DNA of 61,098 nt. Origin: Octopus bimaculoides (lineage: Eukaryota). Below are positions 1 through 61,098 of the stretch, piece after piece. Position numbers and translations under genes: made by a program. Within the stretch, counting starts at the first letter, position 1. Every line of letters begins with the position of its first letter. The stretch spans positions 1,891,323 to 1,952,420 of the forward strand of contig NC_068989.1 of the NCBI RefSeq assembly GCF_001194135.2, written 5' to 3'. Below the pieces are notes generated by a model. The model saw nothing but the letters and a program-made list of their open reading frames with translations. It did not search any database and had not been told where the DNA came from.

Positions 1-290
1 TTTATCTGTTGGGTTGGCAACTAAGTTCCCGCCGTTTTTTTTAATTTTGGAATTTATTGCGTTTTTAAATTTTGGAATCTATTTTTTTTTTCGAGAATTC
101 TATTTTTGAATCATTTTGGAATCTGTTTTGTTTTGTTTGTTTTTTTTCTTCTAGTCATTAGGCCCAAGGTACCGAGCAATGGGATTGAACTGAAAACCAT
201 GTGTTTGTGAAACGAGCTTCTTAACCACAGCCTGCTCTCATTGTTTTTAGCCCTAGGTCAACTCGTGTGATTAAGGCTTTCCCGGCGTAA

Positions 291-1629
291 TCATGGGTTT
301 GGTGGGTGTGGTAGTGCCGGGAGTGTTGCTATTGTTGCTGTGGTTGATTTTGATGATGATGGTGATGATGGTCGTGTTGATGTATTGTTGTATATTAGTG
401 ATGATGATGATGATGAAGACGATGGTGATGCATATGTGATGTTTGTGGTGGTTATTGATAGTAGAAATGATGGTATGGGCTGTTGCGCTGGTGGTGGTTG
501 TAGTCGTAGTAAGTGGTAGGAGCTGGTGGTTGTGATGGTGGTGATGATCGTGTTGGATGTCGTAGGGGGTTTCGTGCTGTTGCTGCTGTTGTTGTTATTG
601 CTGTTGTTGTTGTTGTTGTTGTTNNNNNNNNNNNNNNNNNNNNNNNNNNNNNNNNNNNNNNNNNNNNNNNNNNNNNNNNNNNNNNNNNNNNNNNNNNNNN
701 NNNNNNNNNNNNNNNNNNNNNNNNNNNNNNNNNNNNNNNNNNNNNNNNNNNNNNNNNNNNNNNNNNNNNNNNNNNNNNNNNNNNNNNNNNNNNNNNNNNN
801 NNNNNNNNNNNNNNNNNNNNNNNNNNNNNNNNNNNNNNNNNNNNNNNNNNNNNNNNNNNNNNNNNNNNNNNNNNNNNNNNNNNNNNNNNNNNNNNNNNNN
901 NNNNNNNNNNNNNNNNNNNNNNNNNNNNNNNNNNNNNNNNNNNNNNNNNNNNNNNNNNNNNNNNNNNNNNNNNNNNNNNNNNNNNNNNNNNNNNNNNNNN
1001 NNNNNNNNNNNNNNNNNNNNNNNNNNNNNNNNNNNNNNNNNNNNNNNNNNNNNNNNNNNNNNNNNNNNNNNNNNNNNNNNNNNNNNNNNNNNNNNNNNNN
1101 NNNNNNNNNNNNNNNNNNNNNNNNNNNNNNNNNNNNNNNNNNNNNNNNNNNNNNNNNNNNNNNNNNNNNNNNNNNNNNNNNNNNNNNNNNNNNNNNNNNN
1201 NNNNNNNNNNNNNNNNNNNNNNNNNNNNNNNNNNNNNNNNNNNNNNNNNNNNNNNNNNNNNNNNNNNNNNNNNNNNNNNNNNNNNNNNNNNNNNNNNNNN
1301 NNNNNNNNNNNNNNNNNNNNNNNNNNNNNNNNNNNNNNNNNNNNNNNNNNNNNNNNNNNNNNNNNNNNNNNNNNNNNNNNNNNNNNNNNNNNNNNNNNNN
1401 NNNNNNNNNNNNNNNNNNNNNNNNNNNNNNNNNNNNNNNNNNNNNNNNNNNNNNNNNNNNNNNNNNNNNNNNNNNNNNNNNNNNNNNNNNNNNNNNNNNN
1501 NNNNNNNNNNNNNNNNNNNNNNNGAGGAGGAGGAGGAGGAGGAGGAGGAGGAGGAGGGGGATGGAGTTGAGGCTGACGATGGTTTTGATGGTGTAGCGAC
1601 CAGCGGCAACCATATTGTTTTATCAAGGT
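291..1629 (-). CDS. Possible low-complexity S/T/P/N-rich terminal exon spanning a 900-nt assembly gap
   Basis: Pyrimidine tract and catacag| at 1631-1630, then LDKTIWLPLVATPSKPSSASTPSPSSS; after the gap NNNSSNSTKPPTT...LPALPHPPNP*. No recognisable domain; frame continuity across the Ns cannot be tested. Confidence 0.25.
624..1523. other. Assembly gap. Other N-runs at 3634-4266, 4706-5041, 7125-7267, 8765-8803, about 12016-12025, 15102-15117, 21532-21541, 31197-31532, 57730-57740
   Basis: Runs of N, mostly flanked by microsatellites. Confidence 0.99.
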
Positions 1630-1701
1630 CTGTATGTGAGAGAGCGCAGAAGAGAGTGTGTATGTATATGAGAGAGAGAGAGAGAGAGAGTGTGTGTGTG
1701 T

Positions 1702-1786
<85 letters not shown>

Positions 1787-2047
1787 TGTGTGGGAGAGAG
1801 AGTGTGTCCGTGTGTGGAAGAGAAAGTGTTTGTCTATGTGTGTGTATAGATACAGAGATGTAATGATCCTTTTCTTTCTCTCCTTTTCTATCCCTTTCGA
1901 TTGCTTTTCTGGATTTTTGTGAGTGTGCCTTTGTGAATGTGTTAGTTTGTGTGTGTATGTGCGTGTGTGTGTGTGTGTGTAATCGCTCAGCTGTCCGTAA
2001 GTTTAACACTCTAAAAATGTATTGAGTAGTAATAATTTAAGAAGTCA

Positions 2048-2608
2048 TTGGTTATGGCCGGTTAAAAAGCAACCATTGGTTTCACGTCTATTGTTGTTCT
2101 TGCCAAAATAGACGACTCATCAGACCTGCTGGCCGGAGGCACATAACCTCTTTACTGATGGAGATAATATTATAGTGTTGGTCAGCAAGTTTTTGTCCCC
2201 GAGAGAGCAAGGATCGTAAAAATTCGCTTGATCCGCGAGTGTCTTCTTTAATTCCAAAAGTAAGATGTTTAGTCGGTGCCCTCATGAGAGAAAATTCATA
2301 TTGAAGACATGGACTTCTCCGCTTACTGACTAGTGAGCAGTAATCATACATAAACTGACCCTTTTCGGACACAACTAGAACCGTTCAAAGGGAAATAACT
2401 CCATCGCACGCAGAAGAGATTCTCGCTTCGAAGAATTTCGTTTCATGTTTTTTTATGTTTGTTTTGTTTTGTTTTTTTTCACAACCTTGCTGACTTCCAT
2501 CTGTAAAGAGGTTATGCGCTTCCAGCCATAACTTGATGAGTTGCTTATATTGCGAAGAGCAATAATAAACGTGAAACCAAGAGTAACTTTCTGGCCGGCC
2601 ATTACCAA
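2048..2608. mobile_element. Fold-back element with about 120-bp imperfect inverted arms, each carrying a hammerhead-like motif (Penelope-like/retrozyme-type)
   Basis: 2048-2165 is the reverse complement of about 2494-2608 at roughly 75% identity by eye. Arm 1 (minus) has CUGAUGA at 2123-2117, GAAA at 2083-2080 and GUU at 2073-2071. Arm 2 (plus) has UUGAUGA at 2533-2539, GAAA at 2573-2576 and GUA at 2583-2585. Confidence 0.7.
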
Positions 2609-3586
2609 CAACTACATGTATGTGTGTGTCTGTGTGCGTGTGCGTTTGTTTATGTGTGTATACGTAAATATGTACACACACACACACAAATACATACACT
2701 TTGTCCCTAAAGAACCATTTATTTGGATGAATAATAAGAATATACATGGCACACACACATACACACATACATACATACATACATACATACATACATACAT
2801 ACATACATACGTAGGTACGTACGCAAGTACGTGCGTACGTACGTCTCGATGGTTACGCTTTTGCACTTTAAGAGCAGGAGATGATTATGACTCACCAAAT
2901 GAACAAACGAGACTCTCACGCCCTTAATCTCCCAAGATGGATCTGCAGGCGTCGATTATGCCTCTCTTCTGTGTGGCGCATAACACACGTAATCAGAAGC
3001 TGTTCAAAAATGTCATCCAGTTACGACCTCCCACTGCGACAACATTCTATGTTATTGCTAAAACAATACACAATGCGCATCCACAGAAAATACTGCCTTA
3101 GGATAAATATAAACAATATCTATGCTGTTGAATACAAGCATCTAAAGAACAATAAATTGTCATCAAAATTTCTACCAAGAACAGCCAAAAGAGGGCTGAT
3201 ATAATTATTTAGGACTGAAGAGAAAAACATTAACAGCCACAAAGATTATTTACCCGATGTTACTGAACATCTCTTATGAAATCAACGAACGACTTCCATG
3301 AAACCAGCAGCGTCTCTCTCCTTACTATAAACTCACATTCATGCACATGATTATCGGTGTGCTTGGTTATGTTTGTTGATGTCTAAATGACAATCTCGAT
3401 AAGTTAGGATTTACAAGCAATCAATCCGGCTGTCATCCACTTTACAGGTACAACCTGTAAATGGAACAGTAAAAATATGCAAGACTTTTCTGAATTTCAG
3501 CATGGAATGATTACCATTGCTGTTATCTAAATTTCAGCGATGAAGTTTTTGTTTCTTTCTAATAAGAATTCTAAGAAATAAATAGC

Positions 3587-3622
<36 letters not shown>

Positions 3623-4266
3623 TTATATATATANNNNNNNNNNNNNNNNNNNNNNNNNNNNNNNNNNNNNNNNNNNNNNNNNNNNNNNNNNNNNNNNNNN
3701 NNNNNNNNNNNNNNNNNNNNNNNNNNNNNNNNNNNNNNNNNNNNNNNNNNNNNNNNNNNNNNNNNNNNNNNNNNNNNNNNNNNNNNNNNNNNNNNNNNNN
3801 NNNNNNNNNNNNNNNNNNNNNNNNNNNNNNNNNNNNNNNNNNNNNNNNNNNNNNNNNNNNNNNNNNNNNNNNNNNNNNNNNNNNNNNNNNNNNNNNNNNN
3901 NNNNNNNNNNNNNNNNNNNNNNNNNNNNNNNNNNNNNNNNNNNNNNNNNNNNNNNNNNNNNNNNNNNNNNNNNNNNNNNNNNNNNNNNNNNNNNNNNNNN
4001 NNNNNNNNNNNNNNNNNNNNNNNNNNNNNNNNNNNNNNNNNNNNNNNNNNNNNNNNNNNNNNNNNNNNNNNNNNNNNNNNNNNNNNNNNNNNNNNNNNNN
4101 NNNNNNNNNNNNNNNNNNNNNNNNNNNNNNNNNNNNNNNNNNNNNNNNNNNNNNNNNNNNNNNNNNNNNNNNNNNNNNNNNNNNNNNNNNNNNNNNNNNN
4201 NNNNNNNNNNNNNNNNNNNNNNNNNNNNNNNNNNNNNNNNNNNNNNNNNNNNNNNNNNNNNNNNNN

Positions 4267-4311
<45 letters not shown>

Positions 4312-5041
4312 ACGAAGATAGCATTGCAATGGTCGTTCATTACATCGTTTGATTAAATTGAACCATGAACGCATCCAAAATACATATCTGTAATAGCTAC
4401 AAGTCTATCATGCACGATTAATACGTAAAGCCCATTATTTATGCCTATTACACACACACAAACACGTGCGCGCGCATCTTTGGCCATGTTTGGGCACCGC
4501 CTCGAAGGGTTTAGTCGAATAAATCAACCCCACTACTCGTTTTTAAATCTGGTACTTATTCTATCGTTCCCTTTGCCGAACTGCTAAGTCATGCGGACAT
4601 GAATAAACCAACAACTGTTGTTAAATTGTGTGGAGGGCGGACAAGCACAAACACAAAGACACACACATACATATAAACATATAAACATATATATATATAT
4701 ATATANNNNNNNNNNNNNNNNNNNNNNNNNNNNNNNNNNNNNNNNNNNNNNNNNNNNNNNNNNNNNNNNNNNNNNNNNNNNNNNNNNNNNNNNNNNNNNN
4801 NNNNNNNNNNNNNNNNNNNNNNNNNNNNNNNNNNNNNNNNNNNNNNNNNNNNNNNNNNNNNNNNNNNNNNNNNNNNNNNNNNNNNNNNNNNNNNNNNNNN
4901 NNNNNNNNNNNNNNNNNNNNNNNNNNNNNNNNNNNNNNNNNNNNNNNNNNNNNNNNNNNNNNNNNNNNNNNNNNNNNNNNNNNNNNNNNNNNNNNNNNNN
5001 NNNNNNNNNNNNNNNNNNNNNNNNNNNNNNNNNNNNNNNNN

Positions 5042-5090
<49 letters not shown>

Positions 5091-5406
5091 CGGACGGACA
5101 GACAGACAGACTGATAGACAGGCAGGCAGACAGAGAGGCTGAGACAGAGAGGAAGAGAGTTTACAAACGAATGCAATTATTCTGGTATCGTAGTCTTTAT
5201 AGCGGCTCAGAAACGACACCCCAGAGACAATCCAAAACCTGGTAAACCATCCGCTACTGCCTGGGGTCAGCAACTATTTGAAAGTCAGTGAACTACGGAT
5301 GGCGTTTCTAGCCGAAAGGAGTCATTTCAAGTTACGCCTTGCAGACTGGACACGGTAAAGTTCAAGTTGCTGAACCTTACCTACCTACATAATAAGTCAG
5401 TGTTCA

Positions 5407-5484
<78 letters not shown>

Positions 5485-5717
5485 TGTTATTATTATTATT
5501 ATTGAAGCGGTGAGCTGGTAGAATCGTTAACACGGTGGACGAAATGCTGAGCGGTATTTCGTCTTTCATTATGTTCTGAGTTCAAATTTCGCCGGAGTCG
5601 ACTTTACCTTTCATCCTTTCGGGGTCGAGAAAATAAGTACAAGTTGAACACTGGGATTGATGTAATCGACTTACTCCACACACCCACGAAATTGCTAGCC
5701 TTGTGCCAAAATTTGAA

Positions 5718-5764
<47 letters not shown>

Positions 5765-5766
<2 letters not shown>

Positions 5767-6290
5767 GATTGGCACTCGACCAATTCTTCAACGCGAAACC
5801 CGAAGGTTGGATTGTCAGAGCTCAGGCACGAGCACTTAGACACGAAGGGATGAAAGTGGCAGAGGCACGGCGTGGCAATAAATCCACGATCCGATCCTTG
5901 CCGGACTACGAAGGGCAAATGATAACTGATCCGAGACAGATGTGTGCGGCCTTACAGCGGATCTCTCACCCAGAAACGGGCCGAAAGAAAGCTACCTCTA
6001 AAAGGTCGGACAGATGTTGCTAACGCGTATATCGCGTCCGTCATCGTCTGCCGCTTGACCTGGCCACTATCTAATTACGCTGGAGCGTATATTCTTCTGC
6101 TTCTTGTGGAAGGAATGCGTCCCGGTGGTCAAGCGGTCTATCTGCTGTCAGTACCCGCAGAGTAGTGGCCTGGGCATGCCGTGGTTTATGATGCGCAGAC
6201 ATCATCGATAAACAAACACAAGGTTGTATGTAGAGGACGCTTGGGTGGTGCACGTTAGCCAAAAATGACGGGTGGCATCATCAATGGGGG
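5765..6290 (+). mobile_element. Tx1/L1-clade LINE remnant (internally deleted)
   Basis: GWIVRAQARALRHEG...IRSLPDYEGQMITDP, then RKLPLKGRTDVANAYIASVI..RLT and QYPQSSGLGMP, which are post-RT L1/Tx1 motifs. Confidence 0.7.
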
Positions 6291-6479
6291 GCCTGGGTGT
6301 TGTTGGAGGTAATGGCATGCAGGTCTGTGATGTAGGGAACATCAAAACCCTAATTAAAATAATTCCGTAAAGAAATATGTTAAAATGGCTTTTACATGTC
6401 TTTCTATCGTATCTCGTGTGTTTATCTGAATCAGTATCTCATCCGACGGCCTATATATCTGCCGTCTCTGATAGTTATC

Positions 6480-6977
6480 TGTATGTGTGTGTGCGTGTGT
6501 GTGTGTATGTATGTATGTATGTATATGTGTATTATGTATGTATGTGTGTGTGTGTGTATGTATATGTATGTATGTATGTATATATATGTCTGTATATATG
6601 TATTATGTATGTGTGTGTGTGTGTGCGCGCGTGTATGTATATGTATGTATGTACGTATTATGTATGTATGTGTGTGTGTGTGTATGTATATGTATGTATG
6701 TATGTATGTATATATATGTCTGTATATATGTATTATGTGTGTGTATTTTAGTTTTATCTTTTCCTTCTTTCAGACTACAGACTGTGGCCATGCAGGGGCA
6801 CCACCTTGAAGAATTTTTAGTCGAATGAATCGACCCTCCCCTTCTTTTTTATGCCTGGTAATTACTCTATCGTTCCCTTTTGCCGAACAGCTATGTTACG
6901 GAGACGTAAACAAACTAACACCGTCTGTCAAGCGGTGATGGGGTACAAACACACACACTAAGACGCATTCACATAAC

Positions 6978-7023
<46 letters not shown>

Positions 7024-7337
7024 ATATACGACGTGCATCTTTCAGTTTCTGTCTCACAAATCCACTGACGAGGCTTTAGTCGGCCTGTGCCTGTAGTAGA
7101 GGGCGCTGTCGTGTGGGCAAGAGCNNNNNNNNNNNNNNNNNNNNNNNNNNNNNNNNNNNNNNNNNNNNNNNNNNNNNNNNNNNNNNNNNNNNNNNNNNNN
7201 NNNNNNNNNNNNNNNNNNNNNNNNNNNNNNNNNNNNNNNNNNNNNNNNNNNNNNNNNNNNNNNNNNNGTGTGTGTACAAGTCTTTCCGTCGGAAACCAAC
7301 ACCAGTCTCTTTGGAGTCCATTTCATCGTGTGCGTAT

Positions 7338-7396
<59 letters not shown>

Positions 7397-8382
7397 CATA
7401 TATATACATATATGCATACATATATACATACATACGTATACGTGTACATATCTATATATGCAGTGAAACGTGAAGCTGGAAAATGGCAGTTGCAAAGCGA
7501 AGTCCTAAACATTTCGAGCCGACTGCGCCTCTCCATTTACATCCAAGCTTAAAAAGCAAGGATGGCCACAGATAGATAGATAGATACATACATACATACA
7601 TACATACGTAAATGCATATGTGTGACTTGTGCGTGTGCGTGTGTGTTTCTTGTATAAGAGAGCGTGGTGAGTGAAAGCCAATCTGCAGAATTGCCCTTGT
7701 AAAGTTTATCTCGTAAAAGTGACAACGTCTCAGCATGTTTCCCATTGGCGAAGCTGACATTCCTCTGAGACACAACGTCCCGCCAAATGGATCTGATTCC
7801 GTACAAAGTAACACACAACACTAAACATAAACATAAGGATGGGTTTATGAGGGAGGATGGTGGCGAGGGGGTGATGTATCTCTGTGCGCGTGTGCGCACG
7901 CTTATATATGCATACATACATACGCACACATACATACATATACGCATACATACGTACATACATACATACACACACACACACACATACATAAGTACAGTTC
8001 GTAGATGTATGCATGATAGTATAACTATGTTCACATATGTACGTATAGACATGGAATTGCCTTAGCGTACACGTATTCACACACACACGCACATACATCT
8101 CTCAATCCACTTCGGCCCTACATTCATCCTGGGGTCGGAGAAGATTATTTTGCTTTCGGTGTGTGTATGTGTGTGTGTGTTGCGTGTATTTATGTGTGCG
8201 TCCTGATCGCGCAGAGCTACGATCAAAGTCATTCCACCCATGACCACCATGTCATATACACCGGATAACATTACCAGTGTGTCCCCTTTAGAGACAGCAG
8301 CATGTATTTGCCTTTTTTGAAGGACTTGCTGTTATTTCTAGGAAGTCGAGGGCGGTTCACTTCATCCGTATTTGCAGTGACA

Positions 8383-8425
<43 letters not shown>

Positions 8426-8630
8426 TGTATGTGTATGGGTGTGCGCATGTGTGTGTATACATGTGTGTACATATGTCCATGGGTGTGCTTTGATGTGAAT
8501 GTGTGTGTGTGCCCGTGTGTATGTGTACGTGCATGTATGCATGCTTGTATATATGTGTGTGTGTGTGTGTGCGTGCGTGCGTGTCTGTGGATGTGCGTTT
8601 GTGTGTGTGTGTGTGTGTATGTGAGAGGAT
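6480..8630. repeat. Compound (CA)n/(TA)n/(TATG)n microsatellite field
   Basis: Directly visible; accounts for the VC/HT/YI-repeat ORFs in the ORF track. Includes a roughly 125-bp-period duplication at about 6528-6737. Confidence 0.95.
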
Positions 8631-9909
8631 GCGTTATGGGTGTAACCGCTACCCAGCTTTTCCCCGTGCCTTCCAGCAGCACCCTCGAGATGATAACTAT
8701 AAAAATATGGCCATGTCGTTAAAGTAATCCTGTGTTGTGTTTCAAGACCTTCTTCTTTCCGATCNNNNNNNNNNNNNNNNNNNNNNNNNNNNNNNNNNNN
8801 NNNTGCGATGGGGACGGGGTGGGGGGGATCGCTGGAAAACCCATTAGGACTCTGAGGACCTTACTCTCTGCGACGTTACCATCCTGCCAGTGTTTAGAAG
8901 AACAACATCATTGCTGTCATCATCGTCGTCGTCGTCAATGTCATCGCCATCATCATCATCACCGGCATCCATCGTCATCATCATCATCATCATCACCGTC
9001 AGCAGCCGCAGCAGCGATCATCATCTCCCATGCCATTATAACCCTAACCCTAACTCCACCGCATTCTCCTGCTCCTTCTTTTCATTCTCCTTCGGCTAAT
9101 CATCATCATCATCATCATCATCACCACCGTCATCATTATTTCCCCTTTTTTATCGTTGTCATCATCATCATCATCGTTATAAATAACATGGACGATGGCA
9201 GTAGTAATAGTTAAATTAGTGTTAACATAATTAATGCAATAACCATTTTAAAAAGCTAATTAGAAATATTTATATGTCAAGGATAAAACAATGGATAAAA
9301 CGGTTTTTATGGAAGATCATTCTTGGCATGTTCCTGTCTTATTGGACCTCTTCAGTTAAACACGGACCTCAGTATTTTCGCCAAGTAGTGATGAGAGAGA
9401 ATCAATCAACATCCATGACCCTTTATTTTCTTCTTTCGGACCGTCGAAGTTATCTTCAGACAAAACACCAAGCCTAAATGACAGGAAACCCAGCAAAGGG
9501 AACTCAAGGACCAGGTGCTGGTCGTTGGGTACTTTTAAACAAGGCGATGGATTAACTCTTTCAATTCCGCTCTCCACCCCCGCCCCCTCCTGTACAAGAA
9601 TTCAAATAGTCGGAACAAATACCGCAAAGACGATTCTGCTAATCTCATTCTCTTGACGGGTACTTTGTCCTATCAACCCGAAAGCGACGGGTATGGTTGA
9701 TCTCGAGAAGGATTTGAACTCGGAGTGTAGAGAGACGGAACTGATATTGTGAGTCAACTCGTCCGATACTCCACTAATTCCATAAATTCACTGCCTTGAA
9801 CTAATACATTCTTTCATCGGTCCCAGGAGGATGAATGGCAAAGATGACCCCAGCGGGATTTGTACACGGAGCACAGAGAGGTGAAAAATAGCGCAAAGCA
9901 TTATCGATC

Positions 9910-10773
9910 CGAAAACTCAATTTTCATAAAAGGAAAATAAAACACAATGTCGCAGCCAAAAAAAAAACTATTTTAAAAATTCAGGAAAATGGCTGAGAGA
10001 TAAGTTTCCTCAAAGTTACCGCTTTCAGCTTCCAAGATGGTTCCGGAACCTGGCGTATGTGTTCTTCACTGTGTTCTTGGAAAAACCTTCAAGCACCTGC
10101 TTGACCTTGGCCACGAGGTCAACCTTGATGTGGCAGGCAGAGCGGCTGGTGATCCGTAGGATTAGAACCAGGTGAATTAGAAAGCCAGAAATTGAGGCTG
10201 GTGAAGTCGAAGGAATTTCGGCAACAGTCACTTCTGACTCTTTCCGGAGGTACGGCAAGAAACCGAATCCTGCAGTCATACATATGACTTTTCAGCAGCA
10301 ACCCGCTCCTGCTAGGGATTCACCACCATTTCCCGTAGATTCTGAATTGAGCCAAAGGTCCTGTTCAAAGACGTGGGGATGGATTCTGGCGTGCGGATGC
10401 GGTCAGAACGCCTGTTTTCTTCCTTCTTGCTGTGTCCCTACTTTCAGCAGTCATGAGGTCGGCATTTTGACACCCGTCGCAAATCATCATGAGAAACTCT
10501 TTTCCAATATTCAGATGGCTTCCAGTCCTTCATTTCAGCTAACTTTTTCTCAACTACAACTTTAATCTTTATTCTCTCCAACGCCGTTCACTCTTCGCAA
10601 TACACCTTAAATGTTCCTTTAAAAAAAGGAGACACAGAAAAGGCATATTTCTCTAAGATACACACAAAAACTACGGCAACTAACGTTTTCGACTATTTTT
10701 CTGAGTGCAACACACGTTGAACGCAAACATTTGGTAAACCATTAAAAAGCTTGGTTTTTACCGATTCGTGTGT
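9910..10773 (-). mobile_element. Internally deleted Tc1/mariner-superfamily (maT/DD37D-like) transposon remnant
   Basis: Frameshifted NFWLSNSPGSNPTDH (resembles WPPxSPDLNPxD), KVDLVAKVK...ARFRNHL, ILEAESGNFE and N-terminal RRSDRIRTPE; possible TIR ending in TA at about 10753-10773. Confidence 0.7.
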
Positions 10774-11978
10774 AGAGGAACTATGCCTCTAAAATATGGG
10801 ATTATGTGAAAGAGAGAGAGAGTACATGCGTATGTAAATGTATGTGAGTGTGTGAGAGAGAGGGGCGAAAGAATATGAGTGTCATTGTAAGCGTCTGTGC
10901 GTGTGCGACTCAAATAAATTATTCAAGAGACATTTTCCATTATGTCTAATAACACAAAGATGGCAGAACCGGTGTGAATTATTTTCCTTCCTCACCACCT
11001 TAAATGTACATAATTCTCATTACTTTGTATTCTTTTTCAAGCATCATTGGGTTATGAAGGTCAGAAAATATGCATGCATTCAACAGTTGTTAATTGTCCG
11101 AATCAGATCGATATCTATACCACTGTTGCCATTGATTTGTGTTCGATGGGAGTGGGACACGGAGAGGTTGTGAACAGATTTCCAAGGGAAATAACCCTAA
11201 GTGGATACAGATAGTATTTTCCCTTTGTCAAGGGAGGTAACATAGGCCTTACAAAATTTCTGATCAAATCATTCGATTAATCCGTTCGACTTAATTCATC
11301 GTTTTTTGTGGTAATTTTCTACTAAATATTCAAAATGTCGATTTTTCAAGAGCTCTAAATATTCCGCAGCCTTTTACAGACATATTTTTCTATACTAAAT
11401 TTTGAATATTAATTCATTTCAGTCATAGTAGTAATATTGAACTGCGATTTAGTTTCTCGGCTATCAATGATTGTAACCGTGAAGCCTCGCAAGTCTACTG
11501 GCTGGGATATTGCACTCGTGATCATAAGAGTGGTTTCGATTCCCGAGCTGGGTGATGTGTTGTATTCGTGAGCAAAACATCTCGCATTGCTCCAGCCTCC
11601 TCAGCTGTAAATAAGTTGCTGAACGATATTCTTTTACTTGTTTCAGTCATTAGACTGCGGCCATGCTGGGGCACTGCCTTGAAGAATTTTAATCGAATAG
11701 ACCCCAGTACTTTTTTTTTAAAAGCCTGGTACTTATTCTATCGATCTCTTAAGCGGAACCGCTAAGTTACGGGGGATATGAACTAACCAACATTTGTTGA
11801 CATACACACATATACACATGACAGGCTTCTTTTAGCTTCCATCTACCAAATCCACTCACAAGGCTTTGATCGGCCCGTGGCTATAGTAGAAGAGACTTGC
11901 CCAAGTTGTCACGCAGTGGGATTGAACCCGGAACCATGTGGTTGGAAAACAAGTTTCTTATCACACAGCCACTCCTGC

Positions 11979-12015
<37 letters not shown>

Positions 12016-12025
12016 NNNNNNNNNN

Positions 12026-12063
<38 letters not shown>

Positions 12064-12241
12064 TAATTAACAGCAACAGAAGCAGTATTAACACCAAAAA
12101 GCAATCCTTGATCTCCAATTTAATTTGGATGCTGCTTTAGAACATAGAATACTGAGTTATTTACCTTGAAAGTGGATCTCATAAGGACACATGGTGCATA
12201 AAAACACTCGTAATTATATCCTTGACAGACGAGAACCGACA

Positions 12242-12314
12242 GCTACGGGTCAGAAATGTCAGATTACATGATTTCACCCTGCAATGAGTTCCTCAGTGAC
12301 AGATGTCCAGCAGC
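12242..12314 (-). ncRNA. Candidate type I hammerhead ribozyme downstream of the PSME3 stop codon
   Basis: Minus strand: UGUCA-CUGAGGA-ACUC(AUUGCA)GGGU-GAAA-U(CAUGUA)A-UC|UGACA. Stem I extends past an internal loop (GCUGCUGG/CCCGUAGC). Folded by hand. Confidence 0.65.
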
Positions 12315-13171
12315 AACAGATGTCCAGCTGAATCTCCCAACAATATATATACAATATCATTGCCTATTCAGGCAGTGATGTCACAAATAGCCTCAAGGCT
12401 TATCAAAAAATAATAACGAAAGAAGCTCTATTAATATCAGATTCGTGATTTTTGTTTGTTGTTTTATACAGTTGAGGTGTTAGAGTGTGGCTCTGCTGGA
12501 GGTGGACCAATGTCCATTGCAAGTGGCCATTCATTGTCCATTGAGCATGGAAAAGAGACATAAGAGATTATGATGAGATTATCTCACACACACACAAGAA
12601 TGAAAACGAAAAAGACAAGCTATAAAATGAGAAGAAAAAAATAAAAAAAATTGGCAGCTTTATTCTTAGATATGAAACAGAAGCATGCAAGTTGGCATTA
12701 ATTGCTGCTCCCTTTTTTCCTGATCCTGAGCCCTTTGTTTCCCAAACTCATTCTGGGCAAACAAGCGACATTCGAGATACCAAGTGAGCTGATATTTGAA
12801 GAAGAATGTCAAAAAATGAGATAAAAGAAGACAACAAAACTGGTGGTGGCAGGGAAATATGGAGGTTTGACCAATTCCTTAACATTTTAATGTTTTATGA
12901 TATTTAGGTTGTGTTTTTTTGGTATGGGCTATTGTTTAAATTTGATTTAATTAAACTGATGTCATTATTTCTTCTCTTTTTTTTGTTTTTTAAATGGCCT
13001 TAAATATTTGTTTTTTGAGAAAAAAATATCTTAAAAATAGTTGAAATAGAATATTAAAAAAGGTAACTAAACCCGGAATGTAGGTATTTCTTATCTCAGT
13101 TTTTTGACTTTTTCTCTTTTTTTTTTTTTTTTTTGTAAATATTTTGTTTAAGACTGAGAACATATGAAGTT

Positions 13172-13252
13172 TTAATAGAGATTCTCTGCATTGGCTGAAC
13201 GTGGTTTCTTGATTTTCTCAATATTCTTCATGACAACATCGTGTAAAGATGC
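13172..13252 (-). CDS. PSME3: PSME3 last coding exon: ASLHDVVMKNIEKIKKPRSANAENLY*
   Basis: tttgcag acceptor; C-terminus matches PA28-gamma LHDxxxKNIEKIKxPRSxNAExLY; TAA at 13174-13172. Confidence 0.97.
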   Translation of the reverse strand, partial: ASLHDVVMKNIEKIKKPRSANAENLY

Positions 13253-13401
13253 CTGCAAATAAAGGGAGACAACAACAATGTTTTAACGTTACATTACATA
13301 ATTTATGCACCAACAACACAACTCCTATCTGATCCATCAAAATACTACATCAACAACCAAATCTCCCTCAATTCACACCCTTAGATAAAAGTTAAGCAAC
13401 T

Positions 13402-13453
<52 letters not shown>

Positions 13454-14794
13454 CATCTTGGCATTTTGAACTAATTATATCGGCCTATTAAGCATCGCTA
13501 GATTGCAGAAGTCGGAGTGTGGTTAGCCTTGTCTGTCACTGGTTCATTCATAATTCCAGACAACCAATCAATGCCAATGATAGGTTTTTGTAGACCAACA
13601 GTTTACAGCTTTTGGCTGTTGATGAAAAACAAAGCAGCTACAACTAAATCAAGAAGAAAAAATAATAAAATGCAACACAATAGACTTGTTCCAACCATGC
13701 CAACACTGAAAACAAACATGGAAAGCGATGACAAAGGGTTATGAATTACTAATTATTTTGTTATTTCGTCTATATTTGTTCCTTGTGCTGTTGAGAAATC
13801 TAATAATTTAATTAAACTCATAAGGTGTGCTATCAATGTTAACGCAGCCATTGAAATTTTTTCAAAGTCCCCTGCAGTCAACAGAATCAGAACAGAGACT
13901 GTCAGGAAGATTACAAATGGAGTGAATCTGTGATAAGCCAAAGTGACCAAGTGTAAGCTAACCACAGCCTATCACAGTGGTTCCCAGCCCTTTTATTTAA
14001 ATGAGTTTTCCCAGGCAGAACAGCATTTTGGTCAAGTGTTACAAGGACAAAGGAAATGCTTTAGAAAGGGGCCATCAAATTGTTGGACCAGATTTTGTAC
14101 ACGACAGATGTGCAGCAGCAATAAATTAACAAAAAGTAGACGGGGAAAAGATGCCTTCAAATGGCCAACATTACAACAATCTGCACAGATCTTTTACTTG
14201 TTCCAATCACTATACTGCGGCCATGCTGGAGCACCGCTTTCAAGAATTTCAGTTCAATAAATCAACCCCAGTGCTTCTTTTGCTTTTTTCTAAGCTTGGT
14301 ACCTATTCTGTCAGTCTTTTTCACCAAACCGCTAAGTTACAGAGATATAAACACCAGTTGTCAGCAGTGGTGAGAGACAAGCACACACAGGCTTCTGCCA
14401 GTTTCTGTTGACGAAACCCATTCACAAGGCTTTATTCTGTTATTGTGTTACTTGTTTCAGTCATTTAACTGCAGCCATGCTAGAGCACCACCTTAAAGGG
14501 ATTTTAGTCGCAGATATCAACCTGACTTATTCTTTGTAAGCCTAGTACTTATTCTATCAGACTCTTTGCCAAACCGCTAAGTCATGGGAACATAAACACA
14601 CCAATATCAGTTGTCAAATGATGGCCTGGGGACAAACAGACACAAACACAAACACACAACAGGCTTTTTCAGTTTCTGTCAACCAATCCATTCACAAGGC
14701 TTTGGTGGGCCTGAGCCTGTAGAATAAAACATTTACCAAAGTGTCACTCAGTGGGACTGAACCCAGAACCATGTGGTTGGGAAGCAAGACTTAC

Positions 14795-14881
14795 ATAGTG
14801 GTTTCTGAGTTCACAGGTCATGAGACGCAGGCTGATGTACTCCTTCTCATCTAGCTCTCGTACTGATTGCCGGTAATCATC
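14795..14881 (-). CDS. PSME3: PSME3 coding exon 8: DDYRQSVRELDEKEYISLRLMTCELRNHY
   Basis: DYRxxVxExDEKEYISLRL motif; 87 nt; donor gtaagt. Confidence 0.97.
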
Positions 14882-15171
14882 CTGGAAAAGCAAAGCATCT
14901 TGATTGAAGTAGACAAACCAATTTCTGTAGAAACTACAACCAACAACTGACAAGGAAATATCTAAATGTATTTATTATATACAAGGTGTTCAAAGAGTCT
15001 CTCTGCAGGGAAATTTTTCATCCAAGATTTGTTTCAAAACATGTGTAGAAAGAGTCAACTTGGGTATTGAAAACAAAGGACGACACTTTCAACACCTCTT
15101 ANNNNNNNNNNNNNNNNGGGGGGGCTAATGCAGTTTCGCACCTGAAAAGTTTGAACGAAGATTGTACTTAC

Positions 15172-15294
15172 TATGTGAGGATACTTAGCAACTTTTGACA
15201 CCAATTTTGCTCGAGTTACAAAATAGCGTGAAATCATTTCCAGATAAGAAGCAGATTCTGTTTCAACTTGTCTCGCCTCAGCCAAAGTATCTTC
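15172..15294 (-). CDS. PSME3: PSME3 coding exon 7: EDTLAEARQVETESASYLEMISRYFVTRAKLVSKVAKYPHI
   Basis: SRYxxTRAKLVSKxAKYPH motif; 123 nt; donor gtaagt. Confidence 0.97.
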
Positions 15295-15819
15295 CTGAAA
15301 GTGTTTTAAACAAGAATTAATTATTTTGTAACTCTCAATAGAGACAAATTAGACCACGGGAAATGAAATGTGTGTGTTTGTGTATGTAAATGAATTTAGA
15401 ATGAAAAATTACTCAATGGATGTAGTAGACTTCATTCATTTCTTCAAAGTCAAGGTCTTCCCCATCCTCCATCATGTTTCATTTCAGTGTTACAAGACTC
15501 AGAACCATAAAGAATTGTTTGGTCACTACACCTGAGAAATATCCCACCATTTTAAAAATGGAAGGTGCATATCCAAGATTATATAATCTAGATACACTAT
15601 CCTTAAACAGAGATGGGATGGTCATGGATTGATTGTCTTTGGTCATAGGTTTGCTCACTTAAAGTTGATTTGTTTTCTACCAAAGACAAAGCAAATGAGA
15701 TACCAACCACTCTGGTATTCTGTCGGTTACAACGATGAGGGTTCCAGTTGATCCCAGCAATGGAGCAGCCTGTTCAGGACATTAACATGCAAATGGCTGA
15801 GCACTCCACAGACAGACAT

Positions 15820-16385
15820 GCTCTTAATCTAGTTTTCAATATATACACAAAAAATAAGCAGAATGCAGATGGATTGAAGATATACTGGAGGTGCGAAAAT
15901 TGTGTGTGCAAGGTGAGACTTCAAACAGATGAAAAGTCTAAAGAGCTGAAGAACACTGGAATCTATAATCTTGCTTCAACTGCTGCAGAGGTAAATGCAA
16001 GGATAAGAGTTTCAAATATTAAAGTGAAGTCTATTTCATCTCGAGGTGCCCCTTGCTCAGTTATCACTGGTGAAGTTCAGATTTTAAACAACTGTACATT
16101 GTCACAAATACCTCCGTTTGCACAGCTTAATAGGAATATTAGACGTTGGAGGCAAGCGGATTCCAACTATCCTGACACCCCTCTTACAAATCCTGGGTTT
16201 TCCATTCCAAGGTAGGAATACTCCAACCTTGACAATGATGAGACGTTTTTAAAGTATGACAGCAGGACGGATGATTCAAACCAAATACTAATATTTGCAA
16301 GTGACGAAGCACTTCAACAGTTAAAACAGCGGGCGACAGATGGAACATTTAAGTGCTGCTCTAGTATATTTTTTCAGTTATATAT
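15820..16385 (+). mobile_element. MULE (Mutator-like) transposase remnant with FLYWCH-like N-terminus, in a PSME3 intron
   Basis: IYTKNK...IYWRCE..CKVRLQT (FLYWCH-like). After one in-frame TAG at 16213-16215 it continues FLKYDS...ILIFAS...DGTFK...FFQLY (MULE DDE start). Confidence 0.85.
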
Positions 16386-16518
16386 ATACTTTAAAAATAT
16401 ATATATATATATATATACTTTAAAAATATATATATATATATATATATATATACTTTAAAAATATATATATATATATATATCCAAAGACCATCATACATCT
16501 CGAGAAGTGTATACATTT

Positions 16519-16550
<32 letters not shown>

Positions 16551-16581
16551 CATACACATACATTTGAGTGATTGACTCTAC

Positions 16582-16650
16582 CTGAATGGACACACCAAAG
16601 TTGTTGCCATCTTCAATTTTGGGGATGAGAAAAGAAATCCACATTTTTAA
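16582..16650 (-). CDS. PSME3: PSME3 coding exon 6: LKMWISFLIPKIEDGNNFGVSIQ (activation loop)
   Basis: Diagnostic PA28 motif IPxIEDGNNFGVSIQ; 69 nt; AG/GT boundaries. Confidence 0.97.
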
Positions 16651-16884
16651 CTGGAAAGAAAAAAAGAATAGGTTTAAATAAGGGTAACTCAAATTGAACA
16701 TTCAGACCAGGTATAAACAAAATATAAACAACACAATCTTACAAATATCTTATATTTTTTTTTTACTTGTTTTAGTCATTAGACTGTGGCCATGCTGGGG
16801 CACCACCTTGAAGAATTTTTAGTTGAATAGATTGACCCCCAGTATTTATTTAAAGATGTAAGTGAGGGAGATTTGGTGACTGTT

Positions 16885-17125
16885 TTAACCCTTTGCCTGT
16901 CCTGTGTATCTCTTGTGATACACAACACATATTTCCCTGATGTCCCTGCATCATATATATAATACATATTCCCAATTCTTTTAAACCAAAGGAACTTGGG
17001 ACTTATGAAAGGAAAACTCTATATTACTCAAAACATAAGAAACAAAGGTTAACTAGAAGTATGAAAACAAACAATGGACATTAAGAACTACCTTACAAAA
17101 ATACCTTAGACAGGCAAAGGGTTAA
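16885..17125. mobile_element. piggyBac-like MITE, family 2
   Basis: TTAA|CCCTTTGCCTGTC...GACAGGCAAAGGG|TTAA; 13-bp perfect TIR. Confidence 0.82.
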
Positions 17126-17211
17126 AATGAGACTAAGACCCCAGTCTGTTTAAAGAAGTAGATAATAATATGAAGCTAATGAATAAATAATAAGAGAGAA
17201 AGCAAGCTTAC

Positions 17212-17330
17212 CATATTAGTGTGATCAACGAGCTGTCTAATGATGGGTTTCAATGTCTGGATTAGATGAGAGATTTCTTTATTTGTGGGAATACTACCTT
17301 GTGGAAGACACAACACCATTGAACCTTGAA
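17212..17330 (-). CDS. PSME3: PSME3 coding exon 5: (V)QGSMVLCLPQGSIPTNKEISHLIQTLKPIIRQLVDHTNM
   Basis: ttttccag|...|gtaagc; 119 nt; phase 1/0 matches the neighbouring exons. Confidence 0.93.
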
Positions 17331-18240
17331 CTGGAAAACAATATCAACAAATATTACAAAAAATTGGTCATCTTTCCATTTAAAAAATTTTCTGGTTTTG
17401 GTTTTAGTCTGAAAGTTGTTTTTCAACTAGTTGACTCTGATTGAGCAGATTTGAAATTAAAAGTAATCCAGCCATGACCATCCCATCTTCTTACAATATT
17501 TAAAACTGCATGTGTCGTTCCTTTTTGCAACAATTTAACCCTTTAGTGTTAAATGTAATGCTTTTTTGTTCATGTTATTTTGAATTATTCTAATTCAAGA
17601 GGGATGTCCACAATATTTGCTTGTAACTTTGTTAATTTTTTACATAAAGATTTGAAATTTTGTCAATGGATGCTTATATGCCAGTGGATTATAGTTATGT
17701 AACTTTAGCTGATCTTGCAGATTAAATTTGACTTTTACGGGCAGGTAAATTTAATTAACAGGTGTAAAAGCAATAACATTATGGATAAACATCAACTGCA
17801 TCTTGCCTGTTTGATCCGTTACTAAAATTATCCCAGATGTCAACTACCAACAATTTTGTCACTTTTCATGATGAGGTACATTAATTTGAGTTAATTAAAA
17901 TACAGGTATAATCAGTACAAGATTTTATTCTTTCTCTAAATTTCACTGCTCTACATGGTCACCCAACTTACAAGAAACAGCAGCCAAATCCCATTTAAAT
18001 AATATCCTGCTCTTGTAACAAAAAAAAAACATTTTTTAAACAAAGGCCATACTGGACAGTGCAGTTATAGATCTACAAAAAAGACGAAACGTCATGGCTG
18101 GAGTGCTTTTTATCATAAACTTATTCTTTACATAGCTGACCCAGAGTGAAACAACAACAAAATATCACAATTAAACAATGAAACAAAAACAAAACAAAAA
18201 ATACAATTTTGGTCTATTTTGCCCTGACAAATCAACTTAC

Positions 18241-18289
18241 CATTATCAAGATTTGCATGGTTCTGATCCAGACGTCTCTTCTTTGATGG
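18241..18289 (-). CDS. PSME3: PSME3 coding exon 4: PSKKRRLDQNHANLDN (NLS-containing insert)
   Basis: tttgtag|...|gtaagt; 49 nt; the KKRRLD nuclear localisation motif is typical of PA28-gamma. Confidence 0.93.
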
Positions 18290-18348
18290 CTACAAAAAGA
18301 GAGGACAGAGAAATAGTGAGTGTAACGAAGAAAGACATAAATGGCTCG

Positions 18349-18546
18349 TTAACCCTTTAGCATTTAGATTATTCTTCTAGCTAACACAATGCTTATTTAT
18401 TCCCATTGTTTTGAATTAATCGTGCATAATCTCATAGCTTCAAGGTTCCAATGATGTGATTATTTTTAGAATGACATTGTAGTGGAAGAGGCTGGGATCT
18501 AGCTGGCTTGAACGTATGGCTGCCAGTTTAAATGCGAAAGGGTTAA
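18349..18546. mobile_element. piggyBac-like MITE, family 1 (another copy at 48673-48888)
   Basis: TTAA|CCCTTTAGCA...TGCGAAAGGG|TTAA; homologous interior to 48673-48888 and to a partial copy near 48357-48550. Confidence 0.8.
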
Positions 18547-19242
18547 AGAAAGAAAGCAACAAAAAAATGGAGAACTTGATGCAGTGTGGAGAATAATAAA
18601 AGGGTGGAAAGAGGAAGAGGACAAAGATAAGAATGTTAGGGTTAGGGTAAAGAGAGAGAGAGAGAGAGAGAGAGAAGTTCATGGGTGGAAGTAAACAGGA
18701 AATAAATGAAGAGAAAGAAGAAAGCACTGCATGGTGTTTAGGGTGGTTGAAAGAAGGATAAAAGATTTAAAAAAGACAAAAGTTAAAATTGGACAAAATG
18801 TGTAGCTTCAGAAGGAAACTATTTTGTAGGAGATTAAATGGCAAAGAATTGGTGTGTGTCGGAGTCTTTGATCAGACCTTGTATTAAAGACACACCTTGC
18901 AGTACAAGACTTCAAGAGTAAATTTAATTGTCATAATTATGTGTGAATAATATTCTTTAAAACTTATTCAACAGTGCAATTCACAATAGTTTCTATTCTT
19001 CTCATGAACACATCTGAGGAGATGTGATCATACAAGAAATGAATTAAATTTTTTAAATAATTTTAAATATTTCTAACTCCTCTAAAAACTTCTAAAAAGA
19101 AAGAAAAAAAGAACATTAGATAAAGTAAAAAAAAAAGAGAAGAAAGAGATGGAAGAAAATCTGTCGAGTCATTGTGGAAATGGAACAGAAATCTAAAAAT
19201 CTTTCAATGGAGAAAGCTTGGAGAGCTAAGAATGTTACTGAC

Positions 19243-19386
19243 CAAATCTTCAACCAACACAGGATCTGGTACAGGGACATTCAAGTCACAATGGATGTCG
19301 TTTACTCGTTCTAATGTTAATGTTTTGAATAAATTGTCCAATTCCACAACCTTCCGCGGAAAGACATCTTTGATGAGAACTTCACC
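19243..19386 (-). CDS. PSME3: PSME3 coding exon 3: GEVLIKDVFPRKVVELDNLF...IHCDLNVPVPDPVLVEDL
   Basis: PA28 alpha-domain motif FPxKxxELD...IHxDxNxPVPDP; AG/GT boundaries; 144 nt. Confidence 0.95.
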
Positions 19387-21058
19387 CTGGAAAAAACGTT
19401 TAGAAAAAACAGAAAAATCATTTTCTTTTTTATATTTGTTGAAACTTGAATTAACAAGCAGGAAATATTTAAAAGGAATGCAGCACATCTTCAATAACAT
19501 AGTAGTATTACTATTACTACTAATTGTTTCTACTAAAGGTAGAGGGCCAGAGATTTTGAGGGGAAGGGCAAGTTAATTACACGGAGCCCAGTAATTGACT
19601 GGTAAGTTATTTTATCAACCTCAAAAGGATGAAGGACAAAGACGAGCTTGGCAGCATTTGAACTCAGAATGTAAAGAGCCAAAAGAATTACCGAGAAGCA
19701 TTTTCTTCAATGCAATAAGGATTCTGACAGCTCATCACCATTACTAATCACCATCATCATCATTTAACATTTGTTTTTCCATGCTGGCATGGGTTGGATG
19801 GTTTGACAGGAGCTGGGAAGGCTGAGGGTGCACCAGGCTCCATTTGTCTGTTCTGGTTTCTGATGCCCTTCCTAATGCCCAAACACTTTACAGAGTGTAC
19901 TGGGTGCTTTTTACATAGCACAAGCACTAATAATACTAATTCCTTTTACTAAAGGCACAAGGCCTGAAATTCCAGGAGACAGTATTGGTCAATTCCACTG
20001 ACCCCAGTGCTCAATTGGTGCTTATTTCATTGACCCTGGAAGGAGGAAAAGGGAAAGTTAACCTCAGTGGAATTTGAACTCAGAACATGGAAAAGGACAA
20101 AATTCTTTGTCTTGCACGCTAACGATTCTGCTAGCTCGCCACCTTAACAACAGCAGCAACAATAACAACAATGATGGTGGTGGTAGTGGTGATGATGATT
20201 TCTCACATTGACCACCAGGCCATGCATTTCAGGAGAGTAAACAATCAAATAGGTCGACCAATTTTATCAATAACAAAAGATAAATGAAAGGGGACTGAGC
20301 GAATACCAATTCAGAGGGAAAATAATGCAATGAAACTGCATTGCATTTTCTCTTTCAGCCCATCATAAAAATATTTCTAATTTTGGCACAAAATATAAAC
20401 ACAGAGCAGCATAGCCATAATGGCATTAAAGGTTTATTTATGAGAGACAGAAACAGCGTTTGTAACAAATACGAATTGGCACACCACATGTTCACAGATC
20501 CCTGGTACTACCTTTGCAGACTGCCAGGGGTCTGCAGAGTAAGGCTGGGAACCACTGGTATAGGACGATATGGGGGCAACTGAAGTAGGCTAAAACAATA
20601 ATGTGTTTTACCTTGCTGACCACCAACAATGGTGGTCAGCAATCTTTTACCTTTTACTCATTTCAGTTATAAGACTGCAGCCATGCTGGAGCACCACCTT
20701 GAAGAATACATTTTTTTAAAAACCTGGTACTTATTGTGTCGGTCTCTTTTGTCAAACCACTAAGTTACAGGGAGGTAAACACACCAACACCAGTTGTTAA
20801 GCAGTGGTGGGGGACAAACACAGACACACACATACGATGGGCTTCTTTCAGTTTCCGTCAACCGAATCTACTCACAAGGCTTTGGTTGGCTCGAGGCTAG
20901 AGTAGAAGACACTTGCCCAAGGTGCTACACGGTGGGACTGAACCTGGAACCACATGGTTGGGAAGCAAACTTTTTAACACACAACTATGCCTACTCTTAT
21001 TTGTAAAGTGACAAATTAAAAACAGAAAAATAATCAAAGAAATAAAAAAACAGCTTAC

Positions 21059-21091
21059 ATCTGTTTTCAACTTTTCTTTGAAAGCTGCTAC
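21059..21091 (-). CDS. PSME3: PSME3 coding exon 2: VAAFKEKLKTD
   Basis: ttctcttttag|...|gtaagc; 33 nt, phase 0/0; equivalent to the short vertebrate exon VDSFRERITSE. Confidence 0.9.
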
Positions 21092-22306
21092 CTAAAAGAG
21101 AAGAAAGAAAATCATTTACAACACCTGGTTCTCATTCAAAGGTATTTTTCAATATTATCACTATTATTATTATTATTATTACTATTATTATTATTCAGGT
21201 CACTGTCTGGAATCGAACTTGGAATCTTGGGGTTTGTAGCTTTTCTTCAGTTATGTTCCAAACACAAGTTTAATGATGACAAAGTTGATTTATTTATAAA
21301 CTCTTTTATTCTTTCGCTGGTTTCAGTCATTTGACAGTGGCCATGATGGAGCACCACCTTTAGTCAAAGAAACTGACCCCAGGACTTACTCTTTGTAAGC
21401 GTAGTATTTATTCTATCAATCACTTTTGCCGAACTGCTAAGTTACAGGGGCGTAAACACACTCACATCAATTGTCAAGCAATGGTGGGGGGGTGGACAAG
21501 CACAGACACACAAATACATCCATATATATAANNNNNNNNNNTGACGGGCTTCTTTCAGTTTCCATCTACCAAATCCACTCACAAGGCTTTGAACAGCCCA
21601 AGGCTATAGTAGAAGACACTTACCCAAGATGCCACACAGTGAGACTGAATTTGAAACCATGTGGTTGGTAAGCAAGCTACTTACCACACAGCCTCACTTA
21701 ACAAGATCCTGCAAGCCTCAGGATTGCATTGGGCTCCAATGTCACTTTTGACATGATTTCTACAACTGCATGCCATTCCTAACATCAACCACTTTGCACT
21801 GTGTACTGGATGTGTTTCTCCCCACTCCCTTTTTTTAAAATTATATTTTTGTGCCACCAGCGGTCGCCATATAAGTTACAAAACAGAAAAAGAAGGGAAG
21901 GAAAGAGCCCCCTCGATTAAGTGGGAGATAACTTTTACCCAGATACTCATCAGTTATCATTTAACGTCAATTTCCCATGCTGGCATGGGTTGGGCTACCC
22001 AGCATATGAGGGTGGGTATATACATACATATGTAAAATATATAATTAAGGCTAATTAAATTGACTATTATTAATTAGTGTAATGATAAGAAAGTAGAAAC
22101 AGTGAAGCGTCAGAGTAAACGTTTGAAGGCTACATTCTGAGTTCAAATCTTGATGGGACTGATTTAGTGTATTTTTACCAATATCGATATAAACCAGAGT
22201 CAAATTATTTTTGACAATGAAACCTTAAAGGTCTTTAGGTCTCCAAGTCAGGAAAGAAAAAAAAGCCTCAACAGACTTTCAGACAGTCGAGATAAGATCG
22301 CTTATA

Positions 22307-22559
22307 TTGGGTTGGTGCATAATTACTGCGGCTTTTTTTTCAACAAATTTTATTCAGCAAAAACAATAACTGCACGTAATAAAAACATCTTTAAATGATT
22401 ATTCCGGGGTATATTCACCATCTACTTCAATTACTGCTTCCGATTTGCTTAGCAGACGGTCAGACCATCATTTAAAGATGTTTTTGTTAAATGTTGTCAT
22501 TGTTTTTGTTGAATAAAATTTTGTTGTAAAAAAGCCGCAACAATCGTGCACCAACCCAA
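22307..22559. mobile_element. Mariner-derived MITE with TA target-site duplication
   Basis: TA|TTGGGTTGGTGCA...TGCACCAACCCAA|TA; about 90-bp imperfect TIRs; internal AVIEVDGEYTPE* resembles a mariner transposase C-terminus. Confidence 0.88.
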
Positions 22560-22899
22560 TAGAATTGGAGTTGAGTATAGCCAAATGAACAGGCTCCCGT
22601 ATTCAGGAGGATGACAAAAAAGTTTTAATTTAAATTCGGGCAAATTAATTGCTGTCAGATATCTAGTCCACCAGCTTACTATTTCTGTCAACAAATAAGC
22701 TCTTCCTTTTTAAAAAGACATTTCCGTAGCACCAACATGAAGAAATTTGGCTGCTATTTCTAGCTAGTCGAGCGAACATATATAGCAGAAATGGGGGGAG
22801 GTGACAGAAAGGGCTGAAATTACAAATTTATAAGAACCTATTGAGATGCATCTGAGATGAGATAAACAATCTTAACTTTATGAGTAATGCGTTGATCTT

Positions 22900-23350
22900 T
22901 TAGGTTTAAAAAGTGTTTTTCTATCGAACTTTTAGAGAATTTGTCAATGAGCCGTTTCAAAATTTAAATGTGAGCGAGAATCTCTCCACTTCTGATATAA
23001 AGGCTCCCTCGAATGCTGAGGCCATAGCTATAAGAATTATAGCATATTTAATCTTTCTCTGTTTTCATAATTCTCAGAAAAGATTCTACGATGCAGTCGC
23101 CTTCTTGGTTAGCCATTGGTAACTATGGACCGAAAAATCACGTGGAGTGGTGTAAGGGACGTAACTATATTGCTATGGCTGGTGTGGAAGTTCTTCATAG
23201 ATAAGATATATAATATATGAATATATGGAAATATGTCTTTACTCTGTCATCTGAACGATACTGAACGGATTCAATCGATTTTTTGCGATTAATTCTTTAT
23301 TCCAAATTACTCCTGTTCGAACGCGTTCTCTGGAAGGGTCATGGTAAGTA
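22900..23350. promoter_or_regulatory. CpG-containing promoter-like island inside a PSME3 intron
   Basis: TCACGTG at 23138-23144, CCATTGG near 23113, plus-strand ATG|GTAAGT at 23341-23349, minus-strand ATG at 23025-23023. Confidence 0.45.
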
Positions 23351-24582
23351 AGTACAAGAACTGCACTATTTTCTGCTTGGCATTCAGAGATTGAATATTG
23401 ATAATTATCAATACATCGTAAAATGTGCTATTAAATTTATGGAAAATAATATTTCCAATCATATATACTTAACCATCTGCATTTCTTTTGGTTTGTTGTC
23501 AATCACTCCTGGGCATTAATTATATCAATGACTGGAATCTTTAAATCGAATTCTACGGAAACGTTACAACATGAAAACAAAGACTTTTGTCAACGTATTG
23601 CGATGATAAAGCTACTAGACACCTTTCCATATGGAAGCTCCTCAACTCGCTAAAGAATTTAATATATTTTATGGTTGAATGAGGATAAATATCTGATCTT
23701 ATGAATAAAAGAATTTGATACTTTGAAAAAAAAAAAACATATAAAACATGAATCCCCTTTTTTAAATAAAGAATTAAAATTTAGATATCGAAATTTTGAT
23801 GTGTGCTTTCTTTAAATTAATTCAAAAGGCACACCGTTATCAGGTGAGGGTTATCCACTATAAAGGGATCATATCCTGGTTTATCCTAATTACTATTATT
23901 GATAACTATTGCAGTTATCCTAATTATTTTTATAATCCAATCAAACTGATCAGATAATAAAAAGTATCGATCAAGATTTGGAAAACAAAAAGCACTTTGT
24001 ATGCCTAGAGACATTTGTTTATACCTGTGTGACAGTAAATTAATATTTACTTATAAAATATTTACAAAACAGAAAATAATGACAAATATTTTTTTTTTAA
24101 ATGAGCCAGTCGCATGTGCTTTTTTGTTTTTCCTCTAACACATAATAATGTCTAGTTTAAATAAGGATTTCGTTATTTATGCAATGTAAATAAAAATCCT
24201 AATTGAAACAATCTTTAAAATGTCTTAAATTGAATTTTTTTACTCATTTCGTTGAGTATTTCGTTTTCCTTTTTATATTTCCAAATGATTTCCATTGTAA
24301 AGAGACACAAAAGACTAATAGAGTCGCAGCTCCTTATGTATATATGTAAGCTATATATATATAACAGATGGTCCTACATTAATTAACAAGTTCTCAATTA
24401 AACAAAGCTTGTTATATTAACATGCTGTCTTAATTGCATTGAGGATCTTTTACCAACACATGGCCAAGTGGGAAAGCAGTGCGTGTCTTTATCTGAACAG
24501 CACTTATTATCCTAATACGTATAACGACACTCTAATGGCTGGTTCTTTTCATAGTGCAGTCATTGTATTAATTGCTACTTAC

Positions 24583-24606
24583 CTGTTGGTCAACATTGTT
24601 CGACAT
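24583..24606 (-). CDS. PSME3: PSME3 (proteasome activator PA28-gamma/REG-gamma) coding exon 1: MSNNVDQQ
   Basis: Minus strand reads ttgtag|CCACGTC ATG TCG AAC AAT GTT GAC CAA CAG|gtaagt. Perfect donor, phase 0, joins the 33-nt exon in frame. Exon starts at 24613. Confidence 0.8.
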
Positions 24607-24731
24607 GACGTGGCTACAAGACGAAATGGCACCAAAAGTAAATTGTAAACTTAAGACAAACTTGCGCCAAATTCTCTCTGGCGTCCCTGCATCGAAGATT
24701 AGAGAACGGCAATCCAAGGGAGTTCACTCAC

Positions 24732-24790
24732 CGGCATGCACCCGACATCACAGCGAAAATGACGTCATAGTTAGACACCGAAAAGCAGAA
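24732..24790 (-). other. PSME3: Probable PSME3 non-coding first exon and TSS region (upstream limit uncertain)
   Basis: Donor GCCG|gtgagt at 24731-24726 and acceptor ag at 24615-24614 define a 118-nt 5'UTR intron; CpG-rich; CRE palindrome TGACGTCA at 24760-24767. Confidence 0.6.
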
Positions 24791-26087
24791 TTATTAATTA
24801 AACAATTATTTAATTAATATGAAACAAATATGTAATAGTTTGTTTTATTTAAATGAACTTTATCAAAAGCACAGTATCGAATTTATTAAATACCCCTTTC
24901 AGGAATATACTAACAATTTACATACAGGAAACCATTTTAGATAATAAAAAAAAAGAACTTTGACACAAACGTATTGAATAGATAACACTTCAATCTATCG
25001 CAGATAACAGTGTCTACTGGTCATTTCTTGAACTACAGTTGAGTACTTGGAACATGTATAATTCTTGTAAGCGTGTACCTGTGCAATGGTGTCGGGTTGT
25101 AGATATGCATGGCGATAAATTTTTGTTACGTTTTAATATACAATATCGTCAAGAAAAGTACAAGTGAATAAATGCATGTGCGTGTGTGCATATATATATA
25201 TGGGAGAATATACAAATAATAACAACAGACGAGGACAGGTGGTGTAAATAACAAAAGTATATATTAGTATATATTATATTCTTGTATTCTCTTCATGTAT
25301 CAGTCATTGGTTTGCATCGATGCTGGAGCATCGTTTTGGAAGTTATAGTCGATCAAATCGCCCCTAGTCGTTATTTTTAAGTCGAGTACTTATTCCATCC
25401 CTCTAAGTTGCGGAGACATAAATAAATTGACAATTGTTTATAAGCGGTGGTGGAAAGCAAAACACAAAGACCTGCACACACACATTTTTTTTTTTTTTTT
25501 TGCCTACATATATAAATTTAAACATATGTCATCATCATCATCATCATTTAGCACCTGTTTTCCATGCAGTTCTGGGTTGGATGGTTTTGACAAGAGCTGG
25601 CAAGTCAGGATATACGATTGATGCTTGAACGCCATTATATAAGTGGCAGGGAATTGCAAAGGAAACATGATTAAATGGTGCAGAGGTGGGGATTGAGTGG
25701 CACAAACCTGGGTATATATAGAGTCAGGGGTGGCTATTGGATAGCAATGATACAGAGGAACAGGGCTGTGAGGATAGGTTTGGGGAGTGGGATAATGTCT
25801 GAAGGAAGAAATATAAGGAAGAGAAGAGATGTAGATTGGTTTGTTGGGGCAGGGCTAGCAGATAGCAATGTTACAATGAGACAGGGCATGTGGGTGGAAC
25901 ACACAGGTCACAGGGTTGTGGAGAGCAATGATACAGTGGCACAGGGCCAAGAGGACAAGATTGGGGAGTGGGAGGTAAGCACAGTGCAGGAAGTGGAAAT
26001 GTGAGGAAGAGAAGAGATGTAGTTTGGTTTGTTATGGTAGGGTGTATGAGGAGAAGTTTTCTTGTTAAGTGTGGGTGGGGGACACAG

Positions 26088-26880
26088 CGCTTCTACAACT
26101 CAGTTTTGCTGACATGGACGGGTTTTCTCAAGAACTTCATATCGCCAGACATCTCTGTCCATTGTCATTTCGTCTGTGAGGCCCAACATCCTGAGATCAA
26201 TCCTTACCACTTCATCCCACGTCTTCCTGGGTCTCCCTCTTCTGCAGGTACCATCCACTTTCAGTGATGGACACTTCTTTATGCTGTCCTCGTTCATACA
26301 CATCACATATCCAAACCAACATAGCCTTCTCTCTTGCATGCTACATTTGATTCCTCTTATGCCCAACTTTTCTCTCAACTTTTCGCACTTTGTCATACAT
26401 GCACACTGATGTTGCACATCCAATGGAGCATACTACCTTCATTTCTCTCCAGTCTATGCATGTCTTCTGCATTCAGAGCCCATGTCTCACTACCATGGAG
26501 TGTAGCCATTCATACACAAGCATCATATAGTCTACCTTTCATTCTGAGAGAGATTCCTTTTGTTGCCAACAGAGGGAATAGCTCTTTGAAGTTCATCCGC
26601 CCAATTCTTATTCTAGAAACAATACTTTCAGAGCATCCTCCACCATTGCTAATTTGGTCACTTAGGTAACAGAAACTATCTACAACTTCAAGAGAGCGTC
26701 CTGAGCATTTCAGAGAATCTAAGCCCCGTGTGCTCTTTGTGCTTATTGTTCCTGCACATCTGCCACATATAAAGACTACTTTATCTGTTAATCTACCTGT
26801 GATTCCACTGCAACTCTTATGTGTCCATAATTTAAACTGGGTGCAGCAAATGGAATTTCTTCCGATTCCTTTACTACATA
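26088..26880 (-). mobile_element. RTE-clade LINE 3' fragment
   Basis: LEVVDSFCYL, LHGSETW, LREKLGIRGI, RRLCWFGYV and GRPRKTWDEVV..DL motifs, frameshifted. Confidence 0.9.
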
Positions 26881-28149
26881 TTGAGTAGGGCCATTTACCT
26901 GACAGAGAGAGAGAGTTTTATCTTCTTTCTTACTAACAATAATGCCATGAATGAAGAAAAGAACCAAACTATTCTGTCATGCTTCCTTACTTCAGATGGT
27001 GCCACATCGTTTACTGCACTCCTTTCTTTCCACCAGCTGACTTGTCAGCAACTTTATCATTTGACTCCCAATGCTCTTGGAAGAATTATTTCCGGCAGCT
27101 TGTGTACAGTTTGTACATAATGTTAAGGCAGGCTATAGTTCTCTACCAAGACAGTGTTGTTATTCTTGGACACAAGGATTGCTCAATCTAATGCAAGACA
27201 ACTTGATAAGTCAGTCTGGCTTTCCATAGTTATTTGTATAAATAGCTTTCTATAAAAAGTAAATGCCTCCTATTTGTAGCTAACTATGAGGTCTGTCTTC
27301 ATGGTGCCTTCCTGGAATCACTACAGCTGGCAAAAGTATCTGCTGCCTTAGCTATCACTATTGAAAGGTGCATGAAGACCTGATCCACTGACCTTACATT
27401 TGTAAATGAAACTGAGACGATTGATTCTGATATTATATTTCCAAGACAATAATCTGTCTGTGTGTCTGTTTATCTTTCCCCAAAATCCATTGTAATTTCT
27501 TTTACAAAGTTCCACTGCCTATGCCCTAGGCTCTGCAACTAATATCACCCATATATATGCATACACCGCCGGACTGAGTGGTAACTGCCCAGGTTTCAAA
27601 ACCATAATAGTATCCATAGGGCAGCTGATGATGGATGTATGTTGGATTGTTGGTATGGCTGTTTTTGTTTCTGAAATCAGCTATTATTTTTGGAACAACC
27701 TAATATATGTGTGTGTTTGTGTATCATTATCATCATTTAATGGCCGTTTTCCACATTGGCATGGGTTGGACGGTTTGACAGAGGTCGGCTAGGCAAGAAG
27801 ACTGCACCAGGCTTCACTGTTTTGGAAAGGATTTTACAGCTGGATGTCCTTCCTAACACGAACCACCTTATAGATGTATGTGTGTGTTTGTACATCCATG
27901 CATGTTTGGATATACAAACAGAAGAAATAATATTCTATATCTTTAGTAGAGTTTACTTGTTCAAAGTTGGTGGTTCCTACTATCGCAACTCAAGAGTTCC
28001 TCACTCTGTTTATCATTTTCAGTATCAAAGAGTTCCTTCTGTGGCTTCAAATAATGCATTTATCAAGAACTCTGAGTTGCAATGGAGTGAACCATTTAAA
28101 TGCTAAAGAGACCACTAATATGTCATATCATTATAATTTAACATTTTTC

Positions 28150-28440
28150 CATGGATCCAGCCTGGCCATATATTTTTCCAAGCACCATTCAAAGTTCACT
28201 CATCTATGTTATCCACAGCATCCACTGTGTTGAACTTCTTCCACAAGTCTCTAACTGTCAATTTCTTCCATAATTTGTTTGAAAGTTCTTCTCGGGTAAT
28301 ATGCCTCGAAATTAGCTATTACACATTGATCCATTGGCTGTAGCATAGAACGCATTCTACTCTCACACTATCAGAAAGCTTATTTAAGTTCACAGGTTGG
28401 TTTGGTCCATTGTCTAAAAGGAGGAATGATTCGTTGGGAA
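28150..28440 (-). mobile_element. Tigger/pogo DDE_1 transposase fossil
   Basis: Frameshifted FLLLDNGPNQP, LQPMDQCVIANFEAYY.RRTF, LWKKFN..DAVDNI, TLNGAWKNIWP. Confidence 0.85.
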
Positions 28441-28649
28441 TATTACGTCTGGTACTGTTGAGTAGGACAGCAAAATGTAACCTAATCTTCAAAAAGCCTC
28501 TTAATCATGTATGCTTTTTTTATTTAAATGTCAAATCAGAGATAAGTTAAATTTTGCATAACCCTTGAAAGTCATTGGAGTTTCAGATACATGGGTAATA
28601 GCTTTAATTTCATGTCACCAACAAACATTTTCCTCCCAGAAGGTTTCAA

Positions 28650-28900
28650 CTGGTCACATTATAAAGAGTTATATAGGCTGGACGTGGTGCAAGGTTCACA
28701 GACAACAGGTGAACCCATGCAGTTGCCAAGTTATATCCAAGAGATTAGAAAAGACCACTTGAAAGACGTCCATGACAATGGGAAGATGATCTGGTCAAGA
28801 TGGAAAAGAATGGTGCAATCAAGACTGAATTGGAAGCGCATTGTGATCAGTGGTGTATAACAGAATTTGATGGACTGGTTGATACTGTGATATAAGCCTC
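28650..28900 (+). mobile_element. Possible LINE 3'-end fossil
   Basis: KRPLERRP*QWEDDLVKM resembles the RTE C-terminal KRPLGRPRRRWED. Confidence 0.4.
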
Positions 28901-30817
28901 ACTTGGAATGGTTTCAAATCTAGGTATATTCAGTATATCTTTCCATTCAGGTGTGAGGTACCCACCCACCCTTTCTCTTTCTCTCATATTCACTTTGTAG
29001 CTTGGAGATGCACCCTCACCCCCTCTCTTTCCAGCTGGGCAAGCCATATATTCACCTCTTCAACAAAACAAGGGTCATTTGGGTGCTGGTTGGGAACCAG
29101 TGGTATAAAGAGTTGCTCTGCCGACCTGTGCACTTTGGATGTTTTATGATATTTAATAAAAAAAAAAAGCTGCATTACTTCTGGTTTAAACCTCAAATTG
29201 TCTGGTTACAAAGAAGTCTTCATTCAATGTTTGTTGCAATTACTATTCTGTTAAATAACTGGAAAGGAATGGCCATGTAGTTAAGAAGCACACTTTTAAC
29301 TATGTGGTTTCAGGTTCAATCCCTCTGCATAGCACCTTGGGCAAATATCTTCTACTCTAGCACTGGACTGACCAATGTCTAATGAGTGTTTAATGGACAG
29401 AACTTGTGTGGAAGCCCATCATGTGTGTGTCCCTCCTACCACTTGATCACCAGTGTTGGTTTGTTTACATCCCCATAACTTAGTGGTGCAACAAGACCTA
29501 CTGAATAAGCTTCACACTAGAAAAAATGGGATTAGTGGTTTCCTTAAATCCTTCCTGTTGGTGCTCCAGCATGGCTACAGTCCAATGACTGAAAGCAACA
29601 GGAAATTCTAAACATGTGAAGCAATAGACAACTGGAGAGTGACGATGGGTAGAGTTGAACTAAATGGCTTTTGGTATTTTGTTATGTCCCTTTATGTTGA
29701 AACTGGTTGGGTCGTCTCATGCCAACGTAAGTAATCTGTATTTCTCTTTTGTAATTACTGTAAGCCAATATCACCTGAAAGAAGTTGTGTTGCTATATAA
29801 ATGTGAACAAATGTTTTGTTGTGTTTCAATTGTCATACAACCAATCTCATCTTTCATTTGCTAAACCAGCTTATGATAGTCTTGGCTACAGCAGGGCAAG
29901 GCACTTGATATGCATGGCTGTAGAAACCAAGCCAAAACAGACTGGAGCCTGGTGCAGCCCTCCAGCCTTACCATCTCCTGTCAAACTGTACAACCCATGC
30001 CAGCATGGAAAATGTATGTTAAATGATGATGAAAAAGAAATTTTAAACTACAAACTAAACAAAATGTAAACTTTCTGATTAGTGTAGCTTCTAATAGAAT
30101 TGAGCAAGCAAATTCGAACCTGGGTTCTCATTCCTAAGGTATTTTTCGATATTATTATTAAGATCAGTGTCTGGAATCGAACTCGGAATCTTGGGGCTAG
30201 TTGTCAGTGCTCTTAACCACTATGCCCATATTGTCTTGAATTAATTGGGCATTATCTTTTAGCTTCAAGATTATTTGATTTTTAAAATGACATTGTTGGA
30301 TACGTGCAAGAGACCAGATCTGGCCAGTCTGAGTCTGATACGGTTGGTTTCAATGCTAATGGTTTCATAATATCCTTACCAAACTGAACCAGTTTGGTAA
30401 GGGGGGGGGGTTCAATTCACCCCTACATTTGCAAAGAAAGAGCACGATGCACAATTTTGCATATGTTTAGATATTTGTGGATTGCAATATGATTTGTGCA
30501 GTTTTATGCACAGGTTGTTATATTGTGTTATGTGTGGATGAAGAGGTAGGTTTGTATAGAAGTTCCTTGTGGGTCTGTGTATGTCTGCATGCATACAGTA
30601 ATCCCCTCGACTAATATGTTCCAACCACGACCCTGGCAATAGGTGAAAATCCAGGACACAGAAACAGCACGTATTCTTTTGTTTCAGTCATTTGACTGTG
30701 GCCATGCGGGAGCACTGCCTTTAGTCAAACAAATCGACTCAAGACATTCTTTGTAAGCCTAGTACTTATACTATCGGTCTCTCTTACCGAACCACTAAGT
30801 TATGGGGACGTAAACAT

Positions 30818-31195
30818 TGGCGCAAGGAGTGGCTGTGTGGTAAGTAGCTTGCTTACCAACCACATGGTTCTGAGTTCAGTCCCCCTGAGTGGCACCTTGG
30901 GGGTGTCTTCTGCTACAGCCTCAGGCTGACCAAAAGCCTTGGGAGTAGATCTGGTAGACGGAAACTGAAAGAAGCCCGTCGTATATATGTGTTTGTCCCC
31001 CCACCACCATCACTTCACAACCAATGCTGGTGTGGTTACATCCCCGTAACTTAGCAGTTTGACAAGAGACCAATAGAATAAATACTAGGCTTACAAAAAA
31101 TAAGTCCTGCGGTCAATTTCTTTGACTAAAGGCGGCCACAGTCAAATGACAAACAAAAAAAAACCAACATCAGTTGTCAAGTGGTGGTGGGAGAA
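30818..31195 (+). mobile_element. tRNA-headed CORE-like SINE, family B. Other copies at about 150-290, 4480-4640, 6750-7125, 11630-11975, 14180-14790 (two), 16770-16850, 20650-20995, 21305-21700, 25290-25480, 29270-29620, 30670-30816, 60860-61020
   Basis: Shared blocks GGCTGTGTGGTAAG...GGTTCAGTCCC...CACCTTGGGCAAGTGTCTTC and CCCCGTAACTTAGC are repeated throughout the window. Confidence 0.85.
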
Positions 31196-32789
31196 CNNNN
31201 NNNNNNNNNNNNNNNNNNNNNNNNNNNNNNNNNNNNNNNNNNNNNNNNNNNNNNNNNNNNNNNNNNNNNNNNNNNNNNNNNNNNNNNNNNNNNNNNNNNN
31301 NNNNNNNNNNNNNNNNNNNNNNNNNNNNNNNNNNNNNNNNNNNNNNNNNNNNNNNNNNNNNNNNNNNNNNNNNNNNNNNNNNNNNNNNNNNNNNNNNNNN
31401 NNNNNNNNNNNNNNNNNNNNNNNNNNNNNNNNNNNNNNNNNNNNNNNNNNNNNNNNNNNNNNNNNNNNNNNNNNNNNNNNNNNNNNNNNNNNNNNNNNNN
31501 NNNNNNNNNNNNNNNNNNNNNNNNNNNNNNNNATAAATATCCAGTCAGAGAAACCATGCCGAATCCAAGATTGGGAGCTCAATGTGACCTTGCAGTTCAC
31601 CAGGTCACATCAAACCTTCCAACCCAAGCCAGCAGAGAAAATGGATGCTAAATGATGGTTCTTTGTGTATGTCCCATCACCTGATAACCCGTATTGGTTT
31701 GAAGCAACAGCTTTGCTGACTAAACTCAAAGTGGTTCTTATCACAAATTTCTGTCACAACGTTATACATCTGAAAAGCTGAAGAGTGAAATGAAATATCC
31801 AACACTATTACCTTTCGACCTTCTGCGGTTGAGGCAAAATTTAAATCCTGCCAAAAACGTACATAACTGTATACCATGTGACATTGTGTCTCGCATTCTG
31901 AAACCTCACAGCAGTCAGAAAACCAAATATTGTTGAATAATCAGTGGCACTATATACATTTTGGCCATTTCTCTAATACATTTTATTTTTAATTGCTTAG
32001 TCAGGAGGAAAAGCAATGGCCATGACTCTTTACAGGATATTAGAGAGAGAGAGAGACAGATAGAGAAAGATCCACAAACTGCAAACCTGGTCCAAAGATT
32101 TGCAAGCAGAAAGGTCACTGGTAAAGGCACCCAAGGGTTGTGCAATTAATTTAATTACTCATTTGGTTAATCAATAGAAGTGTCCAGTATCCAGATTCAA
32201 TATACAATGTAACAATGGCAACTGATGATTATCATAATTTCATGGCACTAATGCTGTGCTGGGTTCAAAAATGAAACTAAAGACATTTCAACGACTTTTG
32301 CACAACGAGCTGTAACTAGTTGATACTCTGAATGCATAGTTTACGGTTGGAGAAAGTCAACAGACAAAGATTTATCCCAAAATGATGCAATACTTATTGG
32401 TCAAACAGAATAAATAAGATTCCCAGGAGGAAAAGCAAAAGTAGTCAATTGCTTGTCTGTCAGCAATTGAAAATTTACATAAGCAATTAGCATCTCTTGA
32501 GCATTTCTTTAAAAAAAAAATAATAGCTGATAGCTACAGCCCAATGGTGAGTTAACTTGAGGTAATATAGGATATAAAAATACAGCCGGCTCAGCAGGGA
32601 CCCAGTTGTGGAGGTGCTTGCTTGCATAGCAAATTCAGTGATACTGGTGCTACAGCATAATCAACTGCCACAAAGGCAGAGGTAAATTAAGAACTATAGA
32701 GGCATCAAATTGATTAGGAAGAAAGTATTTTTTTAGATAAGAAGCAGTTTGAAGTTTTGGGATAGTATTGACGCACTCTTCCTAGTGAG

Positions 32790-33900
32790 AGAACCTCTAA
32801 CATTTGTTGATATGGAGAAGGCCTTTGACAGGGTACCCCAGCTTGTAGTTGAGTGGACGGGAAGAAAACTACGACGAACTGGGTGGTTTGTGAGAGCAAT
32901 GCAAGCTGCGTACAGAGATGCAATCAACAAAGTGAGAGGTGATAAGGGGTTAAGTGAAGATGTATATTATGCAGGGAGGCACGTACAATGTCCACTTCTC
33001 AGCCATTCTTCTGTTATAGTCCACCAAAGTTTAAGACCAGCTGTTCAAGAGGACTATATACTAATGACCGAGTACTTATAGCAGAGTCTACGGAAGAATT
33101 AGAGGAGAAATTCCAGGCACAGAAACAAAAGACTAAAGTTTTAGTAGGTAGACAAGAAGACAGGACTGCACTGCCATCAAGGAAATGGAGGCTTAATACA
33201 GTGGTAAAAATTCCATATTTGTACATTGATTGTGATCTTTGATGGTAGGATCACAGGTAGGCTAACAAGCTTTGTAGGTGGTGGCATATGCACAGGAGTA
33301 ATAATTAGCAGTCAGACATATAATCATCACCATTTTATTTCTGTTTTCCAATGCTTGGCTTGTGAACCTATACAGAAGCAGAGAGTTTCTACTACCAGGG
33401 TGAATTAAAGCAGTGAAAAAGGACGCTCTGAAAATATAATTGCCAGAATAAGAACAGCTTAGGAAAGTTCAGGGAGTTACCTCTGCCAAACAGGGGATTT
33501 CCTTGTCAAACAAAAAGCAGAGTGCACAATGCTTGTGTACAAACTGTAATGCTGCATGGTAGTGAGAGAGATGGGAACAGGATGCAGTGAGTGTGTTAAA
33601 GCTTGGAAGAAATAGAGCGTGCTCCTGCTGGATGTAACATGTAGGAATATGAACAGTGAGGTAAAGATGAACCAAGAGGAATCAGATGTAGCATAGAAGA
33701 GGGAGATGAGTAAAACTATTAGAACATGTAATGCATAGGGATGAGAACTGAGTAAAAGAGCCAGCAGATCCATGTGGGAAGAAAGTGTGAGCCTGGGTAA
33801 AACGAGCGAAAAAGCTGATCTCAGGGTGCTGAAGTAGTTTGAGAAAAGTAAGCAATAATTGGTGGGATGCTGTGGAGAATACTCACCTGACCCATGCAAA
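32790..33900 (+). mobile_element. Degenerate RTE-like LINE reverse-transcriptase and C-terminal fragments
   Basis: FVDMEKAFDRVP, and LIAESTEELEEKF following a degraded LYADD-equivalent motif; degraded C-terminal motifs to about 33900. Confidence 0.7.
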
Positions 33901-36900
33901 CATAGGTAAGTTGATGTAGAAATGAGCTTATCCAAGCAATTACACAAAACCACCCAATATCAGTGTTTAGAATTGAAATTGGATTATAAAATGCAGATTA
34001 GAGTGGATCTGGTCATCAAAACCAACTAGTAAAAGCTATGGATACGCTTCAGTGAAACCTGCTACTCAACTGACAAGGCCAGTAGTGACACAGTGTGTGA
34101 ATGTGTGTGGTAATACTGATTATGAATATCAAGAATACAGGTAAGGGGAAATATCTCAGGGGAACACTCTGCATACGAAATACAAATACAGTGGGGTCTC
34201 CCATAATATAGAGTTGATAAACTAATAAACTGAATCTACAGTCACTTCAAGAGAATTAAATATTCAAAATTTATCTTAGCTATTTTCGTTCCTGAATCAC
34301 AAAATTTTTAGACAATTAAGGAACACCACAGTTTTGCTGAAATAATTAATACAAGCTGAAGGAATATTTCAAGATTCTTGTTACAAATAGAGCAGTGAAT
34401 GAATTAAGTGAAGTATTCATACAGTTGGCAACAAAATGCGTTGTTGAATTAGAATACAAATCATTTGTTACACCGGCACAAATAGCATTGTGCAATAGTT
34501 TGTCAAGTAATAAAAAGAAATGAAAAGGTCTTTGAGCAGTATTTGGTTGAATTCTTTAGTAAGGAAAGTGAAAAGCTGTTTTCTGAAGATGATGGATATG
34601 AATTTTTATTAAAATGAATCATCTTCAGATAACACAAGGAAAAACTGTTCTTTAATGATCTCAGAAAAACTAGCTATACAATGTGAATACTTTCCTAATT
34701 AGAAGTGAGTGAAATGGCCAAAATGATTAAAGTAACAATTAGCAGCTTAAGGGACAAGAATGAATAATTCATTTGAGTCAATATAATAGAAAGCCTTATT
34801 CTACAGATCAGGAGTGTCTAGCTCCTGGTTTCTAGGATATTTGGAATAAAACAGTATCCTAACCATTGGGTGATTAATCTCAATGCCACGTAGAAAGCCA
34901 TTCCACAAATTTTGGTAAATTTCATAGAACATATCAGATTTCTGTAAGCTAAATACATCTTGTAAGTTTACAAATTCTAAAATAAGCTATAGGACTTGCC
35001 ATGAAAATGACAGAGGCAAATCTTTTCTTTCCCAAAGTTTTTTCTCAAGCTACCTTAAAGCCTATTAGCTTAGGTAAATTGTTTGCAAAACAAATTTTCA
35101 TTGGTGCTTTTTAAATATTATGTATGAAAATATCTCCACCATTTTAGGATAATTTACAATATCTTAAATGAAATAAAATATCAGTTTTTCACAAAACAGC
35201 AATGGCAGCAAATTAAATTATTGTTAATTAAGAAGAAGGAGAAAGTGGTGTAAGGCAGATAAAACATTAAAAGAAGACAATGGCAGCATGCAGTAGATCT
35301 TAATCTGTTCAATCATCAATAGCTCCAAGCAAGATTTACAAATCGTTTCCAATAGCAACAGTGGATAAATGGTGAAGACATATCCTACAGTTGTTTAATT
35401 ACATCATTTGACCATTTTCTATGCTAAGTAATCTAAAATTAAAATTAAGCCAAAACTGGTTGCTAATTGATAAGGCTTTTCTGAAGCTAAATATGAACAT
35501 TTGGAATTACATTGAACGGTAATCAGACCAAGTACTGAGAGAATTTTGTTAAAAAGGAAAAAAAAAAGAAAAAAAGAAAAAGAAAGAAACATAGTGAAGT
35601 GTTTTTTCAAACTAATGAATGATTTCGAAATCTTGTCATGAAAAGCAAGAGAGTAAATTCAAAGAGAAAATTAGCAATGAAAAGGGGAGTTCAAATATTT
35701 ATTAGATCTGTATGCAGTATACATTTGAATAATCCATGCAAATGACATGCAAGAATTACTGGCTATTAGGAGTGGTGGTCAGTCATTTCAAAATAACTGC
35801 ACTTGCAGACTTTCAGCCAACTCAAATTTATCGTTTAAGTGATTCCAGAGGAACAAAAAAACGGTGTTATTGCATGAAGTTGAGCAACAAGCCCACCTTG
35901 GTAGGTTGTTATCACATCACAGAAATAGGAAAAATAGATTGGGAAGGGTATTGTCAAGTTCAACATAAGATTTGCAATGGATATAATATATATTATTTAT
36001 TGGTTGCAACTAATTTCATGCTAACTACGAATCAGTAGAAAATGTATTAACATGCAGTGGTGGAAATGTGGGAGGAGGAGGAACACAACTAACATTAGAG
36101 AAAATAAAATTAAAATAAAAACAACAACTAAAATAAAATTCTGCATACAATTTAAAGCTGACTTATAAATATGCAAGAACTCCTCAATAAATGTTTCCAA
36201 ATATTTTTTCAATTTTTTTTCTTTTTAAATTTCCAAATAACAGATGAGTCTATCCCTGCAATTTTCTGATGATACCTACAACCAGATACCCCCTCATATA
36301 ATGCCAATTATATAGAGAATATCTATATAATTATCACTCTTATTTCTCACATTCTATAGCTGAAGATTATGTATTCAGGCAATGAGATTAGTCATAGCAC
36401 AATGGAAATAGGAATAAGTAAACAAATTTAGATGCCTCTTATGGCAATTTTTAAATAAAGATAAATAAAGGTAGCTCAATTTTTGCAAAAAGTAAAGAAA
36501 AAAAAAAAAGAAATTTTATGAAGCAAAGTTAACCTGGAATGTAATTCTAATGCCATGCCTAAAAATCACAAACAAAAAAAAATTGAACAAAAGTTTAAGA
36601 AGCAATCCCCACCCCCACAGCTAATTATGCAAATGCGGCAGTAAATACCCCAGGGATAAGTGATGAGTTCATTAGTACCAAAGTGGAAATAGTCTTTGAA
36701 GAATGCATTAGTTGTCAGAAATAGGGGAAGGGGCATGGAATGTCTAACTTGGTTCAGAAAAAAATGGTGTATGTTTGAGAGAGAAAAAAAAAACAAAAAC
36801 ATTATATAAGCACACTTTAGATTTAAAAGTTTACAGCCAACAGTTAAAAAAAAAGAAAGAAAGAAGATGCCATGAGAGGCCGACTGACCAATACCAAGCT

Positions 36901-37589
36901 GTTAAGTTTTGCTGATTCAATATTTTTTTTTTTCAATAGTTCTGCTTTATTTCTCTGGGAAAAAAAAAATGATTCTCCACCCTCTATGATTACTAGAATG
37001 TCCACATCATTAATTCCAAGCAACTTGAAGGAGGAGACAAAAATTTACAGAAAAAAAAATAATAATAAAGTAAATTAATTAAACTTTAACAGAAAAAGGT
37101 TCTGTTATGAACGGAAAAAAAAAAAAAAACAAAAAAAAAAGCTGATGGAGCTGATGGCATTTCAATTTTTTCAATTTTTTTTTTCAAATTTTTTTTTTTT
37201 TTTATTTAATTTTCTACCTATTTGCAGCAGTGGTGATGGTGGTAATTTAAAAGAAACAGTCACCATCTTTACTACCATGGCAGAGTGCCATCACCACTGC
37301 TGCTGCCGAGAAGAACATTCTGAGTAACCCCTATTAATAGTCTATAGCTGAATACTTTGACCATAAAGAACTATAAATTTATCTTACATTGTGTAAGGGC
37401 CAGTTTCCCAACAGGCGAGCGAGAGAAAGAACTGAAACCCTGACACTGAATTTGAATAACAAATGAACACGGACTGTACAGACAATGTGAAACTGAGGGA
37501 ATGAGCAAAAGTGATCGCATACTGACAGGCAGCAGTCAGCCCGCAGACAGCCACTTTTGGAATTCATACAAACATTTCCTCCTTGGAAC

Positions 37590-37751
37590 TTATTTCCCAC
37601 TTTTCAATTGATTTGACAACCAATCAAGTCCTTCATACAATCCATCTCCACTTGTTGCACACGTTGCTTGGATATACCAGGATCTATTAGTCAGGCCATG
37701 CAATTGCAACTTGTCAGTCACTTCTGCAGCATTCATAGCATTTGGTAAATC
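37590..37751 (-). CDS. ARF1: ARF1-like last coding exon: [53 protein letters not shown]
   Basis: TCAT motif and GLYEGLDWL; 162 nt; the four exons total 546 nt = 181 aa plus stop, the class I ARF length. Confidence 0.97.
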
Positions 37752-37797
37752 CTATTGAAATAAAAATGGGAAACATTAGAAAACCATTAAACAACCA

Positions 37798-37834
<37 letters not shown>

Positions 37835-38470
37835 GAAGGCAATTCAAACAAGGTCAGACAAATATATTCAATTTTACTCTTCTTCCCCATCAAATTTTTA
37901 TGCTTAGGAGGAAGAACTTTTGCAAAAGTGCACTGAAGAAGCATTTTCAGTGTTTGTTCAGAGGTAGACTAATTTCTTAGCAAGAGACATTAACTGTATC
38001 AAAGTCTCAGCTCTTAATCAGGCAGTCAACTTACTCTTCTTTTTTAAACCTTATAATCAAACCCTGTAACCACTTTTCTAAGCCCAAATCCTGCCAATAT
38101 AATAAATGTGTTTACAGTAGAGTTGGATGGTCTTCATTTCAATTCCGTTATGCCTTAAATGCAGAATACAGGTCAAGTATGGCTGCAAATATTATTATTC
38201 TAAAAAGTCCTAAAGTATCAGGAATTCTTCTATGCATGTAAACAATTCACTTTAAAATACTTCAGTTAATAAGAATAAATAAAAATAAAATAAAATAAAT
38301 CTAAGCCTGATTATGAATTTTAGTTAGAATATTTTGTCCAAATAATTGTTGGGTGCAATATTGAAGACTTGCATGAGAAATTAATAAATACTTTCTGAGC
38401 AAATTTTTCTTTTCTGTTCTATATTTAAGAGATGAGGAATTATGCACATTTGACATATTTGTCATCTCGT

Positions 38471-38820
38471 CTGATGTACCTTCCAGCCCTCATCAGGTGT
38501 CTTGGGGAAATTTCGAACCTGGGTTCTCATTACTATTTTTCGATGTTATTATTATTATTATTCAGGTCACTGCTTGGAATCGAACTCGGAATCTTGGGGT
38601 TAGTAGTCTGTGCTCTTAACCACTATGCCCACAGGCACATGGCATAGTGGTCAAGAGTGCGGGCTACTAACCCCAAGATTCTGAGTTTGATTCCAAGCAG
38701 TGATGATGATGATGATGATAATAATATAAAAAAATACCTTAGGAATGAGAACCCAGGTTCGAAATTTCCCCAAGACACCTGATGAGGGCTGGAGGGTGTA
38801 TCAGCCAAAACGTTGTACTA
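38471..38820. mobile_element. Palindromic element (two head-to-head tRNA-headed units, 11-nt spacer) with degenerate hammerhead cores at both outer ends
   Basis: Arms 38471-38629 and 38641-38806. Arm 2 starts with an A/B-box-like GGCATAGTGGTCAAGAG...GAGTTTGATTCC and ends GACAC-CTGATGA-G-GGCTG...CAGCC-AAAAC-GTT. Partial copies at about 21120-21240 and 30110-30230. Confidence 0.7.
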
Positions 38821-38999
38821 GAAAGGAAGCTATGTTCTCATAACAACTAAAAGCACAAAAGATGTGATGAGAGGGATGTGTGCAAATGGAATGAGGGACA
38901 GGAGTACTCAATACGGTAAGTATGAGTATTCAAGGCAACAAGACTGAGGTGTCAGAAGTCAACATGACCCAAGAGATAGAGTGATGATGGATGCCCAAG

Positions 39000-39460
39000 A
39001 TGTTATCATCATCATCCTTTAATGTCCGTTTTCCATGCTGGCATGGGTTGGATGGTTTGACTGAGCACTGGCAAGTCAGAAGGCTGCACCAGACTCCAAT
39101 CAATCTGGCAAAGTTTCTACAGCTGGATGCCCTACCTAACGCCAACCACTCCGAGAGTGTAGAGGGTGTTTTTTACATGCCACCTGCATGAGGGCCAGTC
39201 AGGCGGTACTGACATCAACCAAGCTTGAATGGTGCTTTTTATGTGTGACCGGCATGGGACCAGTCAGGCAGCAGTGGCATTGACCACGTTAGTATGGTGT
39301 ATTTTACATGCCACCAGCACGGGAGCCAGTCCAGTGGGACTGGTATCAACCATGCTCAAATGGTGCTTTTCATGAACCACTGGTAAAAGGGTGCCAGTCA
39401 GGCAGTACTGGCATCGGCCATGACAATGATTTTACTTGACTCAGCAGGTCTTTCCAAGCA
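39000..39460 (-). repeat. (ATG)n-tailed interspersed repeat, family D. Copies at about 19750-19920, 25525-25620, 27725-27870, 29930-30030, 31540-31660, 43780-44080, 44870-45030, 56515-56700, 59990-60270
   Basis: Shared CATCATTTAACGTCC...TTCCATGCTGGCATGGGTTGG...CAGCTGGATGCCCTTCCTAA blocks. Confidence 0.8.
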
Positions 39461-39786
39461 CAGTATATTGCCCTATGATAGAAGGGTACCCTTAAATGGG
39501 TGAAAAGGAATATGAGAATGCTAGCAGACAGTGTGACAGGAGGGGAAGGGGAAGTGGATATAAATGGTCGAGAGCAGTTTGGTGGTGAGAGTCAGAATAG
39601 GCACAGTGGAATTCTGACTGGAAGCAATGTGTTGTGAGCAGAACAGGTCTCCTATACTCAGTCACATTGGGGGCACAGCACACTGAGAAAGGGAAGGAGT
39701 GTTTCAAAGATGATCAAAAGAATATAATGTATGCGAAACAGAAGATGAGTAACAAAGGTGGGAGGCAAGAATGTGCAAAATGTGGC

Positions 39787-39829
<43 letters not shown>

Positions 39830-40521
39830 ACTGCCAGGAAATGAGAGATCCGCTGTGTATGTGATCTTGTATTTGTCACCATGAAACAAGCGGTGTTGTT
39901 TCCAATCTTCTATGAAAAAATGTCCTGTCAAGGGGTTCCAACTCATGCCAGCATGGAAGATGGACATTAAAAGGATGAAGTGAGAGTATCAAACCATAGA
40001 AAATAAACCTCACAGAATTCCAACTGACCCATGCAAGCAAAGAAAATGGAAGTTAAACTATTTTAAGTAATGTATATTTTATATACATATACACACATTT
40101 ATTTATATATATACATTATAAATGTAAAATCCAAGTGTAGGAAGAAAGTTAGCTTCAAGCAATCCATAGTAAATATATATAAAAATAACACCTTTCATGG
40201 ACAATAGTGGTTTATTGAGAGGGAAGGTTGTGGATTCTTTTTTCGTGTCGAAGGACAATAAATTGAAAAAGGTTATTTTTATATTTCACTGTAGGTGACC
40301 AGGGTTGCCTGGTGTGTGAATAAGAATACAAGAGTTACGGAATGGAGTAGGAAAGATCTGGGCTTCATAGGTTTCAGAGTGAGAGAAACCTCTCAGAAGT
40401 GGTAAATATCCAGGTGAGGTGTATACTGCAGGCTACTCTTCCGGCCAAGGACATCTCGATTAAATGAAAGTTTACATTGTCGCAAGGAGGTACATGTTAA
40501 TGCATGGAAGATTCAATCAGA

Positions 40522-40563
<42 letters not shown>

Positions 40564-40579
40564 TCACACACACACTTTA

Positions 40580-40615
<36 letters not shown>

Positions 40616-41729
40616 TAAATACATACAAACACACACACATGAAATATACTGTACATCATTATACGGTTTATATAGTGCATATATTGATTGCTGAAATATT
40701 GACTGAACTGTCACAGCTGTACTGTTTTTTTTTTGTATTTCATTTTAAAGTGGGTTAGGGACAGGCAAGGAAAATTTTAAGTGAAAAATAATGCTTCTCC
40801 CTTTTATAGATATCAATTCAATAAATTTATGCAGAATTACCATTCTGATTCAATATATTGGTCGATAACCAAATGATTTTAGAGGCAAAGCTAGTAATTT
40901 TATATATATATATATATATATAGCGACAAGGGCCCATCAGCTATAGAAAAGGTGTGAAAAATGGAATGTATAATGAGTTGTAACTTCTAACCCCTCTACC
41001 AGGGTAGTTAACTTAAAATAAAAAACATTTGATACACGATGATCCATTCAACCCATGGCAGCAACGAAAAATGAATGCAGAATGACACATTGCATTTTAT
41101 ACACAATAATTCATCATATTTCAATGTCCACTTTCCACGATAATATAGACTGAATAGTGTGACTGAAAGTGGCAAACTGCAAGCTCCAAGGTCATCTTTG
41201 GCATGGGTTCTACGACTGGATGCTTCTTTTCATGCTACCAATACTACTGATGTAGCCATGTAACTTACAAGAGTGAAGAGAGGAGAAACAAAGGGGAAAA
41301 AAGCTATCGCTAATAAGAAGAGGGTTTGGGAGGAAGAGAAGGTGACAATGGGCGGCTTTATGCCAGTGTTGAAAGGGAAAAAATCACAGGTGTCTTGCTG
41401 TAGAGGAGGAAGGCAGTGATGGAGTGCTAGAGCAAACTCTCAAGGTCCAAGAAGGTGAACCTAAGAGAGGAAACAGAGTGGGTCATAAGAGTGTGAGGAA
41501 GAGGTAACCAGGTGGAGGAAGGGATTAATGCAGTGAGTGATGAAATAGGGTGGGGGCTGCAGATGGGCAGTACTAGAGGTGACAGATACAGGGGTGGCTC
41601 AGGGATGGAGAATAGAACAGAAAGTAGTGGAATGATGTGCAAAGTGTAGGAGCAGTGGAGAGGGAAATATAGAGGTACATAAGGGGCTAGTGTATGTGGG
41701 GTATGATGGTAGACACAGAGGGCTTTGAG

Positions 41730-41980
41730 ATTTTATGACCTTTACAATGCTCAAAAGTTCTTCCTCAAATTCAGCACTTGAAGTCACAAGCTTTATCAAG
41801 AGGCCCATCACTTTGCTTAGCGTAATCAAAGTGATATATGCCCTCCAACCCATTCGGTGTATAACAGAATTGGTCTTGTCAATAAGGACTTTTAAATATT
41901 CCTTCTTAGATGGTATGAGTATATCCTTCAAAGATACGTTGACGAATAGTTTCTCCATTATGAAGGTAATCCGTAGTAAG
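41730..41980 (-). mobile_element. Penelope-like element N-terminal fragment, in ARF1 intron
   Basis: SLKDILIPSKKEYLKVLIDKTNSVIHRMGWRAY...FEEELLSIVKVIK resembles the conserved PLE N-terminus SLKNIPIPSxxEY...RMRWKA. Confidence 0.75.
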
Positions 41981-42493
41981 CACAAGAAAGTATGTGTGGA
42001 GTCAAAATAAAGGAAAATAGGGATTAAATAAATCCAGGCAAGACACTCTTTAAGCACTCTGTGCAAATAGAACTTGCTTGATATTATGGTATTCCATACA
42101 GGGTGTTATTCATTTCTTGTGTCAAGTACTATTTGTAGATCCAAAGTTGACCACCAATTAGAATCAATCATTTATTTTGCTTTCATGCGTTTCAAATAGT
42201 TTAACATAAAGCAATCACTGCACATTGCAATTTGCATATTTAATCAATCCTTCAGCCAATCGATTTATTAGCCAGAACTAACAGAGCTGCTGACCACTAA
42301 ACAGACCTATTTATTATGCATAAATATTTTCAATCCTAATTCATTCTGGGTTGTATACTTGATGTGCAGAAGTTCAGATGGCTGGAGCCAGAAACAAAAA
42401 CTAAGTCATGTAATTCAACCAATCTTATATCACTTGCTATGTTTCAGGGCCTAAGCCAAGTGAGTAGTAACTACACTTGTGGAAGTGCTGGCC

Positions 42494-42715
42494 TTAACCC
42501 TTTCATGACCAACCCAGCTGAAACTGGCTCTGAGTACAAATGTCTTGTTTTCATAAGTTTTGAATTAAAATCTTCCACCAGACCTTAGTCACAATTTATG
42601 TTCCTACCACTTGCTTAATTGTAACTAAGTCATTTTACTAAATTCTTTGTTATATTTAAAGTAACTGAAAGAAACATAGAGCATCTCAAAATCACTACAA
42701 TAACGAAAAGGTTAA
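42494..42715. mobile_element. piggyBac-like MITE, family 3
   Basis: TTAA|CCCTTTC...GAAAAGG|TTAA; imperfect TIR; interior unrelated to families 1 and 2. Confidence 0.6.
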
Positions 42716-43101
42716 ACTTGCATTATGCATGGGAAATACCACTTCATTATCAAAGGCCCCAGTCATGGCTAAGTGAGCAAACCTGCATTTTCCTCTCAAG
42801 AGCCTCAATCACCTTTTGGAATAGAAGAACTTCATCACCACCATCTCATCTTTCCTCACAAACTTCTCTTCTGACTTTCATTTTCTATCTCTGACTGGGG
42901 GGGGGGTGCATACACAACATACCAATCAAATACTAAAGTTGATAAGAGACTTAACCAATTCTTTTCCACAAGCTATCTGCACACCACTAGATTCTAAAGC
43001 ATGTGATGCAGTTCAAACACGTCTTTGGGGATTCAAGCAATTTATCAAGCTATCTACAGCAAAGGGAAAATGATTCTATAAATAGTCATAATTGCATTTA
43101 C

Positions 43102-43226
43102 CTGTTTATTAGCAAAAACAAGTACCACTGCATCCCTCAGCTCATCCTCATTAAGCATCCGGTTTAATTCTTCACAGGCCTCTTGAATTCTTTCTCTATC
43201 ATTGCTATCCACAACAAAAATTAACC
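43102..43226 (-). CDS. ARF1: ARF1-like coding exon 3: [42 protein letters not shown]
   Basis: NKQD motif start; 125 nt; tttccag|...|gtaaat. Confidence 0.98.
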
Positions 43227-45064
43227 CTGGAAACAATTCACATATAATTCCATTACACAGAAATTTTTTAATGTTTTAATTAAAAAACAAAAACAAAAAC
43301 ACTGAAATTCTTGACAAGATGTAACCCCATTCAGCAAGTCAAATGCTCTTTCTAACATAAAGGCTTGGTAACGATCACAAGAACAGACGTCATTTTCACT
43401 GATTTCTTTAAATACAAGAAAGGACATGCTAAAATGGCAAAATAATCAAGAGTTTAAAATAACTTCAAAGGCAGAGGTTCTTCAGTTGTTCCCAAAGCAC
43501 CACAATACATTACATACATAGCAACAAAAAAAAAAATGGAAGAATTAATAAAGTCAGAGTAAACCTACATTTTAGAAGTCAACTCCTGTCAAATGTAACG
43601 GCTAAAAAATTAAAACTAATGAACATTTCAAGTTATTTTTAGAACTAGGTTTTCAACTAACTGTGAAATAACCATCCTCAAGTTATTTCTAATTTCCTGC
43701 AAAAAGTGTAAAAGAATAACTCAAAATACTGCAAAAGAAATTTCATTCTTAAATTATTCTTTTAAATTACATTCATCATCATCATTATTATCATTGTTGT
43801 TTAACGTCTGGTTTCCATACTGGCATGGGTTGGACGGTTTGACTGAGGACTGGCAAGACAAAGCTATACCAGGCTCCAATCTGATCTGGCAAAGTTTCTA
43901 CAGCTGGATGCCTTTCCTAACACCAACCACTCCAAGAGTGTAGTGGTGCTTTTTACGTGCCACCAGCAAGAGGGCCAGTTAGGTGGCACTGGCAATGACC
44001 ACATTCGAATAGTGCTTTTTATGTGCCACCAGCACGGGTGCTGGCATTCGCCATGACAATGACTTCGCTTGACTCAACATTAGGGTAAATTTTAAATATA
44101 TATTAACTAAATCTACCAAATTTTTGACTTTGAAAAAGTTATCAAGAGACCCAGGAACCTCTAAAAAGTAAATACAGTGCCTATGAAATTAAAATATTTA
44201 GGTTGGTTGATATAGAAAAGCAATGTATTTATGATACATAAAATGTATTTACACCAATTTGCATCATAAATTTAAGAATTACAGGGCATTACTAACATTA
44301 GAAAGCCTATTTAAATTATTTGAAGTCTGTTATCTGTGTAAGTATTTGCTTTGTACCCTTGTCTTCATAGCATGAGATTGTTGTAAACATGTGTCACCAT
44401 CATACACATGCAGTTGTTCATTTCTAATTTTCTGTGGAAAAACATGTCTGGCCATGGGATAATAATTTCCTTGCCTAGAAACAAGTGAAGGGCAGTGAGA
44501 GGAAGGGCATCCTGCCATAGGAAGTAGGCCTTAGTGAACTAATCCATGCAAGCAAGGAAACAACGTTTATTGATGACAATGGACACTGTTACATCTCAGG
44601 GCGAAAACATTGGAAATGATATCAGCAGGAATACTGAAATATCTCAAAGCATAAAACATTAAATAGTTTTCTTTTACATTTACGTAAAAAGTTGTTTGAA
44701 ATTCATGGAGAAGTATTTTTAATATTTACATTCTAGTAAAGCAGCATAATGCTGGCAGAGTCATCAGAGCGCTGGGCGAAATGATTAGCAGTTTTTCACC
44801 TGTCTTTAGGTTCTCAATTCATATTCCACTAAGGTCGACTTCACTACATTTACAATTTTTTGTGATCTCTATTTTCCATGCTAGCATGGACTAGATGGCT
44901 TGAATGGAAATAGTAAGCTGTATCAGGCTCCAGTTTGATTTGGCTTGGTTTCTACAGCTGGATGCCCTTCCCAATGAATGCCAACCACTCCAAGAGTGTA
45001 GTGGGTGCCTTTTATGTATCACTGGCACTGGCCAAGAGTAATTGTGCTTTACCACCTCATCCTA

Positions 45065-45581
<517 letters not shown>

Positions 45582-47001
45582 TTAACCTAAAGGGAGAGAG
45601 AGAAAGAAAGAGAATTAATCTAAAATGCCATTAATATTTTTAAATGTAGATACACAAAACATGAAAGATTATTAAATAAGCATCACCAATAAAACATTTT
45701 ATACATTAACAGAGAACTACAACAATCACAACCAAGTGTATGTGGCTGTTCAATGTGCTAGAAACAACAGCCAAATTTCCCTTAAATCGTACCCTACCCA
45801 GCTTGAAAAAGAATTAACATGATTCATGCCTGAACTAAAGGCAAATTGGTCATGACTAGTGTCTTGAACCAAAGGCTGCATATGCAGAACCCATCTGAAG
45901 ATAATTATTATACAGATAATTAGTGAAATGATTAAGATATAAAGTTTAACCAGAAAATGGAAATTCCATAAAACTATCTCTAGCATATTGAAATAAAATA
46001 CTGAACAGGATTTTAAAAAACATGACTGGATATATTGACAAATTGAGAAACCATTTTGCAAAACCATCCATTTCCACTTTGGCAGTGGTACAATGACAAA
46101 TAGCATATCAAAGATTAAAACTCCAGTGCATAGAAATAGGCTCATCAATAACTATGCATTAAGATCTATTCAATTCCAAAATGCATTATTTGTAGTGTGC
46201 GTTCAAATGATCTCAAAAGTAAGTTACACCAAATATCTGATTGTATAATTAATGACAGTGAAATTTGATAAACGACATATGGAATAAGTGTTCAAAATGC
46301 ATATTAGGAATTTAAGAAAGTAAGCCAAGAGAAATTTAAGGTGAAATTATTTACAGACTGTTTGAGGGGAGATGATACACAAAGAATGGAGGCAAAACTG
46401 TGCACTAATATTTTACATTGATAGATCTAAGTAGACAAGAGTTAGAATTAAAAGAAATATTTCCTGCAATTAGCTTAGATTTATACGTTTAATTCAGCTT
46501 ACTTAGGACGTGTATAAACTCGAATATTTCAATATTAAACTTGATTGAACTAAAAAACAAATTACCTATCACAACTCTGATGCTAATTATTTCACTTAAA
46601 AGTAATCAAGTGCTTTTGTTGTAACAGATTGAGATTTCAAAAGAATGTAAGTTGTTAATTCCCAAATGAACATTTTTTTTTATAGAAATGGTATTTCAAA
46701 AATACAATTTATAAACTATCAACAAGTTAAATTATTTATTCCTCAGTCACATATCAACAATGCTTCACAATAATGAATTCATAAACACAAAAATCTTAGA
46801 CAAATCACCAGAAAGCTGTAAAATGTTCTGGAACTTAACTGGGGTAAGAAGGAAAATATGCATGACACATTTACAAGTGAAACTGTTTAAAAAAGAAAGC
46901 AAGAAAAACGAAAATCACAACAGGAAATACTTGACTTATTTAATTGTCTAACACAGCTTACGGTTCCTATTTAAAACTCTGGTGCTCTCAGGTTCTGTAA
47001 C

Positions 47002-47038
<37 letters not shown>

Positions 47039-48672
47039 GGAAGGAGACCTGAAACCCAAATACTTTAACTTGGAAAACGAAAATAGTTCAAATTCTCAGT
47101 TTTGCTGCAATTTAAATCCAATCTTGTATTTTTGGAAAAAAATTGTCTGACCAGGGAAGAAAAATAGAATAATGCATTTCTATAAAGGTATTTCTAATTC
47201 CATATTCTATGCTCACATATGTCAAATATTAAATAGCTGCAAGTTGTGGTCTCTAAACTAGTTTGTAATAAAATAGGTAACTCAAAAAAGATGACACTTT
47301 ACATTTTGATAGACTTGTACACTTTCATATCCTAAACTTACTTTCAAACTAATATTTCTTAAAACTACAAAACCTTTCATTTTGTTTATAAGTAGAGTAA
47401 TAACAAGAGATACACAGACTTTTATTCAATACATAATGTGATACTGTGATATTTCACTCTTCATTAAAATAAAAAAAACACAAAAACCAATTGAGACTAA
47501 AATTAGCAAAGTTAACAGTGATAGCCTAAAATAAGATTTTATGGAAATGTAATGGGCAATAAAAAAAAAACTCAGTGGAATAATCACATAATCATTGAAG
47601 AATACTGCCTCTGCATGGAACAATGATAACCAAAAGTGTTATAAGAAATTGAATCAACAACTGGTCAGTCTGATTCCATAAGACTAAGCATTTCACTGAA
47701 AATGTTGGCTATTGTGACAAAAATTCTACCATTCCATTACTTATCTGAATATAAGCAAACATTCCAGTAGTTTAGCTTCTACTAAAGGATTACTTTTGCA
47801 AGTGTTTTTAGGACATGGCCAAGAGAAACGTCACTAGGGAACAGCATCTAAAAGAAAGGATAATGAAGAGCGTCAATGGCAGCAGTTCTGGGAGTAGGGA
47901 GTAAATTCAATGAAGCACTCCAAAATAAGGAGTTTCCAACAAGATTTTAGAAAATTCTAGGACTTTAAGCCAACAATACTGACTTCCTTCATGTCTGCTT
48001 CTCCCACTGCCACTTTCCTTGGTGATTTTGCTTTTCAAAATTCCATGTTTTAGAAAATTTGGCAATTCTATAAAAACAATTTGAGCTCTATCACTGAATA
48101 ATATCAAGAATTCCAAATAGAGAAAATTGCTAAGACACAGTTTTGAGAGATAACCAGAATGGCCATTACAAGATGTTGAATCATAGGATTATGGAAATTT
48201 AGGCTTTAGTTTGAAGCATACTTGGCAATCGGAGATTTTGTGGAAATCTGTATTAGAAGACAAGACTTTTTTGCCTTTACATAATACAACAATCTTATAA
48301 GACATGTGCAACAATTTGTCATTAAAACATTAAAAGTGTTAATTTAATCAACGCATTTAACCATTTAGCATTCAGATTATTGTCATATGTGATGCTTATT
48401 TGTTATTTTGAATTAATCGTGCATTTCCTCATAGCATTGAGATTTCAAATGATGTGATTGTTTATTTTCAGAACGACTTTGTAAGGGAGAGGTGAGAGGC
48501 TGAATTTAACCAGTTCAAACAGAACAGAACAGACTATTCAGGCCTGATATGGCTGATTAAGACATCGACAAACATGGTGTTTTCTACATCAGTAGAAAAT
48601 GTCAAACCTATATGAAGTTCATCCCTCACCCCAGTAAAATGTTTTGACATTATTTTGTATTTATGAATTCTA

Positions 48673-48888
48673 TTAACCCTTCAGCATTCAAATTATTGTC
48701 AAATGTAATCCTTATTTATTCACATTGTTTTGAATTAATTACCTTATAGCTTCAAGATTTTGATGTGATGGTTTATTTTTAAAAGGACATTGCAGGATAG
48801 ATGTGAGGGGCTGGATTGGATCCATCTGAACATAAAATAAGTAGTATATTTGGGGCTGATGTGGCCAGTTGAAATGCTAAAGGGTTAA
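48673..48888. mobile_element. piggyBac-like MITE, family 1
   Basis: TTAA|CCCTTCAGCA...TGCTAAAGGG|TTAA. Confidence 0.8.
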
Positions 48889-50849
48889 ACAGGGTTTGAT
48901 TTGCAAAGAGAGAAAATTGTCTCCCTACGAGGTAGTGTTGCCATTTATGTAAGCAACCAACAACTTCAGCCACATCTTTCTCAAATAGGATACAAGTCAC
49001 TTTTAAAAGCATTTGCTTTTGTTTTGAAAGCAGTTGTAGCTTCTTGAGAAATGGGAAACCTGGTAAATTTTGTTAGGAGTCATTAAAAAAAGAAAAAAAA
49101 ATTTTTTTTTAGTCAGGAGGAAAGGCCCAAAGCACCAGGTTTTAGTGGTGTTAAGCCAGGCAATGGATTAAGCACACAAATAGCTGGAACGAATCTGATC
49201 TGGCATTTTTACAGTTCAACTAATCCACCACCCAAAACAGAGATGAAACAAATCCCACAAGGCAGTCCATCCAATGCTACAACTATTCGGTCAATTTACC
49301 ATCTAAAGAGCTGCTATCCATTTGTTGTAACTAGCAGTCCAGTGAATTTTTTTTTTTTTTTTACAAAAGGCAACCTATCAGGCTCAGCTATTTTGTAGTC
49401 TCAAATGCAATAACTAAGATTGAGGCTTGTCTTACAAAAAATACATTTTTTTCTATAAAAGGAGTCAAGATGTTTTATACATATCTTTAGATAGCTGCCA
49501 TTAATCCTCAGTAGAGTCACTACCTACATCAGAGGTCTCGGTATAAAATTGTTTGGGGACCCCGATCTAACCTATCTAAATATGAATATGCAGATTTCAG
49601 ATTATTCTGTGGGATGACTAAAAACAATGTCAGAGCATTTGTAAGATTATCTGTCTACTGATACAGATTGTCCCAAAGCTCAAGCAGCAGCATGAAAACA
49701 TTTTTTAACTGCCAGTGGAAATTGGTAACAGTCATGTTTCATATTGAGCTCACTTAAAATAACGTAGAGACAGTGTGTGTGTGTGTGTATTAAACTGTCA
49801 ACGACAAACACTGGGGAAAATGCTAAGACCAGTGTGTGTGTTGACAGTGGTTGAGAGATCAATGACAGGGTATTGAAATTTTTGTTATCACATGGTGAGT
49901 CACACAATACATGAAGCTGCCTTTGATTGAATAGCTTACTTCACCTTATGATTTGTCATTTGCTTACACCTCAGCGGTGTAGCAATAAGTTTTGTGCTTG
50001 GAGTTAAAGGGGTGAAGAATGCAACAGGTGACATTTTAAGGCAAGAAAAATTTAATAACATTACAGAAGTTTGGGGGGTTATTATAGACTGAAATGCTTG
50101 AGACATGAAACTAAGATTTGCATCCCAACTTCCAAATGACACCTCTGCATATTGTTGACTAAGCTATTTCCGTACCATCACATTGTTGTCTATGAATGGC
50201 TTAGTAACTGAAGCATTTTGCTCAGCAATATCAACTTGGATAAAATTGTCCTCCATGCTTCAATAAAGAAATTGATACATGTTAGTACACTGGAGATTTG
50301 TTTCATTACCTGGATTATAATGGCATTTGATTGGTTTATTAGGTGATTTGCACACCTGAGAAAAATGGTATTTTTTCTCATACTTATAACATATGGTATG
50401 CCTTCTACTGTCATATTTACACTTACAGAAAAAAATCCTAGAAAAGTAACTGTTATAGTAACTTTCCTGTTTAGAATACTTTGTAACAACAATGATACTA
50501 TTTACAAGGATATTTCAGTTATAAACTCTTGCACATTGTTTAAACTTAAGTTTTAAACTCAGGATTGAAACATGACTATTTCCAAGTTTGGTGTTTCATT
50601 CAACTCCTCTGAATATTATACCCGTTACATACATTAAATTTCTCGTGTTCTATCCCAACCAACACTCAAGATGCATTCTTAAGCCGGAGCTTAAAAGCTT
50701 GGAGAAATTTATCCTATCTGGCTAGATTACCTCAAGTTGTAGGCTGGTACTGGCTACTTACAAGTTTCACTAGTTTAATTCTGATATCCTTTAGGCAATT
50801 ATTTTGATCGTCCTTATAATGATCACTGATAAATTCAAATATTTCGTGG

Positions 50850-61098: not shown

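Follow-up and report, generated by a model that had tools for sequence, protein, structure and literature searches.

The present analysis concerns a stretch of Octopus bimaculoides DNA of 61,098 nt, referred to here as the window, which is 100% identical to O. bimaculoides GCA_001194135.2, chromosome CM046609.1, and which carries a hammerhead-ribozyme motif in the 3′ flank of the gene PSME3. PSME3 lies on the minus strand, with exons that were located by tblastn with human PSME3 from ~19.4 kb down to the last coding exon, and the best database matches of the gene are Octopus PSME3 proteins. The motif is on the sense strand of PSME3, 876 nt beyond the stop codon, and three poly(A) hexamers (at 12951, 12891 and 12664) occur between the stop and the motif, with the 50-nt block around the AATAAA at 12664-12659 showing 100% identity to Octopus sinensis. 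A preliminary description of this DNA had placed the motif between that AATAAA and an ATTAAA at 12124-12119 on the PSME3 sense strand, and both signals are present at these positions. PSME3 transcript contigs from a related octopod end at a homopolymer ~35 nt after the stop and are hence uninformative on the 3′ end of the transcript. The features to which the text refers are as follows, in the coordinates of the window.

13172..13252, minus strand: last coding exon of PSME3, ...KKPRSANAENLY (ends AENLY), with stop codon TAA at 13174-13172 (tblastn and translation)
12886..12951, minus strand: two ATTAAA hexamers, 12951-12946 and 12891-12886, upstream of the hammerhead
12659..12664, minus strand: AATAAA, 508 nt past the PSME3 stop and ~360 nt upstream of the hammerhead
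12438..12440, no strand: insertion point of extra O. sinensis DNA (collinear alignment)
12294..12327, minus strand: 17-nt tandem duplication, 88% identity (repeat search and alignment)
12092..12316, minus strand: ~225-nt repeat unit with the hammerhead at its 5′ end (nhmmer profile, blastn)
12257..12301, minus strand: minimal type I hammerhead motif, read directly from the sequence; sole descriptor match in the window
12301-12297 with 12261-12257, minus strand: helix I, 5 bp, UGUCA/UGACA (sequence reading)
12290..12296, minus strand: core C3-A9, CUGAGGA; U4 is 12295 and is A in the O. sinensis orthologue
12276..12289, minus strand: helix II and loop 2, ACUC 12289-12286, AUUGCA 12285-12280, GGGU 12279-12276
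12275-12272, minus strand: GAAA, G12-A15.1 (sequence reading)
12263..12272, minus strand: helix III region AUCAUGUAAU, a decayed form of the 10-nt palindrome AUCACGUGAU
12242..12256, minus strand: 3′ side of the helix I internal loop (UUUCUGA) and distal helix (CCCGUAGC)
12119..12124, minus strand: ATTAAA inside the repeat unit, where copies A and B (below) read ATTAAG
11985..12065, no strand: (TA)n microsatellite with assembly gap (sequence reading)

Direct reading of the minus strand at 12301-12257 gives a hammerhead-ribozyme motif with a CUGANGA/GAAA core and type I topology, and the longer stretch from 12314 to 12242 on the same strand reads GCUGCUGG-ACAUC-UGUCA-CUGAGGA-ACUC-AUUGCA-GGGU-GAAA-U-CAUGUA-AU-C-UGACA-UUUCUGA-CCCGUAGC. 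Three helices surround the core, helix I being open and helices II and III loop-closed. Helix II consists of 4 bp including one G-U, with a loop of 6 nt, and helix III of 2 bp (A12272-U12263, U12271-A12264) around the 6-nt loop CAUGUA. C17 is at 12262 and U16.1 at 12263, with the cut predicted between 12262 and 12261. Past an asymmetric internal loop (ACAUC/UUUCUGA) there is a distal helix in which 7/8 positions are paired (12314-12307 with 12249-12242). The invariant hammerhead core is complete in this copy (C3 U4 G5 A6 N7 G8 A9, G12 A13 A14, A15.1-U16.1, H17), and every coordinate given in the preliminary description for the helices, core, GAAA, internal loop, 7/8 distal helix and cut site agreed with our reading. 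Its characterization of the hammerhead as complete-looking holds for the core and the three helices but extends neither to covariance models nor to predicted folding. No Rfam hammerhead model matched the window motif at gathering score, nor even at E<=10 in a search of 271 nt (12150-12420), and the predicted fold of the motif region was not more stable than that of shuffled sequence (z = 0.22), the hammerhead secondary structure evaluating at -8.2 kcal/mol versus a minimum free energy of -15.5. The 17-nt tandem duplication spans the 5′ strand of helix I together with the first three core bases and is the source of the 5′ strand of the distal helix, and the O. sinensis sequence differs at this site. 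When both strands of the 61-kb window were scanned with a custom type I descriptor, no second hammerhead was detected. The window was also simulated 400 times with a first-order Markov model, and motifs at least as good (helix I at least 5, helix II at least 4 and helix III at least 2 bp) arose at 0.0075 per simulated window and a relaxed version at 0.05, and a rate of 0.0075 would translate into hundreds of chance occurrences in a genome of several Gb.

The motif occupies the 5′ end of a repeat unit which, downstream of the hammerhead, has a conserved tail of ~165 nt terminating ...TTGGAGATCAAGGATTGCTTTTTG. An nhmmer profile made from four copies matched window 12316-12092 over profile positions 2-219, and blastn aligned the window with two further copies from O. 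sinensis, copy A (L013 38845-38647 versus window 12302-12095; 74% over 210 nt, E 8e-27) and copy B (L013 38900-39010; 77% over 113 nt, E 4e-18). At the aligned positions copy A reads CUGUCA-CUGAUGA-G...C-GAAA-UCACGUGA-UC-UGACAG, with helix I extending to 6 bp, a textbook core and, in helix III, the perfect 10-nt palindrome AUCACGUGAU. The Rfam model Hammerhead_HH9 matches copy A across its entire length, including the internal loop and distal helix I, at 25.2 bits, short of the gathering score of 52 (E 1.9e-4 in that search). Rfam models were run on the window, the region of the motif, its orthologue and a further 89 kb of Octopus DNA, and across all of them this sub-threshold match was the sole hammerhead match. 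Helix II of copy A is disrupted (GGCC/GAGC), so that copy A is itself imperfect and all copies seen are decaying. Copy B is truncated 5′, inside its own ribozyme, and is joined head-to-head with copy A in a palindrome-like arrangement between inverted SINE/LINE tails. The reading frames of the repeat unit are riddled with stop codons. Because the window motif aligns with two further copies, one of which has a canonical hammerhead, it is not a chance match, and the alignments indicate that it is a true hammerhead descendant forming part of a repeat. The earlier observation that no repeat in the window matches the flanks of the motif is correct but misleading, in that the unit is repeated in O. 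sinensis.

Three independent copies were found, all in the PSME3 3′ flank: one orthologous pair, and copies A and B. The copies in O. sinensis are no more than 1.4 kb from one another. Homology between copies is confined to the unit, which has a shared 3′ end, CTTTTTG, beside microsatellites, and divergence between copies is ~26%, twice the orthologue divergence of 12.5%. The search for Octopus copies covered ~150 kb (the window, L013, L015 and L016), and no copy was seen elsewhere in the window, elsewhere in L013 or in 44 kb of unrelated Octopus DNA (L015 and L016, two loci reached through homologues of a LINE reverse transcriptase and a MULE transposase). Zero copies in ~105 kb of other Octopus sequence argues against a very high copy number, of at least one per 35 kb. 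Since copies were found in one 3′ flank only, with none in the ~105 kb, a genome-wide family is putative. The repeat unit was absent from the non-Octopus ENA contigs (L017-L020), and an exact-pattern scan of metagenome contigs for the hammerhead of this family gave 0 matches.

The true O. sinensis orthologue of the motif is at L013 39669-40043, which corresponds in a collinear alignment to window 12440-12066 with 86% identity over 383 nt. With 4-kb flanks the O. sinensis locus had appeared to be without the motif, and this reading was rejected when 10-kb flanks showed the orthologue past a block of 3.56 kb. That block (L013 36105-39668) separates the hammerhead from the AATAAA of PSME3, is missing in O. 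bimaculoides, and contains a LINE-type reverse transcriptase fragment (RVT_1), SINE/LINE 3′ tails with (GAT)n, and copies A and B. Its position between AATAAA and motif implies that spacing to PSME3 is unconstrained. The orthologous motif reads UGUCA-CAGAGGA-ACUC-GUUGCA-GGGU-GAAA-UCAUGUAAUC-UGGCA, in which U4 of the invariant core (window 12295) has become A, giving CAGAGGA. Further changes in the orthologue are in loop 2 (12285), in helix I, where a U-A pair is U-G (12259), in the internal loop, which is longer by 2 nt, and in distal helix I, which has two substitutions including U to A; no Rfam hammerhead model matched the orthologue at E<=10. Alignment of the two orthologues gave a broken core and an altered distal helix I, and the core is lost in a close relative. 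The A10.1-U11.1 pair, G7 and the decayed helix III are common to the window copy and its orthologue, and these changes are therefore older than the species split.

Conservation of the motif does not exceed that of its flanks or the neutral level. Identity to O. sinensis is 68/73 in 12242-12314, as compared with 87.5% over 1116 aligned bases (binomial p=0.09), and 42/45 in the minimal motif (binomial p=0.17), and several bins in the flanks are 96–100% identical. At the observed divergence an intact core of 11-13 nt is expected to survive in one lineage with a probability of 0.43-0.49, so that selection is unnecessary to explain the intact core in O. bimaculoides, and at ~13% divergence from a source copy 16–22% of copies would keep an intact core.

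Several features of the window copy indicate decay. The G10.1-C11.1 pair that closes helix II is nearly universal in hammerheads and is part of the A9/G10.1 metal site. In the window this closing pair is A10.1-U11.1 (A12289-U12276), versus G and C in copy A and in the HH9 consensus, a change in which pairing is kept. In helix III, AUCACGUGAU has become AUCAUGUAAU through C to U in ACG (a CpG site) and G to A, with loss of two palindrome pairs, and the free energy of the helix III homodimer is -4.2 kcal/mol for the window copy versus -14.3 for copy A. The sixth pair of helix I is also gone (G to U at 12256). Helix III is by these calculations too weak for a monomer, and a dimer partner was not found in the window. 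The window copy is probably inactive or very weakly active as judged by its sequence, and some residual self-cleavage may remain.

These patterns are consistent with a motif that is very probably the neutral, decayed remnant of a metazoan retroelement with a type I hammerhead, of the retrozyme or Penelope-like kind, inserted before the species split, inactive or very weak, and without a role in PSME3. The ~225-nt stretch at 12316-12092 on the minus strand would be one copy of a repeat element that carries a hammerhead, and the motif would be its 5′ part. In a working member of the family, helix I would have 6 bp with an intervening internal loop, helix II would have 4 bp and helix III would be very short. 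By analogy with related elements, from the literature on which the steps of dimerization, circularization and reverse transcription are taken, the 10-nt palindrome AUCACGUGAU of helix III would pair two ribozymes into an active dimer; the dimer would cut multimeric element transcripts after H17, yielding unit-length RNA with 5′-OH and 2′,3′-cyclic phosphate ends; and this RNA might be circularized by an RtcB-type ligase and then copied to DNA by a Penelope-type reverse transcriptase. The insertion, at a site downstream of PSME3 that is flanked by TA-rich runs, would predate the split of O. bimaculoides and O. sinensis. Neutral drift after insertion would have kept the 11 invariant core bases and lost G10.1-C11.1, the two helix III palindrome pairs and the sixth helix I pair, leaving a window copy that would have no partner copy nearby for dimerization.

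The setting of the copies bears on the family of elements to which the unit may belong. The window copy is flanked 5′ by a TA run at 12343-12352 and 3′ by (TA)n ~30 nt from the end of the unit, and (AT)n directly adjoins the 3′ end of copy A. Penelope-like elements favor microsatellite targets, have tails of 30-40 bp and leave adjacent inverted, 5′-truncated copies (PMC8557442, PMC11167929), and features compatible with such signatures were seen here among few copies, namely TA-rich flanks, the ~30-nt gap to (TA)n and the inverted, 5′-truncated copy B. Metazoan hammerheads are mostly type I: helix I has 6 bp and a loop making contact with loop 2, helix II has 4 bp, and helix III has 1-2 bp and a palindromic loop. 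They act as dimers, have their home in Penelope-like elements or retrozymes, and are often scattered singly or in opposite-strand pairs 100-700 bp apart (PMC4209133, PMC7229834). The suggestion in the preliminary description that the short palindromic helix III is of the type found in Penelope-like elements is supported by copy A and by the architecture known from the literature. No tandem head-to-tail units were seen, the window having one unit and the O. sinensis pair being inverted, and among 50 ORFs of the window and L013 that were compared with Pfam there was no GIY-YIG or Penelope-type reverse transcriptase ORF and a single RVT_1, within a LINE-type fragment. With neither a GIY-YIG/reverse transcriptase ORF nor a tandem array, the Penelope-like/retrozyme assignment draws on architecture together with the literature. 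A 10-nt direct repeat flanking the unit was considered as a target-site duplication and rejected, as its 5′ copy falls in a duplication specific to O. bimaculoides and the repeat is absent in O. sinensis.

An alternative explanation could be that the copies are locus-specific duplicates, produced when segments of the PSME3 3′ flank were duplicated and inverted locally, with the A/B segment later lost by O. bimaculoides. This would fit the clustering of all O. sinensis copies within 1.4 kb, the count of 0 copies in ~105 kb of other Octopus sequence, and the palindrome-like form of A/B between inverted SINE/LINE tails, but homology that stops at the unit ends, with a common 3′ CTTTTTG beside microsatellites, and a divergence between copies that is twice the orthologue level are not what such an origin would suggest. 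Moreover, mobile elements of many animals are known to carry hammerheads of this type (PMC4209133, PMC7229834), and the insertion of Penelope-like elements into earlier copies, forming inverted pairs, is itself known (PMC8557442, PMC11167929), so that on balance we consider purely local duplication improbable.

It is also possible that the ribozyme has been exapted in O. bimaculoides, where it would cut read-through or long-3′UTR transcripts of PSME3 or promote co-transcriptional termination, which is the domesticated function that the preliminary description had proposed. The location 876 nt past the stop codon of PSME3 and on its sense strand, the intact invariant core bases, the helix II pairing retained via A-U and a helix I internal-loop geometry like that of natural type I ribozymes are all compatible with such a role, for which there is precedent in the Clec2 ribozymes and the amniote intronic HH9/HH10 ribozymes (PMC6155905) and a possible parallel in Xenopus, where the few retrozyme copies that overlap exons tend toward 3′UTRs (bioRxiv 10.64898/2026.07.22.740005). 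The comparison with O. sinensis nevertheless speaks against it, with U4 replaced by A, conservation no higher than in the flanks, differences in distal helix I and the internal loop, and the 3.56 kb block between motif and PSME3. The three poly(A) hexamers upstream, one of them in a perfectly conserved block, the weakness of helix III as a monomer with no dimer partner in the window, and the failure of the window motif to match any Rfam hammerhead model point in the same direction, as do its membership in a repeat unit and its departures at G10.1-C11.1, helix III and helix I. The proposed function is thus disfavored by the data, and we regard it as very unlikely. A variant restricted to O. bimaculoides is a young co-option, in which the relic would self-cleave, alone or aided by protein, and trim PSME3 read-through at 12262/12261 as a 3′-end processing signal; protein help for self-cleavage has reportedly been described for the hammerhead of an Anolis Penelope-like element, and we give this variant the same slight likelihood. 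If co-option were true, it would be a rare case among invertebrates in which a host gene relies on the ribozyme of a transposon for 3′-end formation, and one that is lineage-specific and already lost by the sister species.

A chance origin, in which CUGANGA...GAAA and its stems came together at random and without ribozyme ancestry, would agree with the hundreds of equally good motifs expected in a genome of several Gb, with the lack of an Rfam match and with a fold no better than shuffles, but it is refuted by the homology of the motif and 165 nt downstream with two copies, one canonical and HH9-matching, and has next to no probability.

The reading of the motif as a decayed relic of a retroelement can be set against hammerheads described elsewhere. 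The Octopus unit is similar to metazoan type I retrozyme and Penelope-like hammerheads in its type I topology, ~6-bp helix I with internal loop and distal helix, 4-bp helix II, very short palindromic helix III, low G+C and unit length of a few hundred nt, as well as in the occurrence of scattered single copies, opposite-strand pairs and 3′ ends beside microsatellites (PMC4209133, PMC7229834). Unlike in those elements, there is no tandem array or RT/GIY-YIG ORF near the Octopus copies, and the window copy differs further in its A10.1-U11.1 pair, decayed palindrome and 5-bp helix I. The Schistosoma Sm-alpha element, which is SINE-like, is likewise a short non-coding repeat unit with a canonical type I hammerhead, but it is high-copy with cleavage proven, whereas the Octopus unit is known from a few copies and as sequence alone. 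Among the amniote intronic hammerheads HH9 (RF02275) and HH10, HH9 is the one to the entire model of which copy A aligns, and retroelement hammerheads are its presumed source (PMC6155905). At orthologous sites HH9 is ultraconserved, in contrast to the Octopus orthologue, which has lost U4 and is conserved to the same extent as its flanks, and to the window copy, which is unmatched by the model. The Clec2 3′UTR hammerhead of rodents and platypus resembles the Octopus motif in lying on the sense strand past the stop, with a suggested link to poly(A) site choice (PMC6155905). The Clec2 ribozyme is of type III with a long insert, is conserved, and has been shown to cleave (Martick et al. 2008, reviewed in PMC6155905), while the Octopus motif is of type I, contiguous, unconserved and situated beyond three poly(A) hexamers.

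The literature searched contained no Octopus family of this kind of hammerhead, and the present data would extend the thousands of type I hammerheads known from animal retroelements by a single eroded copy and a small family in Octopus. They also call for caution, in that an old repeat copy can by chance retain a hammerhead whose core is intact. As the core would be kept by chance in 16–22% of copies, a 'complete' motif near a gene is no evidence of domestication unless it is conserved in the orthologue. Hammerheads are numerous in at least one other cephalopod, with 235 Hammerhead_1 loci in the giant squid genome (PMC6962438). In Octopus, Penelope-like elements expanded ~56 My ago, and O. vulgaris and O. 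bimaculoides split 13-33 My ago (PMC13282606), dates with which a divergence of ~26% between copies and 12.5% between orthologues is in agreement.

A block of 3.56 kb in the Octopus sinensis PSME3 locus (L013 36105-39668), shortly 3' of the PSME3 AATAAA, is present in that species and absent from O. bimaculoides, where the equivalent point is window 12438-12440. The length difference could have arisen in O. sinensis by insertion or in O. bimaculoides by deletion. The following features lie inside the block:

L013 36105-39668, within: LINE-type reverse transcriptase fragment with a YADD motif (RVT_1)
L013 36105-39668, within: two SINE/LINE 3' tails, inverted and with (GAT)n, one on either side of the hammerhead-unit pair
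L013 36105-39668, between these tails: the hammerhead-unit pair, head-to-head

The tail of copy A, one of the O. sinensis hammerhead-unit copies, also gave a weak match to the Rfam Histone3 stem-loop at L013 38718-38762, minus strand (14.3 bits, E 0.35), which is far under the gathering score and is probably due to chance.

Small repeats were also found at the hammerhead unit of O. bimaculoides:

window 12294-12327: 17-nt tandem duplication, 88% identity, spanning helix I (5' strand) plus the first three bases of the core
window 12311-12320 and 12071-12080: exact 10-nt direct repeat, TCTGTTGCTG in the minus-strand reading, with a spacing of 240 nt and one copy on each side of the hammerhead unit

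Because the sequence of the upstream copy of the 17-nt duplication differs in O. sinensis, the duplication looks like a slippage or conversion event specific to O. bimaculoides. The 10-nt direct repeat is probably a chance occurrence, since its 5' copy falls within this lineage-specific duplication and the repeat is missing from O. sinensis; a target-site duplication is another reading that it could be given.

Beyond the hammerhead unit come a (TA)n microsatellite and an assembly gap and then, adjoining their far side, a SINE-like repeat of a common Octopus kind (window 11627-11984), several copies of which, 70-85% identical, occur in the PSME3 introns of both octopus species.

Around the AATAAA at 12664, O. 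bimaculoides and O. sinensis agree at every position of a 50-nt stretch (window 12650-12699; 100% identity, compared with 87.5% overall), as would fit a role of this AATAAA as the principal poly(A) site of PSME3. Some 40 nt 3' of the PSME3 stop codon, the genome itself encodes a run of about 19 A (window 13116-13134, minus strand), which could be a source of internal priming in oligo-dT data. Transcript contigs from a related octopod (L003 and L009) end at a homopolymer in the equivalent place.

One PSME3 intron carries a MULE/FLYWCH transposase remnant in both octopuses (window ~15739-16386, plus strand; L013 26936-28308, minus strand). Among its closest database relatives are an annotated protein of the shrimp Macrobrachium nipponense (77% identical) and a protein from an ENA contig (79% identical) adjoined by an LTR-retrotransposon pol. 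Judged from these sequences, identity between phyla is unusually high, and the transposase may therefore have been transferred horizontally.
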